DNA of 64,000 nucleotides from Mobula hypostoma (Eukaryota), in assembly GCF_963921235.1 (NCBI RefSeq), contig NC_086097.1, positions 44,208,001 through 44,272,000 on the forward strand. The letters run 5' to 3'. Positions 1 to 64,000 of this stretch are shown here, one piece after another. The number at the start of each line of letters is the position of its first letter. The stretch's first letter is position 1. The notes under the pieces were generated by a model. It worked only from the letters and a program-made list of their open reading frames with translations, ran no database searches and had not been told where the DNA came from. The translations under genes were made by a program, and so were the position numbers.

Positions 1-595
1 GATGTGCCAATTTACTCAATTCCAACAGCTGAAGGGAGAGTGAAGAATTTATCGAAGGACCGCGAGAAGTCGGCATCGTTTGGCAGTTTAATAAAGAATT
101 GACCTTATTGAGTCTTTGTTGGAGGAGTACTTGCATCGAGATAACTCTTGCCAGAAAGAGCAAGGAGTTCATGCAAAAAGGTGTTCTCTCTCTCTCTCTC
201 TCTCTCTCTCAAAAGGAATTTAAGGTCAGTTGATTTAAACTGTTTATTTTCAGCATCGTGAATCCTGTGGACAGAACCGGCAGTAAAGTTGCGTCTGTGA
301 AGAAATCCTTCTCCAGAGAAGTCTCTCCCAATTGAACGTGTAAAACTGTTGGACTTTCGAAGTTGTCGCTTGAAGAACTATATCTGACTGTATCACTTTA
401 AGAACTGTTTTCGCATTTAACGCTTTAAGAACCAGAGCCGAGTGGCGAGTTGGTGAACGGTTGCATATCTGTTAACTTCCGGTTAAAGTTTTCCTTTGTT
501 TTTATCCCCTTATCGTTTATACGTGTTTAATAAATGTTCGGTTGTTTTTATATAACCTGTCTTGATTGATATTCACTGTTGCCGTATACGTAACA
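1..595 (+). mobile_element. 3' part of an LTR (Gypsy-type), cut by the window start
   Basis: AATAAA at 529-534, then the terminus ...TACGTAACA at 587-595. Its reverse complement TGTTACGTA equals the LTR terminus at 63452. Confidence 0.55.
186..210. repeat. (TC)n microsatellite
   Basis: Directly visible TC dinucleotide run. Confidence 0.95.
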
Positions 596-711
596 CTTAA
601 AACAGGTCATTCTAGCAGTAGGTCAGATTTACTGTTGGAAGCTCCCAAACATTATTTCGTATACACAGTAATGCTTTACATCAATCTCAATCATCAATAA
701 TCTATGCTTTC

Positions 712-870
712 AACAACAAAAAACAAATTGTTGGAGGAATTCAAAATGTGAAACAGCATCTGTGGAGGCACAGGGATTGTTGATGTTTTGAATCAGGACT
801 GATGTGAGATGATGAAGAGTTTTGACATAAATGTTGACTACCTCTTTGCTTCCACAGATGCTGCTTGTCT
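712..870. mobile_element. Degenerate Penelope-like terminal-repeat remnant, loosely palindromic
   Basis: ttggaggaattc...cagcatctgtggagg and the inverted tccacagatgctg resemble the repeats at 6150, 38535 and 55085. Confidence 0.5.
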
Positions 871-1910
871 TTTTTATCCCCCGCCCCCCTTCAGATTCTA
901 ACATTGGTATTTATTTTTGTCTTTGAGAACCTGTGTTTGCTGTATACAAGAGTATACAAATGCTGCTCCCTTGTTTACTTTAAAATGCCTGAGGTTACTT
1001 CACAGGAGGGTTCTCCCATTAGGAATATTGGGGCAAATGGGGGATAGGCATGTTCACGAAGCAGAGAAAAAGTTGATGGTTTTAAGGCTTGGGGTTTATT
1101 CAGCTGCATGTCTGACGAGTCAAGTGATTGACATTGGAAATAGGAGGACGGAGTTAGAGGAGTGAAGATATCCTGGATGTGTAAAGCAGGAGAGGATTGT
1201 AATGAAAGGGGGTAAGGTTATAGAGGGATTAGAAAATGGAGCTAACTTTTTAATATGGATTCATTGTGGGTTGATTATTAAAGGAGTAATTGGTGGATAG
1301 GACTTATAGTGAGTTAGAACAAGGATAATAGAACTTTGGGTAACCTTAGGTTATGGAGGGGGAAGGAAGTAGGAGACTGACCTGGGATGTGTTGGATCCA
1401 AGGCATAGGCAGAGTCAAGGATTGTTAGTTGTCTTCCAATAATAGATCTCAGACAAGCAGTCAGACAGCTTAGAAACTGTGGAGGGTTGGTGGCAGTTGT
1501 CCATTGTCCAGCACTTATTTTCTATGCTTAGATGATTTTAGTGCTTGTTTAGACACTTCTTAAGACTTCCTATTGATCAGCTTCCATCAACCTCCCAAAC
1601 ACTGTGATCCAGGTATTTGCCCTCTCTGGGTGAAAAGGGTCTCCTTTCCGATTTCCTCTAAGCCTCTTACCTCTTGCCTAAAATCTATATCCTCTACTTC
1701 TATCTACATTTGATATGGGGAAAGGTTTCCTGCCATCTATTACCTATACGCCTCATAATATTATATACCTTAACATCCCGCACTCTAAGAAAAACAGATC
1801 CATTCTTTCCTCTTAATTAAAATGCTCTCATTTGGCAAGAGTCAGATCCACCAACCTAAAACGCAGTTTTCAGAAATGGTATTTCAGAAAGATGAGTGTT
1901 GATTTGAAAT

Positions 1911-2515
1911 AAGACCATAAGACACGGGAGTGGAATAAGGTCTCTGGGCCCATAGAGTAGCTACATCATTCAGTCATGGCTGACTTATTTTCCCTCTCAA
2001 TCCTATTGAATTGAATTGACTTTATTACTTACATCCTTCATATACACTTCTCCTTGTAACCTTTGACACCCTTAGTAACCAAGAATTTATCAATCTCTGT
2101 TTTAAATATACCCAAGGACTTGGCCTTCACAACATATCAGTGGCAATGAATTTCACAGATTCACCATCCTCTTGCTAACGAAATTTCTCTTCATCCTTGT
2201 CCAAGGGATGTCCGTAAGTTCTGAGGCTGTGCCCTCTGGTCCTAGACTCCTGCTATTGGAAACATCCTCACCACGTCGACTTGACTTGGGCCTTTCAATA
2301 TTTGGTACATTTCAATGAGATCTCCCCTCATTCTTCTAAACTTGAGTGAGTATAGGCCCAGAGGCACGAAACACTCCATGCATGTTAGCTGTTTTGTTCC
2401 CGGGTTCATTCTTGTAAGCCTCCTCTGGATCTTCTCTCATTCTAGCACATCCTTTCTTTGATATGGGGTCCAATACTGCACACAGTGCCTCAAATGCAGT
2501 CTGGCCAATGCCTTG
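1911..2515 (-). mobile_element. CR1 LINE 3' fragment
   Basis: aagaccataagac tail, i.e. (TCTTATGG)n on the minus strand. Homologous to the other CR1 3' ends in the window. Confidence 0.85.
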
Positions 2516-2624
2516 GAATTACATTCTTGAAAAAAGTAATTGTAAAAATAAAGATCAGAAAAGAAACAGCCTTAGATCAACTGGACGATACAAACCCATG
2601 TCAGGATGCTGTTCATCGACTATA

Positions 2625-3756
2625 ACTCAGTGTTTAACACCATCATTCCCACAGTCCTGATCAATAAGCTACAGAACTTGGGCCTCTGTACCTCCCTCTG
2701 CAACTGGATATTTGGCTTCCTTAACCGGAAGACCACAACCTGTGCAGATTGGTGATAATATCTCCTCCTCACTGACGATCAACACTGGGGTGTGTGCTTG
2801 GCCCACGGCTCTACTCCCTCTATACCCATGACTGTGTGGCCAGGAACAGCTCAAATGCCATCTATAAATTTGATGATGATACAACCATTGTTGGCAGAAT
2901 CTCAGATGGAGATGAGAGGGTATACGGGAGTGAGGAATACCAGTTAGCTGAGTGGTGTCACAGCAATAATCTTGCCCTCAATGCCAGTAAGACCAAAGAG
3001 CTGATTGTGGACTTCAGGAAGGGTAAGAAAAGGAAACACAAACCAATCCTCAAAGGGGGATCAGAAGAGGAGAGTGAGCAATTTCAAGTCCCTGGGTGTT
3101 AAGATCTCTGAGGATCTAACCTGGTCCTAACATATCGATGCAGCTATAAAGAAGGCAAGACAGTGGCTATATTTCAATAGGAGTTTGAAGAGATTTAGTT
3201 TGTCACCTAAAACAATCAAAAACTTCTATAGAAGTACCATGGAGATTATTCTGGCAGACTGAATCACTGTCTGGTTTGAGGGGGCTACTGCACAGGACTG
3301 AAAGTTGTAAAATTAGTCAGCTCCATCTTGGGTACTAGCCTCCATAGTATCCAAGAGATCTTCAAAGAGTGGTGCCTCAGAAAGGCAGTGTTCATTATTA
3401 AGGACCTCCATCACCCAGGACATGCCCTCTTTTCACTGTTACCATCAGGTAGGAGGTACAGAAGCCTAAAGGCACACAGTGATTCGGAAACCGCTTCTTC
3501 CCCTCTGCTATCTGATTCCTAAATGGACACTTGGGATGCTGAATCCATGAACACCACCTCACTTTATTATATATTATTTCTATTTTACACAATTTTAATC
3601 TATTATATACATATTTACTGTAATTGATTTACTCATCTAGTTTTTTTCTTTCTATATTTATCATGTATTGCATTGTACTGCTGCCACTAAGTTAACAAAT
3701 TTCACGATACATGCCGGTGATAATAAACCTGATTCTGATTTTGATTCTGATTCTGA
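2625..3756 (+). mobile_element. Rex1/Babar-type LINE, 5'-truncated RT pseudogene
   Basis: ORF 2794-3102 reads LYSLYTHDCVARNSSNAIYKFDDDTTIVGRI...SKTKELIVDFRK. AATAAA is followed by a (TTCTGA)n tail at 3723-3756. Confidence 0.85.
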
Positions 3757-4370
3757 AACAAAGAAAAAGGTGTTCAGAGCTGGGGCAGGAGGTGCCAGTG
3801 GAGAAGGGGGAGTGAAGGATGAGGCACAGTCAGCCAATATGGCCTCAGTCCTAGTGACAAAAAAAATCATGTTTTTTGCATTTGTTTTGGAAGGTAAATT
3901 GAGATTCATTGGACAGAGAGGATTAGTAATATAACTTGCTGTAGAGATATGTAGCCAGGGTTGCATTTGCACTGCCTTTGTATTCCTGAAATGATGAGCT
4001 ATTTTGACAATTGAAAGCCGGGTGACCCAAGCTTTCTCTCCTTTCACAATAGATCTAATAGTCTCATTACTCAGAAAATGTCCCAACCCAGTTTCAAATT
4101 ATGTGAGTAAAGACACCTCGTTTTCCTTTATCTCCCCCATAAATAAAATTCTGTTGTGTTTTCAGAAGGAACAAGTCAATATCTTTGAAGGATTCAGATA
4201 TTTTTCTGTCTCCTGCTAAATACCTACTGTCTTTGATTTTATGAGGCATTACGCCATGTCTGTAACATATGCATGTCTTATACATAAAATCTTTGCTAGT
4301 TCACCTAATTAGATGAAACTAAGCTTTCATGTAATCCAATTTTTGAAATACTGCTGCTTTATATAAGTAG

Positions 4371-4921
4371 GCACTTTAATAGGTACACCTGCACAGCTTG
4401 TTAATTCATATAACTAATCAGCCAATCATGTAGTGGCAACTCAGTGCATAAAAGCATGCAGACATGGTCAAGAGGTTCAGTTGTTGTTCAGACCAAACAT
4501 CAGAGTGGGGAAGAAGTGTGCTCTATATGACTTTGATTGTGGAATAATTGTTGGTGCCAGATGGGGTGGTCTGAGTATCTCAGAAACTGCTGATTTCATG
4601 GGATTTTCATACACACCAGTCTCTAAAGTTTACAGAGAAATAGCGCATTTTTAATCCAGCGAGCAGCAGTTCTGTGGGCAAAATGTCTTATAAATGAGGG
4701 AAGTCAGAGGAGAATGACCAGAATGTTTCAAGCTGACGGGAAGGTGACAGTAACTCAAATAACCACATGTTACAACAGTGGTGCGTAGAAGAGCATCTCT
4801 GAATGCAGAACACGTTGAACCTTGAAATGGATGGGCTACAGCGGCAGAAGACCATGAACATACACTTAGTGGCCACTTCATTAGCTACAGGAGCTACCTA
4901 ATGAAGTTGCCATGGAGTGCA
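4371..4921 (+). mobile_element. Tc1/mariner remnant (transposase N-terminal HTH plus TIR remnants)
   Basis: ORF 4433-4654 reads GKKCALYDFDCGIIVGARWGGLSISETADFMGFSYTPVSKVYRE. TIR-like cactt(t/c)a(a/t)tag(g/c)tac at 4372 and 4874, with an inverted copy at 4895-4920. Confidence 0.8.
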
Positions 4922-5484
4922 TATAGATTTTTTAAAAATAGCGTTCTTTCCATTTCAAAACCAAGCAGCCTCATTTTTCTCCTCTTCGCTCAAATGAAAT
5001 ACTGTTTCTCCACAGGAATTGCAAAGCACAAATGAGTAGGTCTGTTTATATTGAAACTTGTTTGATTGTTATAGCTAAAAGTTATTACTGCAAACAAGCC
5101 AGCATCTCTTAGCACTACAATGAAGAGTCAGATCATCCATGAGCTCAAACCCTGAATGGCAGTTAAGCCCCAGGTTTTCTGACTTGGATTGATACACAGT
5201 ACTAACAGCTGAGCCAAACTGAACAAATCCAATGATTTTATATTATCATAAACAAATATAATGGTGATGAGTCAAAACCAGTTTTACGGTCACATTATAA
5301 GCATTTTGCAGCCATGCAGAATGACAATGGATTTGAAATCCACGGTAATCCTGCAGCCTTCTTCACTTAAACTTCTTTGTGGTCTACTTTGTAGCATTCT
5401 CATTTCCTAAAGTTTCACTTCAATGTTGTGAAAGCAGAAAGACAGTGCTTAGAATAATATTGATGTTTGTACTAACCTATAGGT

Positions 5485-5742
5485 CTTTTAAACCAAGGGC
5501 CCCTCTTCCCTCCTTCATGGCCACAAAAATTCCAAAGTTTCTCTTTTGAAGAAGATGATTAAGAGTTCTTCCCAGTGTTCCTTGATCAAATCCATAAAAA
5601 GTGTAATTATTGGGTCACTCTGTTTCTGAAGCAGCTGCTAAGATTCCTTTATTCTAATATTCTCTACACTTTAAATGCAATTAATTGCTGTAAAGCTCTT
5701 CAGGATGTTCTCCTGTCCATAAAAGTGCTCTATAAATAGACA
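5485..5742 (+). mobile_element. Ancient DeuSINE-like remnant (AmnSINE/SacSINE type)
   Basis: ttaaaccaagggcccc...gaagaaga...gagttcttcccagtgttcctt, and the 3' end gtaaagctctt...aaaagtgctctataaat, resemble the recalled Deu domain and L2-type tail. Confidence 0.5.
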
Positions 5743-6149
5743 TTTTTATGCTGATGTGTAGTGATTAAACCACACTTCAAGAATACTATTAAGCAAATAA
5801 TACAAAATATTCTCAAAAGAAGGCAATTGAGAATTATTAATGGATGAATCATTTTAAATACATGTATGACAGGTTGCTCAGTCCCTGATTGATTTATTCC
5901 AAATATGCATTCTGTTGCAAGAAATAATTCTACAATAAAGAATTTCACAAAGAGCAATTCCTCTATGCAGCATGGGAATTATAATCAATGTTCTTTTATT
6001 GATATTAAACCTTCACAAAAGGAAGATAACAGCAAGTGATGTGTTCCAGAACCTAACATGATAATATTTGACTATTTTAACATTTCTAAGCCTATGGTGA
6101 AAATCAGCTTCTTGAATTAAATTGAACTGGAATGAATTTCTGACATTTT

Positions 6150-6293
6150 ACCCTTCCTTTCCAGTCCTGAAGAGGGGTCTCAGCCTGAAACACTGACTGT
6201 TTATTCATTTCCATAGATGCTGCCTGACCTGCTGAGTCCCTCCAGCATTTTGTGTGTTACCTGGGATTTCTAGAATTTGTAGACTTTCTCTTG
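6150..6293 (+). mobile_element. Penelope-like terminal repeat with a degenerate hammerhead (6162-6199)
   Basis: cagtc-CTGAAGA-ggggtctcagcct-GAAA-cact-gactg followed by gatgctgcctgacctgctgag... Confidence 0.75.
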
Positions 6294-6295
6294 TT

Positions 6296-8225
6296 AGACC
6301 ACAAGACCATAAGATATAGGAGCAGAATTAAGCAATTTGGCCCATTGAGTCTGCTCCACCATTTCATCATGGCTGATCCAATCTCTAGCCTTCTCCCCAT
6401 ATCCCTTCATGCCCTGACCAATCAAGAATCTGTCAACCTTTGCCTTAAATATACATAAAGACTTGGCCTCCACAGCTGTCTGTGGTAAAGTATTCCACAG
6501 ATTCACCACTCGTTGGCTAAAGAAATCCTTCTTCATCACCATTCCAAAAGGACGCCCCCCATTCTGAAGCTGTCTTCTCTAGTCTTAGACTCTCCTACCA
6601 TAGGAAACATCCTCTCCACATCCACTTTATCAAGGCCTTTCACCATTTGATAGGTTTCAATGAGTTCGCCCCTCATTCTTCTGAAATCTAGTGAATACAA
6701 GCCTGGAGCCATCAAACACCTTTCATATGACAAGCCACTCAATACTGAAATCATTTTTGTGAACCTCCTTTGAATCCTGTCCAGTTTCAGAATGTCCTTT
6801 TTAAGATAAGGGTCCCAAAACTGCTCATAATACTTTGTGAGGCCTCACCAGTGCTTTATAAAGTCTCAACATTACATCTTTGCTTTTATATTCTAGTCCT
6901 CTTGAACTGAATGCTAACATTACATTTGCCTCCCTCATTACAGACTCAACCCACAAATTAACCTTTAGGGAATCTTGCACAAGCACTCCCAAGTCCCTTA
7001 GCACTTCAGTTTTTTTTTTGTATTTTCTCTCCATTTAGAAAATAGTCAACCCTTTCATTTCTTCTACCAAAGTGCATAACCATACACATATAGGCACTGT
7101 ATTCCATCTGCCATTTCTTTGCTCATTCTCCTAATCTGTCTAAGCCCTTCTGTAACCTCTGAACTTCTTCAAAACCACCTGCTCCTCCACCTATCTTCAT
7201 ATCATCTGCAAACTTTGTGACAAAGCCATCAATTGCGTCATCCAAATCATTGACATATAACATAAAAAGTATCAGTCCCAACACAAACCCCTGTGGAACA
7301 CCACTAGTCACCAGCAGCCAGCCAGAAAAGTCTCCCTTTATTCACATTCTTTTCCTCTTGCCAATCAGCTGCTGCTTTATCCGTGCCAGAATCTTTCCTG
7401 TAATACCATGGGGTCTTGCCTTGTTAAGCAGCCTCGTGTGTGACACCTTGTCAAAGGCCTTCTGAAAATCCAAGTACACCATCAACCAATTCTCCTTTGT
7501 CTATCCTGCTAATTATTTCTTCAAAGAATTCTAACAGATTTGTCAGGCAAGATTTTCCCGAGGGGAAATCATGGTGACTATGACGTATTTTATCATATGT
7601 CTCCAAGTATCCTGGGACTGTATCCTTAACAGTCTACTCCAACATCTTCCCAACTATTGAGGTCAGACTAATTGGCCTATAGTTCCCTTTCTTCTGCCTC
7701 TCTCCCTGTTTGAAGAGTGGAGTAACATTTGCAATTTTCCAGTCTTCTGGAACCTTTCCAGAATCTAGTGCTCCTTGAAAGATCATTACCAATGCTTCCA
7801 TTATCTCTTCAGCCACCTCTTTCAGAATCCTGGGGTGTAGTCCATCTGGTCCAGGTGACTTATCTACCCTCAGACTTTTCATTTTCCCAAAAACCTTCTC
7901 TTCACACACATTCATAATCCCTGACACCTGGAACTTCCACTATGCTGCTAGTGTTTTCCACAGTGAAGACAGACACAAAATATTTATTCAGTTTGTTCAC
8001 CATTTTGTTGACCCCCATTACTACCTCTCCAGCATCGTTTTCCAGTGGTCCAACATCCACTCTTGCCTCTCTTTTATAATTTATGTATCTGAAGACACTT
8101 TTGGTAACCTCTTTAATATTATTGGCTAGCTTACTTTCATATTCTACCTTTACCTTCATGACTTTTTTAGCTGTCTTCTGTAGGGTTTTAAAATGTTCCC
8201 AATCCTCGAACTTTCCACAATTTTA
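6296..8225 (-). mobile_element. CR1 LINE, 5'-truncated ORF2 (RT) pseudogene
   Basis: Minus-strand ORFs: KSPGPDGLHPRILKE, NYRPISLTSIVGK, SGVPQGFVLG, FADDMKIGG. CR1 3' tail at 6296. Confidence 0.93.
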
Positions 8226-9879
8226 TCTTGAATTAAGTAATTTATAAATACATGAAAGATGAATAACTTATTTCAAATTTACCTGTGAATTACTGTTGGT
8301 TTACTTTTGAAAAAAAATTGCACCACATCTTTTTATTCGGACATGGCAATGTAACAATTGCTTTTAAAATAATGTCAACATTCAGAATTTTGGTTAGGTG
8401 CACATATAAATCAATTTTACATTCTCCTGTATTCGGCACACTAAAGTTATCCTCTACAGTTCTGGGTAATGAATGATGGGAAGAGTCTGCATTTGTCCCT
8501 GGAGAATACACATTTGTGGATATTGGGTAAGCATCCAATTTAATTCATTTTTCTACCTTGTCATAATGGAGCAGATGGCCAACACCATTGTTCAGAATGT
8601 GAAGAAAGATCTCTTGAACAAAATATTCAGTGACTTTTGACATGAATGAAATGATATCAACTTTAGTAAAAGATAATTTTTTAAAAAGAAGAAAATGGAA
8701 ACTCAGTTGGTCTGTTATTTAAAAAACTTCAACTCCTCGCCTGTTGCAAACGTTCTTCTTTCAGTAGCAATGCTTTCAGTGGTAATGCTACTGTGACACT
8801 GCAATTTCCTTTGGGATCAATAAAGTATCTATCTGCCTATCAATAATAATTTGCAATGCATTGCTTTTTACTGCAGTTGTGTTATATGTACCTCATCACA
8901 AACAACTTCAGTAATGTTAATTGTAAATCAATGATAAATGATAATTAGGATGATTTAATTTTGCCTTTTAATGTTTTTATCAAAGGAAACTAAATCTGAA
9001 CTTCATGCATTCCTGCTTAGTGGCTTCTGTCACTTATTCTTAATGTGGGGATCTTATCATTATAAAAATGATTAACCGGTATACCAGCATTATTATACCA
9101 GGGTTGAATATGCCCACCACTCAGAATACTAATTCTTGTATTTCCTTCAATTACAATTGGCAAACTTCTAAGTTGCCTCATCTGTTCTAAGAGTTTCACC
9201 ATCAGTTGAATTCTACGTTTGTGTGGCTAAGAATTATCAAAGGTTGTAAATAAAAGTTAGTTTAAAATGTACACTGGGTTATAACATGTTTCCCCAGAGA
9301 TCCCAGTGCTGAATGATGCATCATAACTCACATGAAAGGTGACTAATTTGCAAATACAGATACCAAGGAGAAAATGGCCTCTGGAGGTAGAAAATGCAGG
9401 AGGTTTCAAGGAGGAAAGTTTTGGTGTGGTGTCTAATTCCGTAAATAAAATTTGTATTGATAGAACAATGTATCTAATTATATCAATGACTCAATTTTTC
9501 AGTTTGCTCTAGAATCCAGCAGCTTATCAATTGAACCAAACTTATCACCTGTAAAAACAAACTTCTTTGTAAAATTTAATTAGGCATACATAGGGTACTA
9601 GATCCCGTTTGCTTACCAACAGAGTTTTACTGATACAGTACATGTTTGGTACCTCAAATGCACAGTTAGAATCAGTCAGTATGAGTCAACTTCCACCAGA
9701 CATCTATACAACTTCAGTTAACTGCAGGCACCACAATTAGAAATAAATTTGTAGCTGAGGACAAAACTGTTGCCAGAATGTTAACAACAGGAATTCTGCA
9801 GATGCTGGAAATTCAAGCAACACACATCAAAGTTGCTGGTGAACGCAGCAGGCCAGGCAGCATCTGTAGGAAGAGGTGC

Positions 9880-9915
9880 AGTCGACGTTTCAGGCCGAGA
9901 CCCTTCCTCAGGACT
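9880..9915 (-). ncRNA. Minimal type-I hammerhead ribozyme motif
   Basis: Minus strand reads agtc-CTGAGGA-agggtctcggcct-GAAA-cGTC-gact. Confidence 0.7.
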
Positions 9916-9978
9916 AACTGAAGGAAGAGTGAGTAAGGCCTCCAACTTTCAAATCCCTTACTCACTCTTCCTTCAGTT

Positions 9979-10014
9979 AGTCCTGACGAAGGGTCTCAGC
10001 CTGAAACGTCAACT
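9979..10014 (+). ncRNA. Minimal type-I hammerhead motif with a stem I mismatch
   Basis: agtc-CTGACGA-agggtctcagcct-GAAA-cGTC-aact. Confidence 0.6.
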
Positions 10015-10974
10015 GCACCTCTTCCTAGAGATGCTGCCTGGCCTGCTGCGTTCACCAGCAACTTTGATGTGTGTTGCCAGAATGTTATTTCAATTACTGA
10101 GCTCTGCTTTAGTATATCCCTCCCCTTTCTTGATCCAAGATTTATTGTGATCATTATACAGGGCATCAACAGCTCAGAACTTCCTCTGCAGGGTCTCCTG
10201 CCTGTAGCAGGAAGAGGAAATTAGAACACAGCCATGATCATTTTATTTTCATTGGTGTCAGGATCTCTGTAAGGGCTCCAGTTGCAAACAAACTGAATCG
10301 TGGCCAATAGTGACGTATTATCCAGATGCCCTGTAGCGTTCAGCTGATGTTCACATCAAAAAATGTTTAAAATGGGTGCTGCAGGATGTCATATAGCTGA
10401 ATTGGATTTTTTCTAACCTTGGCTTCTCCCTGAATAAATCTCAGAACACAGTCAAAAGGACAGAAACTTTGTAAAATGGGCAGACCTTTTCCTTTGTCCC
10501 TATGAATAAATTCACCAAAAGGAATTTTACAGCTCTGAAGGAACTAATCACTTAATCCCATTCCTCTGCCATAATTTATATTCTTTAATTTGTTTTCTTT
10601 GTAGTTTTGAAAACTATTATAGATTCAGCCTCTCTTTTTGACATTTTTTAAATCTGCATTCTTGTCTTTAATTTATAAACTCATCAATGGAAATTTTAAT
10701 CAAAATGTGCCATTATTTTGTTTAGTCCAATCAGACTTCCCAACCTCAAACTCTTTTGCCTAATGATAGGAAAACTATAATTAATTAATTTGTCATGCTA
10801 TAAAAAAACTACTTTAATACTGCACCATACATTTATGGAATAATTTTCTGAGAGTATCTTAATGAAGTTCTTTTAGACTCTATTTACACATACTCTTTTA
10901 CCTCCAAAGGTTCAATTAAACTTTCCAGACTCAACAATTTCTTTGGGTTGAAATATTGACACCTAAGACAAATA

Positions 10975-11280
10975 AAGGCATCCGTTAGTCTTGCGAGACC
11001 ATGGATCTGCGCCTGGAAAGTCTTCACTCTCCAGGGCGCAGGCCTGAGCAAGGTTGTATGAAAGACCAGCAGTTGCCCATGTTGCAAGTCTCCTCTCTCC
11101 ACGACACCGATGTTGTCCAACGGAAGGGCATTAGGACCCATACAGCTTGGCACCAGTTTCATCGCAGAGCACTGTGTGGTTAAGTGCCTTGCTCAAGGAC
11201 ACGTTGCCTCGGCGGAGGCTTGAACTCACAACCTTCAGATCACTAGTCGAATGCCTTAACCACTTGGCCACATGCCCACA
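10975..11280 (-). mobile_element. tRNA-derived SINE with a CORE-like block
   Basis: Minus strand: A box TGGCCAAGTGG, B box GAGTTCAAGCC, then gtgtccttgagcaaggcacttaacc. GC-rich hairpin at about 11009-11039. Confidence 0.8.
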
Positions 11281-11379
11281 CAATTTTTATCAATACATTA
11301 AATGAGTAGTTTTCCTTTGTCTTCGTCAATGTAGGAGGAGGTGGTTTTGTCACTAGAAACAGTTTAAAAAAGATAAGTC

Positions 11380-12335
11380 AGCAGGACCAAATGGGAGACA
11401 TCCTGGGATGTTGAGGACCGTGTGTGAGGAAACTGGAGAAATGCTGACCATCATCTTCAGTGCTCTTTAGATACAAGAAAAGTGCCTAAACACCAGCAAT
11501 TGGCAAAAGTAATTCCCTTCCTTAAAACTTTAAAACAGATTCCTCCCACAACCGCAGGCAGACAGTTTAACCTCAGCAGTGTGGTGAATTCTAAATATAT
11601 TGATTCAGGGTAGGATTAAAAGCTCGGTTCTTTAGGACTAGCCAACAAAGATTAAGAACAAATTACGTGTTACCCATTTGGTAGAATTTTTGATGAGGTG
11701 ACAGAATTTTACTGTGTGTTGTTGCTTTATAAAACTCCGGTTAGGCCATCGCTGGATTATTGTATTCAATTCTGGTCACCCCATTATCAGGAGGATGTGG
11801 AGGCTTTGGAGAGGGTGCAGAAGAGGTTTACCAGGATGCTAGCTAGATTAGAGGGCAGGTGCTACAAGGAGACGTTGCACAAACTTGGCTTGTTTTTATT
11901 TTGATCCGGAGCAGTGGAGGTTAGGGGGTGGCCTGATAGGAGTATATAAAATTATAGGGGCATACTGTAGATAGATCACTCAGCTGGTACCTTTCTCCCA
12001 GAATCAAAATGTCTCTATGAAAGGACATGCATTTAGGGTGAAATAGGAAGGGTGGGGTGCATGGGGGTCAAAGTACATGTGCAGGTCAATACTTTTTACA
12101 CAGTAAGTAGTGGGGCCTGGAATGCACTGCTGGGGGGGGGGGCGGGGGGTGGAGAGCCAGATATGAAGATATGATAGAGGTGTTTAAGGGGTTCTTTGAT
12201 AGGGAAACTGGAAAATATATAGTGAGGAAAAATATGCAAGATTGCACAGATGGGGCGAGGTTATAAAACTTGTGAGTTGCTCTAAAAGGTATTCAATGTG
12301 CAATGGCCTCTTGTATGGACCCATTCTATGATTCA
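11380..12335 (+). mobile_element. Old, internally deleted CR1 LINE
   Basis: ORF 11698-11904 reads LYKTPVRPSLDYCIQFWSPHYQEDVEALERVQKRFTRM. Decayed RT N-terminus upstream. Confidence 0.8.
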
Positions 12336-13364
12336 CTTATTTTTGTCTGAATTACAGCAGATTTGACTCAGATCAAAGAGTTGATCTCTCCTATTGCAAA
12401 TTCTCCAACTAAGCATTTTATCCCTTATTTTATGTCCTTTACTGATTAACATGCATAATTTCAGATTTGTTCTGTGCCACTAAACTGGCTCTCTCTAAAA
12501 ATATATAATTTTTAAATTTTCTTTTTCATTACAATTGATTTGTTCAACCTCTCCCTTTAGTACTGCCCTCTAATCCAGGCAGCATCCTGGTAAATATAAT
12601 TTTAAAATATTTTACTGAATTCCATACTTTCTCCACATTGGCTTCCAGGGAGAACGTCTAGGTGATCTTTAGTGTGATAAAGCACATCCTCTGTCAGGAT
12701 CAATTTTAAATTGCTGCTGTGACATCCTGACATGAATTCTACAATGATAAATGAAACTCAATGTATTGAAAAGAATTTCATCAAGCATGAAAGCACTCAT
12801 TTTCTTGTTTCTTTCAGCTCCAAAATGACAAAAGCTATTAGCTTGGACAATTGGGTTCAACATAATATTTTGTGCCTCAGTGTTTGGATGCAACAAACAG
12901 CAAAACGGATGTTACACTGATAAACAAAAAAAAACGACTCAGAAGTGTTGTTAGTTTTTCAGAAGGAACAGTAAAGTATGACTGGAGCATAATTTAAATT
13001 GGAGTTTTACTGCTTATCCAAAGGGCCACCGATGTCACTTTTGAAGTTTTAAAACAGAGCACTCATTCTCATGGCTCCCCATCTGTGGCAGGAGAAGGAG
13101 TAAATCACTGGAACTATCAACACCAGACCTCTGGAGATGTTGGGAGCAAAACTTAGTCCAAATGCCAGCTCTCGAGGGTTTTCTAGGTGGTGGGTTTCGT
13201 CCATGCAAAAGTGATAGAGACTGCCTTTGGTAATTTGTTAACATCAGAATAAACATGGTATGAGATACTGCTGGTAGAATTTATTTGCCAATCAAGGAAG
13301 CTGCTTTGTTCTGGGTAGTGACACTTTGCTTGAGTGCTCTCGCTGCACTCATCCAGGCAGGTTC

Positions 13365-14083
13365 TTTTTAAATGGTGAATTCAAAAATCAGAGGGACTTG
13401 GAAGTCCTCATGCAAGATTCCCTAAAGGTTAACTTGCAGGTTGAGTTGGAAGTAAGGAAGGCAAATACAATGTTAGCACTCATTTCAAGATGACTAGAAT
13501 TTAAAAGCAAGGATGTAATGCTAAGGCTTCATAAGGCATTGGTCAGACCACATATGGAGTAATGTAAGCAGTTTTAGGCTCCTTCTCTAAGAAAGGATCT
13601 GCCGGCATTCGAGACTGTCCAGAGGAAAGATTCCGGGAATGAAAAGGTTGATGTATGAGGAGCGTTTGATGGCTCTGGGTCTGTACTTGCTGAAGTTTAG
13701 AAGAATGATGGGGATCACATTGAAACCTATTGAATATTGAAAGGCCTAACTAGATAGAGTGGATGTGGAGAGAATGTTTCCTATAGTAGGGGAGCCTAGG
13801 ACCAGAGGGCACACCCTCCAAATTGAGGAATGCCTACTTAAAACATCTTTAGCCAGAGGGTAGTGAATCTATAGAATTTATTCCCACAGGCATCAGTGGA
13901 GGCAGATCACAGGATTAATTTAAAGTGGAGGTTGATAGGTTCTTGATTATTCATGGTCAAAAGTTACAGGGAGAAGACAGGAGAATGGGGTTGAGAGGGA
14001 TAATAAGTCATTCTGATGGAATGAGCAGACTTGATGGGTCAATGGCCTAAATATGCTCCTGTGTTTTATGGTCTTATGGTCTA
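13365..14083 (+). mobile_element. CR1 LINE 3' fragment
   Basis: Homologous to the other CR1 3' ends. Tail ttatggtcttatggtct. Confidence 0.88.
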
Positions 14084-14651
14084 TGACCATGACCCATTTG
14101 GTAGTACTACCATCAAGTCGGAGTGTATGAAATCTTATATAACCACCTGTGCAAACTACATACATCCGTGTGTATGAGCAACACGAGTAGTGCTCTGGTA
14201 AATCTGCCCAAAATCTGAGTTAAAGTAAAAATATTTATAATTCATGTCTAAAACTGGAAGCAATGGTTACTTGTAGTGCTAAAACAATTGCACTACCCAG
14301 CCCAGTTACATGGCATTGGTAGTTATATGAGCTTTGTTAACATAAGGATGCATCAGATTCTGATATTTTTGATCCAAGGTTCTTTCGGAACTCAAGAGTG
14401 AGACATAAAACTTATTGCTTCACCATCATTTTATTAAGTGCGAAGAGAACAAAGGTATTGGAAATGGAGAGTAGCAGAAGTCTAAGAACAAAGAAGAAAT
14501 GAAAGGGAAAAATAGCCAGCCAACGTGCTCTGACTTTCTTATACCCTGAGTAACACACATTCCATTCAAATTTGTAGATAAGAGTTAACCAATCAGATTG
14601 CTCATATTCAAATAATGCAATACCCAAGAAGCTTCCAGAATAGTACAAGGA

Positions 14652-14730
14652 ACTGTGACCACTAGGAGACACACTGACCAATTGCATATACATACTATGA
14701 CCACTAGGAAACACACTGAACATTGGTAAT
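14652..14730. repeat. Two-copy tandem duplication, period 42 bp
   Basis: act(g/a)tgaccactagga(g/a)acacactga at 14652 and 14694. Confidence 0.8.
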
Positions 14731-14904
14731 TATATAAAATACGTATATAGGTGATTATATAAAATACAAGCAAGCACAAAGAAAGTAACAATTATGCAGT
14801 CTAATCCAACAGATCTAAGAGAGCAGGAGTAGTTCATCAGGGATCTCAGGTTTGCCCTGCAATTCAATTTGAGCATGCCTGGTTTGTTCTGGCGTCAACT
14901 CTCC

Positions 14905-15200
14905 TTAAGAGTTATAAAGTTGCACAGCATAGAAAAAGGCCCTTCAATCCAAATACGTCCATGCTAACCAAAAAGTATATTCAAGCTAATCCCATTTCCC
15001 TACACTTGGCCTGTATCTCTTTCAACTCTTGTCATTCACATACTTCTTAAGCGCACATAATGTATCTGCCTCAACCAACCTCCACTGGCAGATGGTTTCA
15101 TATATCTACCACCTGCTGTGTCTATATGGAAGAAATTGTCCCTCAGGTTCTTATTTAAATCTTTCATCTCTAACTTTAAAACTATATCCCCTAGTTTTTT
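14905..15200 (-). mobile_element. Old CR1 3' end
   Basis: cagcatagaaaaaggcccttc...gtatctgcctcaacc resembles the CR1 3' end at 58843. Confidence 0.65.
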
Positions 15201-15202
15201 GG

Positions 15203-15365
15203 GAAGTGGCAGGTGGAAAAGGTAGAGCGCTGAAGAAGAAGGATTCAGAGGGGAGAGGATAGTAGACATTGGGAAAAAGGGGAGGAGGAGAGGAACCAAG
15301 GTGAGAAGCAGAGAAGAGGTAAGAGGGGAGCCAGAGTGGTGAATGGAAAAAGAGGGGATGGGAAG
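15203..15365 (-). mobile_element. Old Penelope-like element, left part (continues at 17763)
   Basis: Purine-rich 3'UTR collinear with 38740-38885. Confidence 0.6.
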
Positions 15366-17762
15366 GGTTTAAACTAATATGACAAGGGAATGGGAACAGG
15401 TTCCTTTGGGCTAAGGATAGGGCTGCTGGTTTACAAGCAGAGGCTGTGTGCGGTGAGGCCAGCAGATGATAGGGTAAAATTGCAGTCAGTGGGATGAGTT
15501 GCAGTGCAAAAAGAGGACAAAATCGAAAATGGAGATGGATACAGGACTGAAGGTCTTATATTTGAATGCACGCAGTATACGAAATAAGGTAGATGATCTT
15601 CTAGTGCAGTTAGAGATTGGCAGGTATGATATCATGAGCATCACTGAGTTGTGGCTCAGCAGATCGGGCAGCATCCGTGGAAATGAACAGTCAACGTTTC
15701 AGGCCAAGAGGCTTCGTCAGGACTGAAGAGGAAGGGGGCGGGGCCCTACAAAGAAGGTGGGGGGAGGGTGGGAAGGAGAAGGCTGGTAGGTGCCAGGTGA
15801 AAAACCAGTAAGGGGAAAGATCAAGGGGTGGGGGAGGGGAAGCAGGGAGGGGATAGGCAGGAAAGGTGAAGGAACAGGGGAAAACACAATGGGTAGGAGA
15901 AGGAGGCGGAACCATGAGGGAGGTGATAGGCAGCTGGGGGAGGGGGCAGAGTGAAACTGGGATAGGGGAAGGGAGGGGGAGGGATTACCAGAAGTTGGAG
16001 AATTCAATGTTCATGCCAAGGGGCTGGAGACTACCCAGACAGTATATGAGATGTTGCTCCTCCAACCTGAGTTTGGCCTCATCATGGCAGTAGAGGAGGC
16101 CATGTATGGACATATCTGAATGTGAGTGGGAAGCAGAGTTGAAGTGGGTGGCTACTGGGAGATCCTGTCTGTTGTGGCGGACGGAGCGGAGGTGCTTGAC
16201 GAAGCGGTCCCCCAATCTGCGTCGGGTCTCACCAGTGTAGAGGAGGCCGCACCTGGAGCATCGGATGCAATAGATGACCCCAACAGACTCATATACCGTC
16301 TTACTAATGATCTTTCTAGAATCAATAGATTTTGGCATGGCTCCAGAGGACTGGGAAATAGCAAATGTCACTCCACTCTTCAAGAAGCGGGGAAGCCAGA
16401 AGAGAGGAAATTATATACCAGTTAGCCTGACCTCAGTGGTTGGGAAGATGTTGGAGTCGATTTTTAAGGATGAGGTCTCAGGGTACTGATAAAATAGGCG
16501 AAAGTCAGCATGGTTTCCTTAAGGGGAAATTTTGCCGGACAAATCCATTGGAATTCTTTTAGGAAATAACAAGCAGGATAGATAAAAGAGAAATGGTGGA
16601 TGTTGTGTACTTGGACTTCCAGAAGGCCTTTGACAAGGTGCCTCACAAGAGGCTGCTTAACAAGATAAGAGCTCACGGTGTTACAGGAAAGATACTAGCA
16701 TGGATAGAGCATTGGCTGATCGGCAGGAGACAAAGAGTGGGAATAAAGTGAGTTTTTCTAATAGGTTGCCGGTGATTAGTGGTGTTCTGCAGGGGTTGGT
16801 GTTGGGGCTGCTTTTTTTTTTATGTTGTATGCCTATGATTTAGTTGATGGAATTGATGGCTTCATGGCAAAGTTTACGGAAAAGAAGTGGAGGGCCAGGT
16901 AGTGTTGAGGAAGCATGACTTGGGATCGGGCAAAGAATTGGCAGATGGAATACAATGTCAGAAATGTACGGTCATGCACTTTGGTAGAAGGGATAAAACA
17001 TAGATTATTTTCTAAACGGAGAGGAAATTCAAAAATTAGAGGAGCGATAGAACATGGGAGTCCTCGTGCAGGATTCTCTAAAAGTTAATTTGCGGGTTGA
17101 GTCAGTGATGAGGAAGGAAAATGTAAAGTTCGCATTCATTTTGAGAGGATGAGAATATAAAAGCAAGGATGTAATGTTGAGGCTTTATAAAGCACTGGTG
17201 AGGCCTCACTTGGAGTATTGTGAGCATTTTTGGGCGTCATATTTAAGAAAGGTTGTGCTGACATTGGAAAGGGTTCAGAGGAGGTTCACAAGAATAATTC
17301 CAGGAATGAAAGGCTTATTGTATGAGGAAGTATTGATGGCTCTGAGCCTTTACTCACTGGAATTTAGAAGAATGAGGGGGAATCTCATTGAAACATATTG
17401 GATGTTGAAAGGCCTAGATAGACTGGATGTGGAGAGGATGTTTACTATGGTGGGGAGTCTAGGACAAGAGGGTACAGCTTCTGAATAGAGGGACGTCCAT
17501 TTGCAATGGAGATGAGCAGGAATTGCTTTAGCCAGAGAGTGGTGAATCCGTGGAATTCGTTGTCACAGGCACCTGTGGAGGCCAATTCATTAGGTGTATT
17601 TAAGGCAGAGGTTGATAGGTTCTTGATTAGTCAGGGTGTGAAAGGGAACAGGGAAAAGGCAGGAGAACGGGGTTGAGAAGGAAATGGATCAGCCGTGATG
17701 AAATGGTTGAGCAGGCTTGAGATGCCAAATGGCCCAATTTTGCTCCTATGTCTTATGGTCTA
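15365..17762 (+). mobile_element. CR1 LINE with an internal deletion occupied by a Penelope element
   Basis: Endonuclease start LKVLYLNARSIRNKVDDL...ITELWL ends near 15655. Sequence resumes near 16295 at MIFLESIDFGMAPEDWEIANVTPLFKK and runs through RT to the tail tcttatggtct. Confidence 0.9.
15656..16292 (-). mobile_element. Penelope-like element 3' part: GIY-YIG endonuclease, 3'UTR and terminal repeat with hammerhead motif (15688-15725)
   Basis: VGVIYCIRCSRCGLLYTGETRRRLGDRFVKHL...PVATHFNS...EQHLIYCLGSLQPLGMN (stop at 15985). Hammerhead cagtc-CTGACGA-agcctcttggcct-GAAA-cgtt-gactg. Confidence 0.92.
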
Positions 17763-18050
17763 AGAGGGAAGGGGGAGGGGAAATGTTTCTGGAAGTTAGA
17801 GAAATCGATGTTCATGCCATCGTATTGGAAGCTACCCAGACATAATCTGAGGTGTTGCTTCTCCAGCCTGAAGGTGGCCTCATCATGTCAGAATGAGAGT
17901 GGGGAGCGGAATTAAAATGCTTGGCCACCAGGAAATACTGCTTGTTTTGGGTGGAGCGAAGATGTAGAGGAGGTCGCCTCAGAAGCACCAGATAAAGTAG
18001 ACAACACCAACAGTTTTACAGAAAAAAATGTTGTCTCACCTGAAAGGACT
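17763..18050 (-). mobile_element. Old Penelope-like element, right part (decayed GIY-YIG)
   Basis: gaagttagagaaatcgatgttcatgcc...ctacccagac is homologous to 15990-16100. Confidence 0.75.
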
Positions 18051-18074
18051 TTTTGTCTCCCAAATTCTGTATTC

Positions 18075-18380
18075 AATGCCCTGACTGATGAAGGCCAGGA
18101 TGTCAAAAGCCTTCTTCGCTGCTCTGTTTACCTGTGACCCTAAGGGAATATGCATCTGCACTCCGAGATCCTCTGCTTTGCCATAGTACCCTGGGCTCTT
18201 CATGCAATGTTAAAGACCTGCCAAGATTGTCTTTCCAAAATGTAACACTTATTTGAATTAAATTCCATCTTCTATTCCTACTGCTTCAATTCTGAATATG
18301 TCTGTTCGCTGTCTATAATACTTACTTTTGTGTCATTTGCAAACTTATTAACTATTCCTTGTGTACTCTCATCCATATAT
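18075..18380 (-). mobile_element. Old CR1 RT fragment
   Basis: gtgtcatttgcaaactt gives KFANDT on the minus strand, in CR1-like context. Confidence 0.5.
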
Positions 18381-19405
18381 GACAGCGTTGTAGAGCAACT
18401 GCGCTGCACTTAACTGCAAGAAAATATAGAAAGCCATAAACACAATCCACCCTTCTGTGCCAGTTTCTCATAAACCCTCAGTTCCTTCAACTTTCAAATT
18501 TTTAACATATTACTAATAGTCTGGCCCTTACCACTGTTGGACAGAGAACATTTCCGCACACCTCAGTTTTAAATGACTGGTCCCTTGTACAGGTCATTGT
18601 AGATACAGGCGGTCTTCAGGTTATGCAAGGATTACATTCCTGGGATACTGGGAACTGTTAATTTGTTGATTTTTCCCTAGATCAGAAACATCTGTTTTCT
18701 ATCATAACCCATATTTTGTTGTTCTACATACACTTGCTATAATCCTTTTTTGTTATTGAACAACTGGTCTAATGCTACCCATAACAAAAATAATAAAATA
18801 CTCTCTACCTATACTCTATCCAGTCATAAATAAGTACCATGATAAAGTATTATCATTAGCTTCAAAATGTTTTGAAAATATATGGGAGAATAGTATGATA
18901 TTTGTAAGTCAGGTCATTCAGAACCCAGGGTCTCTCTATAATTTACTTCTGTTTTCTGTATAAATTTTGAATCATTCAAAATTCTGTTGCTTATTATCCA
19001 ATTTGCATCAAACGTCATTCACCCACTTTTCCTATGCTCGTTGACTTATATGGGCTTCCTGCCCAGAAGTATCTTGATTTTTAATCTCTTATTCTTGTGC
19101 TCGGACCCTTATGCAGATTTCTCTCTCTGTCTCTCAAATTTCCTCCAGATCAACAATTCTCTGTTAAATACCATTTAACACTTGCCTCTTGAAAATTCTC
19201 TGTATTCTTTCCCCTATTATTGTCAGTAATGGCTTCAGCTGCATAAGGCTTTGCTGTAGATTTCTCATCTCTCCACATCCAATCCTTCACCTTCTCCTAC
19301 TTAAAGTTTACTTGCACTTCCTTATAAGCATCCATTTCCTTTGTTAGTTTTTTCCTCCTAGTAAGTACTTTGCAATATTTTCCCATGTTTAAGATGATAC
19401 ATAAT

Positions 19406-19606
19406 CTACCCGGTAGTGTAGTGGCATCAGCACTGGACTTCGAGGCTAATGGTCTCAAGTTCAAATCTGGCTGGCTCCTTGCACGTTTTCCATCCGGGCT
19501 GGGTTGAGCATTGAGCTAGCAACTTGGCCTCGTAAAAAAACTGTCAAAATGCTACGGAAGCAGCCAAAAAAAAGCCAACTGTTATGCCAAAGGAAGAAAC
19601 AACAAA
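19406..19606 (+). mobile_element. tRNA-derived SINE with a 12-bp TSD
   Basis: A box TAGTGTAGTGG, B box AAGTTCAAATC. TSD atgatacataat at 19394-19405 and 19607-19618. The head is homologous to the SINE at 56731-57030. Confidence 0.8.
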
Positions 19607-20884
19607 ATGATACATAATTACAAATTCATTGTTTCTTTTTGGAGAAAATTAAAGATAATATGAGATTAATCGGCCAAATTAACCAAGTGCTATTAGCATG
19701 CCAAACACATATTATGTAGCGCAACTTAAATGAGTAAATTTAGTTAAATAAGCCAACATCTCTAATAAGAATAGATAAATTATGGCTCTGGAATATCAAA
19801 ATACTTCAGTGACTGTCAAGTGGGGCCAGAAATTTTTGGCTCATCTATAAAATATGGCACAAGATAAAAAGTTATATTCAGAAAATCGTTGAGGTTAATT
19901 GACATGGGAGCCAGTGTGCTGAAGACCTTGTATTGAAAGTTGTTACCATGGTTAAGGGAGCATCATTGCCTAGCAACTGGTTTATTGATACATCTCTTTT
20001 GTCTTTTTAAATTCATGTCTTAAACACAGAAAGATCCAATCGTTTGCACAGCAGCTTCATTTCCATTTCAAACAATGAAAGCTGGTTTTGATATCACTAC
20101 CCAAACCTTTCAGAAAGTTAAATTATTCTGTTTTATTTGAAGGCCTTTTTATCACCATGCTATGAATACAAAAAATTGCAGTATGTTTCAGTACATTGAG
20201 GAAAAAAATCTGCAACCATAAAGAAGATAGTGTTAACACAGGGAAAATGATCCAATTGGATGGGTTCTCAGTTCTCATGGTAAGTGTAATTGGACAGAAT
20301 GTAAAATGGGAAATAAATCACATGAAATATTTTTCAATTCATCCTAAATTACAATATAACCAGGGCTGTTATAAAGTTTATATATAATATATGGAAAATC
20401 CTGGAAGTGTTTATCTGGTCAGGCAGCATCTATGGAAGGGGAAACAGAATTAACATTTCAGTTCAATAGCTTTTCAACAAATGCATCCTTAACATCCAAG
20501 ACACTGTCTTCTAAAGTTGCTGCTCAGAAGCATGATGCTGAAATGAATGACTGGCCTTCCCTTTATCCTGGATTAATCTGGTTAATGTTTTTGCCTCATC
20601 ACATTAAATCCAATCAAAAGTACAGCCTAGATGTAAATAGTTCTCTGATGTCCTCAAATCAATGGCTGAGTCTAACTTCCTTCTACAAGTGAGCAGAGTA
20701 AGTGTAGAAACGATACAAGCTTCTCTCTCACCACCACCATTCCTCTGGGATTTTGGACCATCCTCTGCAGGCAAAGATGTGTAATACTTTCCAGCTGCCC
20801 AATCAACCTAATTTACCTGATCCTGCCCTTTCACAAACATTGTTTGAACCATCCCTCACTTCATCTTGCCTGCAAATTAAAGTG

Positions 20885-21015
20885 AGCTTTTTTTTAATCT
20901 CTTTCTCTGCATCACAAAGGTCTTCAGCCTGAAACATGAATTATTTCTCTTGCACTGCTGCTGCCTGATCCACTGAGTGTTTCCAACATTTTCTGTTTTT
21001 TGTTGTTCTGGATCT
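20885..21015 (+). mobile_element. Decayed Penelope-like terminal repeat
   Basis: ggtcttcagcctgaaac...gctgcctgatccactgagtgtttccaacattttctg. Confidence 0.6.
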
Positions 21016-21035
21016 ACACAGAAAGTATACCTTAT

Positions 21036-21585
21036 TATAAGACCATATGATATAGGAGCAGCAGTAGGATATTTGGCCCATCGAGTCTGCTCCATCATTC
21101 TGATCTATCTTCCCTCTCAGCCCCAATCTCCTGCCTTCTCCCCATAACTCTTAATGACCTGACCAATCATGAAATCTATCAAATTCTGCCTTAAATATAC
21201 CCAATGACTTGGCTTCCCCTGCTGTCTGTGGCAATGAATTCCACAGATTCACCATCCTCTGGCTGAAGAAATTCCTCCTCATCTCCATTCTAAAAGGACA
21301 CCCCCCTATTCTGAAGCTGTGTCCTCCGGTCTTAGACTCTCCTGCCATAGGAAACATCCTCTCCCCATCCACTCTATTGAGGTCTTTCATCATTCAATAG
21401 ATTTCAATGAGGTCACCCCTCATTCTTCTGAATACAGGCCCAGAGCCATCAAATGCTCCTCATGTGATTAGCCTTTCAATCCCAAAATCATTTTCATGAA
21501 CCTCTTTTGAACCCTCTCCAATGTCAGGACATCCATTCATAGATAAGGTTCCCAAAACTGCTCACATTACTCCTAGCGAGGCTTG
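21036..21585 (-). mobile_element. CR1 LINE 3' fragment
   Basis: ORF 21151-21393 reads RRNFFSQRMVNLWNSLP. Tail taagaccatatga. Confidence 0.88.
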
Positions 21586-21786
21586 TATGACTGCAAAGAT
21601 ACTAATTATGACTGTAATGATGGTAATATATTACTATAAAGACAACTGAGAGATTAATTTTCTCTCAAATTAATGCTAATCTGAGCCATCCTTTTCTGGA
21701 GAGTCTAAATCTAAGATTATCATTCAAAGAACAAATGATGAATTTAGAAGGTGTTTGATTTTGTGACATTTGTTGAGAAACAGCAA

Positions 21787-22135
21787 AGTTCAAAGTAAAT
21801 TTATTATCTTATTATCCTCACAGTATAAGTCACTATATACAACAATGAGATTCGTTTTCTTGTAGGCATGCATAGTAAATCCAAGAAACACAATAGAATC
21901 AATGAAAGGCCAATCCAACAGGATGGACAAACAGTCAATTTACAAAAGAGAACAAACTGTGCAAATACAAATGAGAAAAAAGGTAAATAAATAAGCAATA
22001 TATATTATATTGAGATGAAGAGTCCTTGAAAGTGAGTCCATAGATTGTGCGAACAATTCAGTGGTAGGGCTAGTGAAGTTATCCCCTTTGGTTCAAGAGC
22101 CTGATAGTTAAGGGCTGAGGGGCAATAATAATTTC
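21787..22135 (-). mobile_element. LINE 3'UTR fragment (Rex1-type tail)
   Basis: aagttcaaagtaaatttattatc end is shared with 32776, 41266 and 51141. Confidence 0.6.
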
Positions 22136-22199
22136 TGGATTATATATATAAATCCATCACTGAACTCCATCTAGGTGGGGAAAGAGAGGCTCTTTCCCT

Positions 22200-22280
22200 G
22201 TCATTCAAAGGTAGCATAGCTGACAGTACAGCAGTCCATCAGTACCCTGCTGAACTGTCAGTTGTGTGTATTCTCATTAG
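22200..22280 (-). mobile_element. DeuSINE (Deu-domain) remnant
   Basis: Minus strand ctgacagttcagcagggtactgatggactgctgtactgtcag resembles the recalled Deu consensus CTGACACTCCAGTGCAGTACTGAGGGAGTGCTGCACTGTC. Confidence 0.5.
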
Positions 22281-24149
22281 ATTGTTATCTGCTGAGCCAG
22301 GCTGGTACCTAAAAGATTAAAGACTGTAGGTCAACAACAGCAGGACAATTGAAATATACTACACTCCAATTGTAAATACTAGGAGACGATTGTCAATTTT
22401 CACAGAAAAGGCAAACTTATTCATATTTTGAATTCATAGAGAAAGAATCAACAGAATAATTTTTAAAGCTTATGAAATATTAAAAAGATAATGTTTGTGC
22501 CGAACATTGGATTTGTTTATAGTTACCTGGTCTGAAATGTTTAAATTGTGAATTCCTCCCTGAATCACATGATGTCAATTTAACAGTATTGAAATTGAAA
22601 GCTGAAGGTGATTGAGACAATCAGTGAGTACACCGCCATCTGAAAAAAAAGCCATTATATCATTTTGAAATATTAACTTCATCAGCACCAATCAAAGATT
22701 ATTTCTTAAAATATTAACCTCAGTTTATAATGAAGTAGCAATGAATCTGTTCTGAGAAGAGACTGTTGATCTGAAAAATCGATTGTTTCTCTTTTCCTTG
22801 ATGGTGCTTGATGTGCTCAATATTTCTCTTCTTATTTCACATTTGCCCATCTGACTTTGCATGAACCAGTAGAAATATTGTGACCAATAAATTGACAACT
22901 CACAATTTTTCTTGAGAGACTTTGTTCCGTTCATGCACTGCTGTAAATTGGATTCTTTTCTTGGCATTTATGACCCAGTAAACACATCTGGTATACCATA
23001 CAAAAATACATCATGGTGCTTGATATTGCTTTAGATCTATTTCTGGCCATTGTCACGTAAAACAGTACATTACTTTTTCACAAGCAGCTTTTAAATGATA
23101 GTGATTTTTCATTTGTAAGCAATTCTGTCAGTTTGTTGATCTATTTTTTTGCAAAGCATCTAACTTTGTGTTTCCCTTTTCTTCAATTATGGAAAGAATG
23201 TTTTGTAGATGATTATGTAATTTCTGTCAACAGAAATGAGTGTCACACATACTAAGACTTAAATGGTTTCACCAGCACTGGATTTAACTATATTTGTTTA
23301 TTTCACTTTCAAAATGGTAACTGTCTTGCTGCCTGGCCTGCTGAGTTCCTCCAGTATTTTATAACTGTCTTTATTTGGAGATTTTTCCTCCAAAGACAGA
23401 ATTGAATAAGAACTGCAGGGAAAAAAATAAGTTGCAAAGCCATGGGAAAAGAATAGAAAATAGGATTGAAAGGGTGTTCGAGTGAGTTGAATTGGACATC
23501 ATCTGTGCCATATCAGTCCTGATGTTTGATTGGTGGTTCAGTATAAATTTATGTTAAGATATTTAATCCTTTATTAGTTTTTAATATGCTTGACAGTATA
23601 ACCTTAGAATGTTGGAGGCTTTTATTTTGGAAGAATGGCCATGAATAAATCTCTATAGTTTAAAAATCATAAAAGATTAATAGGAAGTATAAGGATAAAA
23701 CAAAAATACCTCTGCCTTGAAACAACATTGGTACTTTTTTTCTGCTATGGTGGTGCTTTAATTGGTCCCTTTGAGTCACTCCATTATCTCGATGGTAATT
23801 TTGCTGAAGTTGCCTGCTTCCCTTCTTTTCTCTCAAGGTTTTTGTCTGCAGTGAAGTGAATGCCTACAGCACACAGGCTTGGTAGTGCACATGGTGGATT
23901 ACTAGATGTGATCAAAAGTCTGACCAAAAATCATCAAGATGTGAATTCAAATCCCTACCATGGCAAACCGAAAATGTAACCTAGTTTATTTTAAATCTGG
24001 CGAAGTAGAGGTGAACTTGTGTAGTGCAGGAAATGGCTTATCAGCATCTTGGGACATTTTGGATAACGGTAGACATGCCAGCACTCCCATATTTCAAAGA
24101 TTAATTCATGAAAGAACTGGGCCAAATGTAGCCTTTTGAAGATGTCTTT

Positions 24150-24622
24150 GAGTGCCCTTGGTGGAATTGGCTAAGTTTCCAACCCTCAGTAGCTTTTTCC
24201 AATCCTGTGATCGGTGCCTCCAAACCAGATTGTGCTGCAACCAGTCAGAAAGCTCTGCACAGTACATTTGTAGAAATTTACTAGACTTTGTGACAAATCA
24301 AATCTCCTTAAACTCCTCATGAAACATAGCCGCTGAAGTGTCTTCTTCATAATTGCACTAGAACCTTGGGATCTGGATAGACCTTCTGAAATGTTGACAC
24401 ATAGGAACTTAAAGCTGCTCATCCTTTTCCCTGCTGACCCCTTGATGGGAATTACTGTGCATTCCCACAATTTCCACTTTTTGTAGTCCACAAGCAATTC
24501 ATTGGTCTTATTGACGTCGAGTACAAGGTTTTTGTCGTGACACCATTCAACCAGCTGATCTGTCTCACATCTCATCACCATCTGAGGAATTCCCAACAAT
24601 AGTTGTGCCATTGGTGACAACA
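24150..24622 (-). mobile_element. Rex1/Babar-type LINE fragment
   Basis: ORF 24186-24623 reads LVEWCHDKNLVLDVNKTNELLVDY...SFKFLCVNISE. Confidence 0.8.
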
Positions 24623-24639
24623 CAGAATGATCAGTTGAG

Positions 24640-24955
24640 TTCTAAGACCAAAGGACACAACCACAGAAGAGCAGGGTGTCCTTAAAGAACAGAGATGAGG
24701 AGGAATTTCTTGAGCCAGAGAGTGGTGTATCTGTGGATTCCATTGCCACAGGTAGCTGTGAAGGCCAAGTTTTCATGTATGCTTAAGGCAGAGGTTGATA
24801 GATTCTTGATTGGTCAGGGTATGAAGGGATACGGGGGGGGTGGGGGGAAGGCAGGAGACTGGGGCTGAGAGGAATATTGAATCAGCCATGATGAAATGGC
24901 AGAGCAGACTCAATGAGATCAATGGCCTAATTCTGCTACTACGTTTTATGGTCTT
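24640..24955 (+). mobile_element. CR1 LINE 3' end
   Basis: Typical CR1 3' region ending ttttatggtctt. Confidence 0.85.
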
Positions 24956-26626
24956 TACACTTTTTCTTGAGCAAAAGTTGATAATTGTGATTGGCATTTC
25001 TAATTAATCTGATAATGTAATTTTTAAATTTCCTTGTTGAATATGCTCAATAGCACACAAATTGGTGGTCAATCTAAATGTAGAATATTTTGCATTCAAG
25101 CAAATTTTTATATTAATTGTTTAATATGCAGATATTTATCTTCTAGCAATGGTGGGAGACCTGACCAATATAAAGAACAATATACTGACAATGCGTATAA
25201 TATATTTATTTGTATATAATAAGTCAGAGTGTAACATTACTGAGCCCTTTGAAATGTCTCTAAATGATCAGGTATTGAAATGTTTGCCAAAGGCTGCATT
25301 TTGCAAGATTCTGGATGACTTTGATGCAATTCTAGCAATTTCTCTTAATGAATAAGGCTGGTATGAAGACCATAAGATATAGGAGCAGAAGTAGGTGATT
25401 CGGCCTATCGACTCTGCTCCACCATTCAACCATAGGCTGATCCAATTCTTCAAGTCATTCCCACTCCCCAGCCTTCTCCCCATACCCTTTGATGCCCTGG
25501 CTAATCAAGAACCTATCTAACTCTATCTTAAATGCACCCAATGACTTGGCCTCCACAGCGGCTCATGGCAACAAATTCCAAAGATTTACCACCCTCTGAC
25601 TAAAGTAATTTCTCTGCATCTCTGTTCTAAATGGACCTCTTTCAATCCTGAAGTCGTGCCCTCTTGTCCTGGGCTCCCCTACCATGGGAAATAACTTTGC
25701 CATATCTAATCTGTTCAGGCCTTTTAACATTCGGAATGTTTCTATGAGATCCCCCGCTCATTCTCCTGAACTCCAGGGAAGACAGCCCAAGAGCTGCCAA
25801 ACATTTCTCATACGGTAACCCTTTCATTCCTGGAATCATTCTTGTAAATCTTCTCTGAACCCACTCCAATGTCAGTACATCCTTTCTAAAATATGGAGCC
25901 CAAAACTGCACAGAATACTCTAAGTGTGGACTCACGAGTTCCTTATAGAGCCTCAACATCACATCCCTGCTCTTATATTCTATACCTCTAGAACCTCTTC
26001 ACCACCGACTCAACCTGGAGGTTAACCTTTAGAGTGTCGTGCACAAGGACTCCCAAGTCCCTTTGCACCTCTGCATTTTGAATTCTCTTCCCATCTAAAT
26101 AATACGCTGCCCATTTATTCCTTTCACCAAAGTACATGACCACACACTTTCCAACATTGTATTTCATTTGCCACTTCTTTGCCCACTCCCCTAAATTATC
26201 CAAGACTCTCTGCATGCTCTTTGTTTCCTCAACACTACCCACTCCTCCACCAATCTTTGTATCTTTGGCAAATTTAGCCACAAATCCATTAATCCCATAG
26301 TCCAAATCATTGACATACATCGTAAAAAGCACTGGTCCCAACACCAACCCCTGTGGAACTCCACTGGTAACCGGCAGACAACCAGAATAGGATCCCTTTA
26401 TTCCCACTCTCTGTTTCCTGCTGATCAGCCACTTCTCTGCCCATTCTTCCAATCTATCCAAGTCTCTCTGCAGAGCCTCCGTTTCCTCAGCACTACCGGC
26501 CCCTCCACCTATCTTCGTATCGTCAGCAAACTTAGCCACAAAGCCATCTATTCCATAATCCAAGCAACACACATCAAAGTTGCTGGTGAACGCAGCAGGC
26601 CAAGCAGCATCTATAGGAAGAGGCGC

Positions 26627-26662
26627 AGTCGACGTTTCAGGCCGAGACCCTTCGTCAGGACT
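26627..26662 (-). ncRNA. Minimal type-I hammerhead ribozyme motif, intact core
   Basis: Minus strand reads agtc-CTGACGA-agggtctcggcct-GAAA-cGTC-gact. Confidence 0.75.
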
Positions 26663-27388
26663 AACTGAAGGAAGAGTGAGTAAGGGATTTGAAAGCTGGA
26701 GGGGGAGGGGGAGATGCAAAATGATAGGAGAAGACAGGAGGGGGAGGGATAGAGCCGAGAGCTGGACAGGTGATAGGCAAAAGGGGATACGAGAGGATCA
26801 TGGGACAGGAGGTCCGAGAAGAAAGACGGGGGGGGGTGACCCAGAGGATGGGCAAGAGGTATATTCAGAGGGACAGAGGGAGAAAAAGGAGAGTGAGAGA
26901 AAGAATGTGTGCATAAAAATGAGTAACAGATGGGGTACGAGGGGGAGGTGGGGCCTAGCGGAAGTTAGAGAAGTCAATGTTCATGCCATCAGGTTGGAGG
27001 CTACCCAGACGGAATAGGAGGAACAACACCTTATATTCCGTCTGGGTAGCCTCCAACCTGATGGCATGAACATTGACTTCTCTAACTTCCGCTAGGCCCC
27101 ACCTCCCCCTCGTACCCCATCTGTTACTCATTTTTATGCACACATTCTTTCTCTCACTCTCCTTTTTCTCCCTCTGTCCCTCTGAATATACCTCTTGCCC
27201 ATCCTCTGGGTCACCCCCCCCCCGTCTTTCTTCCCAGACCTCCTGTCCCATGATCCTCTCGTATCCCCTTTTGCCTATCACCTGTCCAGCTCTCGGCTCT
27301 ATCCCTCCCCCTCCTGTCTTCTCCTATCATTTTGCATCTCCCCCTCCCCCTCCAGCTTTCAAATCCCTTACTCACTCTTCCTTCAGTT

Positions 27389-27424
27389 AGTCCTGACGAA
27401 GGGTCTCGGCCTGAAACGTCGACT
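27389..27424 (+). ncRNA. Minimal type-I hammerhead ribozyme motif, intact core
   Basis: agtc-CTGACGA-agggtctcggcct-GAAA-cGTC-gact. Stem I agtc/gact, stem II agg/cct, palindromic ACGT in place of stem III, GUC cleavage triplet at 27418-27420. Confidence 0.75.
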
Positions 27425-29794
27425 GCGCCTCTTCCTATAGATGCTGCTTGGCCTGCTGCGTTCACCAGCAACTTTGATGTGTGTTGCTTGAATTTCCAGC
27501 ATCTGCAGAATTCCTGTTGTTTATTCCATAATCCAAATCGTTGATGGACAATGTAAAAAGAAGCGGCCCCAACACTGATCCCTGTGGAACACCACTGGTA
27601 ACCGGTAGCCAACCAGAATAGGATCCCTTTATTCCCACTCTCTGTTTTCTGCTGATCAGCCAATGCTCCACCCATGCTAGTGACTTCCCTGTAATCCATG
27701 GGCTCACATCTTATTAAGCAGCCTCATATGCAGCACCTTGTTCAAGGCCTTCTGAAAATCCAAGTACACCACATCTACTGCATCTCCTTTGTTTACCTTG
27801 CTTGTTATTTCCACAAAAAATTGCAGTAGGTTAGTCAGGCAGGATTTTCCTTTCAGGAAACCATGCTGGCTTTGGCCTATCTTGTCATGTGCCTCCAGGT
27901 ACTCTGTAATCTCATCCCTAACAATTGATTCCAACAGCTTCCCAACCACTGATATCAGGCTAACAGGTCTATAGTTTCCTTTCTGCTGCCTTCCAGCCTT
28001 CTTAAATAGCAGAGTAACATTTGCAATTTTCCAGTCATCCAGTACAATGTCAGCATTTATTGATTCTTGAAAGATCATTGTTAATGCCGCCACAATCTCT
28101 CCAGCTACTTTCTTCAAAACCCGAGGGTGCATTCCATCAAGTCCAGGAGATTTATCCACCCTCAGACCATTAAGCTTCCTGAGCACCTTCTCAGGCATAA
28201 TTTTCACTGCACATACTTCACTTCCCTGACACTCTTAAATGTCCAGTATACTGCAGACATTTTCCACTGTGAAGACTGATGCAAAACACACATTCAGTTC
28301 CTCTGTCATCTCTGCATTTCTCATTACAATATCTCCAGCATAATTTTCTATTGGTCCTATATCTACCCTCAACTCTCTTTTACCCTTTATATCCTTTCAT
28401 AATTCATTTTTTTCTTCCTAATGACCTTATTAGTTTCCTTCTGCAAGTTTTTAAAAGCTACCCAATCCTCTATCTTCCCACTAGCTTTGGCTTCCTTGTA
28501 TACCCTTTCTTTTGCTTTTATTTTGGCCCTAACTTCACTTGTCCGCCACGGTAGTGTCCTTCTTCCATTCGAAAATTTCTTCTTATTTGGAATATATCTG
28601 TCTTGCACTTCCCTTATTTTTCGCAGAAACTCCAACCACTGCTGCTCTGCTGTCCTTCCTGCTAGTGTCTCTTTCCAGTCAGCTTTGGTCAGTTGCCCTC
28701 TCATGCCATTGTAATTTCCTTTATTCCACTGAAATACCGACACATTGGAATTTAGTTTCTCCTTCTCAAAAATCAAAGTGAACTCGATCATATTGTGACC
28801 ACTGTTCCCTAAGGGTTCCTTAACCTTAAGCTCTCTTATCACCTCCAAATCATTGCACAACATCCAATCCAGCACAGCTGATCCCCTAGTGGGCTCAACA
28901 ACAAGCTGTTCTAAAAAGCCATCCCTTAGACATTCTACAAATTCTCTCTCTTAAGGTCCAGTACTGGCCGGGTTTTCCAAATCCACTTTCATGTTAAAAT
29001 CCCCAAAGATTATCATGACATTGCCTTTCTGACACGACTTTTCTATCTCCTGCTGTAATTTGTAATCTACATCCCGGCTGCTGTTTGGAGGCCTGTATAC
29101 AACTGCCATTAGGGTTCTTTTACCCTTGGCATTTCTTAACTCAACCCATAGAGACTCTATACCTTCCAATTCTATGTCATCCCTTTCTAATGATTTAGTA
29201 TTATTTTTTATACACAGGGCCACATCACCCCCTCTGCCTACTAACCTATCTTTCAGATACACTGTATGTCCTTAGATGTTCAGCTCCCAATGGCAGCCAT
29301 CCTTTAGCCAAGTTTCAGAGATGGCCAAAACATCATACTTGCCAATCTGTAGCTGAATTTCAAGATTGTCCATTTTATTCCTTATGCTGCATGCATTCAA
29401 ATATAAAATTTTCAGTCCAGTATTTGTTGCTTTCTGTTTTAAGTGCACCATGCCTCTATTGTCCTGTAACTCATCCCACTGGCTGTGATTATACCTCATC
29501 TCCTGCCTGTCCTTTCTATCATTTCTGTTGCACTCTACCTTTGATTTATTTCTGTTTTTCCCTTCCTCAGCCCTATCACTCCGGTTCTCATCCTCCTGCT
29601 AAATTAGTTTAAATCCTCCCGAACATCTCTATTAAACCTGCCTGCTAGGATATTGGACCGTTTTGGGCTCAGGTGTAACCCGGCCTTTTTGTACAGGTCA
29701 AACCTCTCCCACTGATCCAGGAACCCGAAGCCCTGTCCCCTACAGCAGTCTCTCAGCCATGCTTTAATATGCTTGATCATGCTGTTCTTGCACT

Positions 29795-30115
29795 CGTTGT
29801 TGGTTTATTATTGTCACATCTACCAAGATACAGTGAAAATCTTATCTTGCATACTGTTCATACAGATCAAATCATTACACAGTGCATTGAGGTAGAACAA
29901 CGTAAAACAGTAGTAAGGGGTATAGCTACAGACAAAGACAGTGCAGGTGAACAATAAAATGCAAAGTTGTAGGGAGGTAGATTGTGCTATTGTCCATCTT
30001 ATTGTACTGGGGAAGCACTTAGTCATGTTATTACAGTGGGGTAGATGTTGTTCTTGAGCCTGAAGGAATGTGTTTGCAATCTCTTGTGTCTTCTGCCTGG
30101 CCCGATGGGAGTGAG
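29795..30115 (-). mobile_element. LINE 3' end (Rex1-type)
   Basis: tttattattgtcac...gatacagtgaaaa 3'UTR-like end and a decayed C-terminal coding remnant. Confidence 0.6.
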
Positions 30116-32775
30116 AAGAAAGAATAACTTGCGTAGTTGGAATAATTCCACTCCAAAAAGGTATCTTAAAAGGGTTGTTCATAGAAATATGCAGGATAAT
30201 AAAGGGTAGAAAATCATCTGAAATAATATTTTTAAGTATACCAAGGTAAGAGAATAAGCGATCATAAATTTTTGGCTGTAAAGGGTAGGTTTAAGGCAGT
30301 TACAATATCTTCTTCTTTGTGGAAAGGATATGCAAATATTGGAATATCAAGCATTACTTGGGGGAAGCAAATGAATGCATGTTTAATGAACAGAATTACT
30401 GCAAACTCTGTGTAAGAAAATGATTTGGAGGCTGGAAATATGAATCACAGCAAACAATGCTGCAAAAAATGTCAATTTACTCAGGAAGAAAATGTACAGG
30501 AAGCCAAATCTATGGAAATGTCTCCAAATATAAATAGGGCAGTCTCCCCCCTGGAAAATGCGAGCAGAGAATATAAATTATGTGCATAAAATCAAAGCCA
30601 GTCACTTGCAGCTCTCGAGCTTGATTGACAACATTCTGAAATTAAGCTGAACTCAGTCCTCTCTGCCATCACTGGTCATAGCCTTGCACTTTATGCAACT
30701 TCTAATAAATCACCAGGAGCTGGTGTGGAAAAAGAGAAGTATTGTTATTCTGGAAGCATCAGAGTGAGTCGTTGAGTAATATTTTTTTTTATATTAACAA
30801 TCCTACGGTCATTGCTGTAATCAATATACTCATTTGTGATGTTAATGCAGTCACAGCCATAAACTTCACCGTAAATCAATTTACAAAACTATTTTGATTT
30901 CATACAATATAATTATTGAAATATTCACAGATATAACATAATACTGATGGTTATAAATTGGAAGCAATTTGTACACAATTTGTCCTTCCGTATTATACAT
31001 CAACATCAATGTAATAGCATATTAATTTGTGAACAAGCATATCAATGTGTGTTTCTTTTTGCATCCATAACATTAATAGTACTTACTTGTTTCTTCTAGT
31101 TGGTTTTGCTATTATTTGTCTGTCCTAACAGCTATCCTAAGCAATCAAAGTTTTCATTCATCTTTCTCGTTAGATTTTATTACATTTATTATTTTGTTCC
31201 ATCAGTATTGGACGATGTTCAAGACTTAAAAATGAACATAGTAAACAGAGAACTCCACCAAACAGCCTGCTTTGTAGCTGCAAAAGTTGTACAATTGGAA
31301 GAGGCTTAGTATTTCCTCTGAACCCCAGTAAACTTTAGAATGGGTAACAATAACTCCAATTTTGATTATTTCCTAGAGTTTTGTTCTTGCTGAAGTAGTT
31401 GGCTTTTGCACTTTCACCCAGAAAAAGAATGGATTTGAATTTAAAAATAGATCATTTCTGCTCCACGCATGGTGCTGCGATGATCATGAGGCTGCTGAGA
31501 ATTCATTACAGTTGTTAGTGAACAAGGGGACTAGATATTCATCCACAGTCACTCATGGTAAATATGTATTGAAATATAATAAGGAAGGGCAGTCATGCAT
31601 ATTTGGCAGAGGTGATGAATTTGTACCCTCTATGTTTGTTGAACATTATTGAAGCAATATGTTAATTAACAATTCAATTTCCTAATAAAATTAGATAATC
31701 TAAAATCCAGGCTAGACAATTATTTCAAAATTATTTTTGTTGCTGGTGTTAATAAGTGATGGCATATTCTGTGCAATGGAGAATTTTATCCAGACACAGC
31801 ATTAAATGCACATGGTCTGTAATGAGAAACACTATATTAATTTTCATACTGTGCTACTCAGCTCTAAAATTGTTCTGGAACCATTCAGTGGATTGGACAT
31901 AGTACAATTTGAAATATATCACTGCAGTTTTGCTGATGGTTTTGCCTTTGTGGAAACCAGCTGGATGCAGTACAAAAAATGCCACCATTTTTGTAAAGCT
32001 TTATTAAACTACCAGTAAACTTTTATCTCAAAACAATTAGCATAATTTGTCTATTGTATGCTGTCATATCTCCTGCTGCACTTTCTGCTTTATCATTGGA
32101 GAGTATCTAACTTGTTATGTTTTATGTATATTTATTAACAATAGCTTCTCTGAATTGGTTTTGGTTCATGTAATTCAAACAGTCAGATAGAATCTTCCAA
32201 CGTTACTTTCAGTCGTACAGCTGCTGCCAGTGATTTGACTGTCTGTACCAGAAACAACAAAATTTGCTCAGATTTATGTAAATGAGGCATTTATGAGCTA
32301 GTGACTGTAAGCTACCCTGGAAGTTCCATGATTGATTGCATAAAACTAAGTTTAGATTGCACACTGTAATAAAAAGTGGCAAAATCTGAAACCCTAAAAA
32401 CTCTAAAGCCCACGGTTTTTGACCTAATTGACTTGCCCTCGTTTCCTGCTGTTCAGGGCTCTAAGTGAAGCAATGAATTAATTGTACTTTCAATTTAAAG
32501 TACTATATTCGCTGGTCATGAAGTTGTCACTTTTACAACTGGTGGATGAAAAACAGATTTAATGCTTTACAGAACACTTACATTAAGCCAGGAAGTATTC
32601 CGAGCTTCCAGCCTGTCACTGTAATTCTCTACCTCACTCCTATTTCTAACCCTTCTGGCCTTAGCTTCCTACACTCTGCCAAAGAAGTTCAAAACAGGCC
32701 TGAGGAGACATACTTCATCTTCACACTCGGAATAATTCTGGGCTTGACATTGGTTAAATGTACAATTACCTGGAT

Positions 32776-33497
32776 TTTCAAAGATTCAAAGTACATTTAC
32801 TATCAAAAAATGTAGAAGTTATTCAACCCTGAGATTTGTCTGCTTACAGGCAGCCACAAAGCAAGAAACCCAAAAGAACCCAATTAAAAAAGACGAACAC
32901 ACAATGGGCAGAAAAAAAGAAAAAAAAACAACAAATCATGCAAACAGTAGAAGCAAGCTTCGGCATTCTGAAGCAAACTGAGTCCTTAGATCCGTATCTC
33001 CAGAGCAGCCTGGAGTAGGCCCAATACTTGGTCTCAGTTCATCATATTAGTGGGACAAATCATTGCAAAGCTCATAGACACGGAGAACCGCAGCTAGGGC
33101 AGTCTCACAGCCTCCGCACCATGGAGAGAGGAGTGAACATCACAGGAGAGTGAGCAAAATCTATCACCTCTGGTCCCGATACCCTGCTGTCCCAATCTAT
33201 CCGGGCTGGCATTTAAATTGTCCAAACAGCAGGTTGTGCCTCACATTAAAACCCCACTGCAGCAAAATGCTCCAGGCTAGACCACACCGCCCAGCACTTC
33301 ACTCTGGGCCTTGTCGCCCAGCCCAAGGCCGTTCTCGACCTCTCCAAATTGACTGGGCATTTAGAGCGATCCAAGCTCACACCCTGGCTAGTTGGACAGG
33401 CCTCGAAACTCCTCGATTTACCCCTCTCTGAATCATTCACTCCAACTCTATTTGCATTGATTTTGCAACGCACCAGCACAGACTCCCTCAAATTCAC
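32776..33497 (-). mobile_element. Non-coding interspersed element of about 720 bp (copy 1)
   Basis: Collinear with 51141-51883 from the tail ttcaaagattcaaagtacattta to caaattcac. Confidence 0.75.
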
Positions 33498-33654
33498 ATC
33501 ACCCCTGTTTTTATATTGGATTTCCAGTACGTCAAGTAATTTCACATTATTCTGTAATTATTCTTCTTCCAACTTGATCTTTGGGTGCCTTACCTGATCT
33601 ACCACTCTCCCCTTTAGGACTGGACCATCATTCCTCTTGTTATTTTCTTTGTCA

Positions 33655-33775
33655 TGTCATCAAACGTTACGGAGAGTGGGGCTGAGGAGGGGAAAAAAGT
33701 ATCAGCCATGATTTTCTGGTGGAGCAGATTCGATGGGCCAAATGGCGTAATTCTGCTCCTATGTCTTATGGGTTT
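33655..33775 (+). mobile_element. CR1 3' terminus
   Basis: ggagcagattcgatgggccaaatggc...gctcctatgtcttatgg. Confidence 0.8.
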
Positions 33776-34860
33776 CCATTCTACCACAAACCTCTTGTGT
33801 TGTGGCCTCCTCCCTTCTCCCTTTTACTGCAGCTGTATTTTCTCCCAGTTCTGATGAAAGGACATCTTTCTGTAATTTGGCCTGAGATGTTATTCCAGTA
33901 TTTCCTAATTTTTATTTCATATTTTCAAACTAACCATTGTTTTTACCTCACTTGCTTACCTCTCACTCCTGATCTTGCTGACCTACATTGGCTTTTGTTC
34001 CCTTAGCACCCTTTTATACATTTGTTCCAGTGTCCCTTGACTACCACTGTAACCTTCCACAAAGCTCTTAAATATTCTTCATTCCACCAGCTCGGGCCTT
34101 TGGTGCTTCCTCAAACACCTCACCTTCACTCATCTAGACGCCATACTCATCTCTTCCTTTCCTGAAGCTCACTTCATTTTCACACCCCTCACTTCTTTTA
34201 CCCCCTTCTCTGCAACCCATTTCTTTTATCGATCATTTGATTGCTCATCTTAATATTTCCTCCTTTGTTTTGTGTCTATATTGGTCTAATTATTTTTGAG
34301 ATATAGTATGCTGCAGTTAAAGATATAAATGGAAAGTTATAATATGCTTTAAACTTTCCCTTTGTAGTAATAGAACTATCATCTATAATGAATTTAAGGT
34401 TGTTCATTGAAATGCTGTCAAACTGACCGCATTAAAAGGGAACAAACCTGGAATATGAAATGCATGAACACAGACTCAAGGGATTGAGACAGTGTCTGCT
34501 CTGACAACTGCCTGCTGCTTGCGCAGACATCTTGGCAGTTGTTACAATTTGGGATATAATACCATCAAAGGGTAGAATTCTTTTGCACGTATTATACTAT
34601 GTTTAATTGCTAGGAGGTGCATTGCTGTAGATTTCCTCTGCTTTATTTGTTACAATTTTGATTATGAGTCCTTTGCATTTACACAGCGCTAGCAATGAGA
34701 GAAATTGGAAGTGTAAGCCTTAAAGAGCCGATTCTGATCGGGACTTTATTAAATAGAACAGTATCAGACAAAATGTATTATAATAGGAAGACCATTCTGA
34801 CTATTGTGTCTGTTCTGCTTGAAAGCTGCCTAACCGAATCACTTAGTATTCAGCCTGGCA

Positions 34861-35020
34861 AAGTCATGGCTCTTTTTTTTGGCGTGTGCCTGCGTGCGTG
34901 CGAGTCTGTGCATGTGCGTCTGCGTGCGTCTGTGATGATGTCACAAGTCATGGCTCTTTTTTTTGGCGTGTGCGAGTCTGTGCATGTGCGTCTGTGATGA
35001 TGTCACAAGTCATGGCTCTT
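34861..35020 (-). repeat. Mini tandem array: two SINE-tail fragments between three copies of a 14-bp sequence
   Basis: aagtcatggctctt at 34861, 34945 and 35007. The inserts match 56731-56797. Confidence 0.85.
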
Positions 35021-35866
35021 AAAGTACACATTCAAGTCATTTTAACGTTATGAAAGTTTTGGTGTCTATCTTACCGCAGTCTAGAACTTCCTTCCACATT
35101 TAGGTCCAAATAATTGTAAGAGTTACTTTAGGGACTTGACCATGAACTGTAAGGCCAAAGTTTATTGTCCATTCGCAATTGATCTTGAGAAGATGGCAAT
35201 GTTGAGTCACTCTCTTGACCTGCTGCAGCCTCTATCATGAGCACACTGCCATGGTGCTGTTGTAGTGGGAGGTCCCAGTGTTGAACGGTCAGCAACACGT
35301 TTTGAAGTCAGGGTTATGCACGACTTGAAGGAGGTCCTGCTTTGGTGGAGATTGTGTTTTAATGCACTGGTGAGGTGTTTTATGGGTTATGCATTTTTCA
35401 GTGCTGTACAGTCTACATAATGTGCATTAGTGGATAAAGATTGAAGGTTTAGGGAAGTGGGTAGCTCTGTCCTGGATGATGTTGAGTTTCTCGAAAGTTG
35501 TTGGAGGAAGAGCAGCTTACTCCATCAAATTTCTGACTTTTATCTTGTAGGTGGTGTAAAGGGCTTGGGGTGTCAGGAAGTGAGTTGCCAGCTGAAGAAC
35601 TCTGAGAGGCTTTACTATAAGTATTTTCATACTCAAAGAAGTTGAGTTTCTGGTGTTCACAATTATGATGTGAAGGCTACAATGAAAAACTTGCTCGCAG
35701 CATCATCACAAGCCTGTAGGTACAGACAATGTAAATTATACAGGACTGTTATCTGCACTAAGGCATTGTCTTGGCACAAAGACACAATGAGAGACAAGTT
35801 GCTGAGGAAGGATTAGGGTACAAGAACCTAATAGTTATAAGAAAGTAGCTGTTTCTATATAGGAAA

Positions 35867-35952
35867 GGGCACAGTAGCTTAGAGGTTAGCACAACGCTTT
35901 ACAGTGCTAGCAATCACTGAGCAGGGTTCAATTCCTGCTGCTGCCTGTGAAG
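35867..35952 (+). mobile_element. tRNA-like SINE head (V-SINE type)
   Basis: A-box-like tagcttagagg and B box GGTTCAATTCC. Confidence 0.6.
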
Positions 35953-36533
35953 AGGAAGATTCCTTCGATGTCCTTGCTATCTGCTTATGAATGCAATTTA
36001 AAATAATAGACTGTGGAACTTAAGTTTAGGGTGAGTAAATAATGTGACCCATTTTCCATCAGGCTGCTGAATAAGGTTGTTACCTGGGATTCATGGTCTT
36101 GGGGATTGTCTCACTTGCCTTATTTCTGTGGTATGGACACCCTACATCCATATAGTTATCTGATATCCACATCTACAAGCAATTAAATTCAAGATATGGG
36201 AACATGCAAGAATGTGTTACATGAAGATATTACAGATTTTACAAATGGATAATGTTTGAGATTTATTCTCATGTCAAATTACTGTATAACAATACAAACC
36301 AGTTTTCATTTTGTTAAAACAAAAGAATCGGGCTAAAGGGTCCAGAATACAGACTCTATCCCAAAAATGCAAAGCTCAGCAGCTGGCTGAAATTGGAGAA
36401 ATGCTCCTGCAAATCGGGGGAGAAAGCAGATCAGTGACAGGAGAGGCCAGTACAGGTAACTTAACGACCAACATACAGGTTTCCCATTCGGTAAATCCAG
36501 ATCAAAGCACCTGATTCAATCTCTGCAAGCACA

Positions 36534-38512
36534 ATAGTCATAGTCATAGTCATACTTTATTAATCCCAGGGGAAATTGGTTTTCGTTACAGTTGCTCCAT
36601 AAATAATAGTAATAGAACCATAAATAGTTAAATAGTAATATGTAAATTATGAAATAAGTCCAGGACCAGCCTATTGGCTCAGGATGTCTGACCCTCCAAG
36701 GGAGGAGTTGTAAAGTTTGATGGCCACAGGCAGGAATGACTTCCTATGACGCTCAGTGCTGCATCTCAGTGGAATCAGTCTCTGGCTGAATGTACTCCTG
36801 TGCCCACCCAGTACATTATGTAGTGGATGGGAGACATTGACCAAGATGGCATGCAACTTAGACAGCATCCTCTTTTCAGACACCACCGTGAGAGAGTCCA
36901 GTTCCATCCCCACAACATCACTGGCCTTACGAATGAGTCTGTTGATTCTGTTGGTGTCTGCTACCCTCAGTCTGCTGCCCCAGCACACAACAGCAAACAT
37001 GATAGCACTGGCCACCACAGACTCATAGAACATCCTCAGCATCGTCCGGCAGATGTTAAGGGACCTCAGTCTCCTCAGGAAATAGAGACGGCTCTGACCC
37101 TTCTTGCAGACAGCCAATTCGTATCCCCAGGTATTTGTAATCCTCCACCATGTCCACACTGACCCCCTGGATGAAACAGGGGTCACCGGTACCTTAGCTC
37201 TCCTCAGGTCTACCACCAGCTCCTTAGTCTTTTTCACATTAAGCTGCAGATAATTCTGCTCACTCCATGTGACAAAGTTTCCTACCGTAGCCTTGTACTC
37301 AGCCTCATCTCCCTTGCTGATGCATCCAACTATGGCAGAGTCATCGAAAACTTCTGAAGGTGACAAGATTCTGTGCAGTAGTTGAAGTCCGAGGTGTAAA
37401 TGGTGAAGAGAAAGGGAGACAAGACAGTCCCCTGTGGAGCCCCAGTGCTGCTGATCACTCTGTCGGACACACAGTATTGCAAGCACATGTACTGTGGTCT
37501 GCCAGTCAGGTAATCAAGAATCCATGATACCAGGGAAGCATCCACCTGCATTGCTGTCAGCTTCTCCCCCAGCAGAGCAGGGAGGATGGTGTTGATCGCA
37601 CTGGAGAAGTCAAAAACATGACCCTCACAGTGCTCGCTGGCTTGTCCAGGTGGGCGTAGACACAGTTCAGCAGGAAGACGATAGCATCCTCAACTCCTCG
37701 TCGGGGCTGGTAGGTGAACTGGAGGGGATCTAAGTGTGGCCTGATCATAGGCCGGAGCAACTCCAGAACAAGTCTCTCCAGGGTCTTCATGATGTGGGAG
37801 GTCAATGCCACCGGTCTGTAGTCATTGAGGCCGCTGGGGCGCGGCGTCTTCGGCACAGGGACGAGGCAGGACGTCTTCCACAATACAGGAACTCTCCGGA
37901 GCCTCAGGCTCAGGTTGAATACATGGTGAAGTACTCCACATAGCTGAGGGGCACAGGCTTTGAGCACCCTGGTACTGACACCATCCGGTCCTGCAGCTTT
38001 GCTTGGGTTGAGACGTTTCAAATGTCTTCTCACCTGTAGAGCTGTGAAGCCCATCGTGGTGGTTTCGTGTGGGGAAGGGGTATAGTCATGAGAGCAGGGT
38101 GGGGGACTGTGAGGAGGGGTAGGAGGGGAGAGTGGAATATGTGTTGGTTGGGGGCCGACAACAGATGGCTCCTGCGTGGGATGGACAGGGGCCACAATGT
38201 CAAATCCGTTAAAGAACAGGTTAAGTTCATTGGCCCTGTCCACACTGCCTTCAGCTCCTCTGTTGCTAGTTTGCCGGAACCCAGTGATGGTCCTCATCCC
38301 CCTCCAGACCTCTCTCATGTTGTTCTGCTGCAGTTTCCACTCAAGCTTCCTCCTGTACCTGTCTTTAGCCTCCCTGATACTGGCTTTCAGGTCCCTCTGT
38401 ATTGCCCTCAGCTCCTCCCTATTTCCATCTCTAAACGCCCTCTTTGTAGCATTCAGGATGTCCTTAATGTCCTTTGTCACCCATGGCTTGTTATTTGAAT
38501 AACAAAGGACAG
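36534..38512 (-). mobile_element. Rex1/Babar-type LINE, 5'-truncated RT pseudogene
   Basis: ORFs read KAAGPDGV, DYRPVALTSHIMKTLERL, STGAPQGTVLSPFLFTIYT, KKTKELVVD. (TGACTA)n tail with AATAAA at 36534-36559. Confidence 0.92.
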
Positions 38513-38539
38513 TGTGCCTTTAGCGTGGAAATCTTAACA

Positions 38540-39210
38540 CAGTTAAACACACACAAAATGCAGGAGGAACTCGGCAAGTCAGACAGCATCTATGGAAAAG
38601 AATAAGCAGTTGACGTTTTAGGCTGAGATCCTTCTTCAGGACTGAAAAGGAAGGGGGAAGGCACCAGAATAAAAAGGAGGAGGAGAGAAAGGAGGACAGC
38701 TAGAAGGTGCTGGGTGACCCCCCAGGTAGGGTGGAAAGATAAAGGACTGGAGAAGAAGTAATTTGATAGGAGAGGAGAGTGGACCACAGGAGAAAGGGAA
38801 GGATGAGGGGACGCAAAGGGACGTGCCAGGTAGGTGAAATGAGGTAAGAGGCTAGAGAGGGGAATAGAAGAAGAGGGGAGGGGGATGGATTTTTTTTAAC
38901 CAGGAAAGGAAATCAATGTTCATGCCACCAGGGTAGAAGCTACCCAGATGGAATACAAGGTGTTGCTCCTCCACCCTGAGGGTGTCCTCATCTTGGCTCA
39001 AGAGGAGGCCATGGCCCACCATGTTGGAACAGGAATGGGAATTGGAATTAAAATGTTTGGCCACCAGGCAACTCCACTTTTGGTGGATGGAGCAGAGGTG
39101 CTAGACGAAGCAGTCCCCCGATTAATGTTGGGTCTCACCAATGTAGAGAGGGCCGCATCGGGAGCATCCAGTCACAATAGGTGACCCCCCTCCCCCCCAG
39201 CAGGTGAAGT
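38540..39210 (-). mobile_element. Penelope-like element 3' part; decayed GIY-YIG and hammerhead with GAAA>AAAA (38607-38644)
   Basis: Fragments CSRCGPLYIGET, AKHFNSNSHS and EEQHLVFHLGS. Confidence 0.85.
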
Positions 39211-39214
39211 CATT

Positions 39215-40050
39215 TTTGCTGTTTCTGCTGGTGGCTCTGTGTGTTCCAGTGAGAACAAATGCAGAGGGCTTGAAGAAGGCAGCTGAAGAATTTTGCTTTT
39301 GGGAGCACATGAATGAGTACGGCATATAACCAATGTCTTGTTTGCAGATTAGCCATTTATATCAGTTTTGGTTGTGGTGAAGTCAATCAGAGTGAGTAGG
39401 AACTCTGATTTGCTGCTCTGGCGAACTACCACAGGTGCAAGAATTTTTAAATGCATACATTTGTCAATTGAGTCACCTACACACCAACCACTGGTGTTCT
39501 GCAAGGGCTTCTGCTCCATAAACAGTCAAATGGTACTTGACCACGGGGTGGGGGGGGGGATATTGATATAGAAGAGCCATATTGAAAATAGTGATAATAT
39601 TGGAAGCATTCTGAAAGACAGGCATGACCCAGTTGCCTTACAGGTAGAACCTCAGCATGTAGTGGCACTTTATGCCTGCATACTTCAGCTCCAAGCGCAG
39701 CCTGAAGTGGCAAAGTAGGGAACTCATCATGATTAGGGCAATGCTGGATAAGCTTTTGTGCCGTTAGAGCAGAAACCTGTGCAATGTGACCCATTGGACC
39801 TGCTCCCCAGCCGGAAGATGGCTGCCAGAGTGTAGCAGCAAGGAGACACGGTCCACAGCTGTACTGTGTACAGCAGCCCCGAGAGCTCATTGCTTACAAT
39901 GACCATGTTCTTGTCAGTTAATGAGAGGGGGTGCCTCTTCCACTGTCCCCATTTTTGTTTTATCTCGTCTGTTCGTTCCAGCCAATTTTTGTTGCACACC
40001 TGAGTCCTTCGGAACTAGATCCCTTGCATCTCAGGTTGTCAAACTGGTGA
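39215..40050 (-). mobile_element. Tx1/L1-clade LINE fragment, post-RT region
   Basis: NWLERTDEIKQKWGQWKRHPLSLTDKNMVI...LLY resembles the W..R.LSL.GK motif of Tx1 ORF2. Confidence 0.6.
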
Positions 40051-40454
40051 CAGTGGGAATGGTGGATTGGTCAGGTCTGTTGCTGAACAACATGGCTTCA
40101 TTCTTACAGTTGGCTCTGGCTGCAGGTCACAACTCAAATGCTGGTCTCAGATGCTGATCAATCTGTGGACTGACAAGCAGAAGATAGTGACATTTTCAAT
40201 ATACAGAAAGGGTATGATCTGGGTGCCCCTACTGCCAAGCAATATCATCCCCTCACCCCTCTTTTGCCCTTGTCATTCTTGGCAAAGGATTAAATTGTCA
40301 GCTGACTTGCTGCCTTTCTGTTGAGGTTTGTTAACCAGCTGGCTACCCGGAGTCAGCCAGTGCCCCTTAAGTTGTAGCTGACACCTACGCAAGGTCCACC
40401 AAGGTTCAGAATATAGGAGAATAATATACCACCGCATTTTTAACTGCAAAATAT

Positions 40455-40590
40455 GTGCTGAAGAATGATCTTGGCCTGAAACATCAACTGTTTATTCATT
40501 TCCATAGATGCTGCCTGATCTGCTGAGTTCCTCCAGCATTTTGTGTGTGTTGCTTTGGATTTCCAGTATCTGCAGGATTTCTCATGTTTA
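40455..40590 (+). mobile_element. Penelope-like terminal repeat with decayed hammerhead stems
   Basis: CTGAAGA-atgatcttggcct-GAAA-catc, then gatgctgcctgatctgctgagttcctccagc. Confidence 0.75.
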
Positions 40591-41486
40591 TATATTACTA
40601 ACCTGTTTGATAAACCTTTGTTCATTTTAAGTGTGAGATTTTGAGTGATACCTTAGCTTTATGGAGTGTATTCCTAATGCTAAACTTAGAGCTAACTAAT
40701 GGATCAACGCATCTTGAAGATCTATGCTTACCTCCTAGTTTCACTTGGTAATTCCTTTACAATGAAGTTTGGACTTGAATATGTACTGGTTTGTTTCAGT
40801 TAATAGGATCTGGCATTAACAACAGCGGTAAACAGCAGATCCACAACAATGACAATAAAACAAATTAAAGCTTCCGATTCTCCGGACTTTGACTACAAAC
40901 TAGTAAAGGGTAAGAAATTAGATTGTATTACACCCATATTACAGATGTAACATTGATGTTTAAAGGACTGCTACAATGGCAGAGCAGGATGTGTTCTACA
41001 TTTGGAGTCTATTATCTGCTATATTGCTGAAAACTCCTCTGTAAAATCTATTAGGATAGATGCTTGTTCCACAGGAGCTGCCGAATACATGATACGAACC
41101 ACCTATACAGATTACTGTGTGTTTACACAATGCAGCTAAATCAGCTGACCTCCTTGGTAAATTTTAACCTTTTTACATAATACACTGTGGAATCATCTCC
41201 ATTTTATTTACTCCAGAATATTGCTTATCCTCTCCCAATAAATCTGCTTCCCATCCCCCTATTATTCAAAGGTTCATTTTAATATCAAAGTATACAACGC
41301 TGAAATTCTTCTTCTCCAGATAGCCACAAAACTAAGAAAGAAAAGAACGGCAGCACAATCATCAACCCCCAGAATTCACCCTCCTGACACAAAAACAAGC
41401 AAATACATGACAGGCATACCGACTTCCAAATCCCTCTCCTCTGCACACAAAAAAAATGAGAAAGATCAGGCGAAAACATAGAACAT

Positions 41487-44400
41487 TGTGGCGAGCATTT
41501 GGTCTATAATGACAGGCGAGGAAGCTCGTTAACTCAACAACCGTTTTATTGTGATAAACACAAAACAGTCCAGGCACCATGACCGGAGAGTGAACAGATG
41601 GGGGAGGGGACCATCACACACCCCGGTTACAGTTAGGGTGACCCATAAATACACAAGCAAATAACTCTATAACCCAAGCTAAAATGTAACAATAAATGAA
41701 CTGGAACTTCCCACCATAATCCCACAAAGGCATTTTAACACAAGAACAATAAACAGTACTAGTCATTAGAAATGCAGGGGTGGCTGTCAACCATACCCCA
41801 CCCCTCAGAGCGTCACACTGCCCCCACCTGAGGGGTCAGCCACCCCCGACAACCCCAGAGCCGATGCAAAGTCTAAAGGTTCCAGTGGGCATTGACTCTG
41901 CCACCTGTTTGTTTGAGGCAAGAGGCAGGGCACCCAGAGTGTCACTTCCTTCCCTCAGCCTCGCCGGGTTAGTGGTGGCCAGGGACTGACAGGGTACCAG
42001 CCAGTCCCGGTGCAGCACGACTGCCTTCCACCGCTCAGACAGCCACACCCGATATACCACATCGGAGACACGGTCGAGCACCTCTCCCAGTGGCTTCCAC
42101 ACCTGGGGGATAGTCCCTTCTTCTGGGAGGGCAGTAGACCCATACTGGAGCCCCCACCATTTACTGTTGCTGCACTGGCACCCCGGACTGTTTGCCCGGT
42201 CCCTTCTGGGACATGCACGCGTCGCAGCAGTACAAGAAAAGCCCCACGTCCTGCCTGTACCCAGGCCAGTAGAAGCATTCATGCAGCCTGCCCATCGTCT
42301 TTGAAACCCCAAAATGGCCGTCCCCCAGCAGCTCGTGCACCGACCACAGCACCATGGTGCGGAGCCGCCGGGGACCGCCAGCTGCAAGAGATGTATGCAC
42401 CGCAGGAACAGCAACCCGTAACACACCTCCAGCATTCCCCACGGCGAGTATAGGGCCTTGGTCTCCGGATCCGGGGCGGAGACCTCTGCCCACTCCGGCC
42501 GTCGTCCCACACTCAGCCATTCCCTCACCCGGGCCAACACGGGGTCGCTCACAAGTTCGCTGTGCAGCCGCTCGTAGTCCATGGTGGGGAGGCCGTCGAT
42601 GGCTGTCACCTGAAGTGCCGTCACCGTCGCTTGCCCGTGGTTCAGCTGCGTCGTGTTGGGCTGCTGCCGGGTGTGAATACACTGTCGCGGGCCGCTGTGA
42701 AACCGGCGGTGGTTGCTGCCCCCGGTGGGGCCGCTCCCTGGAGCTGCCCTGCTGGAGAGCCGCAGCTTCAGCTCCGAGGCAGAGTGTTGTACCTGGCACA
42801 TCCACACGGGCCCCCCAGTGGGACAGCAGGTCCAGGCCAAGGATGTAGGACTCTCGGATGTCGGCGAGCCACACCTCGTACTCCACCGTGTTTCTCCCCA
42901 CTGCGACACGCAGCCTCCTCTTCCCGCGCATCGCCACACAGTCACCGGTGACCGTCGCCAGCTGGTCCGCCGTCGTTGTCCCCCCGGGGGGATGGCTAGT
43001 CCGTGTTGGAGAGAACACCGGGACGGATGGTGGTGATGGTTGACCCCATGTGCACCAACGCACGGCATCTGATGCCCTCCCGACACAGTCCACATATAAG
43101 CAACAACGGAGGGGTTCCGCTGGAGGACTCAGGCAGCACTGCCGATCGGCGTTTCCCAATGGCTGCTCTGGGCTGTGGCGTGGTGCCATTGCGGGGCAGT
43201 CCCGGGCCAAATGACCTGCCTCACCGCACCGGTAGCGGAGATTGTTTCGTTGTCTCACGGGCTCCTCCTGATCAGTTTCCTCCTCAGCCTCAGTGACACA
43301 AACCCGGTCTCGCGGCGTGCAGGGCGATGCTGGAACACTTTGTGGGACTAAAATTGCTTCTGCCCCCTCCACCCTGGCCAGCGCCTCATCCAGCGATGAT
43401 GGCAACGTCAGGCGAACGTGGTGCCGAAGGTGCTCCGGCATCAGCGCCTTTACAAAGCCGTGAAGGACAAGCTCTTCCTGGGCCGCGGGAGAGAAGTCAG
43501 GGTAGCTATGTTGAGCACAGTGGCGAAGATCAGCTGCCAGTGCCCCCAGACTTTCTCCGATACTGGTGCTGTCTGCTGCACAGTTCTTCCCTCATTGCTT
43601 CCACCAACGGCCTCTCCACTGCCACTACAAGGGCCCTGTAGTCGTGCTGCTCCACCGGCGTTAGGTCGATGAGGGCCTGCAGGGCATCTCCCTCCAGTGC
43701 CAGGGCAAGGTGCACCACTGTCTCAGTGGGGCTCCATCCGTTGTGTCACGTGGCAAGTTTGACTTGCGCCAGGTAAGGCTCCAGGTGGCTGGTACTGTCG
43801 TATCTGGGGAGCTTCAGGGTAGACCTTGAGGCGCAATCGTCGAGGCCCTTTGAACTTCCTCTTGTTCCGGCGGCGTCTGACATGGTGCCCATGGCTACGG
43901 CGTCTTGGGTTCCTCAGTGTGGATCATGATGGAGGCGAGTGGTGCGTTCCGCTCTGTCCCCCGGGTTGGGGAGCCTGGCTACACTCGCTCCGTCGGGGTT
44001 CCCTGGGAAGGCACGCTCCGGGTCTTGTCTTCATGAGCTCTGCCTGTGGGTGTGGGGGAGGCCTACAACTCAGTCCCTCGTCTTATTCCCCAGGTCTTAA
44101 GGCACTCTCTCCAATGTCGTAGCTCTTCAATCTCGTCGCCGATCTCACATCCCACTCCTGACACCAGTGTGGTGAGCATTTGGTCCACAATGACAGACGA
44201 GGAAGCTGGTTGAACTCAACAACCGTTTTATTGTGATAAACACAAAACAGACCGGGCACCATGACCCGGAGAATGAACCCAACCAGTTTCACACCGACGG
44301 GGGAGGTGACCATCACACACCCCAGTTACAGTCAGTGTGACCCACAAATACACAAGTGATTAACTGTGTAACCCAAGCTAAAATGTAACAATAAATGAAA

Positions 44401-44522
44401 TGGAACTTCCCACCATAATCCCAGAAAAGCATTTTAACACAAGAATAATAAACAGTACTGGCCATTAGGAAGGCAGGGGCGGCTGTCAACCATACACCCG
44501 CCCCCCCCCCAAGAACGTCACA
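41487..44522 (-). mobile_element. Internally deleted Ty3/Gypsy LTR retrotransposon with both LTRs
   Basis: LTRs 41487-41817 and 44168-44522 (TGT...ACA). Flanks acat/atat. Gag knuckle YRCGEAGHLARDC, protease ILGLDLL, integrase HHCC (HELLGDGHFG...CCDAC), polypurine tract near 41818-41830. Confidence 0.92.
44149..44166 (-). promoter_or_regulatory. Primer-binding site complementary to the tRNA-Leu(CAG) 3' end
   Basis: TGGTGTCAGGAGTGGGAT lies 1 nt from the 5' LTR and matches the recalled vertebrate tRNA-Leu 3' end ATCCCACTCCTGACACCA. Confidence 0.85.
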
Positions 44523-45034
44523 ATATAAAAAACTATAAGACTGAAAAAAATTTATAGTCAAAGTCCGTATCCAAATAGCAGAAAACCTGGGTTACATTCA
44601 CCAGGCCTTTCCTTCTCCACAGCAGAGTGATCCCACTTGCGATCAAAAGGCATTTCACACTTCCATTAGGAAAAACATCTTTTCACAAGTCCTTTTTGAA
44701 TATGATGGTGCATTTTTTGTGAAAATTCTTTTGTGACACATGATGTAATGCCATAGGCAGTAAAACCGAAAGGCTGTTTTATTCCTATTTGATGTGTTCT
44801 TGGCTCAATTTTTCCCATAAGTTCAATTCTGCTACAGTTTTGTCTTCATGGGAATAACCTTTCCTGAGAGATTGTGTTAATTGGTAGAAGTTAGAATCAC
44901 CAGACAGAAAAACTGTTGATTTCTTATTACTGCTCTATACTAAATCCGAGTCAAAAGTGACCGTAGTATGACTCTATTTTCTTACTAATAATAAGTACAG
45001 CATTATTATTATTTTCATTTTCAGGCACTAGGCA

Positions 45035-45715
45035 TTGCATTAAGGCCAATTTATATTGCCCATTTAGAAGTGTCCTCTTTGCTCTTGTGCTGCCTGCTGG
45101 TGAAGGTATTCCCGCAGTGCTGTTGGGGAGGGAGTGCCAGGTGTGAGTTGCAGTAGCAGTGAAGGGACATGGAAATATTTCCAAGCCAGGCTGCTGTGTG
45201 ACTCAGAAAGGAACCTGCAGGTTGAGGAACCCTCATGCACCTGCTGCTCTTGTCCTTCTGAATGGTGGAGGTTACAGAATTGAGACGTGAGTAACTGTGG
45301 CACACTTTGTAGACGGTGTGCACTGCAGCCGCAATATACTTTTGGTGGAAGGGATTAATACTTAGGGTGGATGATAGAGTGCTAGTCAAGTGGGCCACTT
45401 TGTCATGGGAGCTGCTTGACAGTTGTTGGTGTTACATTCATCCCAAAGAAAAATGGCAAGTGTTTCAGCATGTTCCTAATTTGTGCCTTGTGGTTGGTGA
45501 TAGGGCCTTGGGATGGCAGGACACATGGCCCTCACTGCTATAATACCCAGCCCCTGGCCGGCCCTTGAGTTTTCTGGTCAGTGGTGACTCTAAGATTATT
45601 TATGATAGGAAACTTGTCAATTGTAACACTATTGAATGTCAGTAGTACAAGGTTAGGTACTTTTTTTTGGAGGTGGTCATTACCTGAAGCTTGTGGTGGT
45701 GCAAGTATTATTCAA
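45035..45715 (-). mobile_element. Old LINE 3' fragment (CR1/L2 group); related remnant at about 35150-35640
   Basis: Decayed C-terminal coding AAAVHTVYKV and a shared tttatt...gcccat end. Confidence 0.5.
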
Positions 45716-47054
45716 GACTTCGGCATAAATGTTGTCCTTGCAGATAGTGGCGGGTTGTTGCTTGACTGGTCCATTAAACAGCTGTCCTCAGAGAAGGATT
45801 TTGCAAGATGACCTGGACTGGGAGTGACTTTACTATATCTGGATTCAATGTCTAAGTTAAAGTAGGCTGTCCATCCAGTTTTGTGCTTTTCCCATTTAAA
45901 CATAGCAGTAATGGTAGAATTAAACAGCTTGCAGGCCGCTTCAGGCAGCATTTAAATGTGAAGCACATTGGGTGGGTCTGGAATTAGATGCAGGCTGTGT
46001 CAGAGTTGCAGTTGTCTTGCCATGGACATGGATGAACTATGTGGACTTTAAGGGCAATGGAGTTGCTTCCCCTTCCATAGAACCATAGAACATTACAGCA
46101 CAGAAACATCTGCCATAGCATCCTATTCTTACCCTCCCATCTCCACCACCACCCCCACCACTCCATTAGTTTAAATTCCACAGCAGCTGTCAGGGGATTT
46201 GAAATAATATCTCTAGGTTGTTAATCCCTCAGATTACTAGTCTGGTAACTTCACTGCATCACCCCTTGTAATGTTCCCACATTAATTTTCTTCTATCTAG
46301 GTATTCTTTGGATCAGTGTGATCTATTAACTTTGGCTAATTTAGAAGTCTCCTTTCCATCAGTGCTACAGTCCTGGGCTTTCTCATTCACAGTATGCTTC
46401 ACAGGAACATAAAGGATCCCTTGATAAGGTATGGGTTTGTCACCTTTAAGACAGACCATTGATAATGAGAGGATTAAAACAGAAGGATCATTTATTCATG
46501 CAAGTTATTAAAATACATTAGCCGAGATGAGGGACAAATCCAATGCAGCTGTAGAACTGCTTAGGCAGTAATTGCTTCAAGACAGCTGTTTTATTTTGCA
46601 TATCAACCGTATCCTCAAAGAAACCTATTGCTGATGCAAAGAGACATTTTTGCAGCTACTATGTTAATGATATATGTTTCATATTTGTCATGCATGATTA
46701 GAGCAGAGGTCCAGCTGGGCAGCAATTTTACTTGGGTTTTATAAGAATTGTGTGCAGATCATACTTAATGCAGGTTATACATTTCCTTCAGAATTTTTTG
46801 CTTGTTTTCTGTTAGTAAATTGGAAAAGAATTAACATTTTTAAAGGTACAATAGGAATTAGTATCAAAATGCTAAAGAACTTGTATCCAAGTTAAAATCC
46901 ATTTTTCTGTTTGAGAATCCAGCATATTCATTCTATTTTCAGCATTTTTCAATTTTGTTTTTGTGAGTGTAACCAGCATTGATTTCACTCTCCCCTTCTT
47001 TCTCAGATTACAAATTTTCTGCATCAAGGTACTTATATATACTTATAAAAATAA

Positions 47055-50000
47055 TAAGTATAGAGCTTTGGATATTGTTGTGGGGGATGACCTCCCAAGG
47101 GACTGCCACGGAGACCAGGTTACTGGGACTGAGCATGGGTCCATGGCGCAGAAGGTAAAGAGGGAGAAGAGGGGAGCGGTAGTGGTAGGGTACTCAATAC
47201 TGTAGTCAGAGGAACAGACAGGAAATTCTGTGGGAATGAACAGGACACCCGCGTGGTATGTTGCCTCCCAGGTGCCAGGGTCAGGGACATCTCTGATTGC
47301 ATCCACAACATTTAGAGAGGGAGGAGCTCAGCCAGATGTCTTGGTACATATCAGTACCAAGGACATAGGAAGGAAAAGCAATGAGGTCCTGAAGAGAGAA
47401 TTTAGATAGCTCGGCAGAAAGCTGAGAAGCAGGACCTCCAGGATAGTAATTTCTAGATTGCTCTCTGTGCCACGCGCCAGTGAGGGTAGAAACAGGATGA
47501 TTTGGCAGATAAATGTATGGCTGAGAAGCTGGTGCAGGGGCAGGGGTTCAGGTTCTTGGATCATTGGGATCTCTTCTGGGGAAGGTATGACCTGTACAAA
47601 AAGGAGGGGTTACACCTGAACCCAAGGGGAGCCAGTATTCTTGCTGGGAGGTTTGTTAGAGCTGTTGGGGAGGGTTTAAACTAATTTGGCAGGGTGATGG
47701 GAACTGGAATGAAGGGACTCAGGATAGAACGGATGGTAAAAAAAAAAGCAAAAATAGTGTGCAGTCAGACTGTCAAGGAATGGCAGGCAGACGATTGGAT
47801 AAAATTGCAGCCAGCAGGGTGAGTATCAGTTCATTAGGGATGCAAAATCAAAAAGGGTAGCAAATACAGCACTCAGAGTGTTATGTCTCAATGCACAGAG
47901 TGTAAGAAATAAGGTGGATGATCTTGTTGCACTACTACAGATTGCCAGGTATGATGTTGTGGCCGTCACTGAATCTTGGCTGAAGGATGGTTGTAGTTGG
48001 GAGCTGAATGTCCAAGGCTACTCGTGTCAGAAGGATAAGAAGATAGGCAGAGGGGGGTTGCGTGGCTCTGCTGGCAAACAATGGCATCAAATCAGTAGAA
48101 AGATGTGACATAGGGTCAGAAGATGTTGAATCCTTGTGGGTTGAGTTAAGAAATTGCAAAGGTAAAAGGACCCTGATGACAGTTATATACTGGATTGGGT
48201 GTGATGTAATGAACTGGAGGCGATTAGGGAGCTTAAGGTAAAAGAACCCTTAGGAGCCAGTGATCACAATATGATTGTGTTCAACTTGAAAATTGATGGA
48301 GAGAAAGTAAAGTCTGATGTAGCAGTGTTTCAGTGGAGTAAAGGAAATTACTGTGGTAAGAGAATGGAGTTGGCCAGAGGAAATTGGATGGTGCTGCCGG
48401 CAGGGATGACAGAAAGCAGCAATGGCATGAGACATTGCTTGGACATTCAGCTCCCAACTACAACCATCTTTCAGCCAAGATTCAGTGACGGCCACAACAT
48501 CATACCTGGCAATCTGTAGTAGTGCAACAAGATCATCCACCTTATTGCTCATACTCTGTGCATTGAGATATAACACCCTGAGTGCTGTATTTGCTACCCT
48601 TTCTGGCAAAAATGAGGATGGTGCCAGACAGATGTATCCAAGAATGAAGAAATACTCAAATGGCAAAGTAGTACAACTGTGACTGACAAGGAAAGTCAAC
48701 ACTAATGTAAAAACAAAAGGGAGGGCATACAACAAAGCAAAAATTGGTGGGAAGATAGAGGATTGGGAAGCTTTTAAAAACCTACAGACAGCAATTAAAA
48801 TAATCCTTAGAAGGAAAAGATGAAATATGAAGGCAAGCTAGCAAACAATATCAAACTAGATAGTAAAAGCGTTTTCAAGTATGTAAAAAATAAAAGAGAG
48901 ATGAAAGTGGATATAGGACCACAAGAAAATGATGCTGGAGAAATAAAAATGGGGGACAGGGAGATGGCAGATGAACTAAATGAGTATTTTGCACCATTCT
49001 TCACTGAGGAAGACACTAACTGTGTGCCAGATGTTATAGTGTGTGAAAGAAGAGGAATGAGTACAGTTAACATTACAAGGGAGAAGATGCTCAAAAAGGT
49101 GAATGATCTAAGGGTATATAAGTCACCCAGACCAGATGAACTGCACCCTAGGGTTCTGAAAAAGGTAATGGTAGAGATTATGGAGACATTAGCAATGATC
49201 TTTCAAAAATCATTGGATTCTGGCATGGTGCCAGAGGACTGGAAAATTGCAAATGTCACTCCACTCTTTAAGAAAGGAGGAAGGAAGTAGAAAGGAAATT
49301 ATAGACCATTTGGCCTCACCTCAGAGGATGGGAAGATGTTGGAGTCAATTGTTAAGAATGAGGTTATGGAGTACTTGGTGACACAGGACAAGAAAGGACA
49401 AAGTCAGCAGGGTTTCCTTAAGGGGAAATCTTGCCTGACAAACCTATTGGAATTCTTTGAGGAGATTACAAGTAGGATAGATAAAGGGATGCAGTGGATG
49501 TTGTATATTTGGACTTTCAGAGGCCTTTGACAAGGTGCCACACTTGAGGCTGCTTACCAAGTTAAGAGCCCATGGTATTACAGGGAAGTTACTAACATGG
49601 TTAGAGCATTGGCTGATTGGTAGGAAACAGCAAGTGGGAACAAAAGAATCCTTGTCTGGTTGGCTGCCAGTGACTGGTGGTTTCTGCAGGGGTCAATGTT
49701 GGGACCACTTCTTTCTAAGCTGTATATCAATAATTTAGATGATGGAATAAATGGATTTGCTGCCAATTTGCAGATGATACGAAGATTGGTAGAGGGGCAG
49801 GTAGCATTGAGGAAACAGGTAGGCTGCAAAAGTCCTTAGACAGATTAGGAGAATTGGCAAAAAAGAGGCAAATGAAATACAATGTTGGAAAATGCATGGT
49901 CATGCACTTTGGTAATAGAAATAAATGTGCAGACGATTGTCTAAACAAGGAGAAAATCCAAAAGTCTGAGATGCAAAGGTACTTGGGAGTCCTTGTGCAG

Positions 50001-50682
50001 AACACCCTAAAGGTTAACTTGCAGGTTGAGTCAGTGTTGAGGAAGGCAAATGCAATGTTAGCGTTCATTTCAAGAGGTCTTGAATACAAGAGCAGGGATG
50101 TGATGCTGAGGCTTCATAAGGCATTGGTGAGGACTCACCTTGAGCATTGTGAACAGTTTTGGGCTCCACAGCTAAGAAAGATGTGCTGGCATTTTTGAGG
50201 GTCCAAAGGCAGTTCACAAGGATGATTCTGGGAATGAAAGGGTTCTCATATGAGGAACGTTTGATGGCTCTGGGTCTATACTTGCTGGAATTCAGAAGGA
50301 TGAGGGGGGATCTCATTGAAACCTTTTGAATGTTGAAATCCATAAACTGAGTACATGTGGAAAGGATGTTTCCCATGGAGGGGGAGCCTAGGACAAGAGG
50401 ACACAGCCTCAGGATAGAGGGGCATCCATTCAAAAAAGAGATGCGGAGAAATTTCTTTAGCCAGAGGGTGATGAATTTGTGGAATTTGTTACCACATGCA
50501 GCTGTGAAGACCTGGTCATTGGGTGCATTTAAGGCAGAGATTGATAGGTTCTTGATTGGACACAACATCAAAGGATACAGGGAGAAGGCTGGGGAGTGGG
50601 GTTGAGGAGGAGAAATAAGGATCAGCCATAATTGAATGGCAAAGCAGACTCACCTAATTCTGCTCCTATGTCTTATAGCCTT
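47055..50682 (+). mobile_element. Near-full-length CR1 LINE (ORF1 SGNH esterase, ORF2 EN and RT), rearranged
   Basis: ORF1: AVVVGYSI...CCLPGARV...LYKKEGLHLN. ORF2: LNAQSVRNK, KSPRPDELHPRVLK, GKSCLTNLLEFF, FFSQRVMNLWN. Tail cctatgtcttatag. Confidence 0.95.
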
Positions 50683-51140
50683 AAATAGACAATGTGTATG
50701 TATAACAGTTTAATATACCATGAGAGATTTTAAAACAATATTTGATTTCACTATGCAAATGTTAGCTATCCTAGGGATTTCCTATGTGAGCTTGGAGCTC
50801 ACTATTTGTAAAGACCTATTGATTTAATCCAACTTCCTTATCAAATTAATTCACTATAACTATAAAAGGTACAGATTTTTTTTTCATGAAAAGCAGAACA
50901 ATGCACCAAATTGTCGCTGCAGAAGGCAAGAAGTTAAAATGATAAGTTAGCAAAACTACAAGTGTATGTTCTTTCTCGGTCAGATCAATGGGGCTATGAT
51001 GAAGATACTACTTAGAAGAATTCTTTAAACATGCCGTGCTGGAAGGAGTACTTAATAAATAAGTGAAAGCTCAGAGGTAAGAAGTTGTTTCATTGTTCAT
51101 ATTGCTACTCGCTAAAAACTTTTGTATACACGAATCCCAA

Positions 51141-51883
51141 GTTCAAAGATTCAAGATTCAAAGTACATTTATTATCAAAGAATGTATAAATTATACAACC
51201 TTGAGATTTGTCTGCTTACAGGCAGCCACAAAGCAAGAATCGCAATTAAAACAAAAGATCAAAACCCAATGCGCAGAGAAAGAGCAAAAACACGAATCAT
51301 GCAAACAATAGAAGCGAGCAACAGCATTCCAAACCAAAATGAGTCCTTAAACCTGAATGCCCAGAGCAGCCAGAAAAGGCCCAAAGCCTTGGTCTCAATT
51401 CATCATGTTAGTGGGGCAAATTGCCGCAAAGCTTGCAGACATGAAGCACGGGAGCTGGGGTGGTCTCATAGCCTGAACATCGCAATGAGGGAAGTGAACA
51501 TTGTGGGAGAGTGAGTGAAATTGGCCCAACTCTCGCCTCCAGTTCCGATGCCCTGTCTTTCCAGTCTATCAGAGCCATCACTTAAATTGTCCATAAAGCG
51601 GATCGTGTCTCACACTAGGACCCAGGCCTCACTGCAGCGAAACACTCCGGGTCTAGACTGTGTCGCCCAGTGATTCGCTTGGGACCTAGATCTTGCTGCC
51701 CAGCCCAGAGTTATTTGCCAGCTCTCCAAATCGGCTCTGCACTTAGAATGATCCAACCTTGCACCTGGGTTGGTTGGATGGGCATTGAACCTCCTCTGCC
51801 TTGACTCCTCTCTGAATTGCTCTCTCCGACTTCACCTGTGTCGAATTTGCAACGCACCAGCATGGGCCATCCTTCAAATTCAC
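51141..51883 (-). mobile_element. Non-coding interspersed element (copy 2)
   Basis: Collinear with 32776-33497. Confidence 0.75.
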
Positions 51884-53031
51884 TTTGCCTTCACTCACCT
51901 CAGAAGAGGTAAATAATGTTATTAATCATGTTTTTGTCGAATGTCTTGCCTTTTGAACTACCAGGAAGCTGTCATCCATCTTCAGTAGCACCGTCTTAAA
52001 CAGGATTTTCCCTAAATCCTGAACTGATTTAAAGTCATTTTGAAGGTGCTGACACTGACAGATATTGCAGGGAGCCAGTGGGTGTTGCAATATGCTCCAT
52101 TTCACGGTCAGATACTTTGAATAATATACATAAAGAATTAACAAGGTACAGTGTAGGTCTGGGGAAAATTCCAAGATGTGGCACTGCAAAACTTTTTCCA
52201 AATCATGAATTGATACAAATATAAGTGACTTCACAAAGAACACTAAGGGGAAAAGATAATATTAGTGGATGCACTGAGCAGATCAAACCGGCCCAACATT
52301 AATGCCTATGGGTTGATATTTTAACAGAAAGAAATTGATCATCATGAGACACTTCAGTTGGAAATGCTTGGAATGAGCTAAATGCTGGCTGGATTTGGAA
52401 TAAAAGCATCTGAATTATGGGTAAATAAGGATAATTTATTTCTGTAAAGTTTGCAGTGTTTGCCAAAATGTGGAGTTCGAGATATGTGTCATTATCATCC
52501 CTCAATATCTATGTTAAACTAATTCAATACCTTGTACAGTGAGGATGAGATTCTCTGGCTGGAGGAATTGAAGTGCATGAATTGATTGTATAAAGAAAGG
52601 TTCAAGAAACAATGATGTGCGTATTGGAGCCCATCATCACCAAGAAAACAGTTTCAAAGATTGAGGACTGTTCTGAAACAGAGATGTAAGGCAGCCTCAG
52701 CCAAGATCATACATTTGTTTCAGTTAAAAGCAAATAATGATATAATGAAAAGTAAGTAACTTTCAGCAGCTAACTGCCTTCTGGCAGAACTCAGTGGGTC
52801 ATGCAGAATCTGTGGAAAGAAAGCATTTATCAATATTTCTGCTGAAACCCTGCATCAGGTAAAATGGGGGATAGTGACGGGTAGGGGAGGCGAGTGGGAG
52901 TGAAGTTGGGAGGATAGTAGATGGAGGCCGACAGGGAGAGGAAAAAAGGGAATGAAAACAGTAAATGGTGCAAAGTGTGGGAGAGGGAGTCTGAAGATAG
53001 GAGAGAGCTGCTAGAAGAGCAGGAACACTTA

Positions 53032-53908
53032 GGCTACGTCCACACTAGACCGGACAATTTTCAAAACGCTGGTTTCGCGTAAAAACGACAGGCGTCCACA
53101 CTAGACGTTTTTAAAAGTACCTCTGTCCACATTAAAACGGATATTTGGGCGAATCTCCTCCTACTGGGCATGCGCAGGACACACAGAAAACAAGCGAAGA
53201 GGAAACGGTATACTTCGTGCACGTTTGTCCAGTTACAGACTGGAATAACTTAAAAAGAAATTGCCAAACGAAAGACTTGGTGCGTGTTTGTCCAGAAACA
53301 TTTCCTACAGCTATAGTCTCTTCTCCGATGAAAGGGACGACAGTTACAACTAAATGCAATAAGGCTTGTTACTGGGCAAAAGTGAAATTTGCTGTTACCT
53401 CATTTGTTTGCCTTTACTTTTGCCACGTCTTTGTGTATTATTTTCCTGTATTTAACATGTGCAATAAAATGAGTTACTGGGCAAAAGTGACAATTGCATC
53501 TATTGAATGTTTGCATAAGCAATACATTAATAAAGCACCTTGTTAAGTGTACAAAACATTTCTGCATCAGTGTTATCTTGTATTTCCATACAATGTTACA
53601 CTAGGCTGTTACACATCTATTGTCAGATATTGTTACGGTGTTGGAGGTTGCGTTCAAGAAAACAATGAAATGTTGCGCTGCCACCACCATTTGTTCTGGC
53701 ACACCATGACAGCGGTTTTAAAAATAGCTGGTTACCTTGTACACACCGCGCCAGATATTAGGCGTTTTCAGATTTATTCACTCTGGAGAGCGTTTCTGAA
53801 AAGCTCCGTTTTCAGGGGAGGAAAACGCCGTTTCAATGTGGACGGAGGGTCAAAACGAAGAGAAAAAGCTTTGGTTACAGATTTATCTGGTCTAGTGTGG
53901 ACGTAGCC
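53032..53908. mobile_element. Non-autonomous PIF/Harbinger-type DNA transposon
   Basis: Perfect 20-bp TIR GGCTACGTCCACACTAGACC. TTA TSD at 53029-53031 and 53909-53911. Subterminal GTCCACA repeats. Flanked on both sides by decayed Penelope-like sequence (about 52785-53028 and 53912-54400). Confidence 0.9.
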
Positions 53909-54764
53909 TTAGATGGGTGAGGGAAGGCCTCCTCTCCCCACCTCCATCTTCACCTTCGGTCCTCCCTTTCCTATATAAAACCCAGCTACCCCCACCCCAG
54001 AGCCATTTTTCTCTCCTTCTTTCTCCTTGTTCCGTCCTTCCACTTCACACACCTGGTCCCCCTCCCCACTCTCTTGTTCACCTCTGTCCCAATGTTTCCC
54101 ATTCTCGCCTCATTTACTCGTCAGAATCCAGCATTGAATGGGTTTTGAGTCCCTGCTTACCTCCTGCTTTCACACTCCCCTCCCCCCACTTTACTCCATC
54201 TGTTATCTTTTCTTCAAAATTCTTTCTCAGTTTGCCTCCTTACTCTGGCCAACTTGCCTCCCCACTCGGTCTTGCCGCAGACTTCAAATCAAAATGTCGA
54301 CGATTCCTTTCCTCCCATAGACGCTGCCTGACCCACTGAGTTCCTCCAGCAGATTATCTGTTGCTCTAGATTTCAGCATCTGCAGCCTCTTGGGTCTCCA
54401 AGGATTAATTTATTAGCTGCTGACACCTAAATTTAAAAATATTCCTGACTCTGTGGAGAGCGTCGTTTCCCAACTCACACCACATCAATGTACGTGCATG
54501 ATTTCAGTGAGAGCAGCTCTTTGAATTGGCCCAGAGGCCAGCCTGGAGGTATATGAGCTCAGAGTTTATTTAAAGAAAAATCTTCACGAACTGCCGTTGG
54601 GTGGTGCACATCACTTCAGCTCAGAATTAGATGTACCATGACAGCAATGCCCACAGCTTGTGCCCCTTGTTTATTCAGAGCAGAAACACAAAACTGCAAC
54701 AGCAGAGTCTCATTGTTTCCCTCATCCCACAAGTACATGAACAGAGCTCTTCTCACGATAGTTA

Positions 54765-55025
54765 TTCTGTTTAGTGATACAGCGCGGTGCAGACCCTTCT
54801 GGCTCTTTGAGCTACATTGCCCCAGCAACCCCACAACCCCGATTAACCCTAACCTAATCATGGGACAATTTACAATGACCAATTAACCCGTACGTCTTTG
54901 GACGGTGGGAGGAAACCAGAGCACGTGGGGAAAACCCCCACATTCCACTGGGAGAACAGAAGAGACTCCTTACAGAACAGTGCTGGAATAAAGCTGAGTT
55001 GTAATAGCATCACATTAACCTCTGT
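54765..55025 (-). mobile_element. V-SINE (HE1/DANA-like)
   Basis: Minus strand ggttttccccacgtgctctggtttcctcccaccgtccaaagacgtac matches the V-domain. CR1-like tail. Confidence 0.75.
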
Positions 55026-55094
55026 ATAAATATGATGGAGGTAATGTGGCCTGGCATAGTGCATTCACTGCATAGCTAAACACCATGGGAGAGC

Positions 55095-55425
55095 ATGATG
55101 ATGGCATAAATATCGATTTCTCCTTCCTCACCTACCTATCACCTGCCCCTGGGTTCCTTCCTCCTTCCCTTTCTCCTGTGGTCCACTCTCCTCTCTTTCC
55201 TATGCAGCCCTCGACCTTTCCCACCCACCTGGCATCACCTTCGAGCTGTCCTCCTTCCCCTCCCCCGACCTTTTTTATTCTGTCGACTTCCTCCTTTCCT
55301 TCCAGTCCTGAAGAGGGCCGTCGGCCCAAAATGTAGACTGTTTATTCATTTCCATAGATGCTGCCTGACCTGCTGAGTTCCTTCAGCATTTTGTGTGTGT
55401 TGCTTTGGATTTCCAGCATTTACAG
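55095..55425 (+). mobile_element. Penelope-like 3' end; hammerhead at 55303-55340 with GAAA>AAAA
   Basis: GIY-YIG C-terminus DGINIDFS. cagtc-CTGAAGA-gggccgtcggccc-AAAA-tgta-gactg. Confidence 0.8.
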
Positions 55426-56730
55426 TAGGCCTTCATGCAGGTTGGCATGATGCAGTAAAGCATAACACATGCAGCATTCAACTAATTAGAATTAATTGAA
55501 TTTCTAATTAAAGTAAGACGCAGTCCATTATTTGCACTGGATATATTAATCCCAAGCATTGCTGCAACCAGGCATAAAATACATTTCTCTATCAATCTTC
55601 GCTGAGAAACATGATCATTGATCTGCCCTAGGCTCAAGAAAGGGTTGGCTTTTGGGCAAATTACCCTTAAAAATTGTATGCACGATCTTCACCACGAAGT
55701 CTAATGTGGGTGCAGGATCTGAGAGCAAATGCCTTAGCACAAATACTGGTGAACTTCAGTAAACTTACACTTGAACATTGGACTGCTCGCAAATGATGGT
55801 GGAATGAGGAACATTCCCAGGGCTGGAAAGCTGGCGTGAGAAAAGGCTGATTAGGCAAGGGGTTGTTTTCTGTGAAATGAAGAAGACTGAAGTGAAATTT
55901 AACAGAGCTTTTTAAAATCATGAGAGGACTAAACAAGGTGAATGGGTGTCAGAGCCAATAAATAAGGAGCAGATTTAAATTAATTACAAGATGATATGAA
56001 GGAAACGTTTCACTAATGTAGTGATGGGGACCTGAAACCAAATGCCCGACTGAGTGAAACCACTGAAAACGGACAACTATGAGAGACAGCAGGTTGCATT
56101 ATCATGAAAAGCTCCACCTTTGTGCCATAACTCCTGATAATTCAGCAGCACGACAACTGGAAAAGTGAATGAACCAGTAGCATTCAGGCCACTTTGGTTG
56201 ATATTGTCGGAGTGTCGACAAAAATCAACACGAGTGTAATTATTAATAATATACACTTTATTGAATCCTTCAACAAATGGCGATGTTGTATATTTTGAAG
56301 AAAAAATGGAATAACATACAGCATAAAAGATAACATACACGGTGAACTTAACCCTTAACAGTCTGGTTGAATTCTGCCTAACGAAATTAAGGAGTCCCTA
56401 CACACACGGCCCCCAGAATTCACCACAGCAGACAAAGACAAACGAGCAGGAGCCTGCAAAACTCGGCTGAACCTACTCCTGCCTTCACGGGCAGGTGCTT
56501 GGGAGGAAGAACAGTTGATGTCAGAGGGTCTAGAGGTGGGATGCCGGCCCCTCTCCGGGTTGCTTTGCCACTTCCACTGGAAAGTTCAGGTCCAAATGGG
56601 CAGGCTTGAGACGATCCACAGAAACACCTCCCAAGTCCAGCGTAAAGAACTTATCCCCCGCTTCCAACACGCAGAACGGGCCATTAAAAGGCAGCCACAA
56701 TGCCCATCGTGATGCACAAAAACATATTTC

Positions 56731-57030
56731 TTTTTTTTTGGTGCGTGCCTGCGAGTCTGTGCATCTGCGTGTGCGTGCGTGCGTCCGTGATGATGTCTTT
56801 TTCATGACTCTTTACAAGGCGTGGAGCGAGAGAGAGACTGTGTCGCGCGCCACTCCTCACACAGACATTTTCGCAGTATTTTCCCTTTATTTTACGAGGT
56901 CGAGTTGTGATCTCGATACCCAGCCCAGCACGGATGGAAAGCGTACTCAGGAGCGGACCCGACTGGTTTTGAACCCGGGAACATCGGCTCCCGAGTCCAG
57001 CGCCGATGTCATTGCGCCACCAGCCGGCCC
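56731..57030 (-). mobile_element. Full-length tRNA-derived SINE with poly(A), inserted in the Gypsy integrase
   Basis: A box TGGCGCAATG, B box GGTTCAAAACC. TSD acaaaaaca(a)tatttc at 56716-56730 and 57035-57050. Confidence 0.85.
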
Positions 57031-58634
57031 ACAAACAAAAACAATATTTCACCCCCTGCAGACCCAGCAGCAGGGGCAAACATACCCGCAGGGGTTGTCA
57101 GAAAACAAGCTCTGCAGAAGAGGACTGGAGGTCCGTCTTAAGGACCATCCTCACGCCCAACATGACCCACGGCAGTCTGTCCACCCAACCACTGTCACTG
57201 AGGCACGCACGGAGAGCGGCTTTCATTGAACAGTGAAACCGCTCACACAGACCGTTGGCCTGAGGATGATGAGGTGTGGTCCGGTGCAGTTTAACCCCCA
57301 GATCACGGGCAACTGCACACCAAAGCTCGGATGTAAATTGCATCCCTCGGTCTGAAGAGATATCCGACAGGACGCCGAACCGAGCGACCCTCGCGCCGCC
57401 CCGACGGCTGAAATGGAGGACAGCGGCAATGCCTCTAGCTAATGTGCAGTACTATCAATGATGATGGGGAGGTGAGTAAACGCGGGAGACAGGGAAAACG
57501 GGCCAACCAAATCCACATTCACCTGGTCAAATTGACGCTCAGGGACTGCGAAAGGAGCCTTGGTGTGTTGAGGCACCTTTGCGCGTTGATACGCCAAAAA
57601 AGCACTTGCCCAGCCCCTGACGTCCTCCTTAATCCCGTGCCACACAAATTTTCCTGTCACCAGTTTCTGCATTGCCCTCTGGCCCACGTGAGAAAGCCCA
57701 TGTACTGCACCGAAAACCCGCTGCCGGCAGACCGCCATCAAAACCGGCCTGGGTCGTCCCATTGACACATCACACAGTAGTGAAACGCCGCTGTCAGTGA
57801 AAGCAACGACCACCATTTTCAACCCTGTGCCTGCTGAACGCTCGGGTCCGAAACCTGGCCTTCTGCCACGTGAGCGTAGTCCATGCCCAAATGGACAGCA
57901 CCAGCGAAGGACTGGGAAAGACAGTCATCCATGAGGTTACGCTTCCCCGTGACATGTTGGATGTCCGTGGTGAAATATGAAATAAAAGAAAGACGGTGCT
58001 GCTGTCGAGCAGACCTAGGTTCAGAGACCTTAGCCATGGTAAATGCTGGGAGCTTATGATCCACAAAAGCTGTAAATGAAGGGCCCTCTAAGAGAAAATG
58101 AAAATGCTGGACTGCCAAGTACAGGTTAAGAAGCTCACTGTTGAATGTGCTGTACTTGCACTCGCAGGGTTGAAACTGACTGCTAAACAAGGCCGGAGAC
58201 TGCTGCCATCGACCAACTGCTCATGCACTGCGCGACCATGCAATCTGATGCATCCGTGGTGAGAGCGACCGGCGCGTCTGGGAGGGGGCGCCAGCAGCGT
58301 TGCATTAGACAGTGCCTGCTTAGTGTTCAAGAATGCCTCGGACCTTTCCTCCATCCAGTTCATGACACACTTGGCTGCTTTGCCCTTAAGGGTCTCGTAG
58401 AGGAGGTGTATGAGCTGAACTGGTTTGGAGACAAAACGGTGATAAAAGTTCACCATGCCCCAAAAACCCCTGCAGGGCCTTAATGATGACTGGCCGAGGG
58501 AAACGCTTAATGGCCTTAACTTTAGCCGGCAGGGGAACCAGCCACACTGCACTGATGCAGTGTCCAAGGAAATTGACCATGAACAGTCTGAACTGGCACT
58601 TTGCCGGGTTGATGATAAAGACTGTGCTGACTAA

Positions 58635-59519
58635 AGGCTGATTTATACTTGTGCGTATGGGCTACGCCATAGCCTACGCAAGTGGCCTATGCCGTTGTGA
58701 GCATTTATACTTGTGCGTTGGTGTGTCTGCGTCACGCTGCAATTCACCGCCAAAATGCTAGTTGGCGGTGGGGTTTCTATGCCACTGTGTTGAGTTTCTT
58801 CCTGTACTTCAAACAATGACGGTTAAAACTGAGTGCATCATGGAACATAGAACATAGAATAGTACAGCACAGTACAGGCCCTTTGGCCCACAATGTTGTG
58901 CCGACCCTCAAACGCTGCCTCCCATATAAGCCCCCACCTTAAATTCCTCCATATACCTGTCTAGTAGTCTCTTAAACTTCACTAGTGTACCTGCCTCCAC
59001 CACTGACTCAGGCAGTGCATTCCACGCACCAACCACTCTCTGAGTAAAAAACCTTCCTCTAATATCCCCCTTGAACTTCCCACCCCTTACCTTAAAGCCA
59101 TGTCCTCTTGTATTGAGCAGTGGTGCCCTGGGGAGGAGGCACTGGCTATCCACTCTATCTATTCCTCTTATTATCTTGTACACCTCTATCATGTCTCCTC
59201 TCATCCTCCTTCTCTCCAAAGGGTAAAGCCCTAGCTCCCTTAATCTCTGATCATGTTGGAGTTGGAGCTAATAAATGTTAAACAAGAGTTTCTTCTCTCT
59301 CAGTTCTGAAATGGCGGAGAAGAAGCAGCAACCAGAAATGCGGTGCTACCAAGCAGACCAATCACAGTTGTTGCGGTCTGCGTCGCTGCAGTGCGTAGTT
59401 ACATTTTGGGAGAGGTATGCGTTAGGCTATGGTGTAGGGTTCGGCGTAGAGTACAGCATAGGGTACGCGGCTATGCCATACCTACGGCGTACATTTGACA
59501 CAGAAGTATAAATTGGGCT
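58635..59519. mobile_element. Non-autonomous Harbinger-type DNA element inside the Gypsy RT
   Basis: Imperfect TIR AGGCTGATTTATACTT / AGCCCAATTTATACTT with a TAA TSD. Removing it restores the RT peptide FEHLSQHS. Confidence 0.8.
58843..59249 (-). mobile_element. CR1 3' fragment nested in the Harbinger-type element
   Basis: ORF 58908-59219 reads ERRRMRGDMIEVYKI...FFTQRVVGAWNALP. (TTCTATG)n tail. Flanking atcatg repeats. Confidence 0.9.
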
Positions 59520-60236
59520 TAAGGTGTTCGAAAAGGCTTATCAAATGTAAGAGCTGGTCATCCCTAGAAGAGCTAGCTACCAAAATTTCAACTAGGTAAA
59601 CAAACAGGAATGGTAAATCCCTGAGAACACTGTCCATGAGGCGCTGAAAGATCTGGGCCGTGTTTTTCAGCCCAAATGGCATTGAAAGGAACTCAAGCAA
59701 ACTAAACGGTGTAATAACAATGTTTTTAGGAATGTCACTCCAGTGGACAAGGGCCTGCTGATAACTGCAAACGAGGTCCGCCTTCGAGAAAATAATTTTC
59801 CCTTCCTGGGCAGCGAAATCCTGGATGTGCGGGATTGGGTATTGGTCGAGGGTTGTGGCATCATTGAAGTGGTGGTAATTGCAACATGGACACCACCCTG
59901 CCTCCCCCTCACCCCCCACTTTTCGCCCAGTGTGGAGGGGGAAAGCTGATGGACTGCTGGTTTGCCTGATGATGCCCAGGTGCTCCGTGGCATCAAACTC
60001 AGCCTTGGTGGCGGCCAGCTTCTCTGGGTTGAGGTGCCTGCTGCGGGTGTGAACAGGTGGTGAGGACGTGGTGCTCCGCCCCGTGTTTAGTGGTGGAGGT
60101 GGAGAAAGTGGGCTTGGTCAGATCTGGGAACTCAGCAAGGAGGCGGAGGAAGTCGTTGGATGCAGGAAGGGTGCTGGAGAGCTTTGAAGTGCTGGTGGCA
60201 TTGAGTGTGCAGGAGAGGGAGTAGAAAGTCTCTGAT

Positions 60237-63200
60237 GAGGCGCTGGTTCTGGACCTAGAACAGGTGGCTCAAACAAAGCTGGCACACACCAACCTGGCCA
60301 GTCTGTCGCGGCTGGCAGGTTGTCCAACTCTGGCGGTAAGAGTCACAAGCAGAACCTGATCGTCGCCTCATGGAACATATGAACTCTGTTGGACAATGCT
60401 AACTCAGATCACCCAGAGAGACACACTGCACTTGTTACTTGTGTACTCAAGGACTACAGAGTGGACATTGCGGCTCTCCAGGAGTCCCGACTCGCCGGAG
60501 AGGGCGAGCTTTGTGAAGAGAAAGGAGGGTACACATTCTTCTGGACTGGCAGGCCCGAAGAAGAATGAAGAGAATCGGGTGTGTACTTGGCTATCAAGGA
60601 CTGCCTCATAGCAAAGCTACCAACCCTGCCTGTTGTTGTAAATGACCGTATCCAGACATTGCGTACACCTTCGCAAGGAAAACGCCACCTCACCATAGTC
60701 AACGTTTACGCCCCAACTCTGACTAATCCCAGTGAAGTCAAGGATGCATTCAACAGTGAGCTGAAAACCACCATCAGTAGTGTGGCAACTTCCGATAAGC
60801 TGCTGTTGCTGGGAGACTTTAATGCTCGGATTGGCAAGGAGTCCACTGTGTGGCCTGGTGTGATAGGATGCTAAGGGATTGGCAACAGCAACGGTAACGG
60901 TCTGCTGCTCCTCTTGATGTGCACAGAATTCAAACTGTGCATCACTTACACATTGTTCAGATTGCCAGACAAGCTCAAATGCACATGGATGCATCCATGA
61001 TCTAAAAGCTGGCATCTCATTGACTATGTCATCACCCGACAACGAGACATCTCTGACGTTTGTATCACCAGAGTTAAGCGTGGAGCTGAGTGCTCAACTG
61101 ATCATCAAATGGTGTGGTCGGATCGATGTCTATCGATCAAACCTCCATGCAGACTGAATGCTGCCAAACCACCCAAAAAGCTGAACACCACCAAACTGAA
61201 ACATCGGGAGTGTGCTGATGCCCCGAAATCCTCTATGGATACTGGTTGAGAATCCACCAAATGATATTACTGAGCACTGGAATGCCTTCAAAGAAACGGT
61301 CTATAGCGCTACCCAAGACACCTTGGGGAAAGTCAAGCGCAGCATCAGGACTGGTTTGATGAGAGCAACCAGTCTGAGCAAGACCTTATCAGAGCTAAGG
61401 CATCCGCACACCAGTCTCTTCTTCGACACCAAATTCAAGTTCCAAAAAACGTGCCTTTTTGAGTGCAAAATCAACTTTGCAGAGGCAGTTCAGAGCTATG
61501 AAAGACCAGTGGTGGGCGAATAAGGCCAAGGAGTTACAAGCCTTCACTGAATGTAATGACTCAAGAAGCTTCTATGAAGCAATCAAGGTTGTGTATGGTC
61601 CATCAAAACAGGGCACCTCACAACTTCTGAGCAAGGACAGTACATCCATCTTCACTGAGAAGTCAGAGCACATGAAAAGGTGGCAAGAGCACTTCCATGA
61701 GCTGCTGAACAGACCAGGAACCATCACCGATGAAGCACCGGGCAGAGTACACCCTCGACCCATAACGTTCGAGCTAGATGCTCCCCTTCTCTTCACGAGG
61801 TCATCAAAGCCATCAAACAGCTAAAACCCAACAAAGCACCAGAGCCTGATGGTATCGCAGTCGAGATCTACCAGTATGGTGGTCACGCACTGACATCATG
61901 CCTGTACCATCTGTTCACAAAGTTGTGGGGAGCTGCAGAACTACCACAAGACTTCAAAGACACATCACTCGTGACCATCTACAAGAACAAGGGAGACAAG
62001 AGAGACTGCAATAATTACCGTGGCATCTCTCTTCTGTCAGTTGCGGGAAAATGCCTCGTGAAGATCACCCTTAGACTCTTGGTGTCCAACACCAGTGACA
62101 ACATCCTTCCAGAAAGCCAGTGTGGTTTTCGAACAGGCTGTAGTACAATGGACATGATCTTTTCACTGAGGCAGCTCCAAGAGAAATGTGTTGAGCAGCA
62201 GAGAAGTCTCTATGTCACATTTGTTGATCTAACCAAAGCGTTTGACACCGTTGGTAGAGATGGCCTGTGGAAGCTCCAACCAAAATTCAGTTGCCCCCCA
62301 CACCTAACCAACATCATCCGTCAGTTCCACGAAGGCATGGAAGGCTGCATCAACGTGTGTGGTGAGTTGGCAGACCCATTTTCCATCAGCAATAACGTAA
62401 AACAGGGTTGTGTTCTGACTCCTACTCTGTTTGGACTATTCTTCGCTGCTGTTCTTCAGCATGCCACATCAGACCTGAAGTTAGGGGTCTTCCTACAAAG
62501 AAGGGCTGATGGTGGGCTCCTCAACCTCACAAGATTGAGAGCAAAAACAAAAGTCAGGGACATTGTGGTGCATGAGCTACAGTTTGCTGATGACTGTGCA
62601 CTGGTTGCCCACTCTCTCAAAGACTTACAGGAGATCACCAGTTGCTTTGCTAGTGCAGCCAAAAGCTTCGGACTGACAATCAGTCTGAAAAAGATGGAAT
62701 TTTTGTACCAATCGGCTCCTGGCTCAAGCTACGAAGAACCAACTGTCCTCATTGATGACACTCGTCTCAATGCTGTCAACAGGTTTTGCTACCTGGGCAG
62801 CATAATAACATCCTCAGCTTCTCTGGATGTAGAGATTGAGTCAAGAACTAGAAAAGCCTGCTTTGCCTTTGGTCAGCTGAAAGATCGAGTTTGGTCACAG
62901 AACATCAGGTTGGCCACCGAGTGCAAGGTATACAGGGCGGTTGTCATATCAACCTTATTATACAGATGTGTGACATGGTGTCCATATCAGAGACACTTAT
63001 GCTAGCTTGACCAACTGCAGCAGCACCACCTATGTTCTCTGATGAAGATCACCTGGCGAGACAAGGTCTTCAATACCGAGGTCCTCTCTCGAGCCGGAAT
63101 GCCAGCAGTTTCAACCTTGGTGATGTCAGCCCAACTGTGCTGGGCAGGACATGATGTCAGAATGCCTGATGGAAGACTGCCCAAGGACATCTTGTACAGC

Positions 63201-63451
63201 CAACTGTCCAGTGGTACCCGAAAACAAGGAGGCCAGCGACCACGGTACAAGGAACCTCAAGAAAGCTGACATTGCCCCATCAACATGGGAGGATCTGGCT
63301 CAAGATCCTCACAGTGGAGGGATGCCATCAGAAAAGGCGTGGACGCTGCTGAGAACAAGTTCAACAAGGCAACAGAGGAAAGGCACAGGAAGCGTCACAA
63401 CAGAGCTCCTGCCCCTGCTGCCCCTCCAGGCCTCACTTGCCAAGTATGTGG
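60237..63451 (+). mobile_element. Near-full-length RTE-clade LINE (APE, RT, C-terminal zinc finger), pseudogenised
   Basis: ASWNI*TL, VYAPTL, LLGDFNARIG, NYRGISLLS, LPESQCGFR, FVDLTKAFD, VKQGCVL, FADD, GRLPKDILYSQL. Truncated at CQVCG. Confidence 0.93.
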
Positions 63452-64000
63452 TGTTACGTACCCCGTAACTGGGTTGCCAAACCAGCAGAAATGGACCACT
63501 TAGTTGGAGTCTGGATTACTGGAACTAAGAAAGTTTTATTAAAGAAATAAGTAACACAGTACTCTAATTGTAAGGATATAAATGCAATGGGTTATCAATG
63601 ATAAAACACATGTACACAGAACTAGGATAATAGGAATCAATCAAGCTCTATCGCAGTCTAGGGGTAAAATGATCAGTCTCAAGTGATGCAGAGTTCAGTT
63701 CAGCTGAGTACAGTTCGCAGCAATCGCTGTTGTGCCGTTGGATAGAGAGAGAGAGAGCGAATGATAATATGCAAATTGAATTCAGACAGACCTTGATGTT
63801 CCTCCGCAGTTAGCTTTTGGGCGAGCCCTTTTTTAATGTCTTCTGAGGTCACCGACTGTGACCCCTCCATTCCGGATACGATCATCCTTCCGCGGTGAAC
63901 CCGGCACCCAGGCAAGAGCGGACACACACACTAGGTTCCCGCCAATCGTACCTTTTCACCCTGTGCGTCTATGTTGGTCCCGCGACCGGACCTCCAAAGC
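63452..64000 (-). mobile_element. LTR inserted in the RTE zinc-finger region, cut by the window end
   Basis: Abrupt switch to TGTTACGTA. Minus-strand AATAAA (tttatt at 63535-63540). Confidence 0.65.

What the first reader, a model, noticed from the sequence alone, without database searches (positions are those of the whole stretch)
26627..27424. Intact minimal hammerhead ribozymes in Penelope terminal repeats
Seen: identical motifs agtc-CUGACGA-agggucucggccu-GAAA-cGUC-gacu on both strands (26627-26662 minus, 27389-27424 plus). Established: Penelope-like elements carry minimal type-I hammerheads whose stem III is reduced to a palindromic loop (here ACGU) and which cleave mainly as dimers. Inference: this genome hosts a recently active, ribozyme-bearing GIY-YIG retroelement family that scatters self-cleaving RNA motifs. 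The general phenomenon is known; this family may be uncatalogued.
Basis: partly seen in the sequence, partly recalled or inferred. Interest (0 to 1): 0.75.

Follow-up and report, generated by a model that had tools for sequence, protein, structure and literature searches.

The report
Penelope head-to-head stub carrying minimal hammerheads
The two ribozyme-like motifs are real, but they are the mirror-image ends of one truncated, head-to-head insertion of a very abundant Penelope-type jumping gene, a class already known to carry this motif, and in a transcript of this locus they are predicted to pair with each other rather than cut.

Summary
Observation confirmed: identical minimal type-I hammerhead motifs lie at 26627-26662 (-) and 27389-27424 (+). 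They are not two independent repeats. One 958-bp palindromic insertion (26564-27521) holds two 5'-truncated arms, a 34-nt tail on one arm, a 17-nt centre spacer and a 15-bp target duplication, inside a LINE RT frame. A second insertion (9783-10077) has the same layout. The element is a GIY-YIG Penelope-like family, probably Neptune-type, closest to ray proteins. Hammerheads in pLTRs, opposite-strand pairs, inverted arms and tails are all published. Corrections: stem II is a bulged A plus a G10.1·U11.1 wobble, not the canonical G-C; inverted copies cannot form the cis dimer; an upstream hairpin is predicted to mask the core; genomic copies lose core CpGs about as fast as loop CpGs. The motif is conserved between subfamilies, so selection likely acts on source elements, not on scattered copies. 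Cleavage was not testable. The inverted layout likely arises by priming from both target nicks. This scan has already noted the same layout and model at many other loci of this genome. New member of a known kind; low interest.

The parts
27389..27424 (+). Minimal type-I hammerhead motif: stem I 27388-27392/27421-27425, core C3-A9 27393-27399, bulged A 27400, stem II 27401-27404/27409-27412 (closing pair G10.1·U11.1), G12-A15.1 27413-27416, palindromic ACGU 27416-27419, C17 27420
   Evidence: the bulged register has pair probabilities 0.87-0.97 against 0.02 for the A-U register in the isolated 44-mer
26627..26662 (-). Identical hammerhead motif in the inverted arm
27017..27521 (+). Tailed arm (505 nt): last codons of the GIY-YIG ORF, 3' UTR, hammerhead, downstream block, tail
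26564..27016 (-). Tail-less inverted arm (453 nt), equal to element positions 27034-27487; differs from the tailed arm by 2 substitutions and one homopolymer indel
27017..27033 (+). 17-nt asymmetric centre spacer (5' extension of the tailed arm)
27488..27521 (+). One-sided 34-nt tail (31 nt if the 3-nt microhomology is given to the short arm); contig loose ends pile up at 27522
27018..27095 (+). C-terminal remnant of the GIY-YIG ORF with its stop codon; 22 of 24 aa identical to ray protein P0006, which also reads into the same 3' UTR (35 of 38 aa)
26549..26563 (+). Left copy of the 15-bp target-site duplication; its last 3 nt are microhomologous to the element
27522..27536 (+). Right copy of the 15-bp target-site duplication
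27374..27403 (+). Predicted upstream hairpin (-8.7 kcal/mol) that pairs the 5' half of the core and displaces stems I and II
   Evidence: prediction only
25563..29598 (-). Host LINE (RVT_1 hits; the label CR1-like is recalled) whose RT reading frame is split by the insertion and continues across the duplication; bounds approximate
9783..10077 (.). Second palindromic insertion of the same family: tailed arm 9783-9938 (-), 17-nt spacer 9939-9955, tail-less arm 9939-10077 (+), 16-bp duplication 9768-9783/10072-10087 with 6-nt microhomology; arms differ at 4 of 122 shared positions; the + motif has G1.1>A
15693..16293 (-). Older-subfamily copy with a GIY-YIG domain (Pfam PF01541, 23.6 bits, cut-off 22.6) followed by a hammerhead motif at 15720-15693

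Best explanation
The two identical hammerhead motifs are passengers in the two arms of a single 5'-truncated, head-to-head insertion of an abundant endonuclease-bearing (probably Neptune-type) Penelope-like retrotransposon, likely built when both nicked target ends primed reverse transcription on the element's RNA, and at this locus they are predicted to be silent. Shown by sequence: arms, tail, spacer, target duplication, split host frame, GIY-YIG link, conservation pattern. Inferred: the enzyme nicks the two strands 15-16 nt apart; one 3' end primes at the tail end, the other about 34 nt upstream with 3-6 nt of microhomology; both cDNAs stop early and are joined head to head. Inferred from the literature: in full-length, same-sense tandem source elements the motif would cleave slowly as a strand-swapped dimer or with help from the element's protein, and that is where selection keeps the core. 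Inserted stubs then decay neutrally. Odds: identity 0.9; twin priming as the cause of the layout about 0.55; the family motif cleaving under some condition about 0.55; cleavage at this locus about 0.1.
For: Architecture at 2 of 2 young insertions in the window matches the published PLE pattern: inverted 5'-truncated copy, 30-40-bp one-sided tail, TSD. Opposite-strand min-HHR pairs about 100-700 bp apart were reported in 2014. The arm's ORF stub and 3' UTR match ray protein P0006; P0006 and 8 more of the 10 relatives fetched carry a CX2-5CxxC linker before the endonuclease, the Neptune/Nematis mark. Both strands read from the TSD straight into antisense element sequence, with microhomology of 3 and 6 nt at the tail-less ends; a purified PLE protein cuts and extends both strands and starts RT at two sites that bound the tail. 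The arms of each locus share the lineage variants at 27427 and 27448 that separate the two loci. Five older in-window copies match the motif at 148 of 180 positions against 147 of 270 in the immediate flanks, and contigs of 4 organisms diverge right at the motif's edges, 27389 and 27424/5. Non-CpG core positions stay below the 3% listing threshold in all 4 runs; large variants fall at N7 and at 11.1 (C or U, both pairing with G10.1). Core CpG decay in X2 (G8 7.5%, C15.2 7.1%, G16.2 8.2%, C17 6.8%, G1.1 7.9%) is close to loop II CpG decay (8.6%, 11.4%). The whole insertion folds as one hairpin that pairs the motif.
Against: The mechanism rests on 2 insertions. In vitro, the Anolis enzyme started at RNA sites not homologous to the cut DNA, unlike the microhomology seen here. 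The block downstream (27439-27470) is nearly as conserved as the motif (123 of 160, p=0.23 against the motif), so conservation is not specific to the ribozyme; the five copies are related, so the p-values are optimistic. Loop CpGs decay somewhat faster than core CpGs in all four runs, which leaves room for weak selection or lineage effects. The arms of the second insertion differ at 27438 by two letters (C, G) that both segregate in the family, which fits two RNA templates better than one. Run statistics are depth-weighted contigs laid at >=85% identity, biased to conserved copies, and X1/X2 may be the source of this DNA. No read or contig was shown to span the junctions. No cleavage or expression data.
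Confidence: 0.8

Rival explanations
1. One reading: these are intact, working ribozymes, and the family spreads functional self-cleaving motifs through the genome.
For: All core nucleotides are present; a strand-swapped double hammerhead is topologically possible at -12.9 kcal/mol; the family is huge (186,892 contig pieces laid in X1), so dimers in trans are conceivable.
Against: Opposite-strand copies give one sense motif per transcript, paired to its antisense mirror; a non-catalytic duplex of two 44-mers is far more stable (-31.7 kcal/mol); an upstream hairpin removes stems I and II; core CpGs decay in copies; published min-HHR monomers show no cleavage and dimers low cleavage; 8 of 9 Xenopus dimer elements did not cleave.
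Confidence: 0.1
2. The palindrome arose by fold-back self-priming of one cDNA (Arkhipova's self-priming model) and not by priming from both target ends.
For: Proposed for Adineta PLEs. At 26564-27521 the tailed arm carries the extra 17 nt, as a first cDNA that snaps back would, and 3 bases inside the spacer can pair.
Against: At 9783-10077 the extra 17 nt lie on the tail-less arm, so a snap-back copy could not have supplied the tail of the other arm without a further step. Microhomology at both tail-less ends fits either model.
Confidence: 0.25
3. The motif is vestigial in this family: it no longer cleaves and is kept because it overlaps a promoter, protein-binding or RT-start region.
For: U11.1 is the majority state in 4 organisms (C only 17-31%); a rough correction for CpG decay leaves 63-81% of the depth born with U. 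The downstream block is about as conserved as the motif. Ribozyme mutants did not affect insertion in vitro and no RNA-seq ends were found at the Anolis site.
Against: The block shared between subfamilies ends exactly at the two arms of stem I; large variants sit only at positions a hammerhead tolerates; natural hammerheads tolerate even U10.1-U11.1.
Confidence: 0.3
4. The palindrome is a fixed non-autonomous unit (MITE-like or retrozyme) that moves as such.
For: It has inverted ends and a TSD and codes for no complete protein.
Against: The two palindromes differ in size (958 and 295 bp) and centre; non-LTR retrozymes are same-sense tandem units, which this is not.
Confidence: 0.04
5. The palindrome is an assembly or library fold-back artefact.
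For: No contig spanning the junctions was displayed.
Against: A 15-bp TSD, a host reading frame that continues across it, arm-private differences and a second locus with the same geometry.
Confidence: 0.02

Closest known systems
Minimal hammerheads (min-HHR) of metazoan Penelope-like elements (Cervera and de la Pena 2014, PMC4209133; parts 1-2 of 4 read, one of two supplements searched)
   Same: Type-I topology, stem I of 4-5 bp, unpaired nucleotide between 9 and 10.1, palindromic 15.2-16.2, place in the pLTR, opposite-strand pairs in truncated copies; reported in fish Xena, Poseidon and Neptune elements.
   Different: Stem II is 4 bp with two G·U pairs (7-8 bp in Schistosoma); the closing pair is G10.1·U11.1 in most copies, not G-C; no cartilaginous fish name was found in the searched supplement (file 1 could not be searched).
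Inverted-pLTR insertions of EN+ PLEs (Arkhipova 2013, PMC3846280, parts 1-4 of 5 read; Craig 2021, PMC8557442, passages)
   Same: Head-to-head 5'-truncated copies, 30-40-bp one-sided tail, short TSD; one Adineta copy shows a 15-bp overlap at the inverted junction.
   Different: TSD 15-16 bp against 8-10 bp; both arms here are stubs with no RT; both spacers are exactly 17 nt, a constancy I did not find in these passages.
Anolis Poseidon element PAc (Frangieh 2024, PMC11167929; parts 1-2 of 4 read)
   Same: Two RT start sites bounding the tail; both strands cut and extended; hammerhead just upstream of the tail.
   Different: PAc is Poseidon-type, whereas relatives here have the CX2-5CxxC linker; PAc priming was without homology, whereas here there are 3-6 nt of microhomology; PAc cleavage was assayed (protein-assisted), this one was not.
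Non-LTR retrozymes (Li et al. 2026 bioRxiv 10.64898/2026.07.22.740005; parts 1 and 3 of 5 and passages read)
   Same: Type-I hammerhead derived from PLE pLTRs; found in the one chondrichthyan sampled.
   Different: Retrozymes are same-sense tandem repeats; this is an inverted pair that retains an endonuclease stub.

Membership tests
min-HHR of metazoan PLEs | Core C3-U4-G5-A6-N7-G8-A9, G12-A13-A14-A15.1, U16.1-H17 | tested here: met
min-HHR of metazoan PLEs | Stem I of 4-5 bp closing on the cleavage site; no helix III; palindromic 15.2-16.2 | tested here: met
   5 pairs including a terminal U·G; ACGU
min-HHR of metazoan PLEs | Unpaired nucleotide between 9 and 10.1 | tested here: met
   A27400; fold probabilities and C/U variation at 11.1
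min-HHR of metazoan PLEs | G10.1-C11.1 pair (typical, not absolute) | tested here: not met
   G·U in all 4 young arms; C in 17-31% of family depth. A variant, not an exclusion: other pairs occur naturally
min-HHR of metazoan PLEs | Self-cleavage as a dimer or with protein | not testable with these tools
   No raw RNA reads were offered; contigs cannot show RNA ends
EN+ Penelope-like elements | C-terminal GIY-YIG endonuclease with CCHH motif upstream of the pLTR | tested here: met
   24-aa stub in this copy; Pfam-positive domain in the older copy at 15988-16293
EN+ Penelope-like elements | PLE-type RT in the same ORF | tested here: inconclusive
   Absent from the window; RT-motif sequence in the partial ray protein P0006 and full RT+EN in P0012/P0013 at 48-51% endonuclease identity
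EN+ Penelope-like elements | Inverted 5'-truncated copy, one-sided 30-40-bp tail, TSD | tested here: met
   2 of 2 young insertions
Neptune clade | CX2-5CxxC linker between RT and EN (shared with Nematis) | tested here: met
   In 9 of 10 relatives, including same-subfamily P0006; not in this truncated copy
Neptune clade | RT phylogeny against reference clades | not tested
   No reference PLE set was on hand; no tree was built
Non-LTR retrozyme | Same-sense tandem units each with a hammerhead | tested here: not met
   The copies are inverted

The most novel reading that the evidence does not exclude
A dimeric Penelope RT copies one RNA twice, once from each nicked target end, and the trailing subunit stalls one enzyme footprint (about 17 nt) behind the leading one, leaving the 17-nt spacer seen at both insertions; meanwhile this subfamily keeps its hammerhead switched off with an upstream anti-core hairpin and a G·U closing pair until the element's protein refolds it. 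Both points can be counted across the family's many copies. Against it: n=2, and an unchecked earlier scan note reports a spacer-less palindrome in the same genome.
Probability: 0.12. Interest if true: 0.6.

Novelty: new member of a known kind. Interest (0 to 1): 0.2.

Why it matters
As a hammerhead finding it is ordinary: pLTR hammerheads are general in Penelope-like elements. Its value is as material. A young, very high-copy family shared by at least four organisms lets one count tail ends, spacer lengths and microhomologies and so test how PLEs integrate, which is still open. It also offers a natural G10.1·U11.1 variant for asking whether PLE ribozymes matter at all. A practical point: these stubs give false miRNA-family hits and turn up inside predicted host proteins.

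Tried and rejected
Rfam scan: no hammerhead model among 11 matches; the miRNA hits lie below gathering scores and the best sit on the palindromes. No whole genome is held, so no direct genome-wide count was possible. A downstream-block pattern found 0 matches in viral contigs and 0 in metagenome contigs. Raw-read runs X21 and X22 laid 0 reads: no test. 'No places where many molecules begin or end' comes from contigs and says nothing on cleavage. Summed depths were not converted to copy numbers. One search showed 40 of 68 variant rows and 15 of 114 joints, so centre-junction spacers could not be counted. The unbulged A10.1-U11.1 register was rejected. Post-insertion CpG decay as the main source of U11.1 was rejected by a rough estimate. 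Other old remnants were checked for palindromes: only 733-882 gave a degenerate pair, with a centre too decayed to measure. Lunse et al. (PMC5785218) is not held and is known only through passages of PMC6765202. Literature searches for this family: Penelope+shark+ribozyme gave 2 papers, neither describing it; Penelope+Neptune+shark gave 1 unrelated paper; Penelope+ray+Chondrichthyes+genome+transposable gave 10, listing only seen; junction-geometry searches gave only Arkhipova 2013 and Craig 2021 as relevant. These cover an open-access library only. Look-ups of earlier scan notes by sequence, nearby place and wobble wording were empty.

Full report
Observation. The two motifs are present and identical at 27389-27424 (+) and 26627-26662 (-), with C17 at 27420. 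The core pattern occurs 4 times in the window and never in 100 shuffles. A structural descriptor gives 4 sites against a mean of 0.1 in 50 shuffles. Rfam reports no hammerhead among 11 weak matches; my inference is that its models expect helix III.

Anatomy. The motifs lie in the arms of one palindrome. The tailed arm is 27017-27521 (+). The inverted arm is 26564-27016 (-) and corresponds to element positions 27034-27487. It lacks the last 34 nt (the tail) and the first 17 nt (the centre spacer). A 15-bp duplication (26549-26563, 27522-27536) frames the insert, and the RT reading frame of a host LINE continues across it (Pfam RVT_1 on both sides; 'CR1-like' is a recalled label). The arms differ by 2 substitutions and one homopolymer indel. 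A second insertion at 9783-10077 has the opposite orientation, a different centre, the same tail, a 16-bp duplication and again a 17-nt spacer, here on the tail-less arm; its arms differ at 4 of 122 positions. At the tail-less ends the target shares 3 nt and 6 nt with the element, so those ends can be placed at 27487-27490 and 27481-27487. An HMM built from seven in-window copies finds 17 remnants of this 3' region in the window: the 4 young arms and 13 older pieces.

Identity. The tailed arm begins with the last codons of a GIY-YIG ORF: 22 of 24 aa match P0006, a predicted devil-ray protein that also reads into the same 3' UTR at 35 of 38 aa. An older in-window copy has a Pfam GIY-YIG domain above cut-off followed by a hammerhead. 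With that domain as query, 20 of 63 candidates passed E<=1e-10; the named ones are ray proteins, the five best at 78-90%, and full RT+EN proteins match at 43-51%. Nine of the 10 relatives fetched have a CX2-5CxxC linker before the endonuclease, which marks Neptune and Nematis and is absent from Penelope/Poseidon (PMC8557442, passages). No tree was built, so Neptune is probable, not shown. No PLE RT lies in the window. Eighteen of 24 listed runs, from four coded organisms, hold at least half of the arm's words; four of them may be the source of this DNA. In X1 alone 186,892 contig pieces were laid on the arm; this shows abundance, not a copy number.

The ribozyme motif. As an isolated 44-mer it folds stem I (5 bp) and stem II in the bulged register, A27400 unpaired and G27401·U27412 closing (probability 0.96, against 0.02 for the A-U register). 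This matches the published min-HHR with a nucleotide between 9 and 10.1, except that the pair called highly conserved there is G10.1-C11.1 (PMC4209133). Across four organisms C11.1 has 21, 31, 18 and 17% of the depth; correcting roughly for CpG decay leaves 63-81% born with U, so the wobble is a source-lineage trait. Variation between C and U supports pairing with G. Natural hammerheads tolerate even U-U here (PMC3088659, passage), so the wobble weakens but does not exclude activity. With 20 nt or more of native upstream sequence, stems I and II fall to probability 0.0, because an upstream hairpin pairs the 5' core. A strand-swapped double hammerhead is possible (-12.9 kcal/mol) but a non-catalytic duplex is more stable (-31.7). 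In a transcript of the whole insertion every motif base pairs with its mirror copy. These are nearest-neighbour predictions and ignore protein help.

Between subfamilies the motif is conserved over its immediate flanks: 148 of 180 against 147 of 270 positions in five older copies. Contig loose ends pile up at 27389 and 27425 in all four runs (509/449, 366/368, 26/38, 21/29). Non-CpG core positions are below the 3% listing threshold, whereas nearby flank positions reach 16-68% in X2. Against specificity, the block 27439-27470 is nearly as conserved (123 of 160, p=0.23), and the five copies are not independent. Within the family, core CpGs decay at 6.8-8.2% in X2 and loop CpGs at 8.6-11.4%; the other three runs show the same order. 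I infer selection on source elements and near-neutral decay of scattered copies. The runs are contigs laid at >=85% identity, which drops rare variants and favours conserved copies.

Mechanism. On each strand the duplication runs directly into antisense element sequence, as expected if two nicks 15-16 nt apart each primed cDNA, one at the tail end and one about 34 nt upstream. A purified Anolis PLE protein cuts and extends both strands, starts at two sites bounding the tail and is predicted to dimerise; its hammerhead cleaved only with protein, was dispensable for insertion in vitro, and left no RNA-seq ends (PMC11167929). That paper found no homology at priming sites, whereas both loci here have microhomology. 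Fold-back self-priming (PMC3846280) fits the first locus but cannot by itself give the tail at the second. The shared 17-nt spacer suggests a fixed offset, for instance a trailing RT stalling behind a leading one, but n is 2, the second locus has one arm difference that fits two templates, and an unchecked scan note describes a spacer-less palindrome in this genome.

Comparison and verdict. Min-HHRs in pLTRs of fish Neptune and Poseidon elements, opposite-strand pairs in truncated copies, inverted arms, tails and TSDs are all in print. Related retrozymes were found in the one chondrichthyan sampled in a 2026 preprint, where 1 of 9 Xenopus dimers cleaved. My searches found no description of this family, but Repbase and Dfam could not be searched, one supplement of PMC4209133 and the preprint's supplements were not seen, and Lunse et al. 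was not held. Earlier notes of this scan report the same layout and the same two-end priming idea at other loci of this genome; they are not independent evidence. Verdict: a real, ordinary min-HHR in a new member of a known class, with two small testable extras (the U11.1 plus upstream-hairpin off-state and the 17-nt spacer). Interest 0.2.

Noticed in passing
runs X1/X2 laid on window 27389-27427: A few contigs (3 in X1, 2 in X2, plus related rows with 1-3 letters between) jump back from about 27423-27427 to 27389-27390, suggesting head-to-tail duplications of just the 35-40-nt hammerhead, the arrangement that could cleave as a cis dimer.
   Followed up: no
run X1 laid on window 27488-27523: Opposite-strand joints 27488/27523 (5 contigs) and 27489/27522 (9 contigs): a tail-less end joined to a tailed end, as in tandem arrays of palindromic units.
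   Followed up: no
window 26170-26427: A second RT fragment of the host LINE type (79-84% like 26428-26563 and 27520-27678) follows in the same orientation, a chimeric or doubled LINE end.
   Followed up: partly
window 733-882: A highly decayed inverted pair of older pLTR remnants, probably an ancient insertion of the same layout.
   Followed up: partly
window 41836-43591 (-): ORFs with zinc-knuckle and integrase zinc-binding Pfam hits, likely an LTR retrotransposon remnant, in a 63% GC stretch.
   Followed up: no
window 47849-48016 and 48438-48605: A 168-bp inverted pair, 96% identical, about 420 nt apart; it is not among the pLTR hits.
   Followed up: no
proteins P0003, P0004, P0022: Ray gene models named as a divergent kinase, mucin-2 and ABHD14A isoforms contain Penelope endonuclease sequence: annotation artefacts or exonised copies.
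   Followed up: no
window 9896-9999, 26917-27132, 4858-4924: The palindrome centres and a small hairpin at 4858-4924 give sub-threshold Rfam miRNA hits (MIR5229, MIR408, mir-9256).
   Followed up: partly
window 27464-27490 and 27488-27521: The tail-less end lies at the 3' foot of a small predicted hairpin (-6.4 kcal/mol) and the tail folds weakly on its own (-3.7): possible RT start signals.
   Followed up: partly
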